Source: Eledone cirrhosa
Taxonomy: Eukaryota
Direction of reading: 5' to 3'
DNA length: 64,000 bases
Assembly (NCBI GenBank): GCA_964016885.1
Contig: OZ024740.1
Span: forward strand, 117,490,001 to 117,554,000
Each line of letters starts with the position of its first letter. Within the stretch, counting starts at the first letter, position 1. Position numbers and translations under genes: made by a program. Below, piece after piece: positions 1 through 64,000 of this stretch. The notes under the pieces were generated by a model. The model was not told the DNA's origin, ran no database searches, and saw nothing but the letters and a program-made list of their open reading frames with translations.

Positions 1-45
1 TATGTGCCTTTGAGAAAAGATTCTAAATTGATAAAGAATTGAATA

Positions 46-1776
46 TTAACTGTATACTTTGTGAAAAGTTCTATGGAATTTATGCAGGCAGATAGAAAAC
101 AAATCTGTACGTCTATTTATTATAGAATCTAGGTTAGAGATAATGGTAAATTTTTCATTTAGGCAGAGATTACAGATTTTAGATAGAGAGCTGTTCAAGT
201 ATGAGGATGCAGAAGAAACCTTCTTCCAAAAGATGGTATATTTAATGTTTTTTGTCTTTTAAGGATCATATGAGTTCTGAGAGAGCAGTGTTGGTTCTTT
301 TAAGTTTGTATTTGAAAGATGAATGATGATTATAGAGACGAGCTTTAAAAGAGGTGGAAGTGGAGCCAAAATAGGTGAAGGAATTGGGGCTAGTTATAAT
401 TTTACATTCATAAATTAAGTTTTTATCGAGACAATGGTTGTTGAGGGGACATTTATTTTTAATGCGGCAGTTGCAATTAGAGAGATTATTAATGAGTGAC
501 CTAGTGTTATCTATAGAAGGAATTGGATTGGAGAAGTTGTTTGCGATAGGAATAATAGGAATAATAGTTTCTTGATTTAGAGTTGGATTATGAACATTTA
601 GCGAAGTTGTGTTTGACGTTGTATTTGGGTTTACAGAAGTTAGCCTAGGGTTTACAATGACGTCGGGAGTACTATTATTGTTATTATGAAATTCAATGTT
701 GGAAGGAAGAGATTTAGTATTTAGTATTTTATTGTTGTGTTTAGAGATGATGTTGGAAATATTGGAGGATGTGGAATAAGAAAATTTGATGGTGTGTTTG
801 TTAAATATTTTACTATAGATATGTGAGGGAGGGAAGCATTTATTTAAGGCACTAAAAAATAATTTAGGAATATTGTTATTAATAGAGATGGAGAAAGGAG
901 CATTATACCAGATTATGTTTTTGTATCTAGGTCTTTTATTAAAATTATTGGAATGATCATGATTAATTATTCTACTGTAAGTTTTTCTAGAATTTGTTTC
1001 TTTACTATATTTGATTTTATCTGGATAGCCGGCTTTAGAAAGTGCGTTATTATAGTAATTGGCGTTAGCATCAAAGATGTTTTTATTAGAAGATATGTTA
1101 GATATTCTTTTTCCAATATTACTAACTATAGCATTCTTGATATTGGTAGGATGGTTAGATTTAAAGTTAACATAATTTAGGTTCTCATTGTTTTTATGGT
1201 AAGGGTAATATAGGCCAGTGTCAAGATTAAGAGATACACCCAAGAAATTAGCTAGTTTGATACTATTATCAAATTCAATTTTTAGGTTATGTTGGTTAAA
1301 GAGATTACGTATATTGTTCTTAATAATATTAAGGTTAACTATATTGCAATTTAGGATAGTAAAGAGTCCATCGTCACGATAAATTCCACCGCGAAGTTGA
1401 GGAATTTTCCGACTCAAAGAGTTCAAAATGAAGATACCAATTAAATCAGTCAATTGGGATGAATCGGATGCTCCCATTGTGATGTCGAAGTTGTTAGAGG
1501 TATCGGCTCTGGTCCAATATTCGTTGTTGAACTCTAGGATGGTTTTACGTGCGGTGAGGATGATGTGAAGTTCATCTGTGGTGATGTCAGAATATTTAAG
1601 TCCGAAAGATAGAGCATTATTGAGAAGTGAAGGCGAAATGGAGGAATAGTAGCTGGCAATATCAAATTGAATAAATTTTAGTTTGTTTTTATTATCCAAT
1701 TTGTTGAACCAGCCAATCACCTCAGAAGTACCAAACCATAAATTTAGGTTAAAAGAAGAGCAATTAGAACTAACCT
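46..1776 (-). mobile_element. Penelope-like retroelement family A (RT plus C-terminal GIY-YIG endonuclease), 5'-truncated and degenerate, probably Hydra clade
   Basis: ORF 266-1720 has the RT motifs FDIASYYSSI, FDITMGA and GIYRDDGL, the linker CNCRIKNKCPLNNHC, and a GIY-YIG-like LIYEC...YFGSTSTSFKARLYNH. After a TGA at 266-268 and a 1-nt frameshift the endonuclease continues (ICNLCLNEK...CLHK) to a TAA at 46-48. Confidence 0.9.
266..1720 (-). pseudogene. PLE reverse transcriptase-endonuclease ORF remnant
   Basis: 484-aa ORF with YRDD catalytic motif. The N-terminus is missing and there is a premature stop where the family B endonuclease has Trp. Confidence 0.85.
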
Positions 1777-2452
1777 CAGAGAGGCCAGTGAAATAGAAAT
1801 TAGAAGACTAAAGCTAAACAGAAATAATGAGTGGAACAACAACAACACCCAAACAAACAACACTGACCTAAGAGAAGTATAAAAAGTAAATAAAATAAAA
1901 TAAAATAAAATAAGATAAATAAATAAATACATACACAAGCACAATAACAACAAGCACATAAACACACACTAGTCACCCAGCAGACACAACACTATACACA
2001 CTAGTCACACAGCACACATAACACTATACACACACGCAAACGCATGCGCAAAGAAGACAAAAGAAAGTAAGATAAACAAACAAGCAAATAAGTAAAAAAA
2101 AATATAGACAGACTGAATAAAAAATGGCGTAGACATACAACACAACAGGAGGAACAAGAATATAACACCACTGACGTAATTATGTAAATTATGTAAACTA
2201 TATATATGTGTTTGTGTCTATATTGTATCTGTATTATTTTTGACCGTCGGTCAGTCAATGGCAACATTGAGGACCGAGTAAGTTAGATCGCAAATATAAA
2301 AGACAGCGAGCAGCGAAAACCAACCATACAGTGAGTGTGTTCTGTTATTAATTCTGGCAATATTACGCAAATATGACCCTCCCCAAGTATAACATTATCT
2401 GTTTCGACACACGATTTCATATAAAAAATCTCGCTAAACTAATTCATCGCCG
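1776..2452 (+). repeat. Inverted pseudo-LTR (3' end) of PLE family A joined to the truncated RT, hammerhead core deleted
   Basis: Reverse complement of 2783-3452. It extends about 55 nt further before (TA)n. CTGACG at 2171-2176 is followed by a deletion of stem II and GAAA relative to the other copies. Confidence 0.75.
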
Positions 2453-2459
2453 CTATATA

Positions 2460-2542
<83 letters not shown>

Positions 2543-2549
2543 GTATATG

Positions 2550-2597
<48 letters not shown>

Positions 2598-2601
2598 TAT
2601 A

Positions 2602-2670
<69 letters not shown>

Positions 2671-2679
2671 ATATATATG

Positions 2680-3499
<820 letters not shown>

Positions 3500-3502
3500 G
3501 TG

Positions 3503-3658
<156 letters not shown>

Positions 3659-3674
3659 TATATATATATATATA

Positions 3675-3746
<72 letters not shown>

Positions 3747-3753
3747 TGTATAT

Positions 3754-3791
<38 letters not shown>

Positions 3792-3792
3792 C

Positions 3793-3863
<71 letters not shown>

Positions 3864-4078
3864 ACATATATATATGTATATATATATGTATATATATATA
3901 TATATATGTATATGTATATATATGTGTATATATATGTATATATATATGTATATGTATATATATATATGTATATATATATATACATTTATATATATATATA
4001 TATGTATATGTATATATATATATGTGTATATGTATATATATATATATGTATATATATATATGTATATGTATATATATG

Positions 4079-4114
<36 letters not shown>

Positions 4115-4189
4115 TGTATATACATATATATACATATACATATATATATACATATATATATATATACATATACATATATATATATATAC

Positions 4190-4297
<108 letters not shown>

Positions 4298-4342
4298 AAG
4301 TATATATATATATGTATATATATATATATGTATATATATATG

Positions 4343-4375
<33 letters not shown>

Positions 4376-4402
4376 GTATGTATATATATATATATATACA
4401 TG

Positions 4403-4433
<31 letters not shown>

Positions 4434-4510
4434 GTATGTATATATATATGTATATATATATATGTATATATATATATATGTATATATATATGTATATATA
4501 TATATATATG

Positions 4511-4594
<84 letters not shown>

Positions 4595-4623
4595 TATATA
4601 TATATGTATATATATATATGTAT

Positions 4624-4705
<82 letters not shown>

Positions 4706-4734
4706 ATATATATATATGTATGTATATATATATG

Positions 4735-5562
<828 letters not shown>

Positions 5563-5565
5563 GTG

Positions 5566-5704
<139 letters not shown>

Positions 5705-5719
5705 ATATATATATATATA

Positions 5720-5791
<72 letters not shown>

Positions 5792-5798
5792 TGTATAT

Positions 5799-5836
<38 letters not shown>

Positions 5837-5837
5837 C

Positions 5838-5868
<31 letters not shown>

Positions 5869-5871
5869 CTA

Positions 5872-6071
5872 NNNNNNNNNNNNNNNNNNNNNNNNNNNNN
5901 NNNNNNNNNNNNNNNNNNNNNNNNNNNNNNNNNNNNNNNNNNNNNNNNNNNNNNNNNNNNNNNNNNNNNNNNNNNNNNNNNNNNNNNNNNNNNNNNNNNN
6001 NNNNNNNNNNNNNNNNNNNNNNNNNNNNNNNNNNNNNNNNNNNNNNNNNNNNNNNNNNNNNNNNNNNNNNN
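5872..6071. other. Assembly gap (200 N)
   Basis: Run of n. Confidence 1.
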
Positions 6072-6173
6072 CCAGTGAAAGACTTGGTACACCTACATAT
6101 GTATACGTGTGTGTATTCATATACACACTAGTATTTCAGTATGCATATGTAGATGTACATTTTTAACTTAATT

Positions 6174-6212
<39 letters not shown>

Positions 6213-6216
<4 letters not shown>

Positions 6217-6333
6217 TACCAGTAAGACCCCGACAGCTGAGCCCAAGCCGTTTCGACGGCCAATTATGGACTGAGTCCAGAATTGGCCGTCGAAACGGCT
6301 TGAGCTCAGCTGTCGGGGTCTTACTGGTTCCTA
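6213..6333. repeat. GC-rich hairpin with 59-bp arms and a 3-nt loop
   Basis: 6213-6271 is the reverse complement of 6275-6333 with 3 mismatches. The loop is TGA. Confidence 0.95.
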
Positions 6334-6446
6334 TTACCCACTCTACTACCTCAAGTATTGAGTACTTTGGTGCGTTAGGGTCCACCTGGTTCCTTACCAC
6401 ATTTCCTTCGTTATATATATATATATGTATATATATAATATATATG

Positions 6447-6513
<67 letters not shown>

Positions 6514-6532
6514 GTATATATATATGTATATG

Positions 6533-6570
<38 letters not shown>

Positions 6571-6677
6571 GTATATATATATGTATAAGTATATATATAT
6601 ATGTATATATATATTTATATATATATATTTATATATATATATATGTATATGTATATATATATATGTATATGTATATG

Positions 6678-6732
<55 letters not shown>

Positions 6733-6808
6733 GTTATATGTATATGTATATATATATATATGTGTATATATATATATATGTATATGTATATATATATATA
6801 TGTATATG

Positions 6809-6839
<31 letters not shown>

Positions 6840-6925
6840 GTATATGTATATATAATATATATGTATATATATATATGTATATATATATGTACATGTATAT
6901 ATATATATGTATATATATGTACATG

Positions 6926-7040
<115 letters not shown>

Positions 7041-7058
7041 TTATATATATAATATATA

Positions 7059-7250
<192 letters not shown>

Positions 7251-7297
7251 GTATGTATATATATATATATTTATATATATATGTATATCAATATATG

Positions 7298-7349
<52 letters not shown>

Positions 7350-7386
7350 ATATATATATATGTATATACATATATATATGTATATA

Positions 7387-7451
<65 letters not shown>

Positions 7452-7540
7452 GTATATATATATATGTAAATGTATATATATGTATATATATATATATATG
7501 TAAATATATATATATGTATATATATATATGTATATGTATC

Positions 7541-7576
<36 letters not shown>

Positions 7577-7619
7577 CATATATATATATATGTATATATA
7601 TATGTATATATATATATAT

Positions 7620-7743
<124 letters not shown>

Positions 7744-7748
7744 GTATA

Positions 7749-8341
7749 TACTCTTTTACTCTTTTACTCTTTTACCTGTTTCAGCCATCCTGCTGAGGCC
7801 ATGCTGGGGCACCGCCCTTGTTGCTACACATTTTATCTCTAGCCTGTATAGGTTGGCCACTGGTGTAGGAGGGAGTTTGTTGCTGCTGCCCTTAGGTTTC
7901 CCTCATGTCTTGCTGTGGGTTCATCCGGGAACCTGGATAACAAGGTGTTGAGATGTTTCTTAAAGACATCCACCTCCACCTCATGCAGGTCTCTCAGATG
8001 CCTCGGCAGCCTGTTGAAGAGTTGAGGACCCTTGAATCCCAAGCTATTGCAATACCTGCTCCTTTATTCTAGATGTGGAAGACGGGACCTTTGGCACACA
8101 CACAGTGACGTCCTGTTCGACGGTTGGTCCAGCTCCCAATGCCAAAGTTTGGTGCTAGTCCCTCAGGATTTTCCACATGTAGATCACTGCGTATCTCTCC
8201 CGTCTTCGCTCCAAGGAGTAGAAGTTCAGTTCCTTTAGCCTCTCCCAGTAGCTTGTCTCCCTCATCTTGGCAATCCTCTTGGTGTAGCTTCGCTGGATTG
8301 CCTCAAGCTCCGTGGTTAGTTTGACACTATGGGGGTGACCA
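7749..8341 (-). mobile_element. 5'-truncated copy of CR1-group LINE family 1
   Basis: Homologous to 21663-22244. Encodes YSLERRRERY and PDEPT...AAATNSLL, with a (GTAAAAGA)n tail. Confidence 0.92.
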
Positions 8342-8414
8342 GTATTTAGTTGCATGCATTTCTTCTTTTTCTTCGTTTTCTTTCTTTCTTTTTATAACTG
8401 TCCCTAATATTTTT

Positions 8415-8693
8415 TCACTACCAAATCAACTTTTCAAATAGAAGTCGAAGTTGAAAGGTTATGTCGAATCTATCTATTTATAAGACTTTTTATATTGTAT
8501 TTTGTCTGAAGAAGGCATAACATATTTTTAATATGATATCACTGAAATATATATAATGAAATAAATATGGTTTTATAAATATAGTTTCCATTTATTTAAT
8601 ATCGTAAATATACTCCAAATACTTGTTGAGTGCTTTTATATCAGTTATAAATATTTACTCGTTGTTAACCCAACAATTTAAATAAAACTTTGC
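8415..8693 (+). repeat. Short hammerhead-like non-coding repeat family D (PLE end or retrozyme-like)
   Basis: Homologous to 15298-15581 (-) and 15582-15700 (+). CTGAAGA...GAAA lies at 8506-8547 and the copy ends in (TA)n. Confidence 0.6.
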
Positions 8694-8713
8694 ATATATG
8701 TATATATATATAC

Positions 8714-8763
<50 letters not shown>

Positions 8764-8772
8764 GTATATATG

Positions 8773-8827
<55 letters not shown>

Positions 8828-8844
8828 CTATATACGTATATATG

Positions 8845-8928
<84 letters not shown>

Positions 8929-8930
8929 TG

Positions 8931-9009
<79 letters not shown>

Positions 9010-9010
9010 G

Positions 9011-9060
<50 letters not shown>

Positions 9061-9061
9061 G

Positions 9062-9098
<37 letters not shown>

Positions 9099-9109
9099 GT
9101 ATATATATG

Positions 9110-9142
<33 letters not shown>

Positions 9143-9219
9143 GTATATATATGTATATATATGTATATATACATATATATATATATGTATATATATATAT
9201 GTATATATATGTAGATATA

Positions 9220-9269
<50 letters not shown>

Positions 9270-9270
9270 C

Positions 9271-9337
<67 letters not shown>

Positions 9338-9368
9338 CATATATATATACATATTCATATATATATAC

Positions 9369-9419
<51 letters not shown>

Positions 9420-9438
9420 CATATATATATACATATTC

Positions 9439-9509
<71 letters not shown>

Positions 9510-9528
9510 AATATATATATACATATTC

Positions 9529-9670
<142 letters not shown>

Positions 9671-9675
9671 GTGTA

Positions 9676-9725
<50 letters not shown>

Positions 9726-9737
9726 CATATATATGTA

Positions 9738-9792
<55 letters not shown>

Positions 9793-9839
9793 GTGTATAT
9801 ATATATATGTATATATATATATATGTATATATATATATG

Positions 9840-9910
<71 letters not shown>

Positions 9911-9923
9911 ATATATACATATG

Positions 9924-10138
<215 letters not shown>

Positions 10139-10153
10139 ATATATATATATGTA

Positions 10154-10204
<51 letters not shown>

Positions 10205-10235
10205 GTATATATGTATATATATATATATATAAATG

Positions 10236-10348
<113 letters not shown>

Positions 10349-10369
10349 GTGTATATATATATATATGTG

Positions 10370-10400
<31 letters not shown>

Positions 10401-10402
10401 TA

Positions 10403-10523
<121 letters not shown>

Positions 10524-10532
10524 TGTATATAT

Positions 10533-10580
<48 letters not shown>

Positions 10581-10637
10581 GTATATATATATATATGTAT
10601 ATATATATATGTATATATATATGTATATATATATATG

Positions 10638-10688
<51 letters not shown>

Positions 10689-10789
10689 TTATATATATAT
10701 ATATGTATATATATAAATATATATATATATGTATGTATATATTTATGTATATATATATGTATATATATATATATGTATATATATATATG

Positions 10790-10822
<33 letters not shown>

Positions 10823-10871
10823 GTATATATGTATATATATATATATATATATATGATATATATATATATAT

Positions 10872-10910
<39 letters not shown>

Positions 10911-10912
10911 TG

Positions 10913-10995
<83 letters not shown>

Positions 10996-11014
10996 GTATT
11001 ATATATATATATGT

Positions 11015-11065
<51 letters not shown>

Positions 11066-11100
11066 TTATATATATGTATATATATATATGTATATATATG

Positions 11101-11133
<33 letters not shown>

Positions 11134-11225
11134 GTATATATATGTATATATATGTATATATACATATATATATATATGTATATATATATATGTATATATA
11201 TGTAGATATATTAATATATATATAC

Positions 11226-11288
<63 letters not shown>

Positions 11289-11290
11289 AC

Positions 11291-11352
<62 letters not shown>

Positions 11353-11396
11353 GTATATATATAGTATATAATATGTATATATATATATATAGTGTA

Positions 11397-11456
<60 letters not shown>

Positions 11457-11469
11457 ACATATATATGTA

Positions 11470-11542
<73 letters not shown>

Positions 11543-11639
11543 GTGTATATATATATATTTATATATATATATGTATATATATATATGTATATATATTTAT
11601 ATATATATATGTATATATATATATGTATATATATATATG

Positions 11640-11743
<104 letters not shown>

Positions 11744-11786
11744 TGTATATAGTATATATATAATATATATTTATATATATATTGTA

Positions 11787-11840
<54 letters not shown>

Positions 11841-11903
11841 TATAAGTATATATGTATATGATATATATATATGTATATATGTATATATATATATATATAA
11901 ATG

Positions 11904-12008
<105 letters not shown>

Positions 12009-12179
12009 TATATATGTATATATATATATATATGTGTATATATATATATGTGTATATATATATATATATGTATATTATATATATTAGTATATATATATAT
12101 ATATGTTATATATATATATTAGTATATATATATATATATATAATATATATTATATATATATATATATATTATATATATG

Positions 12180-12228
<49 letters not shown>

Positions 12229-12238
12229 TATATATATG

Positions 12239-12269
<31 letters not shown>

Positions 12270-12285
12270 GTATATATATATTATG

Positions 12286-12316
<31 letters not shown>

Positions 12317-12343
12317 GTATATATATATGTATATATATATATG

Positions 12344-12394
<51 letters not shown>

Positions 12395-12483
12395 TTATAT
12401 ATATATATATGTATATATATAAATATATATATATATGTATGTATATATATTTTATATATATATGTATATATATATATATTATG

Positions 12484-12526
<43 letters not shown>

Positions 12527-12576
12527 GTATATATATATATATATGTATATATGTATATATATATATATATATATGT

Positions 12577-12608
<32 letters not shown>

Positions 12609-12620
12609 TGATATTATATA

Positions 12621-12651
<31 letters not shown>

Positions 12652-12722
12652 TGTGTTATATGTTTATATATATATATTTATGTATATTATTATATATGTA
12701 TATATATATATATATGTATTAT

Positions 12723-12801
<79 letters not shown>

Positions 12802-12803
12802 TA

Positions 12804-12952
<149 letters not shown>

Positions 12953-13050
12953 GTGTGTATATATATATATATATGTGTGTATATATATATTTATATATGT
13001 GTATATATATTATATATATGTGTATATATATATATGTGTATATATATATA

Positions 13051-13124
<74 letters not shown>

Positions 13125-13432
13125 TATATATGTGTATATATATATATATATATGTCTATATATATATGTCTACATATATATATATGTTTATATATATATA
13201 TATATATGTGTATATATATATATGTCTATATATATGTTTATATATTTATATATATATATATATATGTGTTTATATATATATATGTCTATATATATATATG
13301 TGTTTATATATATATATATATATATATATATGTTTATATGTGTATATATATATATATGTGTATATATATATGTATATATATATATATATATATATGTGTA
13401 TATATATATGTATATATATATATATATATATT

Positions 13433-13569
<137 letters not shown>

Positions 13570-13594
13570 GTACATATATATATGTATAATATAT

Positions 13595-13744
<150 letters not shown>

Positions 13745-13761
13745 CGTATATATATATATAC

Positions 13762-13836
13762 GTAAGTATGTATGTATACGTACATACATATATGTATACA
13801 GACGTACAGTAGCATGCATATATATACACACATATA

Positions 13837-13912
<76 letters not shown>

Positions 13913-14150
13913 GCATACAGGTACACATACATATATGCACGCATCAGTTTAGCCGACGGTTATTATAACGCAGCTTTGTTCGGTTGTTTGTCAACAAACA
14001 GAAAAGCCTGAATTTATGCCATACGGTTTTAAGGCAACCACGTCACCTTTTTGTTCAACACTCACACAGGAACGATGAACTACTAATAAACGTCGGCTAA
14101 ACTGATGCGTGCATATATGTATGTGTACCTGTATGCATATGTGTATATAT

Positions 14151-14210
<60 letters not shown>

Positions 14211-14656
14211 AATATATATGCATGCTACTGTACGTCTGTATACATATATGTATGTACTTATACATACATACTTACATTTAAGTAAGTGCCATACTAAGAG
14301 TGAGAAATGAAATTTCGTTTTCATGATTTTTCAACTTGTCGTTTTCGGTATGCCTGACCGATTTAACTCAATATGCAAATTAGGCTGCTCAGCCGTTAAT
14401 TTTCATAAGGAAAGTATATACTTTCGAACGTTCAACTATCTGGCAGATGGGTAAACGGTTGCTGATGATAGCTAACAAGCTTGAAACTATACATCGTTCC
14501 TGTGTCAGTGTTGAACAAAAAGGTGACGTGGTTGCCTTAACACCGTATGGCATAAATTCAGGCTGTTCTGTTTGTTGACAAACAAGCGAACAAAGCTGCG
14601 TTATAATAAATGTCGGCTAAACTGCTGCGTGCATATATGTATGTGTACCTGTATGC

Positions 14657-14739
<83 letters not shown>

Positions 14740-14856
14740 TGCATGCTACTGTAGTCTGTATACATATATGTATGTACGTATGCATACATACTTACATTTA
14801 AGTAAGTGCCATACTAAGAGTGAGAAATGAAATTTCGTTTTCATTTTTTCAACTTA
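13762..14856 (+). mobile_element. Non-coding ~520-nt retrozyme-like element: partial tandem (about 14085-14856, +) plus an inverted copy (13762-14077, -)
   Basis: GTCGGCTAAACTG recurs at about 14092 and 14612. 13762-14077 is the reverse complement of 14492 to about 14795. It contains a hammerhead and an internal (TA)n and has no ORF. Confidence 0.75.
14458..14495 (+). ncRNA. Minimal type I hammerhead ribozyme, predicted cleavage between 14491 and 14492
   Basis: gttg CTGATGA t AGCT aaca AGCT t GAAA cta TA catc. Confidence 0.7.
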
Positions 14857-14868
14857 TATATATATACG

Positions 14869-14943
<75 letters not shown>

Positions 14944-14969
14944 ATATATATATATATTATATATATATG

Positions 14970-15032
<63 letters not shown>

Positions 15033-15047
15033 GTATATATATATATG

Positions 15048-15181
<134 letters not shown>

Positions 15182-15194
15182 CATACATATATGC

Positions 15195-15288
<94 letters not shown>

Positions 15289-15297
15289 GTATATATA

Positions 15298-15700
15298 TGC
15301 AAAAGTTTTACTTAAAATTGTTGGGTTACAACGAGTAAATATTTTATAACTGATATAAAGCACTCAACAAATTTTGGACTAGATATACGATATTAAAAAA
15401 ATGGAAACTATATTTATAAAACCATATTTATTTCATTATACATATTTCAGGGATACCATATTAAAAATATGGCATGCCTTCTTTAGATAAAATACAATAT
15501 ATAAGTAGTTTTATAAATAAATTTGTCGTACCATAAAAATATTGATCAACTTCCATTTAAAAAAGTTGGTTTGGTAGTGAGTATTTTATTGTATTTTATC
15601 TGAAGAAGCCATGCCATATTTTTAATATGGTATACCCTGAAATATGTATAATGAAATAAATATGGTTTTATAAATATAGTTTCCATTTGTTTAATATCGT
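15298..15700. repeat. Inverted pair of family D hammerhead-like repeats
   Basis: 15298-15581 (-) abuts 15582-15700 (+). Motifs lie at 15436-15490 (-; core mutated to CTAAAGA) and 15596-15651 (+; long stem ATGCCATATT/AATATGGTAT). Confidence 0.65.
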
Positions 15701-15705
15701 ATATG

Positions 15706-15738
<33 letters not shown>

Positions 15739-15796
15739 GTATATGTATTATATATATGTATATGTATATGTATATGTATATATATATATGTATATG

Positions 15797-15872
<76 letters not shown>

Positions 15873-15894
15873 TATATACACATATATATATATG

Positions 15895-15968
<74 letters not shown>

Positions 15969-16000
15969 CATATATATATATATATATATGTATATAAATT

Positions 16001-16034
<34 letters not shown>

Positions 16035-16136
16035 AATATATATATATATATATGTATATGTATATAAATATATATATATATATATATGTATATAAATATA
16101 TATATATATATGTATATATATATATGTATATATATG

Positions 16137-16169
<33 letters not shown>

Positions 16170-16470
16170 GTATATATATATGTATATATATATGTATATA
16201 TATATATATATATATACATATATATATACATATATATATACATATATATTTATATACATATATATATATATACATATATATTTATACATATATATTTATA
16301 TACATATATATATATATATTTATATACATATACATATATATATATATATATTTATATACATATACATATATATATATATATATTTATATACATATACATA
16401 TATATAGATATTTATATACATATACATATATATAGATATTTATATACATATATATATATATAAATTTATA

Positions 16471-16508
<38 letters not shown>

Positions 16509-16789
16509 CATATACATATATATATATATATATTTATATACATATACATATATATATATATATATTTATATACATATATATATATATATATGTATATGTA
16601 TATAAATATATATATATATATGTATATATATATATGTATATATATGTATATATATATATACATATATATGTATATATATATGTATATATATATATATATA
16701 TGTATATGTATATAAATATATATATATATATATGTATATGTATATAAACATATATATATATATATGTATATATATATATGTATATATAC

Positions 16790-16874
<85 letters not shown>

Positions 16875-16875
16875 C

Positions 16876-17022
<147 letters not shown>

Positions 17023-17027
17023 TATAC

Positions 17028-17082
<55 letters not shown>

Positions 17083-17307
17083 CATATATACATATATATA
17101 TATACATATATGTATATACATATATACATATATATATATATACATATATATATATATTCATATATATATATATACATATATATACATATATACATATATA
17201 TATATATACACATATATATATATACACATATATATATACATATATATATATATATACATATATATATTTATACATATATATATATATATACATATATATA
17301 TTTATAC

Positions 17308-17373
<66 letters not shown>

Positions 17374-17375
17374 AC

Positions 17376-17424
<49 letters not shown>

Positions 17425-17456
17425 CATATATATATATACATATATATATATAATAC

Positions 17457-17527
<71 letters not shown>

Positions 17528-17528
17528 C

Positions 17529-17593
<65 letters not shown>

Positions 17594-17696
17594 CATATAT
17601 ATACATGTATATATATATATATATATACATATATATACATGTATATATATATATACATATATATACATGTATATATATATACATATAAATATATAC

Positions 17697-17731
<35 letters not shown>

Positions 17732-17733
17732 CC

Positions 17734-17901
<168 letters not shown>

Positions 17902-17902
17902 C

Positions 17903-17937
<35 letters not shown>

Positions 17938-17938
17938 C

Positions 17939-18012
<74 letters not shown>

Positions 18013-18020
18013 ATATACAT

Positions 18021-18199
<179 letters not shown>

Positions 18200-18286
18200 C
18201 ATTTATATATATATATATACATATATATATATACATATATATATATACATATACATATACATATACATATATATATATACATATAC

Positions 18287-18377
<91 letters not shown>

Positions 18378-18478
18378 CATATATATATACATATATATAA
18401 ACATATATATATATACATATACATATATATAAACATATATATATATACATATATATATACATATATATATATACATAT

Positions 18479-18511
<33 letters not shown>

Positions 18512-18590
18512 CATATATATATATATATATATACATATATATATACATATATATATATACATATATACATATATTTATATACATATACAT

Positions 18591-18659
<69 letters not shown>

Positions 18660-18719
18660 CATATATATATACATATATATATATATATACATATACATAT
18701 ACATACATATATATATATA

Positions 18720-19216
18720 GGGACCAGTGGACAACTGTTCAAAGGAAGAACAGAAAGCACCGAGACACTGGGAGCAAAAAACCCCAAGTAATGTGCAAGT
18801 TTTTCAAGAACGGGACATGCTGGCATGGAGAGACAGGGATGGGATGCAGATTCGCCCACCCTAGGTCTCAAACGAACTATGTCCATCATACTCGCGCAAC
18901 ATGCCCCAGCCAAAGCCGAAATAAGCCGCTCCTGAATTATGCTGATGTGGTGCGTGCCGCACCAACAAGGAGAAGGCACGCACATGCCGACGAGATACAG
19001 ATGGCAGCAGCAGATCAGAAAATTTTTTTAGTGATGGCAGAGAAGATTGTGAGACAGCTGACCTGGCTGCATCGTCTCCAGAGCCAGGGTCATCCACACC
19101 AGCACTCGAGACCACCACAGTTAAGGGACCCAGAGTGGCCGCCGCTATCACCAGACCAGGTGTCATACCGACAGCCATTACTGGCACACCAAAAGTCACA
19201 CCAGTGCTGCTGCTGA
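18720..19216 (+). pseudogene. LINE family 1 ORF1 C-terminal part with CCCH zinc finger
   Basis: [23 protein letters not shown]; the ORF ends HQCCC-stop. Confidence 0.75.
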
Positions 19217-22167
19217 ATGTCAGGGGCCTGGTGAAACTCAGTAACATGAGTAACATTTCCTACCTGGGAGACTTAGCCATAAGCAATCAAGCACTATGCA
19301 TGGCACTAACCGAAACGCACCTGACAAGCAGTATAGCAGATGCAGAAATACATATACCGAAATATACTGTATTTCGTTCGGTCAGGAAGGAGAGAACTCA
19401 TGGTGGGGTTGCTCTGTATATCCGTGAAGATGTCACACCAATTGTACTGTTGACACATTCAAACTCAGTCTGTGACACACTGATAATACATATGAAGCAA
19501 CTACAGACAGTAATATGTGTCACATATCGGCCGCCCGATGCCCCCAGTCATGAGGGTAAATTTGAGGATAGCCTAAGTAGGATAGAAGAGGTCCTTGACA
19601 AACTGGACCAGGGTCTCAACATCCTACTGCTGGGAGACTTCAACCTACCAAAGGTCAAATGGCCTGAGGGCCATCTCCTCCCTGGAATGACGTCAATAGA
19701 ACAGAGACAGACGGAATCCCTGCTGGCCCTCACACACAGGCTGTTCATGGAGCAAGCAATACTCCTCCCAACAAGAGACGAAAATGTCCTGGACCTCTGT
19801 TTTACAAACAACGAAGTGCTCATCCACAATGTAAAGGTGACACCAACAATTCTCTCGGATCATAACTTAGTAGAGCTAATGATATGTGGTCCAAGAGAAC
19901 CAACAGAGACAAAACCACCAAGAAGCTCCGGGACGCTATCCAGCCTTAACTTCTACAAGCTAACTGGAAAAAGATTAAGAGTGAAATCCGGAAGCAAACA
20001 TGGAGTGAAAACACCGCCACACAAGACACTAACACACACTTTCAACACTTCATGACAACGATACACACTATATGCAAAAAGTTTGTCCCGGAGAAAGAGG
20101 CAAACAGACACAAAAATCTTATTCCCAGAGATAGGAAAATCATTATGAGACGTAGAACTAAACTCTCAAACCAGTTGAATAGTCAACAAAACAAAAACAA
20201 GAAGGAATCCTATTTGAAACGTGCACTACTTGACACCGAGATTGCACTCAAATTTAACATGAGAATGAGAGGGCAAAGAAAGAGAACAGGGCCATAGAAA
20301 ACATTAAAACAAACCCTAAGGCCTTCTTTAAATTTGCAAAAGAAACTGCCTCAGTACACTGCAAGATTGGGCCACTCTTCCACACGGACGGTTCATTAAC
20401 CGAAAACCCCCAAGAGATATGTGAAATACTGAACGAACAGTACAAAAGTGTGTTCACATGTCCACTGAGGCACATGCAAATAACGAAGCCAGAGGAGTTC
20501 TTTGATGCCACAACACTACATCAAGAAATGGCAACCATCAACCACATAGACATAACGGAGGAGGATGTGGTGTACGCCATTGATGAAATTAGAACAGACT
20601 CGGCTGCTGGACCTGATGGATTCCCAGCAGTTCTCTTAAAAATATGTAAGCGGGCCTTAGCAACTCCACTGAAGATGCTCTTCAGAAGCTCCTTGGCTAG
20701 CGGTGTACTACCCGGGGAGCTGAAAGAAGGTACAATATGCCCTATCCATAAAGGAGGTAGTAGAACGGAGGCCAAGAACTATAGGCCAGTCTCCCTGACG
20801 TCGCATATCAGTAAGGTCATGGAGCGAGTCGTCAGAAAGAAACTAATCACTTTCCTCGAAGAAAATGACCGCCTGACTAGCACGCAACATGGCTTCCGCC
20901 CAGGAAGAAGCTGCCTTACACAGCTGCTACATCACTACGACTGGGTACTGAGACAACTACTAGACAGCTCACATGTAGACGTGATAAATCGTGACTTTGC
21001 GAAGGCCTTTGACAAGGTCGACAACGGAATGATATGTCACAAACTGCACGGACTCGGCATAACTGGAAAAGTAGGTGAGTGGCTGCAATACTTCCTAAAG
21101 GACAGAAGCCAGGCAGTCACCGCAAATGGGGCCCTCTCAAAGGCAACACCAATAACAAGTGGGGTGCCCCAGGGGACAGTCCTGGGACCACTACTGTTTT
21201 TGGTGGCTCTCTCGGACATGCCCTCTGTGGTGCATGCAACAACTTCCCTCACTAGCTATGCTGATGACACTAAGGTAGCACAGGCAATCAAAAACCCGGC
21301 TGACGCTGCCCTTTTACAGCAGGATCTGGATGCCATATACAGATGGGCGGAAGAAAACAACATGCAGTTTAATGCTGGCAAATTCCAAGCCCTACAATAC
21401 AAACCTGCAAACACAAATATAGTGGAACACAGCTACACAGGACCAGGAGAGACCGATATCCCCGTGTCAAAATCGATACGAGACCTGGGCATAGACATGA
21501 GCGATGATGCATCTTTTTCTTCACACATCATGAAAGGGGCGACAACGTGCAGATGACTCGCTGGCTGGATCTTGAGGACTTTCCGGACAAGAGATCGAGA
21601 CACCATGTTGACACTGTGGAGGACTTTTGTCCTAAGCCGCCTGGACTACTGCTCCCAGTTGTGGTCACCCTATAGTGTCAAACTAACCACGGAGCTTGAG
21701 GCAATCCAGCGAAGCTACACCAAGAGGATTGCCAAGATGAGGTAGACAAGCTACTGGGAGAGGCTGAAGGAACTGAACCTCTACTCCTTGGAGCGAAGAC
21801 GGGAGAGATACGCAGTGATCTACATGTGGAAAATCCTGGAGGGACTAGCACCAAACTTTGGCATTGGGAGCTGGACCAACCGTCGAACAGGACGTCACTG
21901 TGTGGTGCCAAAGGTCCCGTCTTCCACATCTAGAATAAGGAGCATGTATTGCAATAGCCTGGGATTCAAGGGCCTCAACTCTTCAACAGGCTGCCGAGGC
22001 ATCTGAGAGAGTTGCATGACGTGGAGGTGGATGTCTTTAAGAAACATCTCGACACCCTGTTATCCAGGTTCCCGGATGAGCCCAAAGCAAGACACGAGGG
22101 AAACCTAAGGGCAGCAGCAACAAACTCCCTCTTACAACAGTGGCCAACGTATACAGGCTGGAGATAA
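19024..22167 (+). pseudogene. LINE family 1 ORF2 (APE-RT) with frameshifts and stops
   Basis: Split over ORFs 19135-20055, 20052-20297, 20450-21556 and 21788-22006, with internal stops near 21554 and 21743. Confidence 0.9.
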
Positions 22168-22248
22168 AATGTGTAGCAACAAGGGCGGTGCCCCAGCATG
22201 GCATCAGATGGATGGCTGAAACAGGTAAAAGAGTAAAAGAGTAATATA

Positions 22249-22282
<34 letters not shown>

Positions 22283-22289
22283 CATATAC

Positions 22290-22338
<49 letters not shown>

Positions 22339-22350
22339 CATATAAATATA

Positions 22351-22388
<38 letters not shown>

Positions 22389-22400
22389 CATATAAATATA

Positions 22401-22432
<32 letters not shown>

Positions 22433-22469
22433 CATATATATATACATATATATATATACATATATATAC

Positions 22470-22590
<121 letters not shown>

Positions 22591-22625
22591 CATATATATA
22601 AATATACATATATATAAATATATAC

Positions 22626-22770
<145 letters not shown>

Positions 22771-22807
22771 CATATATATATACATATATATATACATATA
22801 TATAAAC

Positions 22808-22858
<51 letters not shown>

Positions 22859-22907
22859 CATATATATATACATATATATATACATATATATAAACATATA
22901 TATATAC

Positions 22908-22938
<31 letters not shown>

Positions 22939-22969
22939 CATATATATATATACATATATATATATAGAC

Positions 22970-23034
<65 letters not shown>

Positions 23035-23088
23035 CATATATACATATATACATATATATATATATACACATATATATATATATATACA

Positions 23089-23126
23089 TACACCCAAGGC
23101 TTGGGCCCCGTGCTATCCGTCCCATT

Positions 23127-23191
<65 letters not shown>

Positions 23192-23194
23192 TAC

Positions 23195-23225
<31 letters not shown>

Positions 23226-23605
23226 CACACATATATATATATATATACATACACCCAAGGCTTGGGCCCGTGCTATCCGTCCCATTCAAAAATCTAAATC
23301 GCAACTCATAACAACAATACGGCACAATTTTTTCACCTCAATCGGCCCTGCTCTCTTCAACATCACACCAGGACACGTCAAAACAGAAACTGACCACACA
23401 AAATTCAAGAAGTCTTTGGACAAATTCCTCCAAGTAATCCCGGACAAACCACCCACACCCGGATATGTCTCCGCAAACAGTAATTCTCTTCTCGAATGGG
23501 CCATGGTGCCAAAATCCTGAATTGAAAGACTTCGCCAGGTGGTGCTATTAAGTTAGACATGGCCTGGGCCAATACTGGCCAAAACATTTCAAAGTTATTC
23601 AAAGT

Positions 23606-23607
<2 letters not shown>
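23089..23607 (+). mobile_element. 5'-truncated copy of LINE family 2 (23249-23607) preceded by a ~42-bp duplicate of its 5' junction (23089-23130)
   Basis: Nearly identical to 38904-39263, including the TTCAAAGTTA tail. Confidence 0.93.
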
Positions 23608-23653
<46 letters not shown>

Positions 23654-23896
23654 CATATATACATATATATATATACACATATATATATATACATATATAT
23701 ATATATACATATATATATACATATATATACATATATATACATATACATATATATACATATATATACATATATATACATATATACATATATATACATATAT
23801 ATACATATATATACATATATATATATACATATATATACATATATATATATACATATATATACATATATATACATATATATATATACATATATATAC

Positions 23897-24029
<133 letters not shown>

Positions 24030-24316
24030 CATATATATATACATTTATACATACATATATATAAACATATATATATACATATATATATATATATACAGTA
24101 TTTTCCGTTGTGTTGTAATATAAATATTACACACAGTAGATTATCAGCTCACGTAGAGTTTGCTCGACGGTTCCAGTTGTAGTTCCAAAAGTAATCCGGA
24201 GAAAAATAGAAAGATTTGAATGGATACAGTTTAGTTGAAAGGAATTTATTGACACGTGTTTCTATAACAGTTACATAACCTAAAACAGCTATCTACAAAC
24301 TTTTAGTTATGCAGAC

Positions 24317-24360
24317 ATTCAATATTTCAATGTTATTATTTACTGTCATTTCATCAGAAT
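24317..24360 (-). ncRNA. Hammerhead-like motif of PLE family B (left arm)
   Basis: Reverse complement of 27251-27294. Confidence 0.5.
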
Positions 24361-24948
24361 AATATTACTGAGGACCTATTTAGTTTTTATAGAGAATATT
24401 AGGAGGGAGGGGTGAAGTTGTTAGAAGAATAGTTGAAGGAGTGGTTTTTCGATAGCAGTGAGAATTCTTGGTGGCAGTGAGTAATTAGATTCCCATCTGT
24501 TGTTTTGACATTTTTTATGGAATATATTATTGGTTATTTTTCTAAATCTATAGAAGGATTAGAGATAGTGAAGATATGTGTGGTTGGTTTTGTGTTTGCA
24601 CTTAATTAACATTCAGACTTAAATTTTTCTTTCAAGTGTACGTATCCTTTCACCCACGCATTCACACACAAATATATTTGCACACCTCTACAAAATACAT
24701 ATACACACAATTCACATATTCATACTTACATATATATACACATGCATACACATATATATACACACATGTATTCATGTACATACATACGCGCTCATGTGTA
24801 TACATTTTCATACTCAACTTATCTTTATATACACACGTATAGACACACACATATATACATACATACTCTAGTCCATGTGTACACACATACACATACATAC
24901 ACATCCATATACACATATATACATACACATATATACATACATATATAC

Positions 24949-24991
<43 letters not shown>

Positions 24992-25016
24992 CATACACAA
25001 ACATACATATACACAC

Positions 25017-25049
<33 letters not shown>

Positions 25050-25115
25050 AGCACTTTAATACATGAATACACTTACATCTAACTATACACATCAAACATA
25101 TATATATATTTACTT

Positions 25116-25234
25116 GCCATTCTGAGTTCAAATCCCGCCGAGGTTAACTTTGCCTTTCATCCTTACGGGGTCGATAAAATAAAGTACCAGTAATGTACTG
25201 GGTAATTTTCTGGCCTTGTGCCAATAGTAGAAAC
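25116..25234 (+). mobile_element. 5'-truncated tRNA-derived SINE with 20-bp target site duplication
   Basis: GTTCAAATCCC B-box and SINE core. TSD ACATATATATATATTTACTT at 25096-25115 and 25235-25254. The empty site is in the other arm near 26502-26521. Confidence 0.92.
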
Positions 25235-26615
25235 ACATATATATATATTTACTTATTTATATACATTTTCACATATATATACATACTTATGGACGTTTTT
25301 AGACACATTCATTATCGCATATTTGTACCTATTCTCATCAGCATATCTTTTCATTATTAGTATGGTAATTTAAGGTTATTAATATATGTTGAGAAGAGAT
25401 TGTTTTTATATTTTTCTAACTAGATTAAGGTTTATATAGTTGGGGGATGTCCCTCTTTTATGTAATATTCGGCTTGTAGTGGGAAAAAAGGGTTTTAGTT
25501 CTGTGACGGCAGAATAATGTTCGTTCAATTCTGTTATTCAGCAGTTTCTTCTTGTGTGTGATTATGTAATAAATCTCAAGATTACACAATTTGCAGAAAT
25601 TTTGGCTCCTGGAAAAGCTTCGGGTTTTAGCTAATTTTTCCCATTTTAGGGTAAACTTTTGATCGCTATCCCTGAGCGTCCAAGCTTTTTCTGCTAGAGT
25701 TGTTACATTTCTTTGGCTCTGGTGTTTTATTGAGTAAGAATGCCTATACAATCGAGATTTAAACGATGTTGCCGTTGATCCCACGTAATACCACTCGTTG
25801 CCTCCGGATTTAATGGTACACTTATAAATAATATTTTTTTCCAGGCAGTTATTGCCGAGGGGGCAGTTGTCAGGATAGGTGCAGTTACAGTTGTGTAACT
25901 GCAATAACTGCCTGGAAAAAAATATTATTTATAAGTGTACCATTAAATCCGGAGGCAACGAGTGGTATTACGTGGGATCAACGGCAACATCGTTTAAATC
26001 TCGATTGTATAGGCATTCTTACTCAATAAAACACCAGAGCCAAAGAAATGTAACAACTCTAGCAGAAAAAGCTTGGACGCTCAGGGATAGCGATCAAAAG
26101 TTTACCCTAAAATGGGAAAAATTAGCTAAAACCCAAAGCTTTTCCAGGAGCCAAAATTTCTGCAAATTGTGTAATCTTGAGATTTATTACATAATCACAC
26201 ACAAGAAGAAACTGCTGAATAACAGAATTGAACGAACATTATTCTGCCGTCACAGAACTAAAACCCTTTTTTCCCACTACAAGCCGAATATTACATAAAA
26301 GAGGGACATCCCCCAACTATATAAACCTTAATCTAGTTAGAAAAATATAAAAACAATCTCTTCTCAACATATTTTAATAACCTTAAATTACCATACTAAT
26401 AATGAAAAGATATGCTGATAAGAATAGGTACAAATAAGCGATAATGAATGTGTCTAAAAACGTCCATAAGTATGTATATATATGTGAAAATGTATATAAA
26501 TAAGTAAATATATATATATGTTTGATGTGTATAGTTAGATGTAAGTGTATTCATGTATTAAAGTGCTTATATATATATATATATGTATATGTGTGTATAT
26601 GTATGTTTGTGTATG

Positions 26616-26662
<47 letters not shown>

Positions 26663-27250
26663 GTATATATGTATGTATATATGTGTATGTATATATGTGT
26701 ATATGGATGTGTATGTATGTGTATGTGTGTACACATGGACTAGAGTATGTATGTATATATGTGTGTGTCTATACGTGTGTATATAAAGATAAGTTGAGTA
26801 TGAAAATGTATACACATGAGCGCGTATGTATGTACATGAATACATGTGTGTATATATATGTGTATGCATGTGTATATATATGTAAGTATGAATATGTGAA
26901 TTGTGTGTATATGTATTTTGTAGAGGTGTGCAAATATATTTGTGTGTGAATGCGTGGGTGAAAGGATACGTACACTTGAAAGAAAAATTTAAGTCTGAAT
27001 GTTAATTAAGTGCAAACACAAAACCAACCACGCATATCTTCACTATCTCTAATCCTTCTATAGATTTAGAAAAATAACCAATAATATATTCTATAAAAAA
27101 CGTCAAAACAACAGATGGGAATCTAATTACACACTGCCACCAAGAATTCTCACTGCTATCGAAAAACCACTCCTTCAACTATTCTTCTAACAACTTCACC
27201 CCTCCCTCCTAATATTCTCTATAAAAACTAAATAGGTCCTCAGTAATATT

Positions 27251-27294
27251 ATTCTGATGAAATGACAGTAAATAATAACATTGAAATATTGAAT
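27251..27294 (+). ncRNA. Hammerhead-like motif of PLE family B (right arm), non-canonical G at the cleavage position
   Basis: att CTGATGA AATG...CATT GAAA tat TG aat. Confidence 0.5.
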
Positions 27295-27422
27295 GTCTGC
27301 ATAACTAAAAGTTTGTAGATAGCTGTTTTAGGTTATGTAACTGTTATAGAAACACGTGTCAATAAATTCCTTTCAACTAAACTGTATCCATTCAAATCTT
27401 TCTATATATATTTATATACATA

Positions 27423-27564
<142 letters not shown>

Positions 27565-27629
27565 CATATATATATACATATATATAAACATATATATATA
27601 CATATATATATATACATATATATATATAC

Positions 27630-27772
<143 letters not shown>

Positions 27773-27779
27773 CATATAC

Positions 27780-27845
<66 letters not shown>

Positions 27846-27934
27846 ATATATATATATATATTATATATACATGTATATATATATGTATATATATGTATAT
27901 ATATGTGTATATATATATATATATAGAGAGAGAT

Positions 27935-27998
<64 letters not shown>

Positions 27999-28088
27999 GT
28001 ATATATATGTATATATATATATGTATATATATATTGTATATATAAATGTATATATAAATACATGTATATACATGTATATATATATACA

Positions 28089-28121
<33 letters not shown>

Positions 28122-28125
28122 ATAC

Positions 28126-28156
<31 letters not shown>

Positions 28157-28270
28157 CATGTATATATATATACATGTATATACATGTATATATATATACA
28201 TATATATATACATATATATATATATACATATATATATATACATATATATACATATATATACATATATATA

Positions 28271-28477
28271 ACGTAGGAGGTGAGTTTTATTGTAGTACAA
28301 TAAAGCAATATGTTGATTTAAAACTGCACTATCCACAAGTGTTTTTTAGCCTTCATATCATGTTCTCCTGTTTTATCTGATGAAAACACAAATATTATTG
28401 CATGATGATGTTTGTTTTTGAAATGCGCATGATAAAATACATGGAACTCCTTTAACCATCTTTTGATCTTATATTAC
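28271..28477 (+). repeat. Short non-coding island (family E) with a hammerhead-like motif at 28371-28437
   Basis: TTTTAT CTGATGA AAACA...TGTTTTT GAAA TGCGCA TG ATAAAA, flanked by (TA)n on both sides. Confidence 0.55.
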
Positions 28478-28493
28478 ATATATATATATATAC

Positions 28494-28536
<43 letters not shown>

Positions 28537-29275
28537 TATACATATACATATATATACATATATATACATATACATATATATATACATATATATACATATA
28601 CACATATATACATATATATACATATACATATATATACATATACATATATATACATATATATACATATAAATATATATACATATATATATATAAATATACA
28701 TACATATATATATATATATATACATATATATATACATACATATACATATATATACACACATATATATACACACACATATATATATATATATTAAGACAGG
28801 GGGGGAAGAAAAAAAATGGCTTCACTTGTGCTTTCAACAAATTTATTTTCTTCATAAAATCCAAAAAGAATTTTTTCTGGATTAGAACAAATTTTTTTTT
28901 TTTTTTCTTTCTTAAAAAAAATTATTTTATAAATTAAGTTAGGTCTTAGGAGTTCTTGGTTAACGTAGGAGGTATTGTTTCGTTTTTCGAACGACCTTTG
29001 ACGCTGAGGTGTGATTGTCAAACTGATGTGTATGTGGTGTTTTGTTTTATATATAGGGATTTGACATGTCTGTGGTGTGGTCGGTTCTTTTTTTTTTTTT
29101 TTTAAATAAGTGTATGGGTGTAGGTGTGTTGAAAAAGTGTTAATAGCAGTAATGAGTTGAAACGGTGAGTAGGGTTGGGTGGGGAGGAATGTAGCAAGTG
29201 CGGCCTGCCCCGGTCATTCTCGAAAAATTCCTTTATTCAGGGGATTCCTTTGTGGTCACAGAATGGTCACAGGCA

Positions 29276-29375
<100 letters not shown>

Positions 29376-29376
29376 C

Positions 29377-29422
<46 letters not shown>

Positions 29423-29432
29423 ATATATACAC

Positions 29433-29541
<109 letters not shown>

Positions 29542-29648
29542 CATATATATATACATATATATATACATATATATATACATATATATATACATATATATAT
29601 ATATATACATATATATATCTATATATATATATATACATATATATATAC

Positions 29649-29721
<73 letters not shown>

Positions 29722-29860
29722 TATATGTAAAAGAGAAAATTGAGAGTGTATAACACTCAACTTATCAGATAGGCAGTATATGGTTAGCTCAATGTCTGAA
29801 GACAGAGCCGTAATACAATTAACAACAAAGAGCGCTTAGAACATAGGTATATCTTTAATT

Positions 29861-29904
29861 GCTGACAATGTTTCGTCCCCACTAAAAGTGGGACTCTTCA
29901 GAGC
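29861..29904 (-). ncRNA. Type I minimal hammerhead ribozyme (PLE family C, inverted copy)
   Basis: GCT CTGAAGA GTCCCAC tttta GTGGGGAC GAAAC att GTC AGC. Confidence 0.88.
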
Positions 29905-30018
29905 TTAAAGAGTAGATACAGAGTATAGAAGCATTAACAAATCCCAAACAGAAGAATATAATGTGGGGATATCATAAGGTGGGAGGAATTTAAAGTATTT
30001 TTCATGTAAGAGATCAGG

Positions 30019-30257
30019 AATAAAAAATAAAAAATAAAAAATAAAAAATAAAAAATAAAAAATAAAAAATAAAAAATAAAAAATAAAAAATAAAAAATAA
30101 AAAATAAAAAATAAAAAATAAAAAATAAAAAACGAAAAACGAAAAACAAAAAACAAAAAACAAAAAACAAAAAACAAAAAACAAAAAACAAAAAACAAAA
30201 AACAAAAAATAAAAAATAAAAAATAAAAAATAAAAAATAAAAAATAAAAAATAAAAT
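30019..30257 (+). repeat. Heptamer tandem repeat (AAAAAAT/AAAAAAC)n
   Basis: Seen directly. It is much shorter in the sister arm near 33943-33990. Confidence 0.95.
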
Positions 30258-30996
30258 CAAGCAAAAGATAGTGAATATGAGGAATATACTAATACTAATA
30301 AGGATACGGATTTAAAATGTTATCACTCACAGTTGGGTAGGGTTATATTATGACCGGCAATAATGGAAGCAATGATGTGATTGGTTAACACACAGCTACG
30401 TATGCACACACTCACATAAAAGTATACGTATAAGCATGAGCACCCGCATGCACCTACACGCAAGCACCCATATGCAATACAGAAAGTATACACTAATACA
30501 AATAACATATCAAAAACGGATGGGCACATACTCCATACTGTGACAAAATATAGCAATAACAGTAGAAACGATGACATATAACATGGAGGAGTACAATATA
30601 AAGAAATATAATAAATTATAAAAACATATAAAAATATGGGAACATAAGGACAAATAACGGAAGGAACATACATGGTAGGAAACTCATAAGGAGTACACCG
30701 TAATAGATGAGAAATAAACAATAAAGAAATAAGAATATAAAAAGTATAAAATGCATAAAATGCATGGTAAAAAAATTTTTTTTAAAGAAGTTAAGAGATA
30801 AAAATAGATAAAAACTAGATAAAAAATAGATAAAAAATAAAGTAAAATATACACCATAAAGGAAGGTGTGAATAAAGATGAGACTGGCAAAGGTATAAGT
30901 TATTAAGCTATGTGCAACAAGTGATATACGTAAAATATATAAAATATATAAAAGAAACATATATAAGGATATATATATATACACATTTATAAAAAT

Positions 30997-31423
30997 AACT
31001 GTAGAAGGGCTTCAAGCTGCCCCCTGAATGGTTTCTGCCTTACTAGAAACATAGTTTATGCGTGTGATGTGGTAACTACTGCATCCACTAAAACTTATAT
31101 TGGATCAACTTCTACCTCTTTTAAAACCAGATTCAACTCTCACCAGTGTACATTTAGACATAATAAACTTAAGAATTCTACTTCCTTGGCAGCGCACGTC
31201 CACAATTTAAAAAATGCACGAACACAGTACACCCTCGCTTGGCGGCAAGTTGCTAAATCCCATCCCTATACTCCTCATAATAGAGTATGTAACCTTTGCC
31301 TTATGGAATCCCACTCTATTATATTCGCCAAAATGCTCCCTGCTTAATAGAAAGTCAGAAATATTTTCTTCTTGCCCCCACCAGATATTAAGCTCTTTCT
31401 TTTATTTTAAGCCTATTAGCTAA
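30997..31423 (+). pseudogene. GIY-YIG endonuclease remnant of PLE family C
   Basis: ORF 31069-31347 plus a frameshifted end LLNRKSEIFSSCPH. Confidence 0.85.
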
Positions 31424-32313
31424 CACTTTCAGAATTCTCCAGTTGGGTAATCTAGTGTAATTGTCTCATATTGTTTGTTTTGTCTGTTTGTGTATGAATC
31501 TGTGTGTATATGTATGCCTGCATGGGATTATGGAATTTTGATATCGTGGGGTATATGTGAGTTGGTGTATATGTTGATAAGCACCCTTGTTCGGTACAGT
31601 GGATGTGACCCATCCATACTTGCCCAGCCACCGTGTGTGTGTTGTGCACTGGGGGGTCTATCCCAACGTGTATTGAGTTGATTTGTACCTTTATATACTC
31701 ATGAGTTGTGATGTATTACATCTATGTAAAGTGTGTACTGCCTTATAAGATTTATATTTGGCCAGCCCCTCACCTTTTATTTAAATTACTTTTGTTGACT
31801 CTGAGTAAACCAATGGGCCTGTGCCCATATTGGACGGTGATTTAGCCAGTCACTGTGGGCTGACCTGTGCCATCTCGCCGTGGGCAGTAGTTATGGAGTA
31901 CATGTATGTGTTACCCTCCTACTCTGCGGTTCACAGTTTACATGCTGATTTTGTGGTGTTTTTGCCTGGTGTTGTGTTTTTGACACAGTTGGCCTTCCGT
32001 AGATTGATGCTCTCTGTGTGTATTCTCCCAATAATAACGTCTTGGCCCTGATAACCTTCCGTATTTATTAACGGTTTGTTTATACTTGAATCCGGTGACT
32101 ACACGTGTGAATACTCATATTCTCATGGGGTTTAATTTTAAGTTTGATCGTGATTGCTCTGGTTGATTACTCCTATTGGTTGTTGTTCCTCTGTTGCTGT
32201 GAAACTACATTATCTGTGACCAGTGAAAACACCTGTTGTGGGTTTATGACTTTTGATAGCTGGGTAAGACACTTTGTGCACTATATCCGCATAAATTTTG
32301 GGTGACCGGTGTT

Positions 32314-32349
<36 letters not shown>

Positions 32350-32352
32350 GTG

Positions 32353-32399
<47 letters not shown>

Positions 32400-34106
32400 T
32401 GTCTCTGGGCTAACCCTACCTGTATTCTTGTGATGCCAGCGACATTACTCAGTGTTGTAATTTTGAGAGGTTATCGGCTCTGAAAGCTATTTACTATGCA
32501 CGTTGTTGAGTGTTAAATTTGCCACTTGTATTTTGTATTTAGTATTTTATATTAAGTGGTATGCATAATAATAACCTGCTTCACCTAACCGTATGGAACC
32601 ATCTGCTTTTGCCTGCTTTTATTCACTGATATGCACCTCAATTGTTTGCCCTTTGATGTTCGCACTGCTATATAAGAATTTGCCTGCAACCTTCCCAGCA
32701 TATGTTCCTGCTTGTGATACATCTTGTCAACCAATGATTTCTGCCTGAGTACTCAACTTTATGAATGCACATCTGCGGATTGAACTTTGAAGTACGAATT
32801 TTTGGGATTGTCTAACCTAGGATGTCTCCATTATATTGTAATAATCCACTCATCTAATGTGGACATCGCATCTGCTTATAAAGGTCTCATTCGAACACTC
32901 TATTGTTGGACTGCTGCTAATTGCAACACCTAAAATGTTCTTGTATTCCTGATATATTCCTTATATCACCATGAATCAATATTAGTGTCACCTTATAATT
33001 TCTAAATTTTCTTAAAACATTATGAGTACTTTTTATTAGTATTTAACAAAATTTTTATTTTTATTTTATTTTATTTTATTTTATTAACTCAATTTACTGA
33101 CATTATTTCCAATATTAGGAAACTAGCACCTATACTACTATTATCATTACATGCCTTCATTATCATCCATATTATCCTTATTACCTTATTTACCCCCAGT
33201 TATTTTTATAAATGTGTATATATATATATCCTTATATATATGTTTCTTTTATATATTTTATATATTTTACGTATATCACTTGTTGCACATAGCTTAATAA
33301 CTTATACCTTTGCCAGTCTCATCTTTATTCACACCTTCCTTTATGGTGTATATTTTACTTTATTTTTTATCTATTTTTTATCTAGTTTTTATCTATTTTT
33401 ATCTCTTAACTTCTTTAAAAAAATTTGTTTTACCATGCATTTTATGCATTTTATACTTTTTATATTCTTATTCCTTTATTGTTTATTTCTCATCCATTAC
33501 GGTGTACTCCTTATGAGTTTCCTACCATGTATGTTCCTTCCGTTATTTGTCCTTATGTTCCCATATTTTTATATGTTTTTATAATTTATTATATTTCTTT
33601 ATATTGTACTCCTCCATGTTATATGTCATCGTTTCTACTGTTATTGCTATATTTTGTCACAGTATGGAGTATGTGCCCATCCGTTTTTGATATGTTATTT
33701 GTATTAGTGTATACTTTCTGTATTGCATATGGGTGCTTGCGTGTAGGTGCATGCGGGTGCTCATGCTTATACGTATAATTTTATGTGAGTGTGTGCATAC
33801 GTAGCTGTGTGTTAACCAATCACATCATTGCTTCCATGATTGCCGGTCATAATATAACCCTACCCAACTGTGAGTGATAACATTTTAGATCCGTATCCTT
33901 ATTAGTATTAGTATATTCCTCATATTCACTATCTTTTGCTTGATTTTATTTTTTATTTTTTATTTTTTATCTTTTATTTTTTATCCTTTATTCCTTATCT
34001 CTTACATGAAAAATACTTTAAATTCCTCCCACCTTATGATATCCCCACATTATATTCTTCTGTTTTGGATTTGTTAATGCTTCTATACTCTGTATCTACT
34101 CTTTAA

Positions 34107-34150
34107 GCTCTGAAGAGTCCCACTTTTAGTGTGGACGAAACATTGTCAGC
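34107..34150 (+). ncRNA. Type I minimal hammerhead ribozyme (PLE family C), GUC cleavage after 34147
   Basis: GCT CTGAAGA GTCCCAC tttta GTGTGGAC GAAAC att GTC AGC. Confidence 0.88.
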
Positions 34151-34373
34151 AATTAAAGATATACCTATGTTCTAAGCGCTCTTTGTTGTTAATTGTATAC
34201 ATATATATATACATATATATATACACATATATATATGTATATATATATATATATATACATATATATAGCAGTTGAGCAGTTGAAGTATAAGGACGTGTTT
34301 TTACTTCTCTCCCCGAGTAAGCAGCAAGTCACACAGCCACAAAACAAAACCACAAGACAAAACCAAACAAACA

Positions 34374-34577
34374 AAAATTGACCGGTTAATACATTTTCAT
34401 ACATCTATATTATTATATATTTGAAAATTGACCGGTTAATACATTTTTCATACATCTATATTATTATATATTTGAAACCACGTGTTTTCGAACTTGTGAG
34501 TACATTTTCCTTTAACTACAAATTATTATTATATACTTTCGTCTTTTCATTAACTTAATTAATTTCAAATAACCAGA

Positions 34578-34625
<48 letters not shown>

Positions 34626-34933
34626 TCATATTTATATATATACGCTTCTCACTCACACACAAGAAAAACAAAAAACAAAAATAAATCAAAAATAAATTTA
34701 AAAAAAAATATATATATATTGAAATACTTAACTAAAACACACACACACGAACTTGTGAGTACATTTTCCTTTAACTACAAATTATTATTATATACTTTCG
34801 TCTTTTCATTAACTTAATTAATTTCAAATAACCAGAATATACATATATATATATATATATACTCATATTTATATATATACGCTTCTCACTCACACACAAG
34901 AAAAACAAAAAACAAAAATAAATCAAAAATAAA

Positions 34934-34967
<34 letters not shown>

Positions 34968-34996
34968 TGAAATACTTAACTAAAACACACACACAC
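34374..34996 (+). repeat. Tandem duplications in the LINE 5' UTR (~50 bp x2 and ~255 bp x2)
   Basis: AAAATTGACCGGTTAATAC... at about 34374 and 34424; CGAACTTGTGAGTAC... at about 34489 and 34748. Confidence 0.88.
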
Positions 34997-35007
34997 TCAA
35001 AACTAGA

Positions 35008-36168
35008 ATGGCTAACCAGCAAAAATCCAAACAGAACTGGTCTGATAATGAAATCGACATTCTAATAAACACATGGCATTGCCTTTCCCAAACAGAAAAT
35101 ATAGATGCTTCATCTCTGAACGACATTGCTAAACGTACAGTTCAATTTTTGAAAACTCGATCTGAACAACAGATTCAAAATAAATTAAAGCAAATCGAAA
35201 TTGCTTTTAAATTAATCAATAAACATTTGGATAAACTACGGTGTGTTTTCTCTTCGAATGCTGTCCAGCAGCAGCAACAACAACAACAGCAGCTACAACA
35301 GCAACAACAGCAACAGCAACAACAACAACAACAGCAACAACAACAGCAACAACAACAACAACAACGACAACAACAGTGTGAACCACTCCTTGATTCATCA
35401 ACAATGGCCGATCTACTAAATGAAACTATTGACCCCCCAGTGGCCTCTGTCTCACAGCATGAAACGCCACATCCTTTCTCTGGCCCAGCAGTCCAATCAT
35501 CACCACTGCCAACATCTCTGCCTACTACTACTACTACTACTACAACATTTTTGTCTACTGCTATGTCAAGGAATTTACCTTCTAATACCAGAACAAGAAC
35601 TCTCCCTCCCACAGTCCACAAAGGTCGTCAAATCCTACCCAAACCATCATCTACACCTCTCACAACACCCACACCCACATACCCACCCACTCGAAACCCC
35701 ATCATTTGCCGCTACTCTCTACGCTATAGAATATGTACGGATAGTGGCTGCAAATTCACCCATTTACCTAGGACAAAACGATCTATCCCCACAAACAGCC
35801 ACCACCATAATACATACTCTAATTTAACACCAACACAACCACCAATAACTCAAACAAGGAATCCACAAATCTGCCGTTTTTCCCTGCGAGACAGATTGTG
35901 TTTAGACCGGGATTGTCCCTTTACCCATCTCCCGGGGACCCGTCGGATAAATGAAAATAAAATTAAAAATAAAAGCAAAAACAAAAACCATAACCTACAT
36001 AAAAATAACCACTACCACAGTCACCAACAGTCTTCTAAACAGGAAACTTCTTCCTCTTTTTTAGCCATAATGAATCTGGCAAAAGAACTGGAAAAAAACA
36101 TTCGAGCTATCACCCAGCACCACCCTCCACTATCACCCCACTGCACAAACTCCCATTGCTGCCATTAA
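35008..36168 (+). CDS. LINE ORF1: Myb/SANT-like N-terminus, polyQ, Thr/Pro-rich linker, two CCCH zinc fingers
   Basis: WSDNEIDILINTW...RSEQQIQNKLK; CRYSLRYRICTDSGCKFTH; CRFSLRDRLCLDRDCPFTH. Confidence 0.85.
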   Translation: MANQQKSKQNWSDNEIDILINTWHCLSQTENIDASSLNDIAKRTVQFLKTRSEQQIQNKLKQIEIAFKLINKHLDKLRCVFSSNAVQQQQQQQQQLQQQQQQQQQQQQQQQQQQQQQQQRQQQCEPLLDSSTMADLLNETIDPPVASVSQHETPHPFSGPAVQSSPLPTSLPTTTTTTTTFLSTAMSRNLPSNTRTRTLPPTVHKGRQILPKPSSTPLTTPTPTYPPTRNPIICRYSLRYRICTDSGCKFTHLPRTKRSIPTNSHHHNTYSNLTPTQPPITQTRNPQICRFSLRDRLCLDRDCPFTHLPGTRRINENKIKNKSKNKNHNLHKNNHYHSHQQSSKQETSSSFLAIMNLAKELEKNIRAITQHHPPLSPHCTNSHCCH

Positions 36169-39100
36169 CAAACAAACAAATTAACAACACACCAAAACAA
36201 TTAAAACCATCCACTCTCGCCTCTACATTTTTGCTTAACGCCCAAGGCATCAGCCCTTCCACCAATACTCAAAAATGGAAGATCAAATTCCTGGAGGACT
36301 GGATTGATGTCCATCCAAACCACATCCCTTTCTTCGTCCTCACTGAAACCCATCTCAGTAACCTCCACTTGGAAGCCGAGGTGAAAGTGAAAAATTTCAA
36401 AGCCATCCGTGCTGATCGCGCTGGCAGAAGAAAGGGCGGAACTGCCATTTATGTCCATAATTCTTTCTCAACAGAGGCTATGAACATATTCACTAATGGA
36501 TACTGTGAGGCAGTCACTGTATTCAGTCAAACCAACAACCTATTAGTAGTTGGGCTCTATAGGCCACCCCAAACGCCTGTACCATGCTTCAAGGAATGCC
36601 TCAACAGCATAAAGTGTTTCATCCAAGAGTGTCACCCTGACAACATCTTAATGATGGGGGACTTCAACCTCCCCGGAGTTGACTGGTCCACAAACACCCT
36701 GCCACCAGGTTCTTCTGCCTCAACCTCTGACAGGGAAGCTGTGGAATCGCTTCTTGACTTCATGGATGATTTCTTCCTATCCCAACTAGTGCTCGAACCA
36801 ACGAGGTGCCACAAAAACGTCCTAGACTTAATTTTCAGCAATCACACTGACAATATCCACAATATTGCAGTGGAGAAAACTCTACTCTCTGATCATGACA
36901 TGGTTCTCTGTGATCTGAGTTTCCACCGTCCAATATACAAACCCAATGTCATTTCTCCTGTCCATCCGTTTGACGCTATGGATTTCCACAATGCAAACTG
37001 GGAAGCGATCAGTCATGATCTTGCACATGTCGACTGGTCCTTCACGCACACTCATACACCCACTAACATCAAAAAGTCCTGGCAGACATTTGTGGACACT
37101 GTTACAAACATATGTGCTAAACACACCCCATTAAGAACTATAAACAAATCTAAGAGCAGAATCCCTAGAAATAGAAAAACACTCATCAGAAAAATTAAGA
37201 GAACGAACAAAAAAATCAACAAGCTGAAATACTGTCAGCAGCAACACATCAACTTGACTGCCATTTCATCACTAGAGATTAAAAAACATAACCTCCAAAA
37301 CAACATAATGTCCCTCATCAACAATCAGAGAAGAGCTGAAGAGGCCTGGGCCATTGAGAAGATCAAACTCAATCCCAAAGTGTTCTTTTCATTTGCAAAA
37401 AAACACAAAATCACTGGCTCTACTGTTGGCCCTCTAATTGATGAAAATGGCACTCTTCAAGACAATGCTAAAACCATGGGTGAGATACTGCAGAAACAAT
37501 ACTGCTCTGTTTTCAGCAATCCTGATATGGCCGATCTGGGCTGTATCGGCGATGTTACTCCCCATTACACCTTATCGGACATAACGTTTGGCGCCCCTGA
37601 TGTCTTGGCGGCAATAAAGGAAATCAAGCATAATTCAGCAGTAGGTCCCGATAGGTTCCCTGCTTGTGTCTTGAAGGCGTGTCAACACCAACTTGCTTCT
37701 CCTCTTGCCAATCTGTGGCGGAACTCACTGGATGCTGGATATGTGCCAGAAAACCTTCTATCCCAGTCTGTTGTCCCAGTTTTCAAAAAGGGAAACAAAT
37801 CCCTTGCCGTGAATTACCGTCCAATCTCACTCACCTCTCATATCATTAAGGTATTTGAGCGAGTGGTGAGATCGCGAATGACCCACTTCCTTGAGAGTAA
37901 CAATATGCTGAACTCCAACCAGCATGGATTCCGTAATGGAAGGGATTGCCTGACGCAACTACTGCATCACTTTGATGACATTTTGAGAGCCTTGGGAGAG
38001 GGTTCCAACACTGATGTTATCTACCTTGATTTCAGCAAGGCCTTTGACAGGGTTGATCATAACATTCTACTGAGAAAGCTGTCCAATATTGGTGTCACTG
38101 GAAAGCTGCTGCAGTGGATCAAGAGCTTCCTGTCAAACAGAACCCAACATGTTGTAGTTGAGGGAGTCAAATCAAGCCCAGCCAAAGTCAGTAGTGGAGT
38201 CCCACAAGGCACTGTGTTGGGCCCACTTCTCTTCATCATCTATATTAATGACATCACTGACATCATCAAACACAGCAACATTAAAATTTTCGCTGATGAT
38301 TCCAAGCTCCAAAAGGTCATCAATGGCGTGGATGACCGGATAAGCCTTCAGTCAGACCTACTGGCTGTTACCCAATGGGCAGAAAAGAACAACATGTTAC
38401 TGAACGAAGACAAATTCGAACTGATCCACTTTGGAAAAGAGGATGCTCTGAAACTCCCGTACTCCCTTCCCTCCGGGGAAACTCTCGTGGCATCTAACAA
38501 CATCAGAGACTTGGGAGTAACCGTGGACAGCAACATAAGCTGGACCACGCATATAAGCAGCAAAGTTGACATGGCCCGCAGAATGTGTTCCTGGATCCTC
38601 AGAACCTTCCAGTCGAGAGATTCCCGCACCATTATCCTTCTCTTCTCTACTTTCGCCCGACCACACCTTGAATACTGTTGTCCACTGTGGTCTCCCCACA
38701 CGAAACAAAGTATCATGAAACTTGAAGCTCCTCAAAGGGCAATCACGAAAAAGATAGATGGCATGTCAGACCTTGACTACTGGGGTCGATTGGAAAACCT
38801 GAAACTTTACTCACTCCAACGTCGCCGTGAGCGTTATATTATCTGCATGATGTGGAAAATGTTCCATCATCACTGCCCAAATGATGTTGGCATCGCCTTC
38901 AAGATACACCCAAGGCTTGGGCCCCGTGCTATCCGTCCCATTCAAAAATCTAAATCGCAACTCATAACAACAATACGGCACAATTATTTCACCTCAATCG
39001 GCCCTGCTCTCTTCAACATCACACCAGGACACGTCAAAACAGAAACTGACCACACAAAATTCAAGAAGTCTTTGGACAAATTCCTCCAAGTAATCCCGGA

Positions 39101-39176
39101 CAAACCACCCACACCCGGATATGTCTCCGCAAACAGTAATTCTCTTCTCGAATGGGCCATGGTGCCCAAATCCTGA
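36057..39176 (+). CDS. LINE ORF2: APE endonuclease plus reverse transcriptase; start placed at the predicted frameshift site
   Basis: [58 protein letters not shown]. The frame is open from 36039. Confidence 0.93.
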
Positions 39177-39290
39177 ATTGAAAGACTTCGCCAGGTGGTG
39201 CTATTAAGTTAGACATGGCCTGGGCCAATACTGGCCAAAACATTTCAAAGTTATTCAAAGTTATATATACATATATATATATATACATAC

Positions 39291-39321
<31 letters not shown>

Positions 39322-39322
39322 C

Positions 39323-39375
<53 letters not shown>

Positions 39376-39866
39376 CATATACATATATATATATACATAT
39401 ATATATATACATATATATACATACATATATATACATATATATATATACATATACATATATATATATACATATATATATACATATACATATATACATATAT
39501 ATATACATATACATATATATATATACATATACATATACATATATATATATACATATATATATATACATATATACATATATATATATACATATATATATAC
39601 ATATATACATACATATATACATATATACATACATATATACATATATATATACATATATATATACATATATACATATATACATATATATATACATATATAT
39701 ATACATATATACATATATATATACATATATACATATATATATACATATATATATACATATATATATACATATATATATACATATATATATACATATATAT
39801 ATACATATATATATACATATATATATACATATATATATATATATACATATATATATACATATATAC

Positions 39867-39899
<33 letters not shown>

Positions 39900-39948
39900 C
39901 ATATATATATACATATATATATATATACATATATATATACATATATAC

Positions 39949-39981
<33 letters not shown>

Positions 39982-39982
39982 C

Positions 39983-40015
<33 letters not shown>

Positions 40016-40016
40016 C

Positions 40017-40095
<79 letters not shown>

Positions 40096-40142
40096 CATAT
40101 ATATATACATATATATATATATACATATACATATATATATAC

Positions 40143-40293
<151 letters not shown>

Positions 40294-40348
40294 CATATAT
40301 ATATACATATACATATATATATACATATATATATACATATATATATAC

Positions 40349-40393
<45 letters not shown>

Positions 40394-40404
40394 CATATAT
40401 ATAC

Positions 40405-40449
<45 letters not shown>

Positions 40450-40488
40450 CATATATATACATATATATATATATACATATATATATAC

Positions 40489-40581
<93 letters not shown>

Positions 40582-40630
40582 CATATATATATACATATAT
40601 ATATACATGTATATATATACATATATATAC

Positions 40631-40693
<63 letters not shown>

Positions 40694-40722
40694 CATATAT
40701 ATATATACATATATATATATAC

Positions 40723-40759
<37 letters not shown>

Positions 40760-41269
40760 CATACATATATATATACATACATAGCAAACAGCACGGACAC
40801 TCTATCTCAAAATTATTTTTGAAAAGCATTTAGAAATGCGCAACCGGTAAAAACTTAAAACCACAACTGAATACTAACCCATACAATCACTAATACTCTT
40901 TTATTCCTAATTAAACCATTTTTCAACTGTGAACAATTTGTCAGCATTTTCTATTCCGTTTACCAATATATTCATATATATATACATATATATATATACA
41001 TATATATACATATATATATACATATATATATACATATATATATACATATATATATATACATATATACATATATATACATATATATATACATATACATATA
41101 TATATATACATATATATACATATATATATACATATATATACATATATATACATATATATATACATATATATACATATATATATACATATATATACATATA
41201 TATACATATATATATACATATATATACATATATATACATACATATATATATATACATATATATATATAC

Positions 41270-41316
<47 letters not shown>

Positions 41317-41345
41317 CATATATATATATACATATATATATATAC

Positions 41346-41385
<40 letters not shown>

Positions 41386-41697
41386 ATAAATATATATATA
41401 TATTTATTTATATATATATATATATATTATGTATATAGAAGTTAACAAGGTTTTAAGACAAAATACCTGAAAAGAGCATTCTGTATGAGCGTTCATATAT
41501 ATGCAAATATAATCTCGCTGCCGGAATATCGTGTGTTGAGATAAATTCCAATCAAATTAGACTATCTTCACAATTTTACGTTTGGAACATCTAGATATGT
41601 TAGACCATGAATCCAGAAAGTTAGATAACTCCTATAGCCCTGATTGAAATATTAGACTCTTTCTAGTCAATTGTTAGACAATTTTCCACAAGCCAAC

Positions 41698-41838
41698 TTT
41701 CAAATGAATATGCTTCACTGAGGAAATCTAATAAAATTGAACATATCTCTGGCTTTCACGTAATTGGTTTTAGTTAGATCTCCTCAGTGAAGCATATTCA
41801 TTTGAAAAAATCAAACATATCTCTGGCTTTCATGTAAT
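41698..41838. repeat. Interleaved short inverted and direct repeats
   Basis: TTTCAAATGAATATGCTTCACTGAGGA from 41698 is inverted at about 41781-41807. AACATATCTCTGGCTTTCA.GTAAT occurs at about 41740 and 41814. Confidence 0.85.
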
Positions 41839-43894
41839 AGGCAAGGTCTATAAAGCTTAAATCAGCTAGGGGTGATAACGTTCTGATAATATAATGCTTT
41901 GCGAAAATGATTGTCATTTTAAATGTGATAGCTTGGAATCGCTTAATTTAAAAAAAGGGGGTCTTATTTGGTCTTTTTGTTAACAAAATTAAACGGGCAT
42001 ATGATCTTTTAGCTGTGGCATCTGAAAGAAATTTATTTCAATAACTCATCGACTAAACCTAAAACTTAATATACGACATAACCATCATTTTTGTAAGGTT
42101 GTGTGAAATAGCATTGAAGTGAAGAACTAGAGTTTGACAGTAGAATTGTTGGAAAACAGTAATTCGATTAAATAAAATGTTAAACATATTTTGTAATTTT
42201 TATTCTCTCTCTTCCTTTTTTATCCCCTTCTATCTCTTTCCTTCTCTCTCTTACCCTCTCGATGTTTGCGAGAGAGCGAATGTGTGAGCGTGTTTGTGTG
42301 TGTTTTCAGAATTCTAAACAAAACAAGTGGAGTGATGACATGTTAAAAACACATATACACCCTTGCTACAAGAAATCGGAATGACTAGAATGTTGTATTC
42401 TGAAGAGGAATTCCTAGTATTATAAGAGGAGGTTAAAACTGTAAGCAAGTAAATAAAAGACAGCCTACTAAACACATTAAAGAAACAATTCATTTGTCGT
42501 ATCTTGAACCACAAAATCTGCTCGTATTTAATACGTGGCTGCCGAACGACTGTGCTATCTTTTAATGTTCGGTTCAGTTGAGCTATTGACAGATATATTA
42601 CATTTCTTAAAGCGCCCCTCTTGCCCAGTGCTGGAGCTATTAGTAGGTGGTGTTAAAAGTAAGGATAACAGTATCGCTCAAATACTAAATACATATATAA
42701 ATCAGAGAGCAGAAATATTTGTAATTAACTTTCTTTTCCCACACAGCTCATTCTCCAGATGATATTTACCAATAGGACTAAGGTAAGGCTGATTGCTGCC
42801 TTAGTAATTAGACACAGGGAACGCAGACACACACACGCATCCACACACATAAACATAAGTCACACACATAAACAGAACATACCCGCATGTACACAGACAC
42901 AGGCACTGGCAAAAACAACCACATAAACAAAACCGTTTATATGTTTATATACACATACATGCACAGACACAAACAAACAAACACACACACAAACACACAC
43001 ATACATATATATTATATTATTTTATTTTATATTACATATGTGTGTATGTGTGTGTCAGCGTGTGAGTATCTATATATGTATATATACAGGTGTGAGCAAT
43101 AGATATATAATGTAAAAGTTGAAAATATGTGTTTTAACAAGTTAACTTATTCGTGCATTACAGGTAGTTTCGTTAGACATGCGTTCTATTATACACATTT
43201 GCAAATTATTGTGGCCAACTTTGCTTTTCAGATTAAAAAAATTAAATGATCCGATACTCGGTGGGAAAAGTGATAACAAAATCTGTCGTGAGCAGTGTGG
43301 TGACAGTTAAGTGTCTCCGAGTAAAGAAGTTTGTGATAGGCTCTGATAATATATTAAAAATGACACTTAATACAGAATGTCTTCATTACTATCTTTAATG
43401 AAAATAATTCATAGTTGATATTGAGAAATCGACAGCAACAGGCGAGGTAATATTTTAAAAATTGTGATTCTTGAGGCTTTATATACTCTATGGTACTAAA
43501 CACTGTTACGTTGTATCCAATATGAAGACATGAAATACCCATGTCGATAAGATATTGATATTGAACTGAAGGTTGTGACTTCAAATATGTAGTATATTTT
43601 TCTTGCCTAAAGATTTAATTTACTAAATTGCTTAAAGACTTAATGCACTACATCGCTTCAGCTAGCTGTCGGAATAACCACCACGATTTTCAAGGAAAAT
43701 TTGTCACCTTGGAGAAATTTATCAAATAATATAACAATATTTGTCCTAAGAATATGCGTGATACATATAATAATTTGTTTATATTCAATATAATTTATAT
43801 TGTAATTTACACCTCATGAATATTAGAATTAAAAATTATTCTCACCAACTCGCGATTATTTGTATATGTAAGTATGCAGATGCACTATAATAAT

Positions 43895-44425
43895 TATTTC
43901 TACTTTTGGCACAAGGCCAGCAATTACCTCGGTGCATTACTGGTACTTTATTTTATCGACCCTCGTAAGGATGAAAGGCAAAGTTAACCTCGGCGGGATT
44001 TGAACTCAGAACGTAAAGAGCCGCAACTCTATATTGCAAAGCATCGTGTTTGACGTTCCACCGTTACTGCCAATCGACCGCATTATAATAATTGTTTCTA
44101 CTTTTGGCACAAGGCCAAATATTTTGCAGTGTATTACTGGTACTTTATTTTATCGACCCTGTAAGGATGAAAGGCAAAGTTAACCTCGGCGACCGCACTA
44201 TAATAATGGTTTCTTATATAGGCACAAGGCCAACAATTTTGGGGGAGGGGAAAGTCGATTTAATCGACCCCAATGCGTGACTGGTTCTTTATTTTATCGA
44301 CCCCGTAAGGATGAAAGGCAAATTTAACCTCGGCTGGATTTGAACTCAGATCATAAAGGGCCGTAACTATATGCTGCAAAGCATGGTGTCTGACGCTCCA
44401 CCGTTACTGCCAATCCATCGCACTA
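43895..44425 (-). mobile_element. Three tandem tRNA-derived SINE copies (octopod type)
   Basis: TTTATCGACCC..GTAAGGATGAAAGGCAAA..TAACCTCGGC core repeated three times, followed by GGATTTGAACTCAGA in the first and third copies. Confidence 0.88.
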
Positions 44426-44836
44426 TAATAATGAGAAATATTATATGGTGTGATTATTTACTCTTATGGCGGTTATCTGTTATCGTGGCCGAGCTATCTT
44501 TTTATTCACCTCAAATGCATGGGGGTCGAAACCCACCACCGCTAACTTAGTAAGATTTTTATTTTCTGATATGTATTTATTTTGAAATTCTACTATATTG
44601 TCTAAGGTAAAGACGTTTTGTAATGCATGGAAAAATGTCATGGAAAAATGCATTGAATTATAAAAAAAATCACCCACTCACAATAACAATTATATGACCA
44701 TTTGTGTGTTAAAACGATTAATTTATATCCTAAATAATCTATACTGTAATTTATTTCAAATTAATTTTCCATAAAATAAAAGATATTCTCGTCAAATCAT
44801 GACGGTTGCTCTCTGTAATACACTATTATAAACAAG

Positions 44837-44919
44837 AATGTTACGGCTGAGTGCTCCAAGATGCTGATTTAAAGCACCAGTCTCTTCGGCAGCGTTGGTT
44901 CAAATCCCCACCGTTGTCA
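44837..44919 (+). pseudogene. tRNA-Leu pseudogene
   Basis: GCACCAGTCTCTTCGGCAGCGTTGGTTCAAATCCC matches the intact gene, with many substitutions elsewhere. Confidence 0.75.
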
Positions 44920-45347
44920 ATTTTGTTGTTTTCAAATGTTATATTTTCATATTGTACTATATTGTCTATCGTATGTAGATTTCCTGTTCTGTTGATATTG
45001 TTGGACACAGTCATCGAGCTTGTGTAAAACCCAAGTCTATAAAATATTAACATTCAACTGAAGAATGTGAGTTCAAATAAACAGTATTATTTCAATTTGC
45101 TTGGCTGTTGACTCATTAATGTACAACTAAAAGTATATTACAGTATCACGTAAAATTGTTGATCGGTGTAGTGATTGAAAGAGAAACATAAACATCCAAT
45201 TCTAATATATTCTCCGATTCATAAATTAATTAGTATACATCCATTATATTTTGAAATATAATTTATACTAAACTATGTTATTATGTACTGTTTTCTATAC
45301 TTCGAAGAGAGGAGTTGATATCTCTTCTGTATACAAATACTTTATGT

Positions 45348-45420
45348 GGTAGCGTGGTCAAGTAGTTGGTTTAAGGCGCCAATCTCTTCGAACATGTACG
45401 TTCGAGTTACACCGTTGCCA
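45348..45420 (+). pseudogene. tRNA-Leu (AAG) pseudogene with D-arm deletion
   Basis: GGTAGCGTGG...GGTTTAAGGCGCCAATCTCTTCG...GTTCGAG...GTTGCCA. Confidence 0.8.
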
Positions 45421-45818
45421 ATTTGCTATTGTAACAATGATTTTAACGTGGCATCAAGTCATTTGTATTTTATTTATTTATTTTCTTTTTTGCACGCGCC
45501 AGGAATCGATGAGGAATTCCTTGATAGAGACGATGGTAAGAAACGTCTCTATGTGGCAAAATTATATCTAATGATATTGTAATTGGTTGGTACGGTTATA
45601 ATATACTCATATCTGTTGTCGCTAACTTCGCTATTCGCTTCGAAAGCGTGTGTTCAAATGACGCTGCTGCCGTTTTGTTTATTTTATTTCGTTGTGTTTT
45701 GAAGAGTCTACGAAAGTATGTAAGTTAGATCAATTGCTTATGCTGTTATTCATAGATATTTTTTTCAATCGATATAAAAAGAAAGAAAAACTTAAACAAA
45801 CAACTCTAATATATTGGC

Positions 45819-45869
45819 AATGCCCCAGCATGTCCTCAGCCTATCGGCTGGAACACGTAAGAGAGTAAT
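45819..45869 (+). mobile_element. 3' tail fragment related to LINE family 1
   Basis: TGCCCCAGCATG...GGCTGGAACACGTAAGAGAGTAA resembles 22189-22236. Confidence 0.6.
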
Positions 45870-45960
45870 AAATGATTAGTTTGTGTCCACGATATTGTGA
45901 AGTAAATTTATACCAAACTATACTATTATGTACTCTTTTCTATACAGTCAGTATTTATGT

Positions 45961-46042
45961 GGTAGCGTGGCCGAGCGGTCTAAGGCGCTGGTTTTAGGCA
46001 CCAGTCTCTTCGGAGGCGTGGGTTCGAATCCCACCGCTGCCA
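45961..46042 (+). tRNA. tRNA-Leu (anticodon TAG), intact
   Basis: GGTAGCG/CGCTGCC-A acceptor, anticodon arm CTGGT-TTTAGGC-ACCAG, variable arm CTCTTCGGAG, GGTTCGAATCC, and a T-run terminator at 46044-46052. Confidence 0.96.
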
Positions 46043-46473
46043 GTTTTTTTTTATATAATTGTTAAAGACCTGTTTTTTGTTTGTTTATAATAAGCATCCA
46101 CACACTTACGCATGAACACACCACAGGTGTAAGAGTGAGGTTCAGGTTTCCATTATTTCTGACATGTAAAATGGCGGTGGATTGGTAGAGCACCGGACAA
46201 GATGTTTTGCAGCATATAGTATTAGCTTTGAAAGGCACGTGTTCAAATCCCTCTGCTACTTTTTGGTAAATTTATTTTAACGTATTTCTTTTAAAATCCT
46301 ATTAATTTGTCTAGTCTGTTATTCAAATAGAAATTTTTCAGTCGATATAAAAAAAAAAAAATTATTTTAATATATTCCGTGATTCATAAAATTCACGTTC
46401 AATATATTTTGAAGTATAACTTTTAACAAACTGTGCTATTGTGTTTTTTTACCAACACGCTTACTATTTATGA

Positions 46474-46555
46474 GGCAACGTGGTCAAAGGTTCTTAGGTG
46501 CTGGCGTAAGGCCCCAGCCTCTTCGGAGGCGTGAGTTCGAATCCAACCGCTAACA
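46474..46555 (+). pseudogene. tRNA-Leu (AAG) pseudogene
   Basis: CTCTTCGGAGGCGTGAGTTCGAATCC is retained; the acceptor stem is broken. Confidence 0.8.
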
Positions 46556-46734
46556 ATTTCTTTTAGTAACTGTATTTAATATACCATCATGCAATTTTTG
46601 TTTACAATTCTTACAACAGGCATACGCACGCATAGACACACTAATACACACACAGACCCCCCAAAAAACTCTCAACGCATAAGAGACGTATATATTTAAA
46701 AATACTTTAGTAGTGTATAATGGGAATAAATCAA

Positions 46735-47104
46735 CATCATCCGGCGGCCTCAGGCGAAATCGACACAACAATTGATCTCCACGTCGGTCTGTCGTTCATT
46801 GCCGCCGCCAAATCCTGGATTTCAATACCAGAATCTCTGGAGATGACATCGGGATGGGAGAGCTTGCGCCCCCTGTTATTAGTGACTGCTTGTGGTTTCC
46901 AAAGCATTAATGGGGAAACAGCCTCATAGGTGGCACGATGGCAGTGGCCATTAAATCTTACTCTCCTTTTACGTACAACGACAGATATGCGTGGGAGGCC
47001 GGCATATATTTCTTTCAAAGTCAGATGTCGCCAGCTTATGTTCTGAATGAGTTGAAGCAGGTGAGTGTCGATGTCATCAAGGCGCTTTTGTTGTTTGGAT
47101 GAAA
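46735..47104 (-). mobile_element. RTE-group LINE 3' fragment
   Basis: RVRFNGHCHRA...LMLWKP...RGR...AAMNDRPTWRSIV, with a short TGA-repeat tail. Confidence 0.8.
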
Positions 47105-47431
47105 GTATGAGACGCAGGTAAACGGAGGCTTGGGTTTCAATTCCAGCGCTGCAATCTTTGTAAATTTATTTCGTTTTATGATATATATTATTTTGAAACT
47201 TTAATGATCTCTAATGTCCCTTCATTTCTTATGTTGTTGTTACTGATATGACCAAGTCTTGGACAGGTGCTATACTGTGCGTTGCGTCTGTCAATGTAAG
47301 CACTGAGATGGAGTCATAACAGATAAAGTAATTCCTAGAAAACTCGATCTTTAGAAGACATAAAATAAAATGTGCTAGAAATGAGGAAGGATTAGAAACA
47401 AATTTATAAGATGGTCAGGTGAAGAACATCT

Positions 47432-47599
47432 ATTATTGGCCCGCTCTTTCTGGGCTGGGATCTGTGATACAGTAACAGCGTCATACGAAAACTATTTAAC
47501 ATAGACACTATTGATAAAATGTCATATATATATATATAAATATATATACATATATACCTTCTATATACTGTACCGAATGCGTTATTTCTATTTACCTCT

Positions 47600-47632
<33 letters not shown>

Positions 47633-47728
47633 TGACATTTTATCAATAGTAGAGTCTATGTTAAATAGTTTTCGTATGACGCTGTTACTTTATCGCAGAC
47701 CCCAGCCCTGAAAGAGCGGGCCAATAAT
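47432..47728. mobile_element. MITE or foldback element with ~93-bp terminal inverted repeats
   Basis: 47432-47524 is the reverse complement of 47633-47728; the spacer is TA-rich. Confidence 0.8.
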
Positions 47729-47930
47729 GGTTTCTTATATAGGCACAAGGCTAGCAATTTTGCGGGAGGGGAAAGTCGATTAAATCAACCCCAGTGTATG
47801 ATTGGTACTTTGTTTTATCGACTCCGTAAGGATGAAAAGCAAAGTTAACCTCGGTGGGATTTGATCATAAACGGTCATAACTATGCTGTAAAACATGTCC
47901 GATGCCCTACCGATACTGCCAATCCGCTGC
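47729..47930 (-). mobile_element. tRNA-derived SINE
   Basis: Same core as 44208-44425. Confidence 0.8.
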
Positions 47931-48642
47931 CCGTCGACCAATAATAGAAGATGTTCTCGACCTGACCAACTTATAAATTTGTATACTGGACAGGAGTCCT
48001 TTACATTCTGCACCAAGTATGAGCCATGTGAGATATCCTGCCTCTGATAAGAGTATAATGTTTGAACCTTCTACATTTGTCGACTACTTTCTCTATTTCT
48101 TTATAAAATTTAGTTTTCTTGGAATTATGAATTCTGCTAGGGTACAAATTCAACGCACACATTGAAGGACGCATCACAGAATATATTACTTGCCCATGAC
48201 GGGAGGATCATGTTATGACATATGCATTACACAATACCGTAACATTTCCAAATAATATATAGCTGAAAGAGAATTAGTATTACAAACATGACAACGATGA
48301 AATTCGAGCACACGTCTACAATGACTGGCGCCTTAGACCACATGAAGTTCGTGAATACTGCGAACAAAACAATAATAACAATTAAGATCTTTGATTCGCA
48401 TAACATGGGTGTGTATAAATACACATATATCAACAGTCGTTCACAATTTGAGTTGAAAACTTCATGATATATATATACTTAAATATGAAATAAAACAGAA
48501 ATCCTATTGTACCACACATTATTAAAGTATTTCACTGTATATACATGTGTGCGTGTGTGTATGTGTGAGTGTTTTCAGAATTATAATCAAAACAAACGGG
48601 GGTGATGAGAGGTTGAAATCATACACCGTTGTCACAAGAAAT

Positions 48643-48724
48643 TGGCAGTGGTGGGATTCGAACCCACGCCCCAAAAGAGATTGGTGCATTAAACCAATGC
48701 CTTAGAACGCTCGGTCATGCTACC
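48643..48724 (-). pseudogene. tRNA-Leu body with AAT anticodon, probable pseudogene
   Basis: GGTAGCATGACCGAGCGTTCTAAGGCATTGGT-TTAATGC-ACCAATCTCTTTTGGGGCGTGGGTTCGAATCCCACCACTGCCA, with two acceptor-stem mismatches. Confidence 0.8.
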
Positions 48725-48837
48725 ACATAAATACAGTCCGTACAGAAACACATACATAATAACATGGTTTGTTGTAAATTATACTTCAAAATATATTGCA
48801 TACATAAATATATAAGGTTATGCTTCAATATATATTA

Positions 48838-49206
48838 CAGACCTGTCAACTTTCCCCGTCCGACGGGGAGATCTCCCACCCACTTTGGGGTGAGTGAGAA
48901 ATTTCTTCTCTTGTGAAAATGGGTTTAGCTTTCGCAGTATCGGGAGAGGGTTGGACGCCATGCTTTCTAGCATAGTTACGTCCCTTTACATTCTGAGTTC
49001 AAATCCCGCCGAGGTTAACTTTGCCTTTCATCCTTACGGGGTCGATAAAATAAAATACCAGTGATGTACTGGATAATTGCTGGCCTTGTGCCTAAAGTAG
49101 AAACAATTATGTAAAATCTCCCTATTTTGCCTCATTTCTCCCCGTTTTGGGACACTTTTTTCAGGGTTTTCCCCGTTTTTTTTTTTTTTAGAGGTTGGCA
49201 TGTCTG
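48838..49206. mobile_element. MITE carrying a nested SINE (48934-49105, +)
   Basis: Ends are CAGACCTGTCAAC and GTTGGCATGTCTG, with ATATTA on both flanks. A SINE-free relative lies at 61385-61578. Confidence 0.8.
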
Positions 49207-50010
49207 ATATTAGATATATACTAATTATTTTATGAATCACGGAATATATTAGAATTGTTCCCCTGTTATCATATAGTTTGAAAAATGTCTCTGTCAACAA
49301 TAGCAGAAGCAGTCAATTAGACAATATGAGTGATAGTTGTACACACACTTATATCATCAAGTCTTATTTATTGCTATAGTACACTCATAGTTTGCAGTTC
49401 CTGAAATAATGTGGTAGTTTGGAAGAGTTTAAAGTACATGTCTCGTTGGGTGATAGGATCGAATCCAACTGCTGCTACTTTGGATTTTTCATAACAGAGA
49501 ATTTTTGAAATAGTTTTTCACTGCTGCTTTTAAGTATCATTTATTGCGAATGCCTCACTTCAAATCGGACCGCTACCTTTTTATGATATCTTTTGTATTA
49601 ACTTTGAAATTCTGCTATACTGTCATGATAGTAAGAGATGGGGAGAGCGGGAGACACGGAGGCAGTGACAGAGGGAGTTTGGTTCCTTTGTGTTCGGACC
49701 TGGTGTATATGCTTCACAGACACCCACTCACACTGATGCACATCTTAAACGTACTTATGCCTACTTTCATATTGTAATTGATATTATACGTTATCAACAA
49801 CTATACCACATAGTTTGCAAAACTTATCTTCTTGTTAAAGCTGGTATGGATCGAGACATTTTTCACAGTATATGAAAAGGAAAAAAACAAAGTAACAATA
49901 CTAATATTTTCCGTGACTCATAAAATATTTAGTTTATATACAATATATATATATATATTGAAACATAACTTATGCAAAACTATGTTATTCTGTTATCCTG
50001 GTATTTGTGT

Positions 50011-50092
50011 TGTAGCGAAGCCGAGCGGTCTAAGGCGCTGGTTTAAGACACCAGTCGCTTTAGAGGCGTGGGTTCGAGTCCCATTGCTCCCA
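50011..50092 (+). pseudogene. tRNA-Leu (AAG) pseudogene
   Basis: GCCGAGCGGTCTAAGGCGCTGGTTTAAGACACCAG...GGGTTCGAGTCCC, with acceptor-stem mismatches. Confidence 0.82.
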
Positions 50093-51575
50093 ATATTTTG
50101 TAACGTCGATGCATTTATGCATTTGACATATAAACCCATTTCTTTTGTTTATAAATCTGAAAACATACACGAATTCGTAAACACACACATATGTTTTACC
50201 TCAAAGATAAAATGAGGTAGAGAAATGTTGATTATTTTTCATTATTTCTGATATGTATATATTGAAAAATGTTTTAATAGGATGTACTATAGATAGATGT
50301 CGTAACTTTTTGTAATTGTTTGGTGCAATATATACTCAAATATATATCTAATGATTTTTAGAAAGCAAATTGTGATTGACAGATGGTACTTGTTGCAAGC
50401 ACAATTGGTATGTTTTATCCAATATGTAGATGTGAAATATTCAAGTTCACGCGTGAACAGAAAATTATAATGTTACAAGTTCAAATATATGACATGATTT
50501 TCTTGTCTGGAAATTTAATTTTACATTGCCTCACATTACCTTGCAGTCAATAAAGGAAAATAGAAAATGTGAAATGAGGGAACGCTATAAATGTGGGTGG
50601 ACGACATAGGCAACCAAGAGACAATGTTTCAAAAGCATTGCTTCAGAAAACAAGTAGCGATACCCACTAGATATGGCATTTCACATTGTGTTTTTTTTTC
50701 CTCAGGCGTAATAACCTCGGCCGGGAAATATGTTCGGTAAATTTCAAAGAAAGTCGCTATAGAATGACTTCTTATTCATGGTTTGACTTATCTAATGTTA
50801 TATGAACACCTGTACTAAATATATGTTATTTTAAAATAATTGTTTCTGCATGAATTCTCATCCAACATAACTTACATTATAATTGTTATTCATTGAAATT
50901 TTAGTACTTAAAAATATTCTCACTAAATTGTGAGTGATGGTTGATACCTGACTGGGTACACACAAGCATCATCAAAAATCTAACCTACTGCTATTATGCA
51001 CTGATATTTTACAGTTTCCGAAATCATGTGGTTTTGTAGTTAAGTTTAAACTGATCGTTTCGAATCACTTACTTAATATTTCTCCCCTTTTTGACCTTCT
51101 TTGGTGTCTCAGAATACGCAGCGTTTGTGCGTCCATCACACGCCTCTTAGGGCAGTTTTCTAATGGGTCCCACTACCTAAAGACCGACTGCGTCTCTTCT
51201 TATCCCGCATGATGTACGGTGCAGTATGTTTGGTTTTATTGAATTCGATCATAATATAGTCTTTGTGGTTTATACGCTACATGCGACCCATTCCCAAGCA
51301 AAAAATTTCTGTCGAGAACACTCGTCTTTAATTTTAAAATTCTTGAGGTAGAATCCCACCTCTGCCAGCTTCTATGTACCTACTATAAAATTCTACTATG
51401 ATTGGTTATAATATTGTTCATGGAGGAATTTAACAAAATCTATGAAAAGAAAAACAAACAATTCTAATATATTCCGTGATTCATAAAATAATTAGTATAC
51501 ATCCATTATAGTTTGCAGTAAAATTTATAAGAGAATATGCTATTATGTATGTAATTCTAAACTCCATATTTATTC

Positions 51576-51656
51576 TGTAGCGTTGCCGAACTGTCTAAGT
51601 AGCTGCTTTATGATACCAGTCTCTTCGCAGGCGTTGTTCGAATTCCACTGCTGCCA
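51576..51656 (+). pseudogene. tRNA-Leu pseudogene
   Basis: GTAGCGTTGCCGA...ACCAGTCTCTTCGCAGGCGTTGTTCGAATTCC...GCTGCCA. Confidence 0.78.
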
Positions 51657-51686
51657 TCGTTGTGTTCCATTTTTCTTTCCAATATA

Positions 51687-52027
51687 CAGGGTGGTCTGAA
51701 ATTCTTGTCCCCCCTTGTCACATATTGTTTTAACTTTCATTATTTTTGGTTTCAATAATATAATACATAATATCTTTAATTATAATATATAATGATAATA
51801 ATATAATTTTCTATTTCAGAGCTCCTACAGTTTGGAAGAGAGGTTGCTTGCAAATGTATGGACACATCATCGCGTGCATTCTGGCAAGAGCATGGAGGGC
51901 GTGCGACATGACTTCTCTGCAAGATTCGGCAAATCCGCTCCTCTGAAGAGGACGATACTGCGATGGGAGCATAAAGTGTTTCTCATTACTTTTTGGTAGG
52001 GGGTGACAAGACTTTCCGACCACCCTG
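51687..52027. mobile_element. Tc1/mariner-type MITE
   Basis: ~30-bp TIR CAGGGTGGTC.GAAA.TCTTGTC.CCCCT, flanked by TA on both sides. Confidence 0.85.
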
Positions 52028-53319
52028 TATATTATTTTGAATTTTTACTTACAATCTAATGTACATCGATTCCTTATGTTGCTGCTATTAACATGACCCT
52101 CCCATCTTATGCAGGCACTATATTGTGGGATAATTTCTTCAGTTTATGCGCCCGGCTGTTCTTCAGCAGATTAGGCAATTCCAGAAAAATAGATTTTAAG
52201 ATGGAATAAAAGAAAAGGAGACACAAAAAGTAGTGGGTCTTAATATATAGCTCTGTTTGGATTGCACATTTCAACTACATCACACAGATAAGGTGGCGAA
52301 AGTATTATCATGGAGATCAGCTAGTGATACCCACAAACTCAACCACACCACCAGGCGTATTACTGAGCATTAAATCATCAATCTTATACATATTTGTATA
52401 ATGAAGTTGAATTTATATAATTTCTTGGGATCTCTAAATAAATCACTAAACATATTTAACCTGTAGAAGCGTTCGTTATGAAAATATCCAAAGCGTCTGT
52501 TGTTTGGTTTTTATGACCTTGGAGTGAGTGAGAATAAAGTGTGTAGTAGAAAATGCAGACTTAGTACTTTTCTTTGCATGGTCAGACCAAGAAGTGGTAA
52601 AATCTAGATTTGTCAGCTTATCAAACTGTAAGTTGAAAATGATTTTGTTTAACAGAATGGGGCACATAAATAGGAGTAGACACACATTGTAGGGTTCGGC
52701 TAAGGTGCTAAATACCCCAGAGACTAGCCCTACTTGAAGAAAAAGAAGAATGGAGGAAGAAAAATTGAAGATCAGGCGAACGTGAAAACAAAAATGGAAG
52801 AAATAAACACCATCTTTCAGCAACGGTTTCTTTGACACTCATGTCCTTTTCCGGTGACTATACCACCTGCAAATTGTTGCTGTGGGTGGCTTCCGAAAAA
52901 CGCCCACTGTTATCAACACCTGCTACTGTTTTTCCTCCACTTACTGTTCCTCTTACTCCTCTTTCTTCATTTTACTATTACTACTGCTGCTGCTACTACT
53001 ACTACTACTACTACTATCGCCATCATAATCAGCGCAGTTCCTATTGACCTCGGCGTTGCTTCTAGTGAGCGATCTGAGGCCTAATACGGAATATATATAC
53101 ATATATGACACCGTAAACGCCATCCTCCTCCTCATTCTGGTCGTAGTCTTCGTTATTGTTGATCTTGTCGTTAGACAGATGCGTGTCGGATTTTTGTTGT
53201 GAATCAAGCGAATATTCCTACTTGCACCATCCACGACTCAGTCGCGCGTTAATTAACATGATGAACTGGGGTTAAACATTAACGTCTAACGAACTGCTCT
53301 GTCGTTGTTGATGTTTATA

Positions 53320-53442
53320 AGCGTGTTGGACTTACGATCATAATGCCGTGGGTTCGATTCCAAGCCTGAGTTGTGTGTCGTATCCTTGAGCAAGACACTT
53401 CGTTTCACGTTGCCTCAGTATACTCAACTGAAAATGAGTACA
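53320..53442 (+). mobile_element. tRNA-derived SINE fragment of a second family (V-domain-like)
   Basis: GGGTTCGATTCC followed by TCCTTGAGCAAGACACTT. Confidence 0.6.
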
Positions 53443-54264
53443 ATCAATAGAAGGAGATCTGTATTTTCAGTCACTTCATGCCACGTTAGCCCGCATAAGC
53501 ACCGACCTGATGAACATCCGGATTGGTGATAGACATTTAACTGTTGATATAACCATCTTTATCGTTTGTTGTTATTTAACTCTGATCAGGTTTAACATAT
53601 GACTAGAGGTTATCTTATATTCTATATTTCATTTTTTAAAAATTAGTTTTAAGGTCCCCACAACTGGTGGAAGTAAGGTAAGAAGATATTTCAAGCCGTA
53701 GAACTTTCCCTAATGTTTACAACAAAATGTATTTTGCTAAAAGCACTTAATGCATAGGAGGTGGTGATAAACCGGGCGACACATTGAGTTCAACTCGTAA
53801 GTCATTTAACGAGACTTTATCTCGGTCTACATTATTCGGTGTCTTTTACTTATTTAAAACACAAAAATGTGCTTTGAGGAAGTTTTGGCTACGATTACTA
53901 ACAAATCCTACAGTTATTATTATTATTACTATTATTTTTGTATTAATAATTCCAAGTAATGAGGAATGTTGATATATTGAGGTGGTTTAAACTGGAGCTA
54001 TTTTAATACTTTTTTCGCCAGTGAAATTAGTGTACGCTGATTGGATGCAATGTAATGTAAAGACGTATATATGTGTAGATGTGTAGAAGTGTTAACACTA
54101 TGTAGTAGGGAGTAGTTTCAATATCATTATGCTTCAAATGGATAATATTTCATACCTGATGCTATTGCGTATTCAGATATTCCAGTTCTTTCCAACTCAT
54201 TGTTAATTCTTTCCTTTTTATGAACTCTCCTCGCCTCTGTCTCTCAACACACACACGCACACGC

Positions 54265-54296
<32 letters not shown>

Positions 54297-55993
54297 TCTC
54301 TATCTTTTTCGATGTGGAATCACCAGGAAGTGATATTCACTGTTGCTGTATCTGTTATTGCTATGTTTTTTCCCATCCTTCAATCGCAAACACATTTAAA
54401 GTAACTTCACACAAATTTATATTATATGTTGGTCTTATTTCAAAACTAACCGAGCAAACCTATGACCAATGGCGTTTCACACCCATCTTTTCACCATAGA
54501 TTGTGTAGCTTGAACGCCTCTGTCCAATGTGTTCTCCCTTTACTAAAATGGTTGTGTGATATGAGGGAAACTTGACTGCTATTTATAGTAGGTCATTGTG
54601 TCTTCCTTTGAAGCTCTATGGTATCCCGTGTTGTTTCACATAGAGCTATTACTAACGAAGGCAGGCACACGAACGCCGCCCCAATTATAGTCAGGGATAA
54701 AATCAATTGAATCAACAACACCTATGGCATTTGCATTTTGCTGTGACAACAGACTTTTCAAAACAAGGCAAGCTATTCTGAAATCAAAGATCTGAACTGA
54801 ATCATTGTAACAGACTGATCTAAGCTAAATACACCCAAGGATAATGTTTTGGTGTTAAACCGAGTGACGAATTAAGTAAACCTTTCAAGAAATTGAAAGG
54901 TCCCTCTAGTGGGCTTGCATGTGGTCTCCACCTCTAAAATTTCGCTCTCGAGCGATTTTGCCTCACTCCTTTAACAGAATGGTCTACGCTAAAAAAACCT
55001 AAGGGCTGTATGATGGAGTTGAACTGTGCGCAGGTTTAAGTAAACCCTTCAAGAATATGAAAATTCCTGCTGAGCGGCTTTCATGTTGTTTCCGTCTACA
55101 AAATCTCATTCACAAGAATTTAGTTGAAGATATTTACCCATGTGATGCACAGTGAGATAAAGGCATAAGTCACGCCGTCGCGAAGTGAACTAAACTATAC
55201 AGCCCTGTATATAGCCAATAGCGTAATAGCAACAAGTGTGACTATATATTGTAAAATGTCAAAATTTGAACAATCATGGATTTCCGGGTTTCAAATTGTG
55301 ACGGGAGGCAATTGATCTAACATCCTTTCTGAATTGATAAGTAAGTACGAGTATCGTGTTTTGCACTCGCTTATTCTGTTACACCATTGATTATATAATG
55401 AGCATATGTTTCAAACAAATGTATTTTGGCAACATCTATATAATCGAACACACACACACATGCACACACAATACATGAACACATGCATACAAACACACAT
55501 GCACACACATACATAACCCCATAAGTACACATCTGTACGCATACACGCACGCATACACACAATCACACGCATACGCATGCATACACTGACAATTACACAC
55601 ATAAACCGGCGCACGCGTAATATAGACACACGTGTATACATACTCATACAAAATCATACACACACACATACAAATACATACTAATACACACATACACATA
55701 CATACGCATAAACACATACACATACTCACGTATAATATTAAGACATGTAGTAGTGGAATGTGAATTGCCGAAAGGCTAAATGCCTCTCAATTTCACTCGT
55801 AAGACATAATTCCGTTGTGACGTCATTAGCTTCAGACACATTACTTTTTGCTTAATGAATTTAACACATTAGCTTCTTTATTCTGGTGGCTAAGAATATA
55901 TTTAATTAAAGCTACCGAAACGTCTTATAATTATTTAAACCTCATTTTCAAAAGGAAAAAAGTGTGCATCGGCTATACTCAGTAATATAATGT

Positions 55994-56040
<47 letters not shown>

Positions 56041-56193
56041 ATATAAATGTATATATATGCATATATAAGTATAAGAACATATGCACAGATAGACATGTGT
56101 GTGTATATGTGAGGTTTTGTGCATGTGTGTGTATGTATGTATATATATATACGTATTTATTTATGTATATATATATGTAGGTATTTATTTATG

Positions 56194-56232
<39 letters not shown>

Positions 56233-56810
56233 AGAGAGAGCGTAAAAGAGAGTATGAGGGGAGATAAAGAGAGTTCTTCAGTGTTTATTCTTAGGCTTGA
56301 GTAAACATAAACAGTACTAAATTTAGATGAACAACCAGATGAACGTGGCAAGTACGGTTGAACTGTTATATCACACAGTAGTTTACACTCAGCAAGCATT
56401 TCAGCTTTCGGCCATATAAATATGATTTTCCCTCATATAAATAGTGGTTTTGTGTAATGCGAGTGGCGGTGTACACACACACACACACACACATACACAC
56501 ACACAATATACGAACACACATGCACACACACACACACGCATACATGCATACATGCGCACACATATATACATGTATACGTGCAAACGTATACATGTGTGAT
56601 GGTGGTTGCTTTTTATCAACTGCAGAAGCTGGATAATTTTATTATGTAATTCGTTGCTTTAAGGTTTCTGCTGTCAAACTTTCAACATTGATTCCATTCT
56701 TCAGGGTTCTAAGAAATAAAATACATACTAAGATTCTTTTCTCCCAATTTACAGTTTTACTAGAGGAGAAGAGTATTAAATTAGTAAAAGAAACCATCGT
56801 CATCATCATT

Positions 56811-57315
56811 GGTGAATTGGCATAATCGGTAGAGGGTTGGACGCCATGCTTTCTAGCATAGTTACGTCCCTTTACAGTCTGAGTTCAAATCCCGCCGAGG
56901 TTAACTTTGCCTTTCATCCTTACGGGGTCGATAAAATAAAGTACCAGTAATGTACTGGGTAATTGCTGGCCTTGTGCCTAAAGTAGAAACAATTATTTTA
57001 TTGAGCAGTAATTGCTGCATGATCAACAGTTCAGTTTCCCGATTCATATACTATGAGGTTGTCCCATGAAATAGGCATTATTGGCATTCCATAAAGGTCA
57101 GTGGATTGGCAGTATCAGTAGCGCGTCGGACAACATGCTGTGTAGCATATAGTTACGTACCTTTAGGTTTTGAGTTCAAATCCCACCGAGTTTAGCTTTG
57201 CTTTTCATTCTTAAGGTGTTGATAAAATAAAGTACCAGTAACGCCCTGGAGTCAGTTTAATCGAATTTTGCCTCCATCAAAATTGTTGGCTTTGTGCCTA
57301 AATCAGAAACCATTA
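56811..57315 (+). mobile_element. Two tRNA-derived SINE copies (56811-56995 and 57100-57315)
   Basis: A-box-like TGGCA..ATC.GTAG, GAGTTCAAATCCC and the shared core and tail. Confidence 0.88.
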
Positions 57316-58360
57316 TTGGTTTTCTATATAGGCGATGAGCTTTGCATTCCAGAAGTTCGCTTTGTAATCTCAAGGTCCTACATTTCATTCCTTTCCGTGG
57401 TACCTTTGAAAAGTGTGTTTTGCCATAGTTTTGAGACCCAAGTTTTGTGAGTGAAGCTGAATAGATGTAATCAGTGTGAAAGGTCCACAGTTTCACAGCT
57501 CCTGTGATTCGAGGCTTCAGACTTATCACACAGTTTTATGCTAAGTGTACATTACAATTGGAACACTAAGTCACTTGCATTAATATACAAAGAATAGGTA
57601 GTTCTGTCGATTGAACAGCTGGTATGTCCATTCTTTGAAATTGAAGACTGAGTTAACCATTTACATGCCATTGATCACTGTCGTGCTTTCAGGGAGATTT
57701 GGCTACTATTTCTTACAGATCAACTGAGCATGTCGAGGCTCCTTCATTGGCTCGTAGGCATTAAAATAAACCAAGTAGGTGTTGAGTAGACGACGTACTC
57801 AGAAACAAAATTTTATTGAATTGTAATTCATCTCTCAGAAAGAGAAAGAAAACCAAAAGCTAGCGGCGATTGTTAGAGGCTCCCCATAAAAAAAAATAAA
57901 TAGTCATGCTTAATGGAAAATCTGATCATTGTTAGCGAAATGTTACAGAAGTTGATAACACCTGTTCATTCAATTTTCTAATTTGTATTCCTTCTGTTTT
58001 CGGTCCGAAGCAAACTTTTACGTAATTCTATCCACACGCAGGCAACATTATTAACAAAATAATAATGTAGTCTATTCAATTAAAACATTCAATTAAAACA
58101 TTACCTGAACCAGGAACCTGTAGATTCGAGGATCCATGGTCTATAAGATAATTAAACACACTAGCAAATAAATAAGTAAAAAGTAAGAAAAATGATAATG
58201 AATAAATGAAATTGATTTCGGATCCTGTCTTGATAGTAAAAAAAAAGCGGCGAATTGGCTGAATCAATAGAATGTCGGATATAATATTTGTGTTATTCGT
58301 TCCAGCTCTCTGTTCCTTGAGCTTGAGTTGAAATCCAGCTAAGGTCACATTTACCTTGCA

Positions 58361-59030
58361 CTTCTTCTTCTTCTTCTTCTTCTTCTGTGAGGGGGATCGC
58401 GGTGACTGACTCCTCAAACACGCCTTTTAACGTATCCTATCAGAAGCAACTTTCTCTAATTTATCCGGATGGATACCCAAGCAGGAACAGCAGAGCTGAT
58501 GGATGTTATCCAGCCACCTTGCTCGAGATCTACCACTGGATCGCCTGGTGATTGGTTTTATACCTAAAATCTGTCCAGCGATAGTTTTCTTGAGACATTC
58601 TAAACACATACTGGTAATTCGGAGCAGGGATCTCTCAATTCAGGTAAGTGACGGATCTACATGGAGCGACTCTCTGATCTCCGAGCTATGCACTCTATCG
58701 AGTAACGTTACTCAAAAAACCCTTTGGAGGAACCCTATTTCGGCCGCTTGTATTTGCGATCGTTTTTCGGTAATTACCCAAGATTTACGACCATAGGTAA
58801 GGTGTGGCATGAGTACCGAAGTGAAGATAATGAGTTCGGTTTTTACACCTACCTCCATTCTTCTGATGACCGAATGCTGAACTGTCTAATTCCTGTAAAA
58901 GCTCCTGCAATTCTTGCACTTGATTCAATCTTCACCCTTCCATCACTCGTGAACACGGCCCCGAGATACCTGAACTTCTCTACCTGCTTCATTGAAACTC
59001 CATTCACACGAAGAGTGCACCGCATCCCTT
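58361..59030 (-). mobile_element. Degenerate RTE-type LINE 3' fragment with (GAA)n tail
   Basis: Minus strand encodes VNGVSMKQVEKFRYLGAVFTSDG and RRSSGRSRARWLDNI; (CTT)n at 58361-58386. Confidence 0.78.
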
Positions 59031-60039
59031 TCTTAATTTCTTTCTCTTTCTCACCTTCTTCTCTTTGAAATAAAAAAAAAACTCGGCTGTGTTCAGATCT
59101 GAAGAGAGATTGGCTACGCTAAATTGAAATGACCGAGAAACGTCCCTACGACCCCATCAGAAGTTAAGAGTCCATCTCAAGGCTTGGTAGAAATGCAGAG
59201 CCTTTTTTCTAAGTCATTCTTTTCCCAAATTTCTAGAGTCATAAGAATGTCAAACTTTCAAGTGGATTGTAAGAGAGTAACAAACACGTCGTAAGAAACA
59301 CTTAACATCAGAATTAGGATAATAAAAATTTCTAATTGGTGTGTTTCACTGTACGAGGGATTACATATGGTGGAGATTAAGTAAGCAGATGTGATAATGT
59401 GAATTTAGGAAGGTGGTGTGGAAGGAGATGGTGGCACGTTTGGGGTGAGGTGGAATTACGTATTTCTTTTTTTTTTTGTTGCTATTATAGGTTTAGGGAG
59501 GGGTTCGCGTGGAAAGAAGTTGATGCTAGAAATATGTTTACGCCATGTTAATGGCACCATTATCCATTTATCTATTTTTCATTAACACACGCGAAATTTT
59601 CACGAAAATATATCTAAACACATACAACACTGATACATACGTACGCACAGATGCACATAACCATACGCCCGCATACATACACAATGGTACATGCACTCGC
59701 ACACAGATAAATGAAGGAAAACACACAAACAAGCAAAATATACATATGCATTTAACTAGTCCTTACATGAAAACATATACATCCCCAACATTTTTTGTGC
59801 TTTACCCCATTCTTTATTACTCTCGCCTATAGGCTTCCCCTCACACATAAGCATATACATTTAAACACATATTCTCGCCCTACATATTCTACATTTCTCT
59901 CTTTTAAACGCTTCCTATTTTCCTTTCATATATATACATTATCTATTTTATAATTTCATATCTCACACCCCTCTGTCGCCTCATTTCTTGTTTCCCTTTT
60001 CATCCTATGATATTAAAGGTACCGTATATCCAGTTCAGT

Positions 60040-60097
<58 letters not shown>

Positions 60098-60288
60098 ATT
60101 GTTTCTACTTTAGGCACAAGGCCAGCAATTACCCAGTGTATTACTGGTACTTTATTTTATCGACCCCATAAGGATGAAAGGCAAAGTTAACCTCGGCGGG
60201 ATTTGAACTCAGAATGGCAAGGGCCGTAACTCAATGCGCCAAAGCATGGCGTCCGGCCCTCTACCGATCCTGCCAATCCACCGCCGCC
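60098..60288 (-). mobile_element. Full-length tRNA-derived SINE inserted in (TA)n
   Basis: GGCGGCGGTGGATTGGCAGGATCGGTAGAG 5' end through the AGTAGAAACAATT tail. Confidence 0.9.
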
Positions 60289-60756
60289 TATATATATATA
60301 TATAATATAAGACCATAACATTCACTTAATTGCGTTACAACTAGTACTTTGATAATTCTATTTATGAGAGAAATATTTCTGAAATGAAGAAACAGCTTTT
60401 GTGTTCGAATGGTACATTAATCAATTTTGTTTGAAGAGCGTTTGAACCATCTAAATATTTATGAAGAGCAGTAGCTAGTGCAAAACATATGCAGACCAAA
60501 TTAGTAAGATTAACAGGGTTCCCCAATAACAGATTAGCTGAGATTGTTGCAAATAGATCTATGGTTAATACCAGCTCATAGCAGACTAAAGATTGTTAAT
60601 TATAAATGAGTTTCCACAAGCATAATCCTGGCATATTACCCACAACACTTAAGTAATGACTCACTGATTCTATTAATCTCGTTAAATATAGGAAAAAAGC
60701 GTTCAATATTATTTTGTGGCAGTGCTTTGAAATAGCCACAGTTCATTGTTTGAAAT

Positions 60757-60760
<4 letters not shown>

Positions 60761-60846
<86 letters not shown>
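60761..60846. repeat. (CA)n microsatellite
   Basis: Seen directly. Confidence 0.97.
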
Positions 60847-61384
60847 AGATTACAAGATTGTCTAGACAAGGGTAGGCAAACCTTTTTGAAAGTGGGTCAG
60901 ATTAGAAATATTTTTGTTTTGCTGGCTAAGACAAATATAAAATGAATCCTTGAAAGGTCATGGAAAGAGTGTGAATTTTAAATTACTTTAATGTTTTTCA
61001 TTATAAGCCTTTAACGTAGAAGAAAATAAATGTTTGTTTTTTTTTCAATAAAATAGATGTTGTTTTGCTTCATTCATTTAAGAAAGTAAAAAAATAATTA
61101 CAGCTTAAAATATGACACATGAACTTTCATCCTTTTACCAAATGGCGGAATCTCATCTTTTTAAAATAAAATATCCATTCATTTGAAGTCAAAGCAAACA
61201 CGATGTTTTTCAATACTGAATTGTATTGTTCGTTTACCAAAGATTGTTGGAAAGTCATAGAATTATTTTTATACAGGGTCACATCCTCATTGAAAAAATT
61301 ATCAATCGCTTCTTTGAAAGTTGTAACAAAGAAAAATCAGCATTTATCTATTTTCAACAATAAACAAAATCACTGATAATTTAC

Positions 61385-61578
61385 CAGACTTATCAATTCT
61401 CCCCGTCCGACGGGGGAGATCTCCTACCCACATTGGAATGGCTGAGAGATGTCTTTTCTTGTGAAAATGGCATAGCATTCATTATGTAAAATCTCCCCAT
61501 TACGCCTCCTTTCTCTCCGTGTTGGGGCACTTTTTTTCATGACCCTCCCTGTTTGGGTTTTAGAGGTTGGCAGGTTTG
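61385..61578. mobile_element. MITE, same family as 48838-49206
   Basis: Shares the internal TCCCCGTCCGACGGGG.AGATCTCC; AATTTAC is repeated on both flanks. Confidence 0.78.
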
Positions 61579-62159
61579 AATTTACATTGACTGCCATGCA
61601 TAAACAAAACAAAACAAAAACTAATACGCAGCTGCTATTCTTCATTCGGAGTCCGATTCTTGCTGGTGTACTATGTCGTAGTACACGCCTGTTCAGCTGG
61701 AGAAAATGAGTCACAGCAGGAATAAAATGCGCCAGACTTGTGACACATTGTGTTATGCCGTATCTCACTGAGAATTTCGAAAAGTGTACACGTGTCGTTG
61801 TAATTTCACTGGTAATTTCACAAGAAGTATGTTCCTTGTATAAGACAAATGAAACACTCATCATTAGTACTGTCGGAGTTCCAACAATGAATATCTTATG
61901 TGAGTAAGAGGGGCAAAAGCTAACTTAAGTGTAAATATATAGAGCTATTTCTGTTGAAATGTAAATCCATGTGACCATAAGAAATTAAAAAACATCACTT
62001 GTATTAATTATGTTTCCAGTCTTCAGAAATTAAAATGCGTTTACATTATTAATAACGCAAATAATTAATTATAATTATAATTTAATTAAAAGTAAAAAAG
62101 TTGGAAACATTTCAAAACTGAGTTAATTATGTCCAACATTCGACGTCAATTCGTAATCA

Positions 62160-62412
62160 AGTATATACGTATATATGTATGTATGTATGTATGTATGTAA
62201 GCATGTATGTATGTATGTTTGTATGTATGTATATGTGTATATATGTAAGTGTGTATGCATGTGTGTATGTATGTGTGTATGTATGTGTGTATGTATGTGT
62301 GTATGCATGTAAGTGTGTATGTATGCATGTATGTATGTGTGTATGTACGTGTGTATGTATGTATGTGTGTATGTATGTATGTGTGTATGTATGTGTATAT
62401 GTATGTATGTAT
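62160..62412. repeat. (TATG/TGTG)n microsatellite
   Basis: Seen directly. Confidence 0.95.
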
Positions 62413-62489
62413 CATGTACCAATGAATGGACAGATATAGAAATATGTAAAACTATTTACATTAATATTGGTTTAGAAGGCTAAGAATGT

Positions 62490-63068
62490 TTGGCGAGGGG
62501 AAGTTGATTAATCACTGGTACTTTATTTTATCGGACCCATAAGGATTAAAGAAACAGCTAACCTCGGCGGGATTTAAACTCAGAACCTAAATAGCCGTAA
62601 ATACATGTCACAAAACATGTTGTCCAACACTCTACCGATACTGCCAATCTACCGTCCTTAATGCTTTCTGATTTAGGCACATGGCCAACACTATTTTGGG
62701 ATGGGAAAAGTCGATTAATTCAACCCCAGTGCGTTAATGTTACTTTATATCATCAACACCATAAGGATGAAAGGCACAGCTAACGTCGACAGGATTTGAA
62801 CTCCGAACGTAAAGGCCCGCAACTACATCCCGTCAAACATATCCGACGCTCTACCGATACTGCGAAATAATAATGATAATAAAGAAGATGATGATAATTG
62901 TTTCTACATTTTGGCACAAGGCCAGAAATTTAATGGAGAAGGAAAAGTCGATTAAATCGACCCCATTGAAAGGCACAGTTAACTTTGGCCGGATTTGAAG
63001 TCAGAACATAAAGGGACGTAAGTATATACCGTAAACATGTTGTTAGACACTTTAATGTTTCTGCCAAA
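62490..63068 (-). mobile_element. Three degenerate tandem SINE copies
   Basis: GGATTT.AA.TC.GAAC and CTACCGATACTGC motifs repeated. Confidence 0.8.
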
Positions 63069-64000
63069 TAATGACGATGACGATGATGATAATGATATAC
63101 ATACTTACAACACACTTTATACTGAGGAGGTTACAAAATATATGGGGCTGGCCAAGAAAAAAGAGATGTGTATGGACATTATAACACACATTAATTGAAA
63201 TATAATATTAAAGTAAAAGTACAGAAAATATTTAGAGTTATCTTCCATCACATGTAAGAGCCACTAGTTACGTTGGACCAGAGCAACGTATGACTGATAT
63301 TTTCCTAAACCGCACAATTATTAATCTCAAACGAGCCTGTGAGTAATTTTGGTGACAGATGTGTAAGATATTCACTATTTCTTCTACCAAACTAAAAGCC
63401 TAACGTCTGTCTGGAGCCAGGAGGATTATCTAGCAAGTGCTTATCCCGGTTTCTGTGGCGTGAAGAATACAAGACTTTCCCCTTAAGAGGACGCCAATCT
63501 ATCATAGGATTAATCCCCCCTCCTACTGCTGGTACTCAATTTCAGCTATGTATACCGGCGCTATGTAGAATGAAGTATTTTGATCAAGATCACCTGCCAG
63601 TCCAAGAAATGAACCATGCCATTATGATCGTAAGTCCAACACCCTTATCTACGAAACTGCACCGTACAATTTCATTGGCTGGTTATGTGGTTTTTAATAA
63701 CAGTCTACCAACTCGATCAACATTTCGGCTTCCTTCATTTCGTTTATTAGATCTATCAGTTATTTTTCTGTTATGTGAAGAGTTGTGATCTTCAATTCGT
63801 TGTTGAGGTGATAGGCTTTTCCTTACACATTTTGCTTCCCTTAATCTTGGCGTATATATCTTTTCAGGTTCTTTTTTTTCCCGTTGTCGCTGGAAGTCTA
63901 TCAACCCTGTTCGCTTTCTATATCTTCTGCATTATTACAAATCGATGAGGTAGAACTGTTGGCTATATTGAGTATAGTTCTCTCTAGGCTCATGGCTGGC

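Follow-up and report, generated by a model that had tools for sequence, protein, structure and literature searches.

A T_TTT_TTA heptamer retained in phase at the ORF1/ORF2 junction of CCCH-type LINEs of Eledone cirrhosa: a candidate site of −1 ribosomal frameshifting

Results

The family B copy

The studied window is a stretch of 64,000 bp from the genome of Eledone cirrhosa (assembly GCA_964016885.1, contig OZ024740.1, positions 117,490,001 to 117,554,000). Coordinates below are positions in the window, and all features described lie on its forward strand. A LINE copy of a family further referred to as family B occupies 18721..22245 and is flanked on both sides by a (TA)n/(TATACA)n microsatellite. 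The family has the layout ORF1, APE endonuclease, reverse transcriptase (Pfam PF03372, PF14529, PF00078). In the window copy, which is truncated at the 5’-end and has its ORF2 frame broken three times, the ORF1 remnant (18722..19216) is open from the truncation point, contains an internal Met at 18791 and ends with the TGA stop codon at 19214-19216. The apurinic-type endonuclease domain (PF03372, PF14529) is located at 19195..19864, and the reverse transcriptase domain (RVT_1, PF00078; E-value 2.5e-28) at 20744..21398, in a shifted frame in this copy. Relative to contigs of public sequencing runs, the copy has single-base length differences near 19958, 20252 and 21972. It is a dead, 5’-truncated member of a young family.

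The ORF1 remnant encodes a single CCCH-type finger with the spacing C-x7-C-x8-C-x3-H (18794-18859); the match of family B ORF1 to zf-CCCH (PF00642) has an E-value of 0.097, below the Pfam cut-off. Full-length copies extend 5’ of the position equivalent to 18721. Their ORF1 (locus L170) is 320 aa long and has a Myb/SANT-like N-terminus resembling that of family A described below, and hence the 141-aa ORF1 of the window copy is a remnant.

The heptamer T_TTT_TTA, the proposed −1 shift site, is found at 19024..19030. The ORF1 codons around it are AAA ATT TTT TTA GTG, so that it has the X_XXY_YYZ phase, as had been claimed. The ORF2 (−1) frame starts at 18946, 78 nt 5’ of the heptamer, and continues to 20055, where the first frame break ends it. 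Two further claims, that this frame is open into the endonuclease and that its first Met is situated 3’ of the NVRGL motif, were confirmed by translation of the frame. The DNA separating the heptamer from the ORF1 stop (19031..19213) is dual-coding: the ORF1 tail, with a helix-like motif and the ending ...SHQCCC, is superimposed on a −1-frame linker, of which approximately 53 residues are predicted to be disordered.

Families of the same genome

The second family present in the window, family A, is represented by a copy at 34984..39265 with both frames open. Its ORF1 (35008-36168) contains two C-x8-C-x4-C-x3-H fingers and a Myb/SANT-like region that scores below the Pfam cut-off, and the 1045-aa ORF2 (36039-39176) lies in the −1 frame. 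The heptamer T_TTT_TTA is found at 36057..36063 in the ORF1 phase (TCT TTT TTA), 18 nt past the opening of the −1 frame. A second in-phase heptamer, A_AAA_AAC at 36093..36099, is lost in the related family A’ (GAG AAA AAC). The ORF2 of A’ is 69% identical to that of A, and TCT TTT TTA is kept in five of seven A’ copies.

Families A and B are distant from each other (identities of 32% for the endonuclease and 42% for the reverse transcriptase), and ORF1 is scarcely alignable between them. The first-pass annotation stated that they share little other sequence in this region. This holds for DNA, as the best local alignment of the junction regions, with a score of 10, does not exceed the mean of shuffles (10.2), but not for the protein, given that the ORF1 tails have in common the peptide (S/N)-F-L-(A/V)-x-M...A-x-E and the C-terminal C-C-(H/C)-stop. 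The heptamer encodes the start of this conserved tail (x-F-L).

Further families were found by searching the genome with Pfam endonuclease models and the protein of one relative. The ORF1 of family D is 453 aa long and combines a PHD-like region with three CCCH-type fingers (zf-C3H1 E-value 0.029, below the Pfam cut-off). Its heptamer (AGT TTT TTA, in phase) is located 6 nt past the −1 frame opening, and the overlap of the two frames is 223 nt. All 20 copies holding the site keep the heptamer; in 6 of the 26 loci the region is absent. The finger spacing C-x8-C-x4-C-x3-H is found in A, D and L139 (a contig relative, see below), and C-x7-C-x8-C-x3-H in B and D. None of the ORF1s examined has a Pfam match above the cut-off.

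In families C and C’, ORF1 ends with GGA AAC TAA, that is, G_GGA_AAC followed directly by the stop codon, in seven of eight copies, and ORF2 occupies the −1 frame. An in-phase heptamer is absent from the Tx1-type families of this genome, even at a −1 overlap of 157 nt; they have an ORF2 ATG of their own, with the Met 8–9 residues ahead of the catalytic Asn.

Conservation in family B copies

Among 901 candidate loci, 40 were scored, and these are 97–100% identical to the query; family B is young. T_TTT_TTA is kept with unchanged offset and phase in 28/28 copies, and a 17-nt context of the heptamer in all 30 loci sampled. The codon preceding TTT TTA is AAT in 24 of the 28 copies (N-F-L) and ATT in the other four, including the window copy. 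Hence the reading I-F-L of the first-pass annotation is correct for the window copy and does not describe the family. In the contigs of public runs, position 19023 is A in nearly all of the read depth. The majority AAT TTT TTA creates an additional, tandem A_AAU_UUU. Twenty of the 30 sampled loci have the −1 frame open over their whole remaining length, and the longest intact −1 ORFs have 1076 aa.

We also considered contigs of four public runs, which show a LINE-like rise of depth from 5’ to 3’ and are DNA-like. No length variants of the T-run at or above the 10% listing threshold, and no joint at the family B heptamer, were observed in them.

Relatives in other collections

A metagenome scan returned 28 loci, 20 of which have the expected junction, the remainder being too fragmentary. 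L139 and L140, two contigs filed under bacterial metagenome-assembled genomes, carry a LINE with three CCCH-type fingers and ORF2 in the −1 frame. It lacks the F-L at the start of the helix and has instead an in-phase A_AAA_AAC approximately 50 codons further 5’, 21 nt past the −1 frame opening. In L097 and L105, whose ORF1 is of the PHD and RRM-like type, there is also an in-phase A_AAA_AAC, and L101 has an in-phase A_AAU_UUU within a 46-nt overlap. L102 and L109, both on short single contigs, have the −1 arrangement without a heptamer, and in L093, L103, L107 and L108 ORF2 is in the +1 frame.

Protein database searches with ORF1 yielded one relative for family B (P0001, 41% identity, a protein sequence with K-S-F-L at the site) and zero for family A. 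No relatives were found among viral contigs.

In A, A’, B, D, C and L101 the ORF2 frame contains no ATG ahead of the catalytic Asn, whereas L139 and L097/L105 have one 3’ of the heptamer. Thus the absence of an ATG before the endonuclease, which the first-pass annotation had noted, extends to A, A’, B and D but not to L139 or the more distant L097/L105.

Phylogeny and retention of the heptamer

The tree was built for 16 endonuclease–reverse transcriptase sequences from these families and contigs. A single clade with support 100/100 unites A, A’, B, D and L139, and its basal split separates (A, A’) from (B, D, L139) with support 95/94. Path lengths between the lineages of the clade are 1.3–1.9 changes per residue. 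Tx1-type elements are placed apart, and the CCCH clade is akin to the contig relatives with PHD and RRM-like ORF1 (L097). An ORF1 of this PHD and RRM-like type is listed for CR1 in the accessible part of a survey of ORF1 types (PMC4120745). The CR1-group label given by the first-pass annotation is a putative one.

T_TTT_TTA is present on either side of the basal split, and L139 is nested in the second group. The codon before TTT TTA varies, being TCT in A and A’, AAT in B and AGT in D, with its final T constant. Taken together with the other heptamer of L139 and the stop-free −1 frame, the in-phase T_TTT_TTA of A, A’, B and D supports retention of the heptamer, its phase and the overlap across the clade with CCCH-type ORF1, apparently beyond chance. 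The clade-wide character proposed by the first-pass annotation is thereby upheld as far as sequence comparison goes.

The open −1 frame and the start of the endonuclease

Stop codons of the −1 frame number 124 in 1747 codons of upstream ORF1 sequence (0.071 per codon). None occurs from the heptamer through to the ORF1 stop: 36 codons are stop-free in A (chance 0.07), 63 in B (0.010), 64 in L139 (0.009), 76 in L097 (0.004) and approximately 72 in D. Within the CCCH clade the distance from heptamer to ORF1 stop is 36–72 codons, which corresponds to an overlap of 109–217 nt past the site. The last upstream −1 stop is located 3–78 nt 5’ of the heptamer. As stop density drops near the heptamer, the −1 frame appears to be protected from the heptamer or just before it, and not from the ORF1 stop. 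This change of frame near the heptamer is the strongest signal in our data.

The first strand of the family B endonuclease, VTPVLLLN, is encoded at 19195-19218, with the codon of the invariant Asn at 19216-19218. The ORF1 stop overlaps the Leu-Asn codons. We constructed an AlphaFold2 model of the family B product from the heptamer onwards, using a 13-row alignment as input (mean pLDDT of the model 76.5). The first strand is formed by residues 58–65, and residues 1–53 have pLDDT below 50; N65 is invariant in the 13 sequences. Hence the folded endonuclease of B is predicted to begin 5’ of the ORF1 stop.

The two frames are not constrained equally. In the overlap of A and A’, seven of ten differences, counted on the printed alignment, fall at ORF1 third positions, which suggests that the ORF1 frame is more constrained than the −1 frame.

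Comparison with chance

The lineages were picked and the tests devised once the pattern was known, and the probabilities given here should be read with this in mind. In-phase heptamers of the efficient kinds occur 78 times per 21,811 codons of LINE ORFs (0.0036 per codon), so a single in-phase heptamer in a 90-codon overlap is unremarkable by itself. In-phase TTTTTTA is rarer: there are two in the 21,811 background LINE codons, one of which is family A’s own site. Given the peptide x-F-L, the probability of NNT TTT TTA is 0.0091 in B, 0.0081 in A and approximately 0.0077 in D.

The first-pass annotation had contrasted the shared heptamer with chance, naming a codon-shuffled null. For six lineages this null gave probabilities of at least one heptamer equal to 0.18, 0.11, 0.21, 0.13, 0.13 and 0.025. 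When the peptide was fixed and synonymous codons were resampled, the probability of some heptamer was high in A (0.96) and L139 (0.70), and lower in L101 (0.26), B (0.16), L097 (0.084) and C (0.036). The distribution over phases is uneven: in seven overlaps, nine heptamer patterns are in phase, and the two remaining phases hold 0 and 2.

RNA structure downstream of the heptamer

Signals for −1 frameshifting usually include a stem-loop or pseudoknot 5–9 nt downstream of the heptamer, which is dispensable for low-level shifting. Local folding into pseudoknot-free structures revealed no structure 3’ of the heptamer in B (z +0.68), A (+0.23), A’ (+0.15), D (−0.80), L139 (−0.32) or the majority sequence of B (−0.20), and none above shuffles in L097. 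The exception is family C, where a strong hairpin (z −4.66) starts 35 nt past the heptamer. Long-range pairing of the 45 nt past the heptamer with the rest of the element was computed for A and B. The best duplexes, −23.8 and −34.9 kcal/mol, are no better than the means for shuffled queries (−24.6 and −36.1 kcal/mol). Since no stimulatory structure was found, only the heptamer would promote the shift, probably at a low rate.

Discussion

Proposed mechanism

The reading that best accounts for these observations is a programmed −1 ribosomal frameshift yielding an ORF1–ORF2 fusion protein, and we estimate its probability at about 0.68. The majority of ribosomes would read ORF1 through to its stop and produce the CCCH-finger protein. 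A small fraction, with UUU and UUA in the P and A sites, would slip back by one base; both tRNAs should be able to re-pair on UUU UUU. The slipped ribosomes would then translate 55–60 codons or so of a probably disordered linker, followed by the endonuclease and the reverse transcriptase. A shift of low frequency would suit an enzyme required in small quantity.

A wider proposal is more tentative, and we regard it as possible rather than probable. In the CCCH clade, and probably in many CR1-like LINEs whose ORF2 uses the −1 frame, the endonuclease–reverse transcriptase might be made only as a fusion, by slippage on a bare heptamer; a lost heptamer might be replaced by another, as in L139; and the sisters with ORF2 in the +1 frame might shift by +1 at a conserved CCC_UUU.

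Alternative explanations

Translation of ORF2 might instead follow termination, ribosomes restarting at a near-cognate GTG, CTG or TTG just 5’ of the ORF1 stop, in which case the heptamer merely encodes peptide. The codons TGC TGC ahead of the stop are kept in A, A’ and B and were deduced for P0001, and in the ORF2 frame the conserved Cys-Cys codons read as TTG CTG or GTG CTG CTG CTG, which are such near-cognate starts. Further, the ORF1 stop in B and L139 is at the start of the endonuclease, the hairpin of family C lies past its stop, and the available text of PMC3708506 describes coupled stop-start translation in SART1. However, the stop-free −1 frame maintained in A, B, D, L139 and L097 over 36–76 codons ahead of the ORF1 stop is not needed for reinitiation. 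Moreover, no ATG overlaps the ORF1 stop (the ATG after the TGA in B belongs to the ORF1 frame), and a restart at the stop in B would, judging from the structural model, delete most of the first strand of the endonuclease. We consider reinitiation unlikely.

The heptamer might also be a by-product of selection on the (S/N)-F-L peptide, with the slippery codons and the overlap explained by coincidence or composition. The tail peptide is indeed conserved, the comparison of A with A’ points to stronger constraint on the ORF1 frame, in-phase heptamers are no rarity among LINE ORFs, and for A synonymous resampling nearly always restores one. Yet TTT, TTA and the preceding NNT are all disfavoured choices (P of approximately 0.008 per family) and are nevertheless kept in three deeply separated lineages. 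L139 has another heptamer despite the absence of the peptide, patterns are enriched in phase (nine against two), and in all lineages the opening of the −1 frame lies close to the heptamer. Selection on the peptide as the whole explanation thus seems quite improbable.

If TTTTTTAG, with its pyrimidine tract and AG, served as a 3’ splice acceptor, splicing from an upstream donor could place the ORF2 frame behind a short first exon. The element TTTTTTAG is present in all four families, with CTTCTTCCTCTTTTTTAG in A, and a single weak donor of suitable phase, ACG/GTGTGT at 35241, with 7/9 consensus matches, occurs in family A. Family B ORF1 has zero donors with at least 6/9 matches, and the two candidates 5’ of Met 18791 have no assigned phase, the scan being confined to the region downstream of the upstream part of the full-length ORF1; the heptamers of L139, L097, L101 and C do not resemble acceptors. 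We rejected the splice-acceptor reading for B, where the scanned region has no usable donor, and found it weak for A; overall it is very unlikely.

Least probable of all is slippage of RNA polymerase or reverse transcriptase adding a base at the T-run and thereby placing ORF2 in frame: a run of 6–7 T after 4–5 A would permit it, but such slippage is independent of codon phase while the patterns are nine in phase against two out, G_GGA_AAC and A_AAU_UUU are poor slippage runs, and the contigs of the four public runs, all of them DNA-like data, contain no T-run variant at 10% or more.

Comparison with known systems

In retroviral gag-pol of the HIV-1 type, −1 frameshifting takes place at U_UUU_UUA followed by a downstream stem-loop. 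The LINEs described here share with it the identical heptamer in the same phase, an upstream ORF for a nucleic-acid-binding zinc-finger protein, and a downstream −1 ORF that encodes a polymerase and lacks a start codon, with a fusion product expected from both. They differ in being non-LTR elements without a protease, in having no stem-loop 3’ of the heptamer, and in their long overlap, 109–217 nt past the site, which also encodes the conserved ORF1 tail.

Among non-LTR elements, a −1 frameshift is described in the consulted part of PMC5911963 as required for ORF2 translation in TRE5-A and TRE3-A of Dictyostelium. Like the families studied here, these have ORF2 with the APE and reverse transcriptase layout. 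They are amoebozoan, target tRNA genes and have oligo(A) tails; the comparison is one of descriptions, the same part of PMC5911963 naming no heptamer.

SART1 of Bombyx uses UAAUG stop-start coupling (PMC3708506), and ORF2 of human L1 is translated unconventionally. In SART1 and L1, translation of ORF2 depends on translation of ORF1, and like these elements our families have a bicistronic LINE RNA. The families differ in that an ORF2-frame ATG is absent from A, A’, B and D at the ORF1 stop and before the endonuclease, and in that their ORF2 frame is open far 5’ of that stop.

The mechanism of LINE ORF2 translation in general is called ‘not clear’ in the accessible portion of PMC3708506, and our finding bears on this unsettled question of how ORF2 is translated from a bicistronic RNA. 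As far as its available text goes, a large review of frameshifting names only HeT-A and TART among non-LTR elements (PMC5009743), and the term ‘CCCH’ does not occur in the accessible part of the ORF1-type survey (PMC4120745). In text searches of the openly accessible literature we found no slippery heptamer described at a CR1-like ORF1/ORF2 junction and no CCCH-type LINE ORF1.

A fusion resembling Gag-Pol, if true, would alter the assembly of the ORF1 and ORF2 proteins on the RNA that encodes them, and the families would provide a natural test case for slippage without a stimulator. Some annotation pipelines require ORF2 to start with Met (PMC10294476, in its available portion); such pipelines would clip or miss the ORF2s reported here. 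In Octopus vulgaris, thirteen CR1 families are given as recently active in the accessible text of PMC13282606. Since the families studied here are young and abundant in the genome, experimental tests are practical.

Microsatellite context of the copies

Two 5’-truncated 3’-ends of family A are found within the microsatellite at 23090..23600, separate from the family B copy. When the 3’-end of family A was used as a query against the genome, zero matches were returned; very common words were probably skipped. The 3’-ends of A and B run directly into (TA)n/(TATACA)n, and the repeat is also present 5’ of B, which blurs the distinction between tail and target site. The genome, 3.0 Gb in size, is rich in TA microsatellites.

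Candidate frameshift-related features in related elements

Three relatives from the metagenome scan, in which ORF2 lies in the +1 frame relative to ORF1, share the sequence CCC TTT (C/T)G, read in the ORF1 frame and located within the ORF overlap (L103, 1780–1800; L108, 1965–1990; L107, 1790–1810). L103 is akin to L108; L107 has a different ORF1 and is placed separately on the tree. This motif could be a +1 shift site, at which CCC in the P site would slip to CCU.

In family C, where ORF1 ends with G_GGA_AAC followed by TAA and ORF2 is in the −1 frame, folding of the Eledone cirrhosa locus L048 (2061–2190, minus strand) yielded a hairpin of approximately 18 bp. It starts 35 nt 3’ of G_GGA_AAC TAA and spans the beginning of the endonuclease. 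Its minimum free energy is −33.6 kcal/mol (z-score −4.66), and none of 200 shuffled sequences folded equally well. The distance from G_GGA_AAC is excessive for a classical frameshift stimulator.

ORF1 and flanking sequences of families A and B

In the LINE families A and B, as well as in A’, the sister of A, the last residues of ORF1 before the stop codon are Cys-Cys-(His/Cys) (window positions 36154–36168 in A and 19205–19216 in B). This cysteine cluster is retained although the three ORF1s are highly divergent; the same bases read in the ORF2 frame encode Leu-Leu. Family A ORF1 also contains a stretch of about 45 residues, almost all glutamine, encoded by a CAA/CAG repeat (35270–35370) and located between a Myb/SANT-like region and the zinc fingers.

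The 3’ ends of both families directly abut a (TA)n/(TATACA)n microsatellite, which in family B is present on the 5’ side too (18401–18720, 22245–23300 and 39266–39700). Truncated family A 3’ ends are embedded in this microsatellite as well. The arrangement points to one of two possibilities: a tail of microsatellite sequence on the elements, or their insertion into TA repeats.

Other features of the window

Several ORFs share a motif similar to YVGSTxTSFKxRLxxH (269–1807 and 25461–25928 on the minus strand, 25879–26295 and 30967–31344 on the plus strand), which is reminiscent of the terminal GIY-YIG nuclease region of Penelope-like elements. A Pfam search with two of these ORFs produced no matches.

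In the region 30000–34000, the 7-mer TTTTTTA forms extended tandem arrays on opposite strands, and further sequence is mirrored, e.g. at 30778 (plus strand) vs 33422 (minus strand); the region looks like a large inverted duplication. These arrays are unrelated to the LINE heptamer T_TTT_TTA, the proposed −1 shift site of families A and B. A run of 200 N, representing either a gap in the assembly or withheld sequence, occupies positions 5872–6071.

Follow-up and report, generated by a model that had tools for sequence, protein, structure and literature searches.

The reverse transcriptase of a young CR1-like LINE in Eledone cirrhosa is probably produced by a programmed −1 ribosomal frameshift on the heptamer U UUU UUA, which would join ORF1 and ORF2 in a predicted fusion protein. 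We favor this reading because dozens of distant relatives of the element keep the heptamer or swap in another one. The element lies in the stretch of DNA analyzed here (the window, 64,000 nucleotides), and the first-pass annotation of this stretch had already proposed the fusion; conservation among distant relatives, the open linker between the two frames and the heptamer switches now lend it support at the level of sequence. The mechanism itself is known, and it is placed here in an element class where it is not established. Several parts of the signature of a frameshift signal were found: an in-phase heptamer of the form X XXY YYZ, a −1 frame open from that site, and synonymous conservation or replacement of the slip site.

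In the proposed mechanism, ribosomes would translate ORF1 as far as U UUU UUA, where a minority would slip back by one base with the Phe and Leu tRNAs on the heptamer. Most ribosomes would finish ORF1p with its short conserved C-terminal tail, which is predicted to be helical, and those that slipped would pass through a poorly conserved linker into the endonuclease and the reverse transcriptase. The resulting fusion would measure 1389 aa, composed of 352 ORF1 residues, including the CCCH fingers, and 1037 ORF2 residues. Because no protease domain was detected in the element with Pfam, this product may stay whole, as an uncleaved polyprotein.

Layout of the element and its frame junction

The element, referred to as family A, is full-length and occupies positions 34268..39263 of the forward strand, inserted in a (TA)n-rich tract. 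Its 5' limit is approximate (3 of 10 copies align back as far as the 5' TA tract), and its copies have a common 3' end. The 5' UTR (34268..35007, forward) contains a tandem duplication of about 255 bp (34489-34747 / 34748-34996), which itself has TA and A runs and recalls promoter monomers. ORF1 (35008..36168, forward, 386 aa) comprises, in order, a weak Myb/SANT-like N-terminus (PF13837, E=0.0023, below the Pfam cut-off), a poly-Q stretch, two CCCH-type fingers assigned by reading the sequence, a Phe-Leu motif and a short C-terminal tail. ORF2 (36039..39176, forward) spans 1045 aa from stop to stop and carries, according to Pfam, an AP endonuclease and a reverse transcriptase. Local hairpins are predicted in the 3' UTR (39177..39263, forward), which has a 10-nt tandem repeat at its terminus and is nearly unchanged between family A and its older sister subfamily A'.

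Elements of the CR1 group are characterized by frequent 5' truncation and by a short 3' UTR with hairpins and a terminal short tandem repeat. An upstream ORF1, an ORF2 with AP endonuclease and reverse transcriptase, 5' truncations, and 3' UTR hairpins with a terminal repeat were all found here, and we take these families to be CR1-like. In a reverse transcriptase tree that has flagged long branches and includes no named clade references, families A, B and D and their homologs group with families C, F and E, separately from elements that are RTE-like or bear RNase H (96/91).

ORF2 is in the −1 frame relative to ORF1 and open from 36039, as the first-pass annotation had stated, and the two frames of family A overlap for 42 codons that contain no AUG. 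The heptamer T TTT TTA is located at 36057..36063 of the forward strand, where the ORF1 codons TCT TTT TTA place it in the phase required for a −1 slip; this assignment, too, was borne out. The ORF2-frame linker from the slip site to the endonuclease Asn (36064..36236, forward) is dual-coding to 36168. The first ATG of ORF2, correctly reported before as lying near 36480 and past the NAQG motif, is inside the endonuclease, 243 nt behind the Asn of NAQG. It is also 312 nt past the ORF1 stop, and no ORF2 AUG was found at or just after that stop, where reinitiation would place one. A start at ATG 36480 would omit the NAQG Asn, which counts for frameshifting over an AUG start; substitution of the apparently equivalent residue, N17A, cuts Zorro3 retrotransposition below 5% (PMC1965478).

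A second canonical heptamer in phase, A AAA AAC (36093..36099, forward), had escaped the first-pass annotation and is a possible secondary slip site. It is family-specific, since subfamily A' reads G AAA AAC at this position. When the codons of the overlap were shuffled, some canonical heptamer appeared in 15% of trials and T TTT TTA in 0.5%, a modest signal for the window alone, and for this reason the case rests on distant families. At least 40 copies of family A are 100% identical over 35900-36500 (40/40 scored matches across the junction). Conservation within the family was rejected as evidence because it is circular: the 52 identical loci, of which 7 repeat a place and one is the window copy, were picked for 100% identity in a very young family, and their identity therefore says nothing on selection.

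Conservation of the slippery site in related families

The in-phase T TTT TTA is common to families A, A', B and D of the same genome, although the endonucleases of A, B and D are only 29-38% identical. In subfamily A', which is about 70% identical to A, the heptamer is retained in 6 of 8 matches. Family B is represented in the window by a decayed, 5'-truncated LINE (18720..22246, forward) with the same −1 overlap and its heptamer at 19024-19030; it is 32% identical to A in the endonuclease and 42% in the reverse transcriptase region, and T TTT TTA is intact at 22 of its 27 loci. The family D endonuclease is 29% identical to that of A and 38% to that of B. The ORF1 of family D, with a PHD-like region and triple CCCH fingers, has its nearest named proteins in Octopus vulgaris (91-95%), and the T TTT TTA of this family lies two codons past the stop at which ORF2 opens. 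The ORF1 N-termini appear modular, being Myb/SANT-like in families A and B and PHD-like in family D, and the CCCH fingers, the Phe-Leu site and the tail are shared.

Families C and F belong to another CR1-like lineage and differ from the former in their ORF1, which ends in G GGA AAC plus a stop at 32 of 33 loci; the overlaps between ORF1 and ORF2 are only 16, 8 and 5 codons, without ATG. About 36 nt past this heptamer a long stem is predicted (L121-L128, L325, L326; z about −5 in C and −0.7 in F), in which, judged by eye, one change between C and F appears to affect both sides, and it is too distant for a canonical stimulator. As a separate observation, A-run indels before the heptamer in two family F loci (L229 and L230) fuse ORF1 and ORF2 into one frame of 1381 aa, which resembles the product predicted for these elements. 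In the old family E, 2 of the 4 copies examined have C CCA AAA, which is no more than a weak candidate.

A protein search with the family D ORF1 returned 2290 representatives at E values up to 0.001, and the best 150 of these were examined. A tail of at least 40 aa past the last finger is present in 137 of the 150, with Phe-Leu in that tail in 129 of the 137. Among these 129 proteins, a G-starting codon follows Phe-Leu in 116, and the residue before it is never E, Q, K, M or W; the latter pattern is not relied on, because a helix cap predicts much the same. Matches in the ESM Atlas are unnamed CCCH clusters only, without taxa.

For the DNA-level analysis, contigs were scanned with a degenerate pattern built from the zinc fingers only, the slip site being excluded, which yielded 72 metagenome loci and 2 loci in prokaryote genomes, the latter being chance matches; the same pattern gave nothing in viral contigs. 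Locus searches with the endonuclease and with an ORF1 alignment found no related loci. A fixed filter dropped 12 non-member loci, two of which (L280 and L306) do have the heptamer, and the 62 loci kept were reduced to 47 clusters: 9 with a short, broken or cut tail and 38 with an intact ORF1 tail. These metagenome clusters have common ancestry and are not fully independent of one another.

T TTT TTA stands in phase in 32 of the 38 intact-tail clusters; at other x-Phe-Leu sites of these contigs, which served as control, it occurs in 4 of 97. Of the six intact clusters that lack it, four (L242, L289, L290 and L305) carry an in-phase G GAT TTT that lies one codon further upstream, and the remaining two (L247 and L251) have atypical tails and no endonuclease match. 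One G GAT TTT cluster, L290, branches next to family A as its sister, with U6A-bearing neighbors around them (support 84); as L242, L289 and L305 are too short for the tree, the four may reflect one or several independent switches. Conservation of the heptamer among family copies had been named in the first-pass annotation as a check, and the DNA evidence extends far beyond such copies, with a switch to another heptamer in addition.

The reading frames of these clusters follow the same arrangement. An endonuclease was detected in 36 clusters, and 35 of them have it in the −1 frame; in the one that departs from this, L269, there is an indel upstream and the heptamer is still in ORF2 phase. From heptamer to endonuclease, the −1 frame is open over 55-223 codons in all 29 clusters having both; with families A, B and D added, it is open in 32/32, compared with 4.2 expected when ORF1 codons are synonymously resampled, and the +1 frame is open in 0/32. 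On the upstream side, 19 of 29 clusters have a −1-frame stop no more than 4 codons from the heptamer. Endonuclease identity among 26 of these families ranges from 23 to 64%, with a median of 33%.

Alternative routes to ORF2 and the search for a stimulator

Termination followed by reinitiation at a non-AUG codon near the ORF1 stop, a route proposed for L1, could also produce ORF2, and we consider this unlikely; it keeps some probability because the ORF1 stop is near the start of the endonuclease (in most clusters, at most 74 nt from the Asn) and because an ATG in frame precedes the Asn, past the heptamer, in 12 of 29 relatives, though not in the other 17. In-frame CTG, TTG or GTG codons lie near the ORF1 stop in families A, B, C and F (in the family A linker, CTG 36141, TTG 36156, CTG 36159 and TTG 36231), and the L1 ORF2 start tolerates any sense codon (PMC1965478). 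Reinitiation, however, leaves unexplained why the upstream part of the −1 frame has no stop over 55-223 codons and why its opening coincides with the heptamer, and it gives no account of the codon choice T TTT TTA or of the switch to G GAT TTT. TTG 36156, moreover, is deleted in the subfamily copy L111, and the family D ORF2 has no ATG, CTG, GTG, TTG or ACG in frame before the Asn, which counts against the near-cognate start that the first-pass annotation had put forward as a refutation of frameshifting. Splicing is a serious look-alike, because of the G after the heptamer and because the Octopus vulgaris gene model P0004 apparently uses the AG so formed, joining ORF1 to ORF2 at the family D site. 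Since G is the next base after the heptamer in 29 of 32 clusters, as it is in families A, B and D, most sites also read UUUUUUAG, like a 3' splice (or trans-splice) acceptor that would join part of ORF1 in frame to ORF2; the G-starting codon in 116 of the 129 Phe-Leu proteins and the pyrimidine run before the AG of family A point the same way. We nevertheless regard splicing as very unlikely, given that the AG is missing at the site in L254, L262, L277 and L291 and in all four clusters with G GAT TTT (the AG-less clusters include several of the closest relatives of family A), and that families C and F have no acceptor. In the clusters, the bases upstream of the site are A/C-rich and form no pyrimidine tract, and a simple scan of the family A ORF1 gave no donor-like motif. 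A spliced ORF2 mRNA should, by inference from cis preference, be the preferred template and leave spliced copies; none was found in a set of 79 A, 38 B and 33 D loci that contains some places twice, and where long open frames proved to be 5' truncations at scattered points, so this earlier-named refutation found no support either. Among the Logan contig rows listed, no joint or loose end fell at 36064/36065; the kind of run is unrecorded and the result is not counted as evidence.

The heptamer might also act on a polymerase rather than on the ribosome: RNA polymerase or reverse transcriptase could slip on the T run and add one base, bringing ORF2 into frame. HIV reverse transcriptase realigns modestly at the same heptamer (PMC5009743), and in one family B copy, L088, the T run has grown to about 40 T. 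Yet the run is normally of 6 T, falls to 4 T in the G GAT TTT variants and is absent from families C and F, and none of 15 family A copies, here not chosen for identity, is one base longer; we see this route as highly improbable. Least credible of all is that Phe-Leu is kept for the structure of the ORF1 protein, the heptamer being a by-product. The downstream ORF1 tail is indeed conserved with helical periodicity, and S/D-F-L-E at the Phe-Leu site resembles a helix-capping box. Protein constraint cannot fix synonymous codons, however, and this largely refutes the by-product reading, as the site is T TTT TTA in 32 of 38 clusters although TTT and TTC occur in the same contigs at 468:440 and TTA makes up 316 of 2047 Leu codons; the translation of ORF2 would also be left unexplained. 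A-to-I editing was dismissed by reasoning as a route to ORF2, because editing cannot shift a frame.

For the −1 frameshift itself, the first-pass annotation had seen no stimulatory structure by eye, and folding agrees: no stable fold was found in the 107 nt after the slip site (36064-36170; z +0.41 vs shuffles). Across the 32 clusters the downstream folds have a mean z of −0.5, with 4 of 32 below −2, the same as the upstream control. A GC hairpin of 6-7 bp about 7 nt past the site occurs in 7 of 32 clusters, although not in family A. No canonical 3' stimulator, that is, a stem-loop or pseudoknot 5-9 nt downstream, was recognized by folding limited to nested base pairs, and no conserved 3' nucleotide motif was found in the metagenome clusters beyond the ORF1 coding pattern. 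Pairing of the post-site sequence with the distal 3' end gave z values of −0.7 in A, −0.3 in D and about −1 in C and F, with borderline values in family B (−2.2, −2.8) and in one A' copy (−2.4). The best 3'-end matches, of 7-9 bp, change between A and A' without compensation, and a long-range stimulator of the BYDV type was not found.

With no stimulator evident, the slip rate in family A is probably low; the HIV heptamer alone gives about 0.1% frameshifting (PMC3561942). Since LINE ORF2p is made at a low level, as described for L1 (PMC9115989), a low rate of slipping may suffice, or an unseen stimulator may act.

Comparison with known systems and further observations

The closest parallel is HIV-1 gag-pol, whose heptamer is identical to that of family A, in phase, and usually followed by G (PMC3561942, PMC5009743). 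In both cases a structural or RNA-binding ORF is joined to an enzyme ORF in the −1 frame, as predicted in the case of family A. Unlike HIV-1, family A is a non-LTR element with no detected protease domain and no stable stem-loop 7-8 nt downstream, and its ORF1 runs on for 34 codons past the site. The alternative heptamers have viral counterparts as well: G GAU UUU, present in four relatives, is the site of pea enation mosaic virus, of umbravirus/dianthovirus type, and the G GGA AAC of families C and F is of retroviral type (PMC5009743). The plant viruses rely on large 3' structures and on long-range ones (PMC5009743), whereas 3'-end pairing is unsupported in the LINEs analyzed here. A precedent for the missing stimulator is Semliki Forest virus TF, which is made by −1 frameshifting without a functional 3' RNA structure; its 3' sequence, however, is conserved and tested (PMC5009743), in contrast to the LINEs studied here. 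The translation of ORF2 in LINEs is an old problem, and the cases put to the test so far (L1, SART1 and Zorro3) point to reinitiation.

The Dictyostelium elements TRE5-A and TRE3-A belong to the L1 group, a lineage that differs from that of family A. Both are AP-endonuclease LINEs said to require a −1 frameshift for ORF2 (PMC5911963), as family A would, with the difference that the slip site of the family A group can be pinpointed from its conservation in dozens of families. Given this statement, −1 frameshifting is not unprecedented among LINEs. The first-pass annotation had held that characterized LINEs use reinitiation or coupling, which agrees with what is proposed for L1 and with what is shown for SART1, where reinitiation uses an AUG (PMC10275272), and does not extend to the Dictyostelium elements (PMC5911963). 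Human L1, SART1 and Zorro3 share with family A a bicistronic RNA and a low level of ORF2, but they make a separate ORF2p by reinitiation or coupling (PMC10275272, PMC1965478, PMC5009743), whereas the family A frames overlap for 42 codons without an AUG. A 2016 review of frameshifting covers LTR elements, HeT-A and TART and considers L1 ORF2 to be made probably by novel initiation (PMC5009743), +1 shifts or readthrough have been suggested for Paramecium LINEs (PMC5405496), and the accessible text of PMC4700185 and PMC10294476 gave nothing further on LINE frameshift precedent. In the literature covered, which lies outside subscription papers and Repbase (whose entries may mention the overlap), we found no slip site described for CR1-like LINEs.

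A defined seven-base site in a large LINE group makes the question of ORF2 translation testable by one synonymous change. If the proposed mechanism is true, the working enzyme of these LINEs has ORF1 zinc fingers, annotated ORF2 proteins are mis-started, and LINEs and retroviruses use the same device to set the ratio of structural protein to enzyme. These families would also offer dozens of natural candidate −1 sites without an obvious RNA stimulator. A broader proposal, for which we see the chances as evenly balanced, is that −1 frameshifting on a bare slippery site is the usual, and possibly the ancestral, route to ORF2 in CR1-group LINEs, by way of U UUU UUA, G GAU UUU or G GGA AAC depending on the lineage, and that its product is an uncleaved fusion similar to Gag-Pol.

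Some further observations concern the insertions and the sequencing coverage of these families. Truncated copies of families A and B are almost always found in (TA)n microsatellites, which suggests a target preference; the 5' junctions of family D, unlike those of A and B, show no (TA)n association. In sequencing run X1, whose kind is unrecorded, coverage of the element is 5'-biased, unlike that in large runs of the same organism code. Five of 16 truncated family A loci begin at 36086-36087, 23 nt behind the slip site, a possible reverse transcriptase stop or RNA cleavage hot spot; among 8 further truncated copies none begins there and one begins at 36081.
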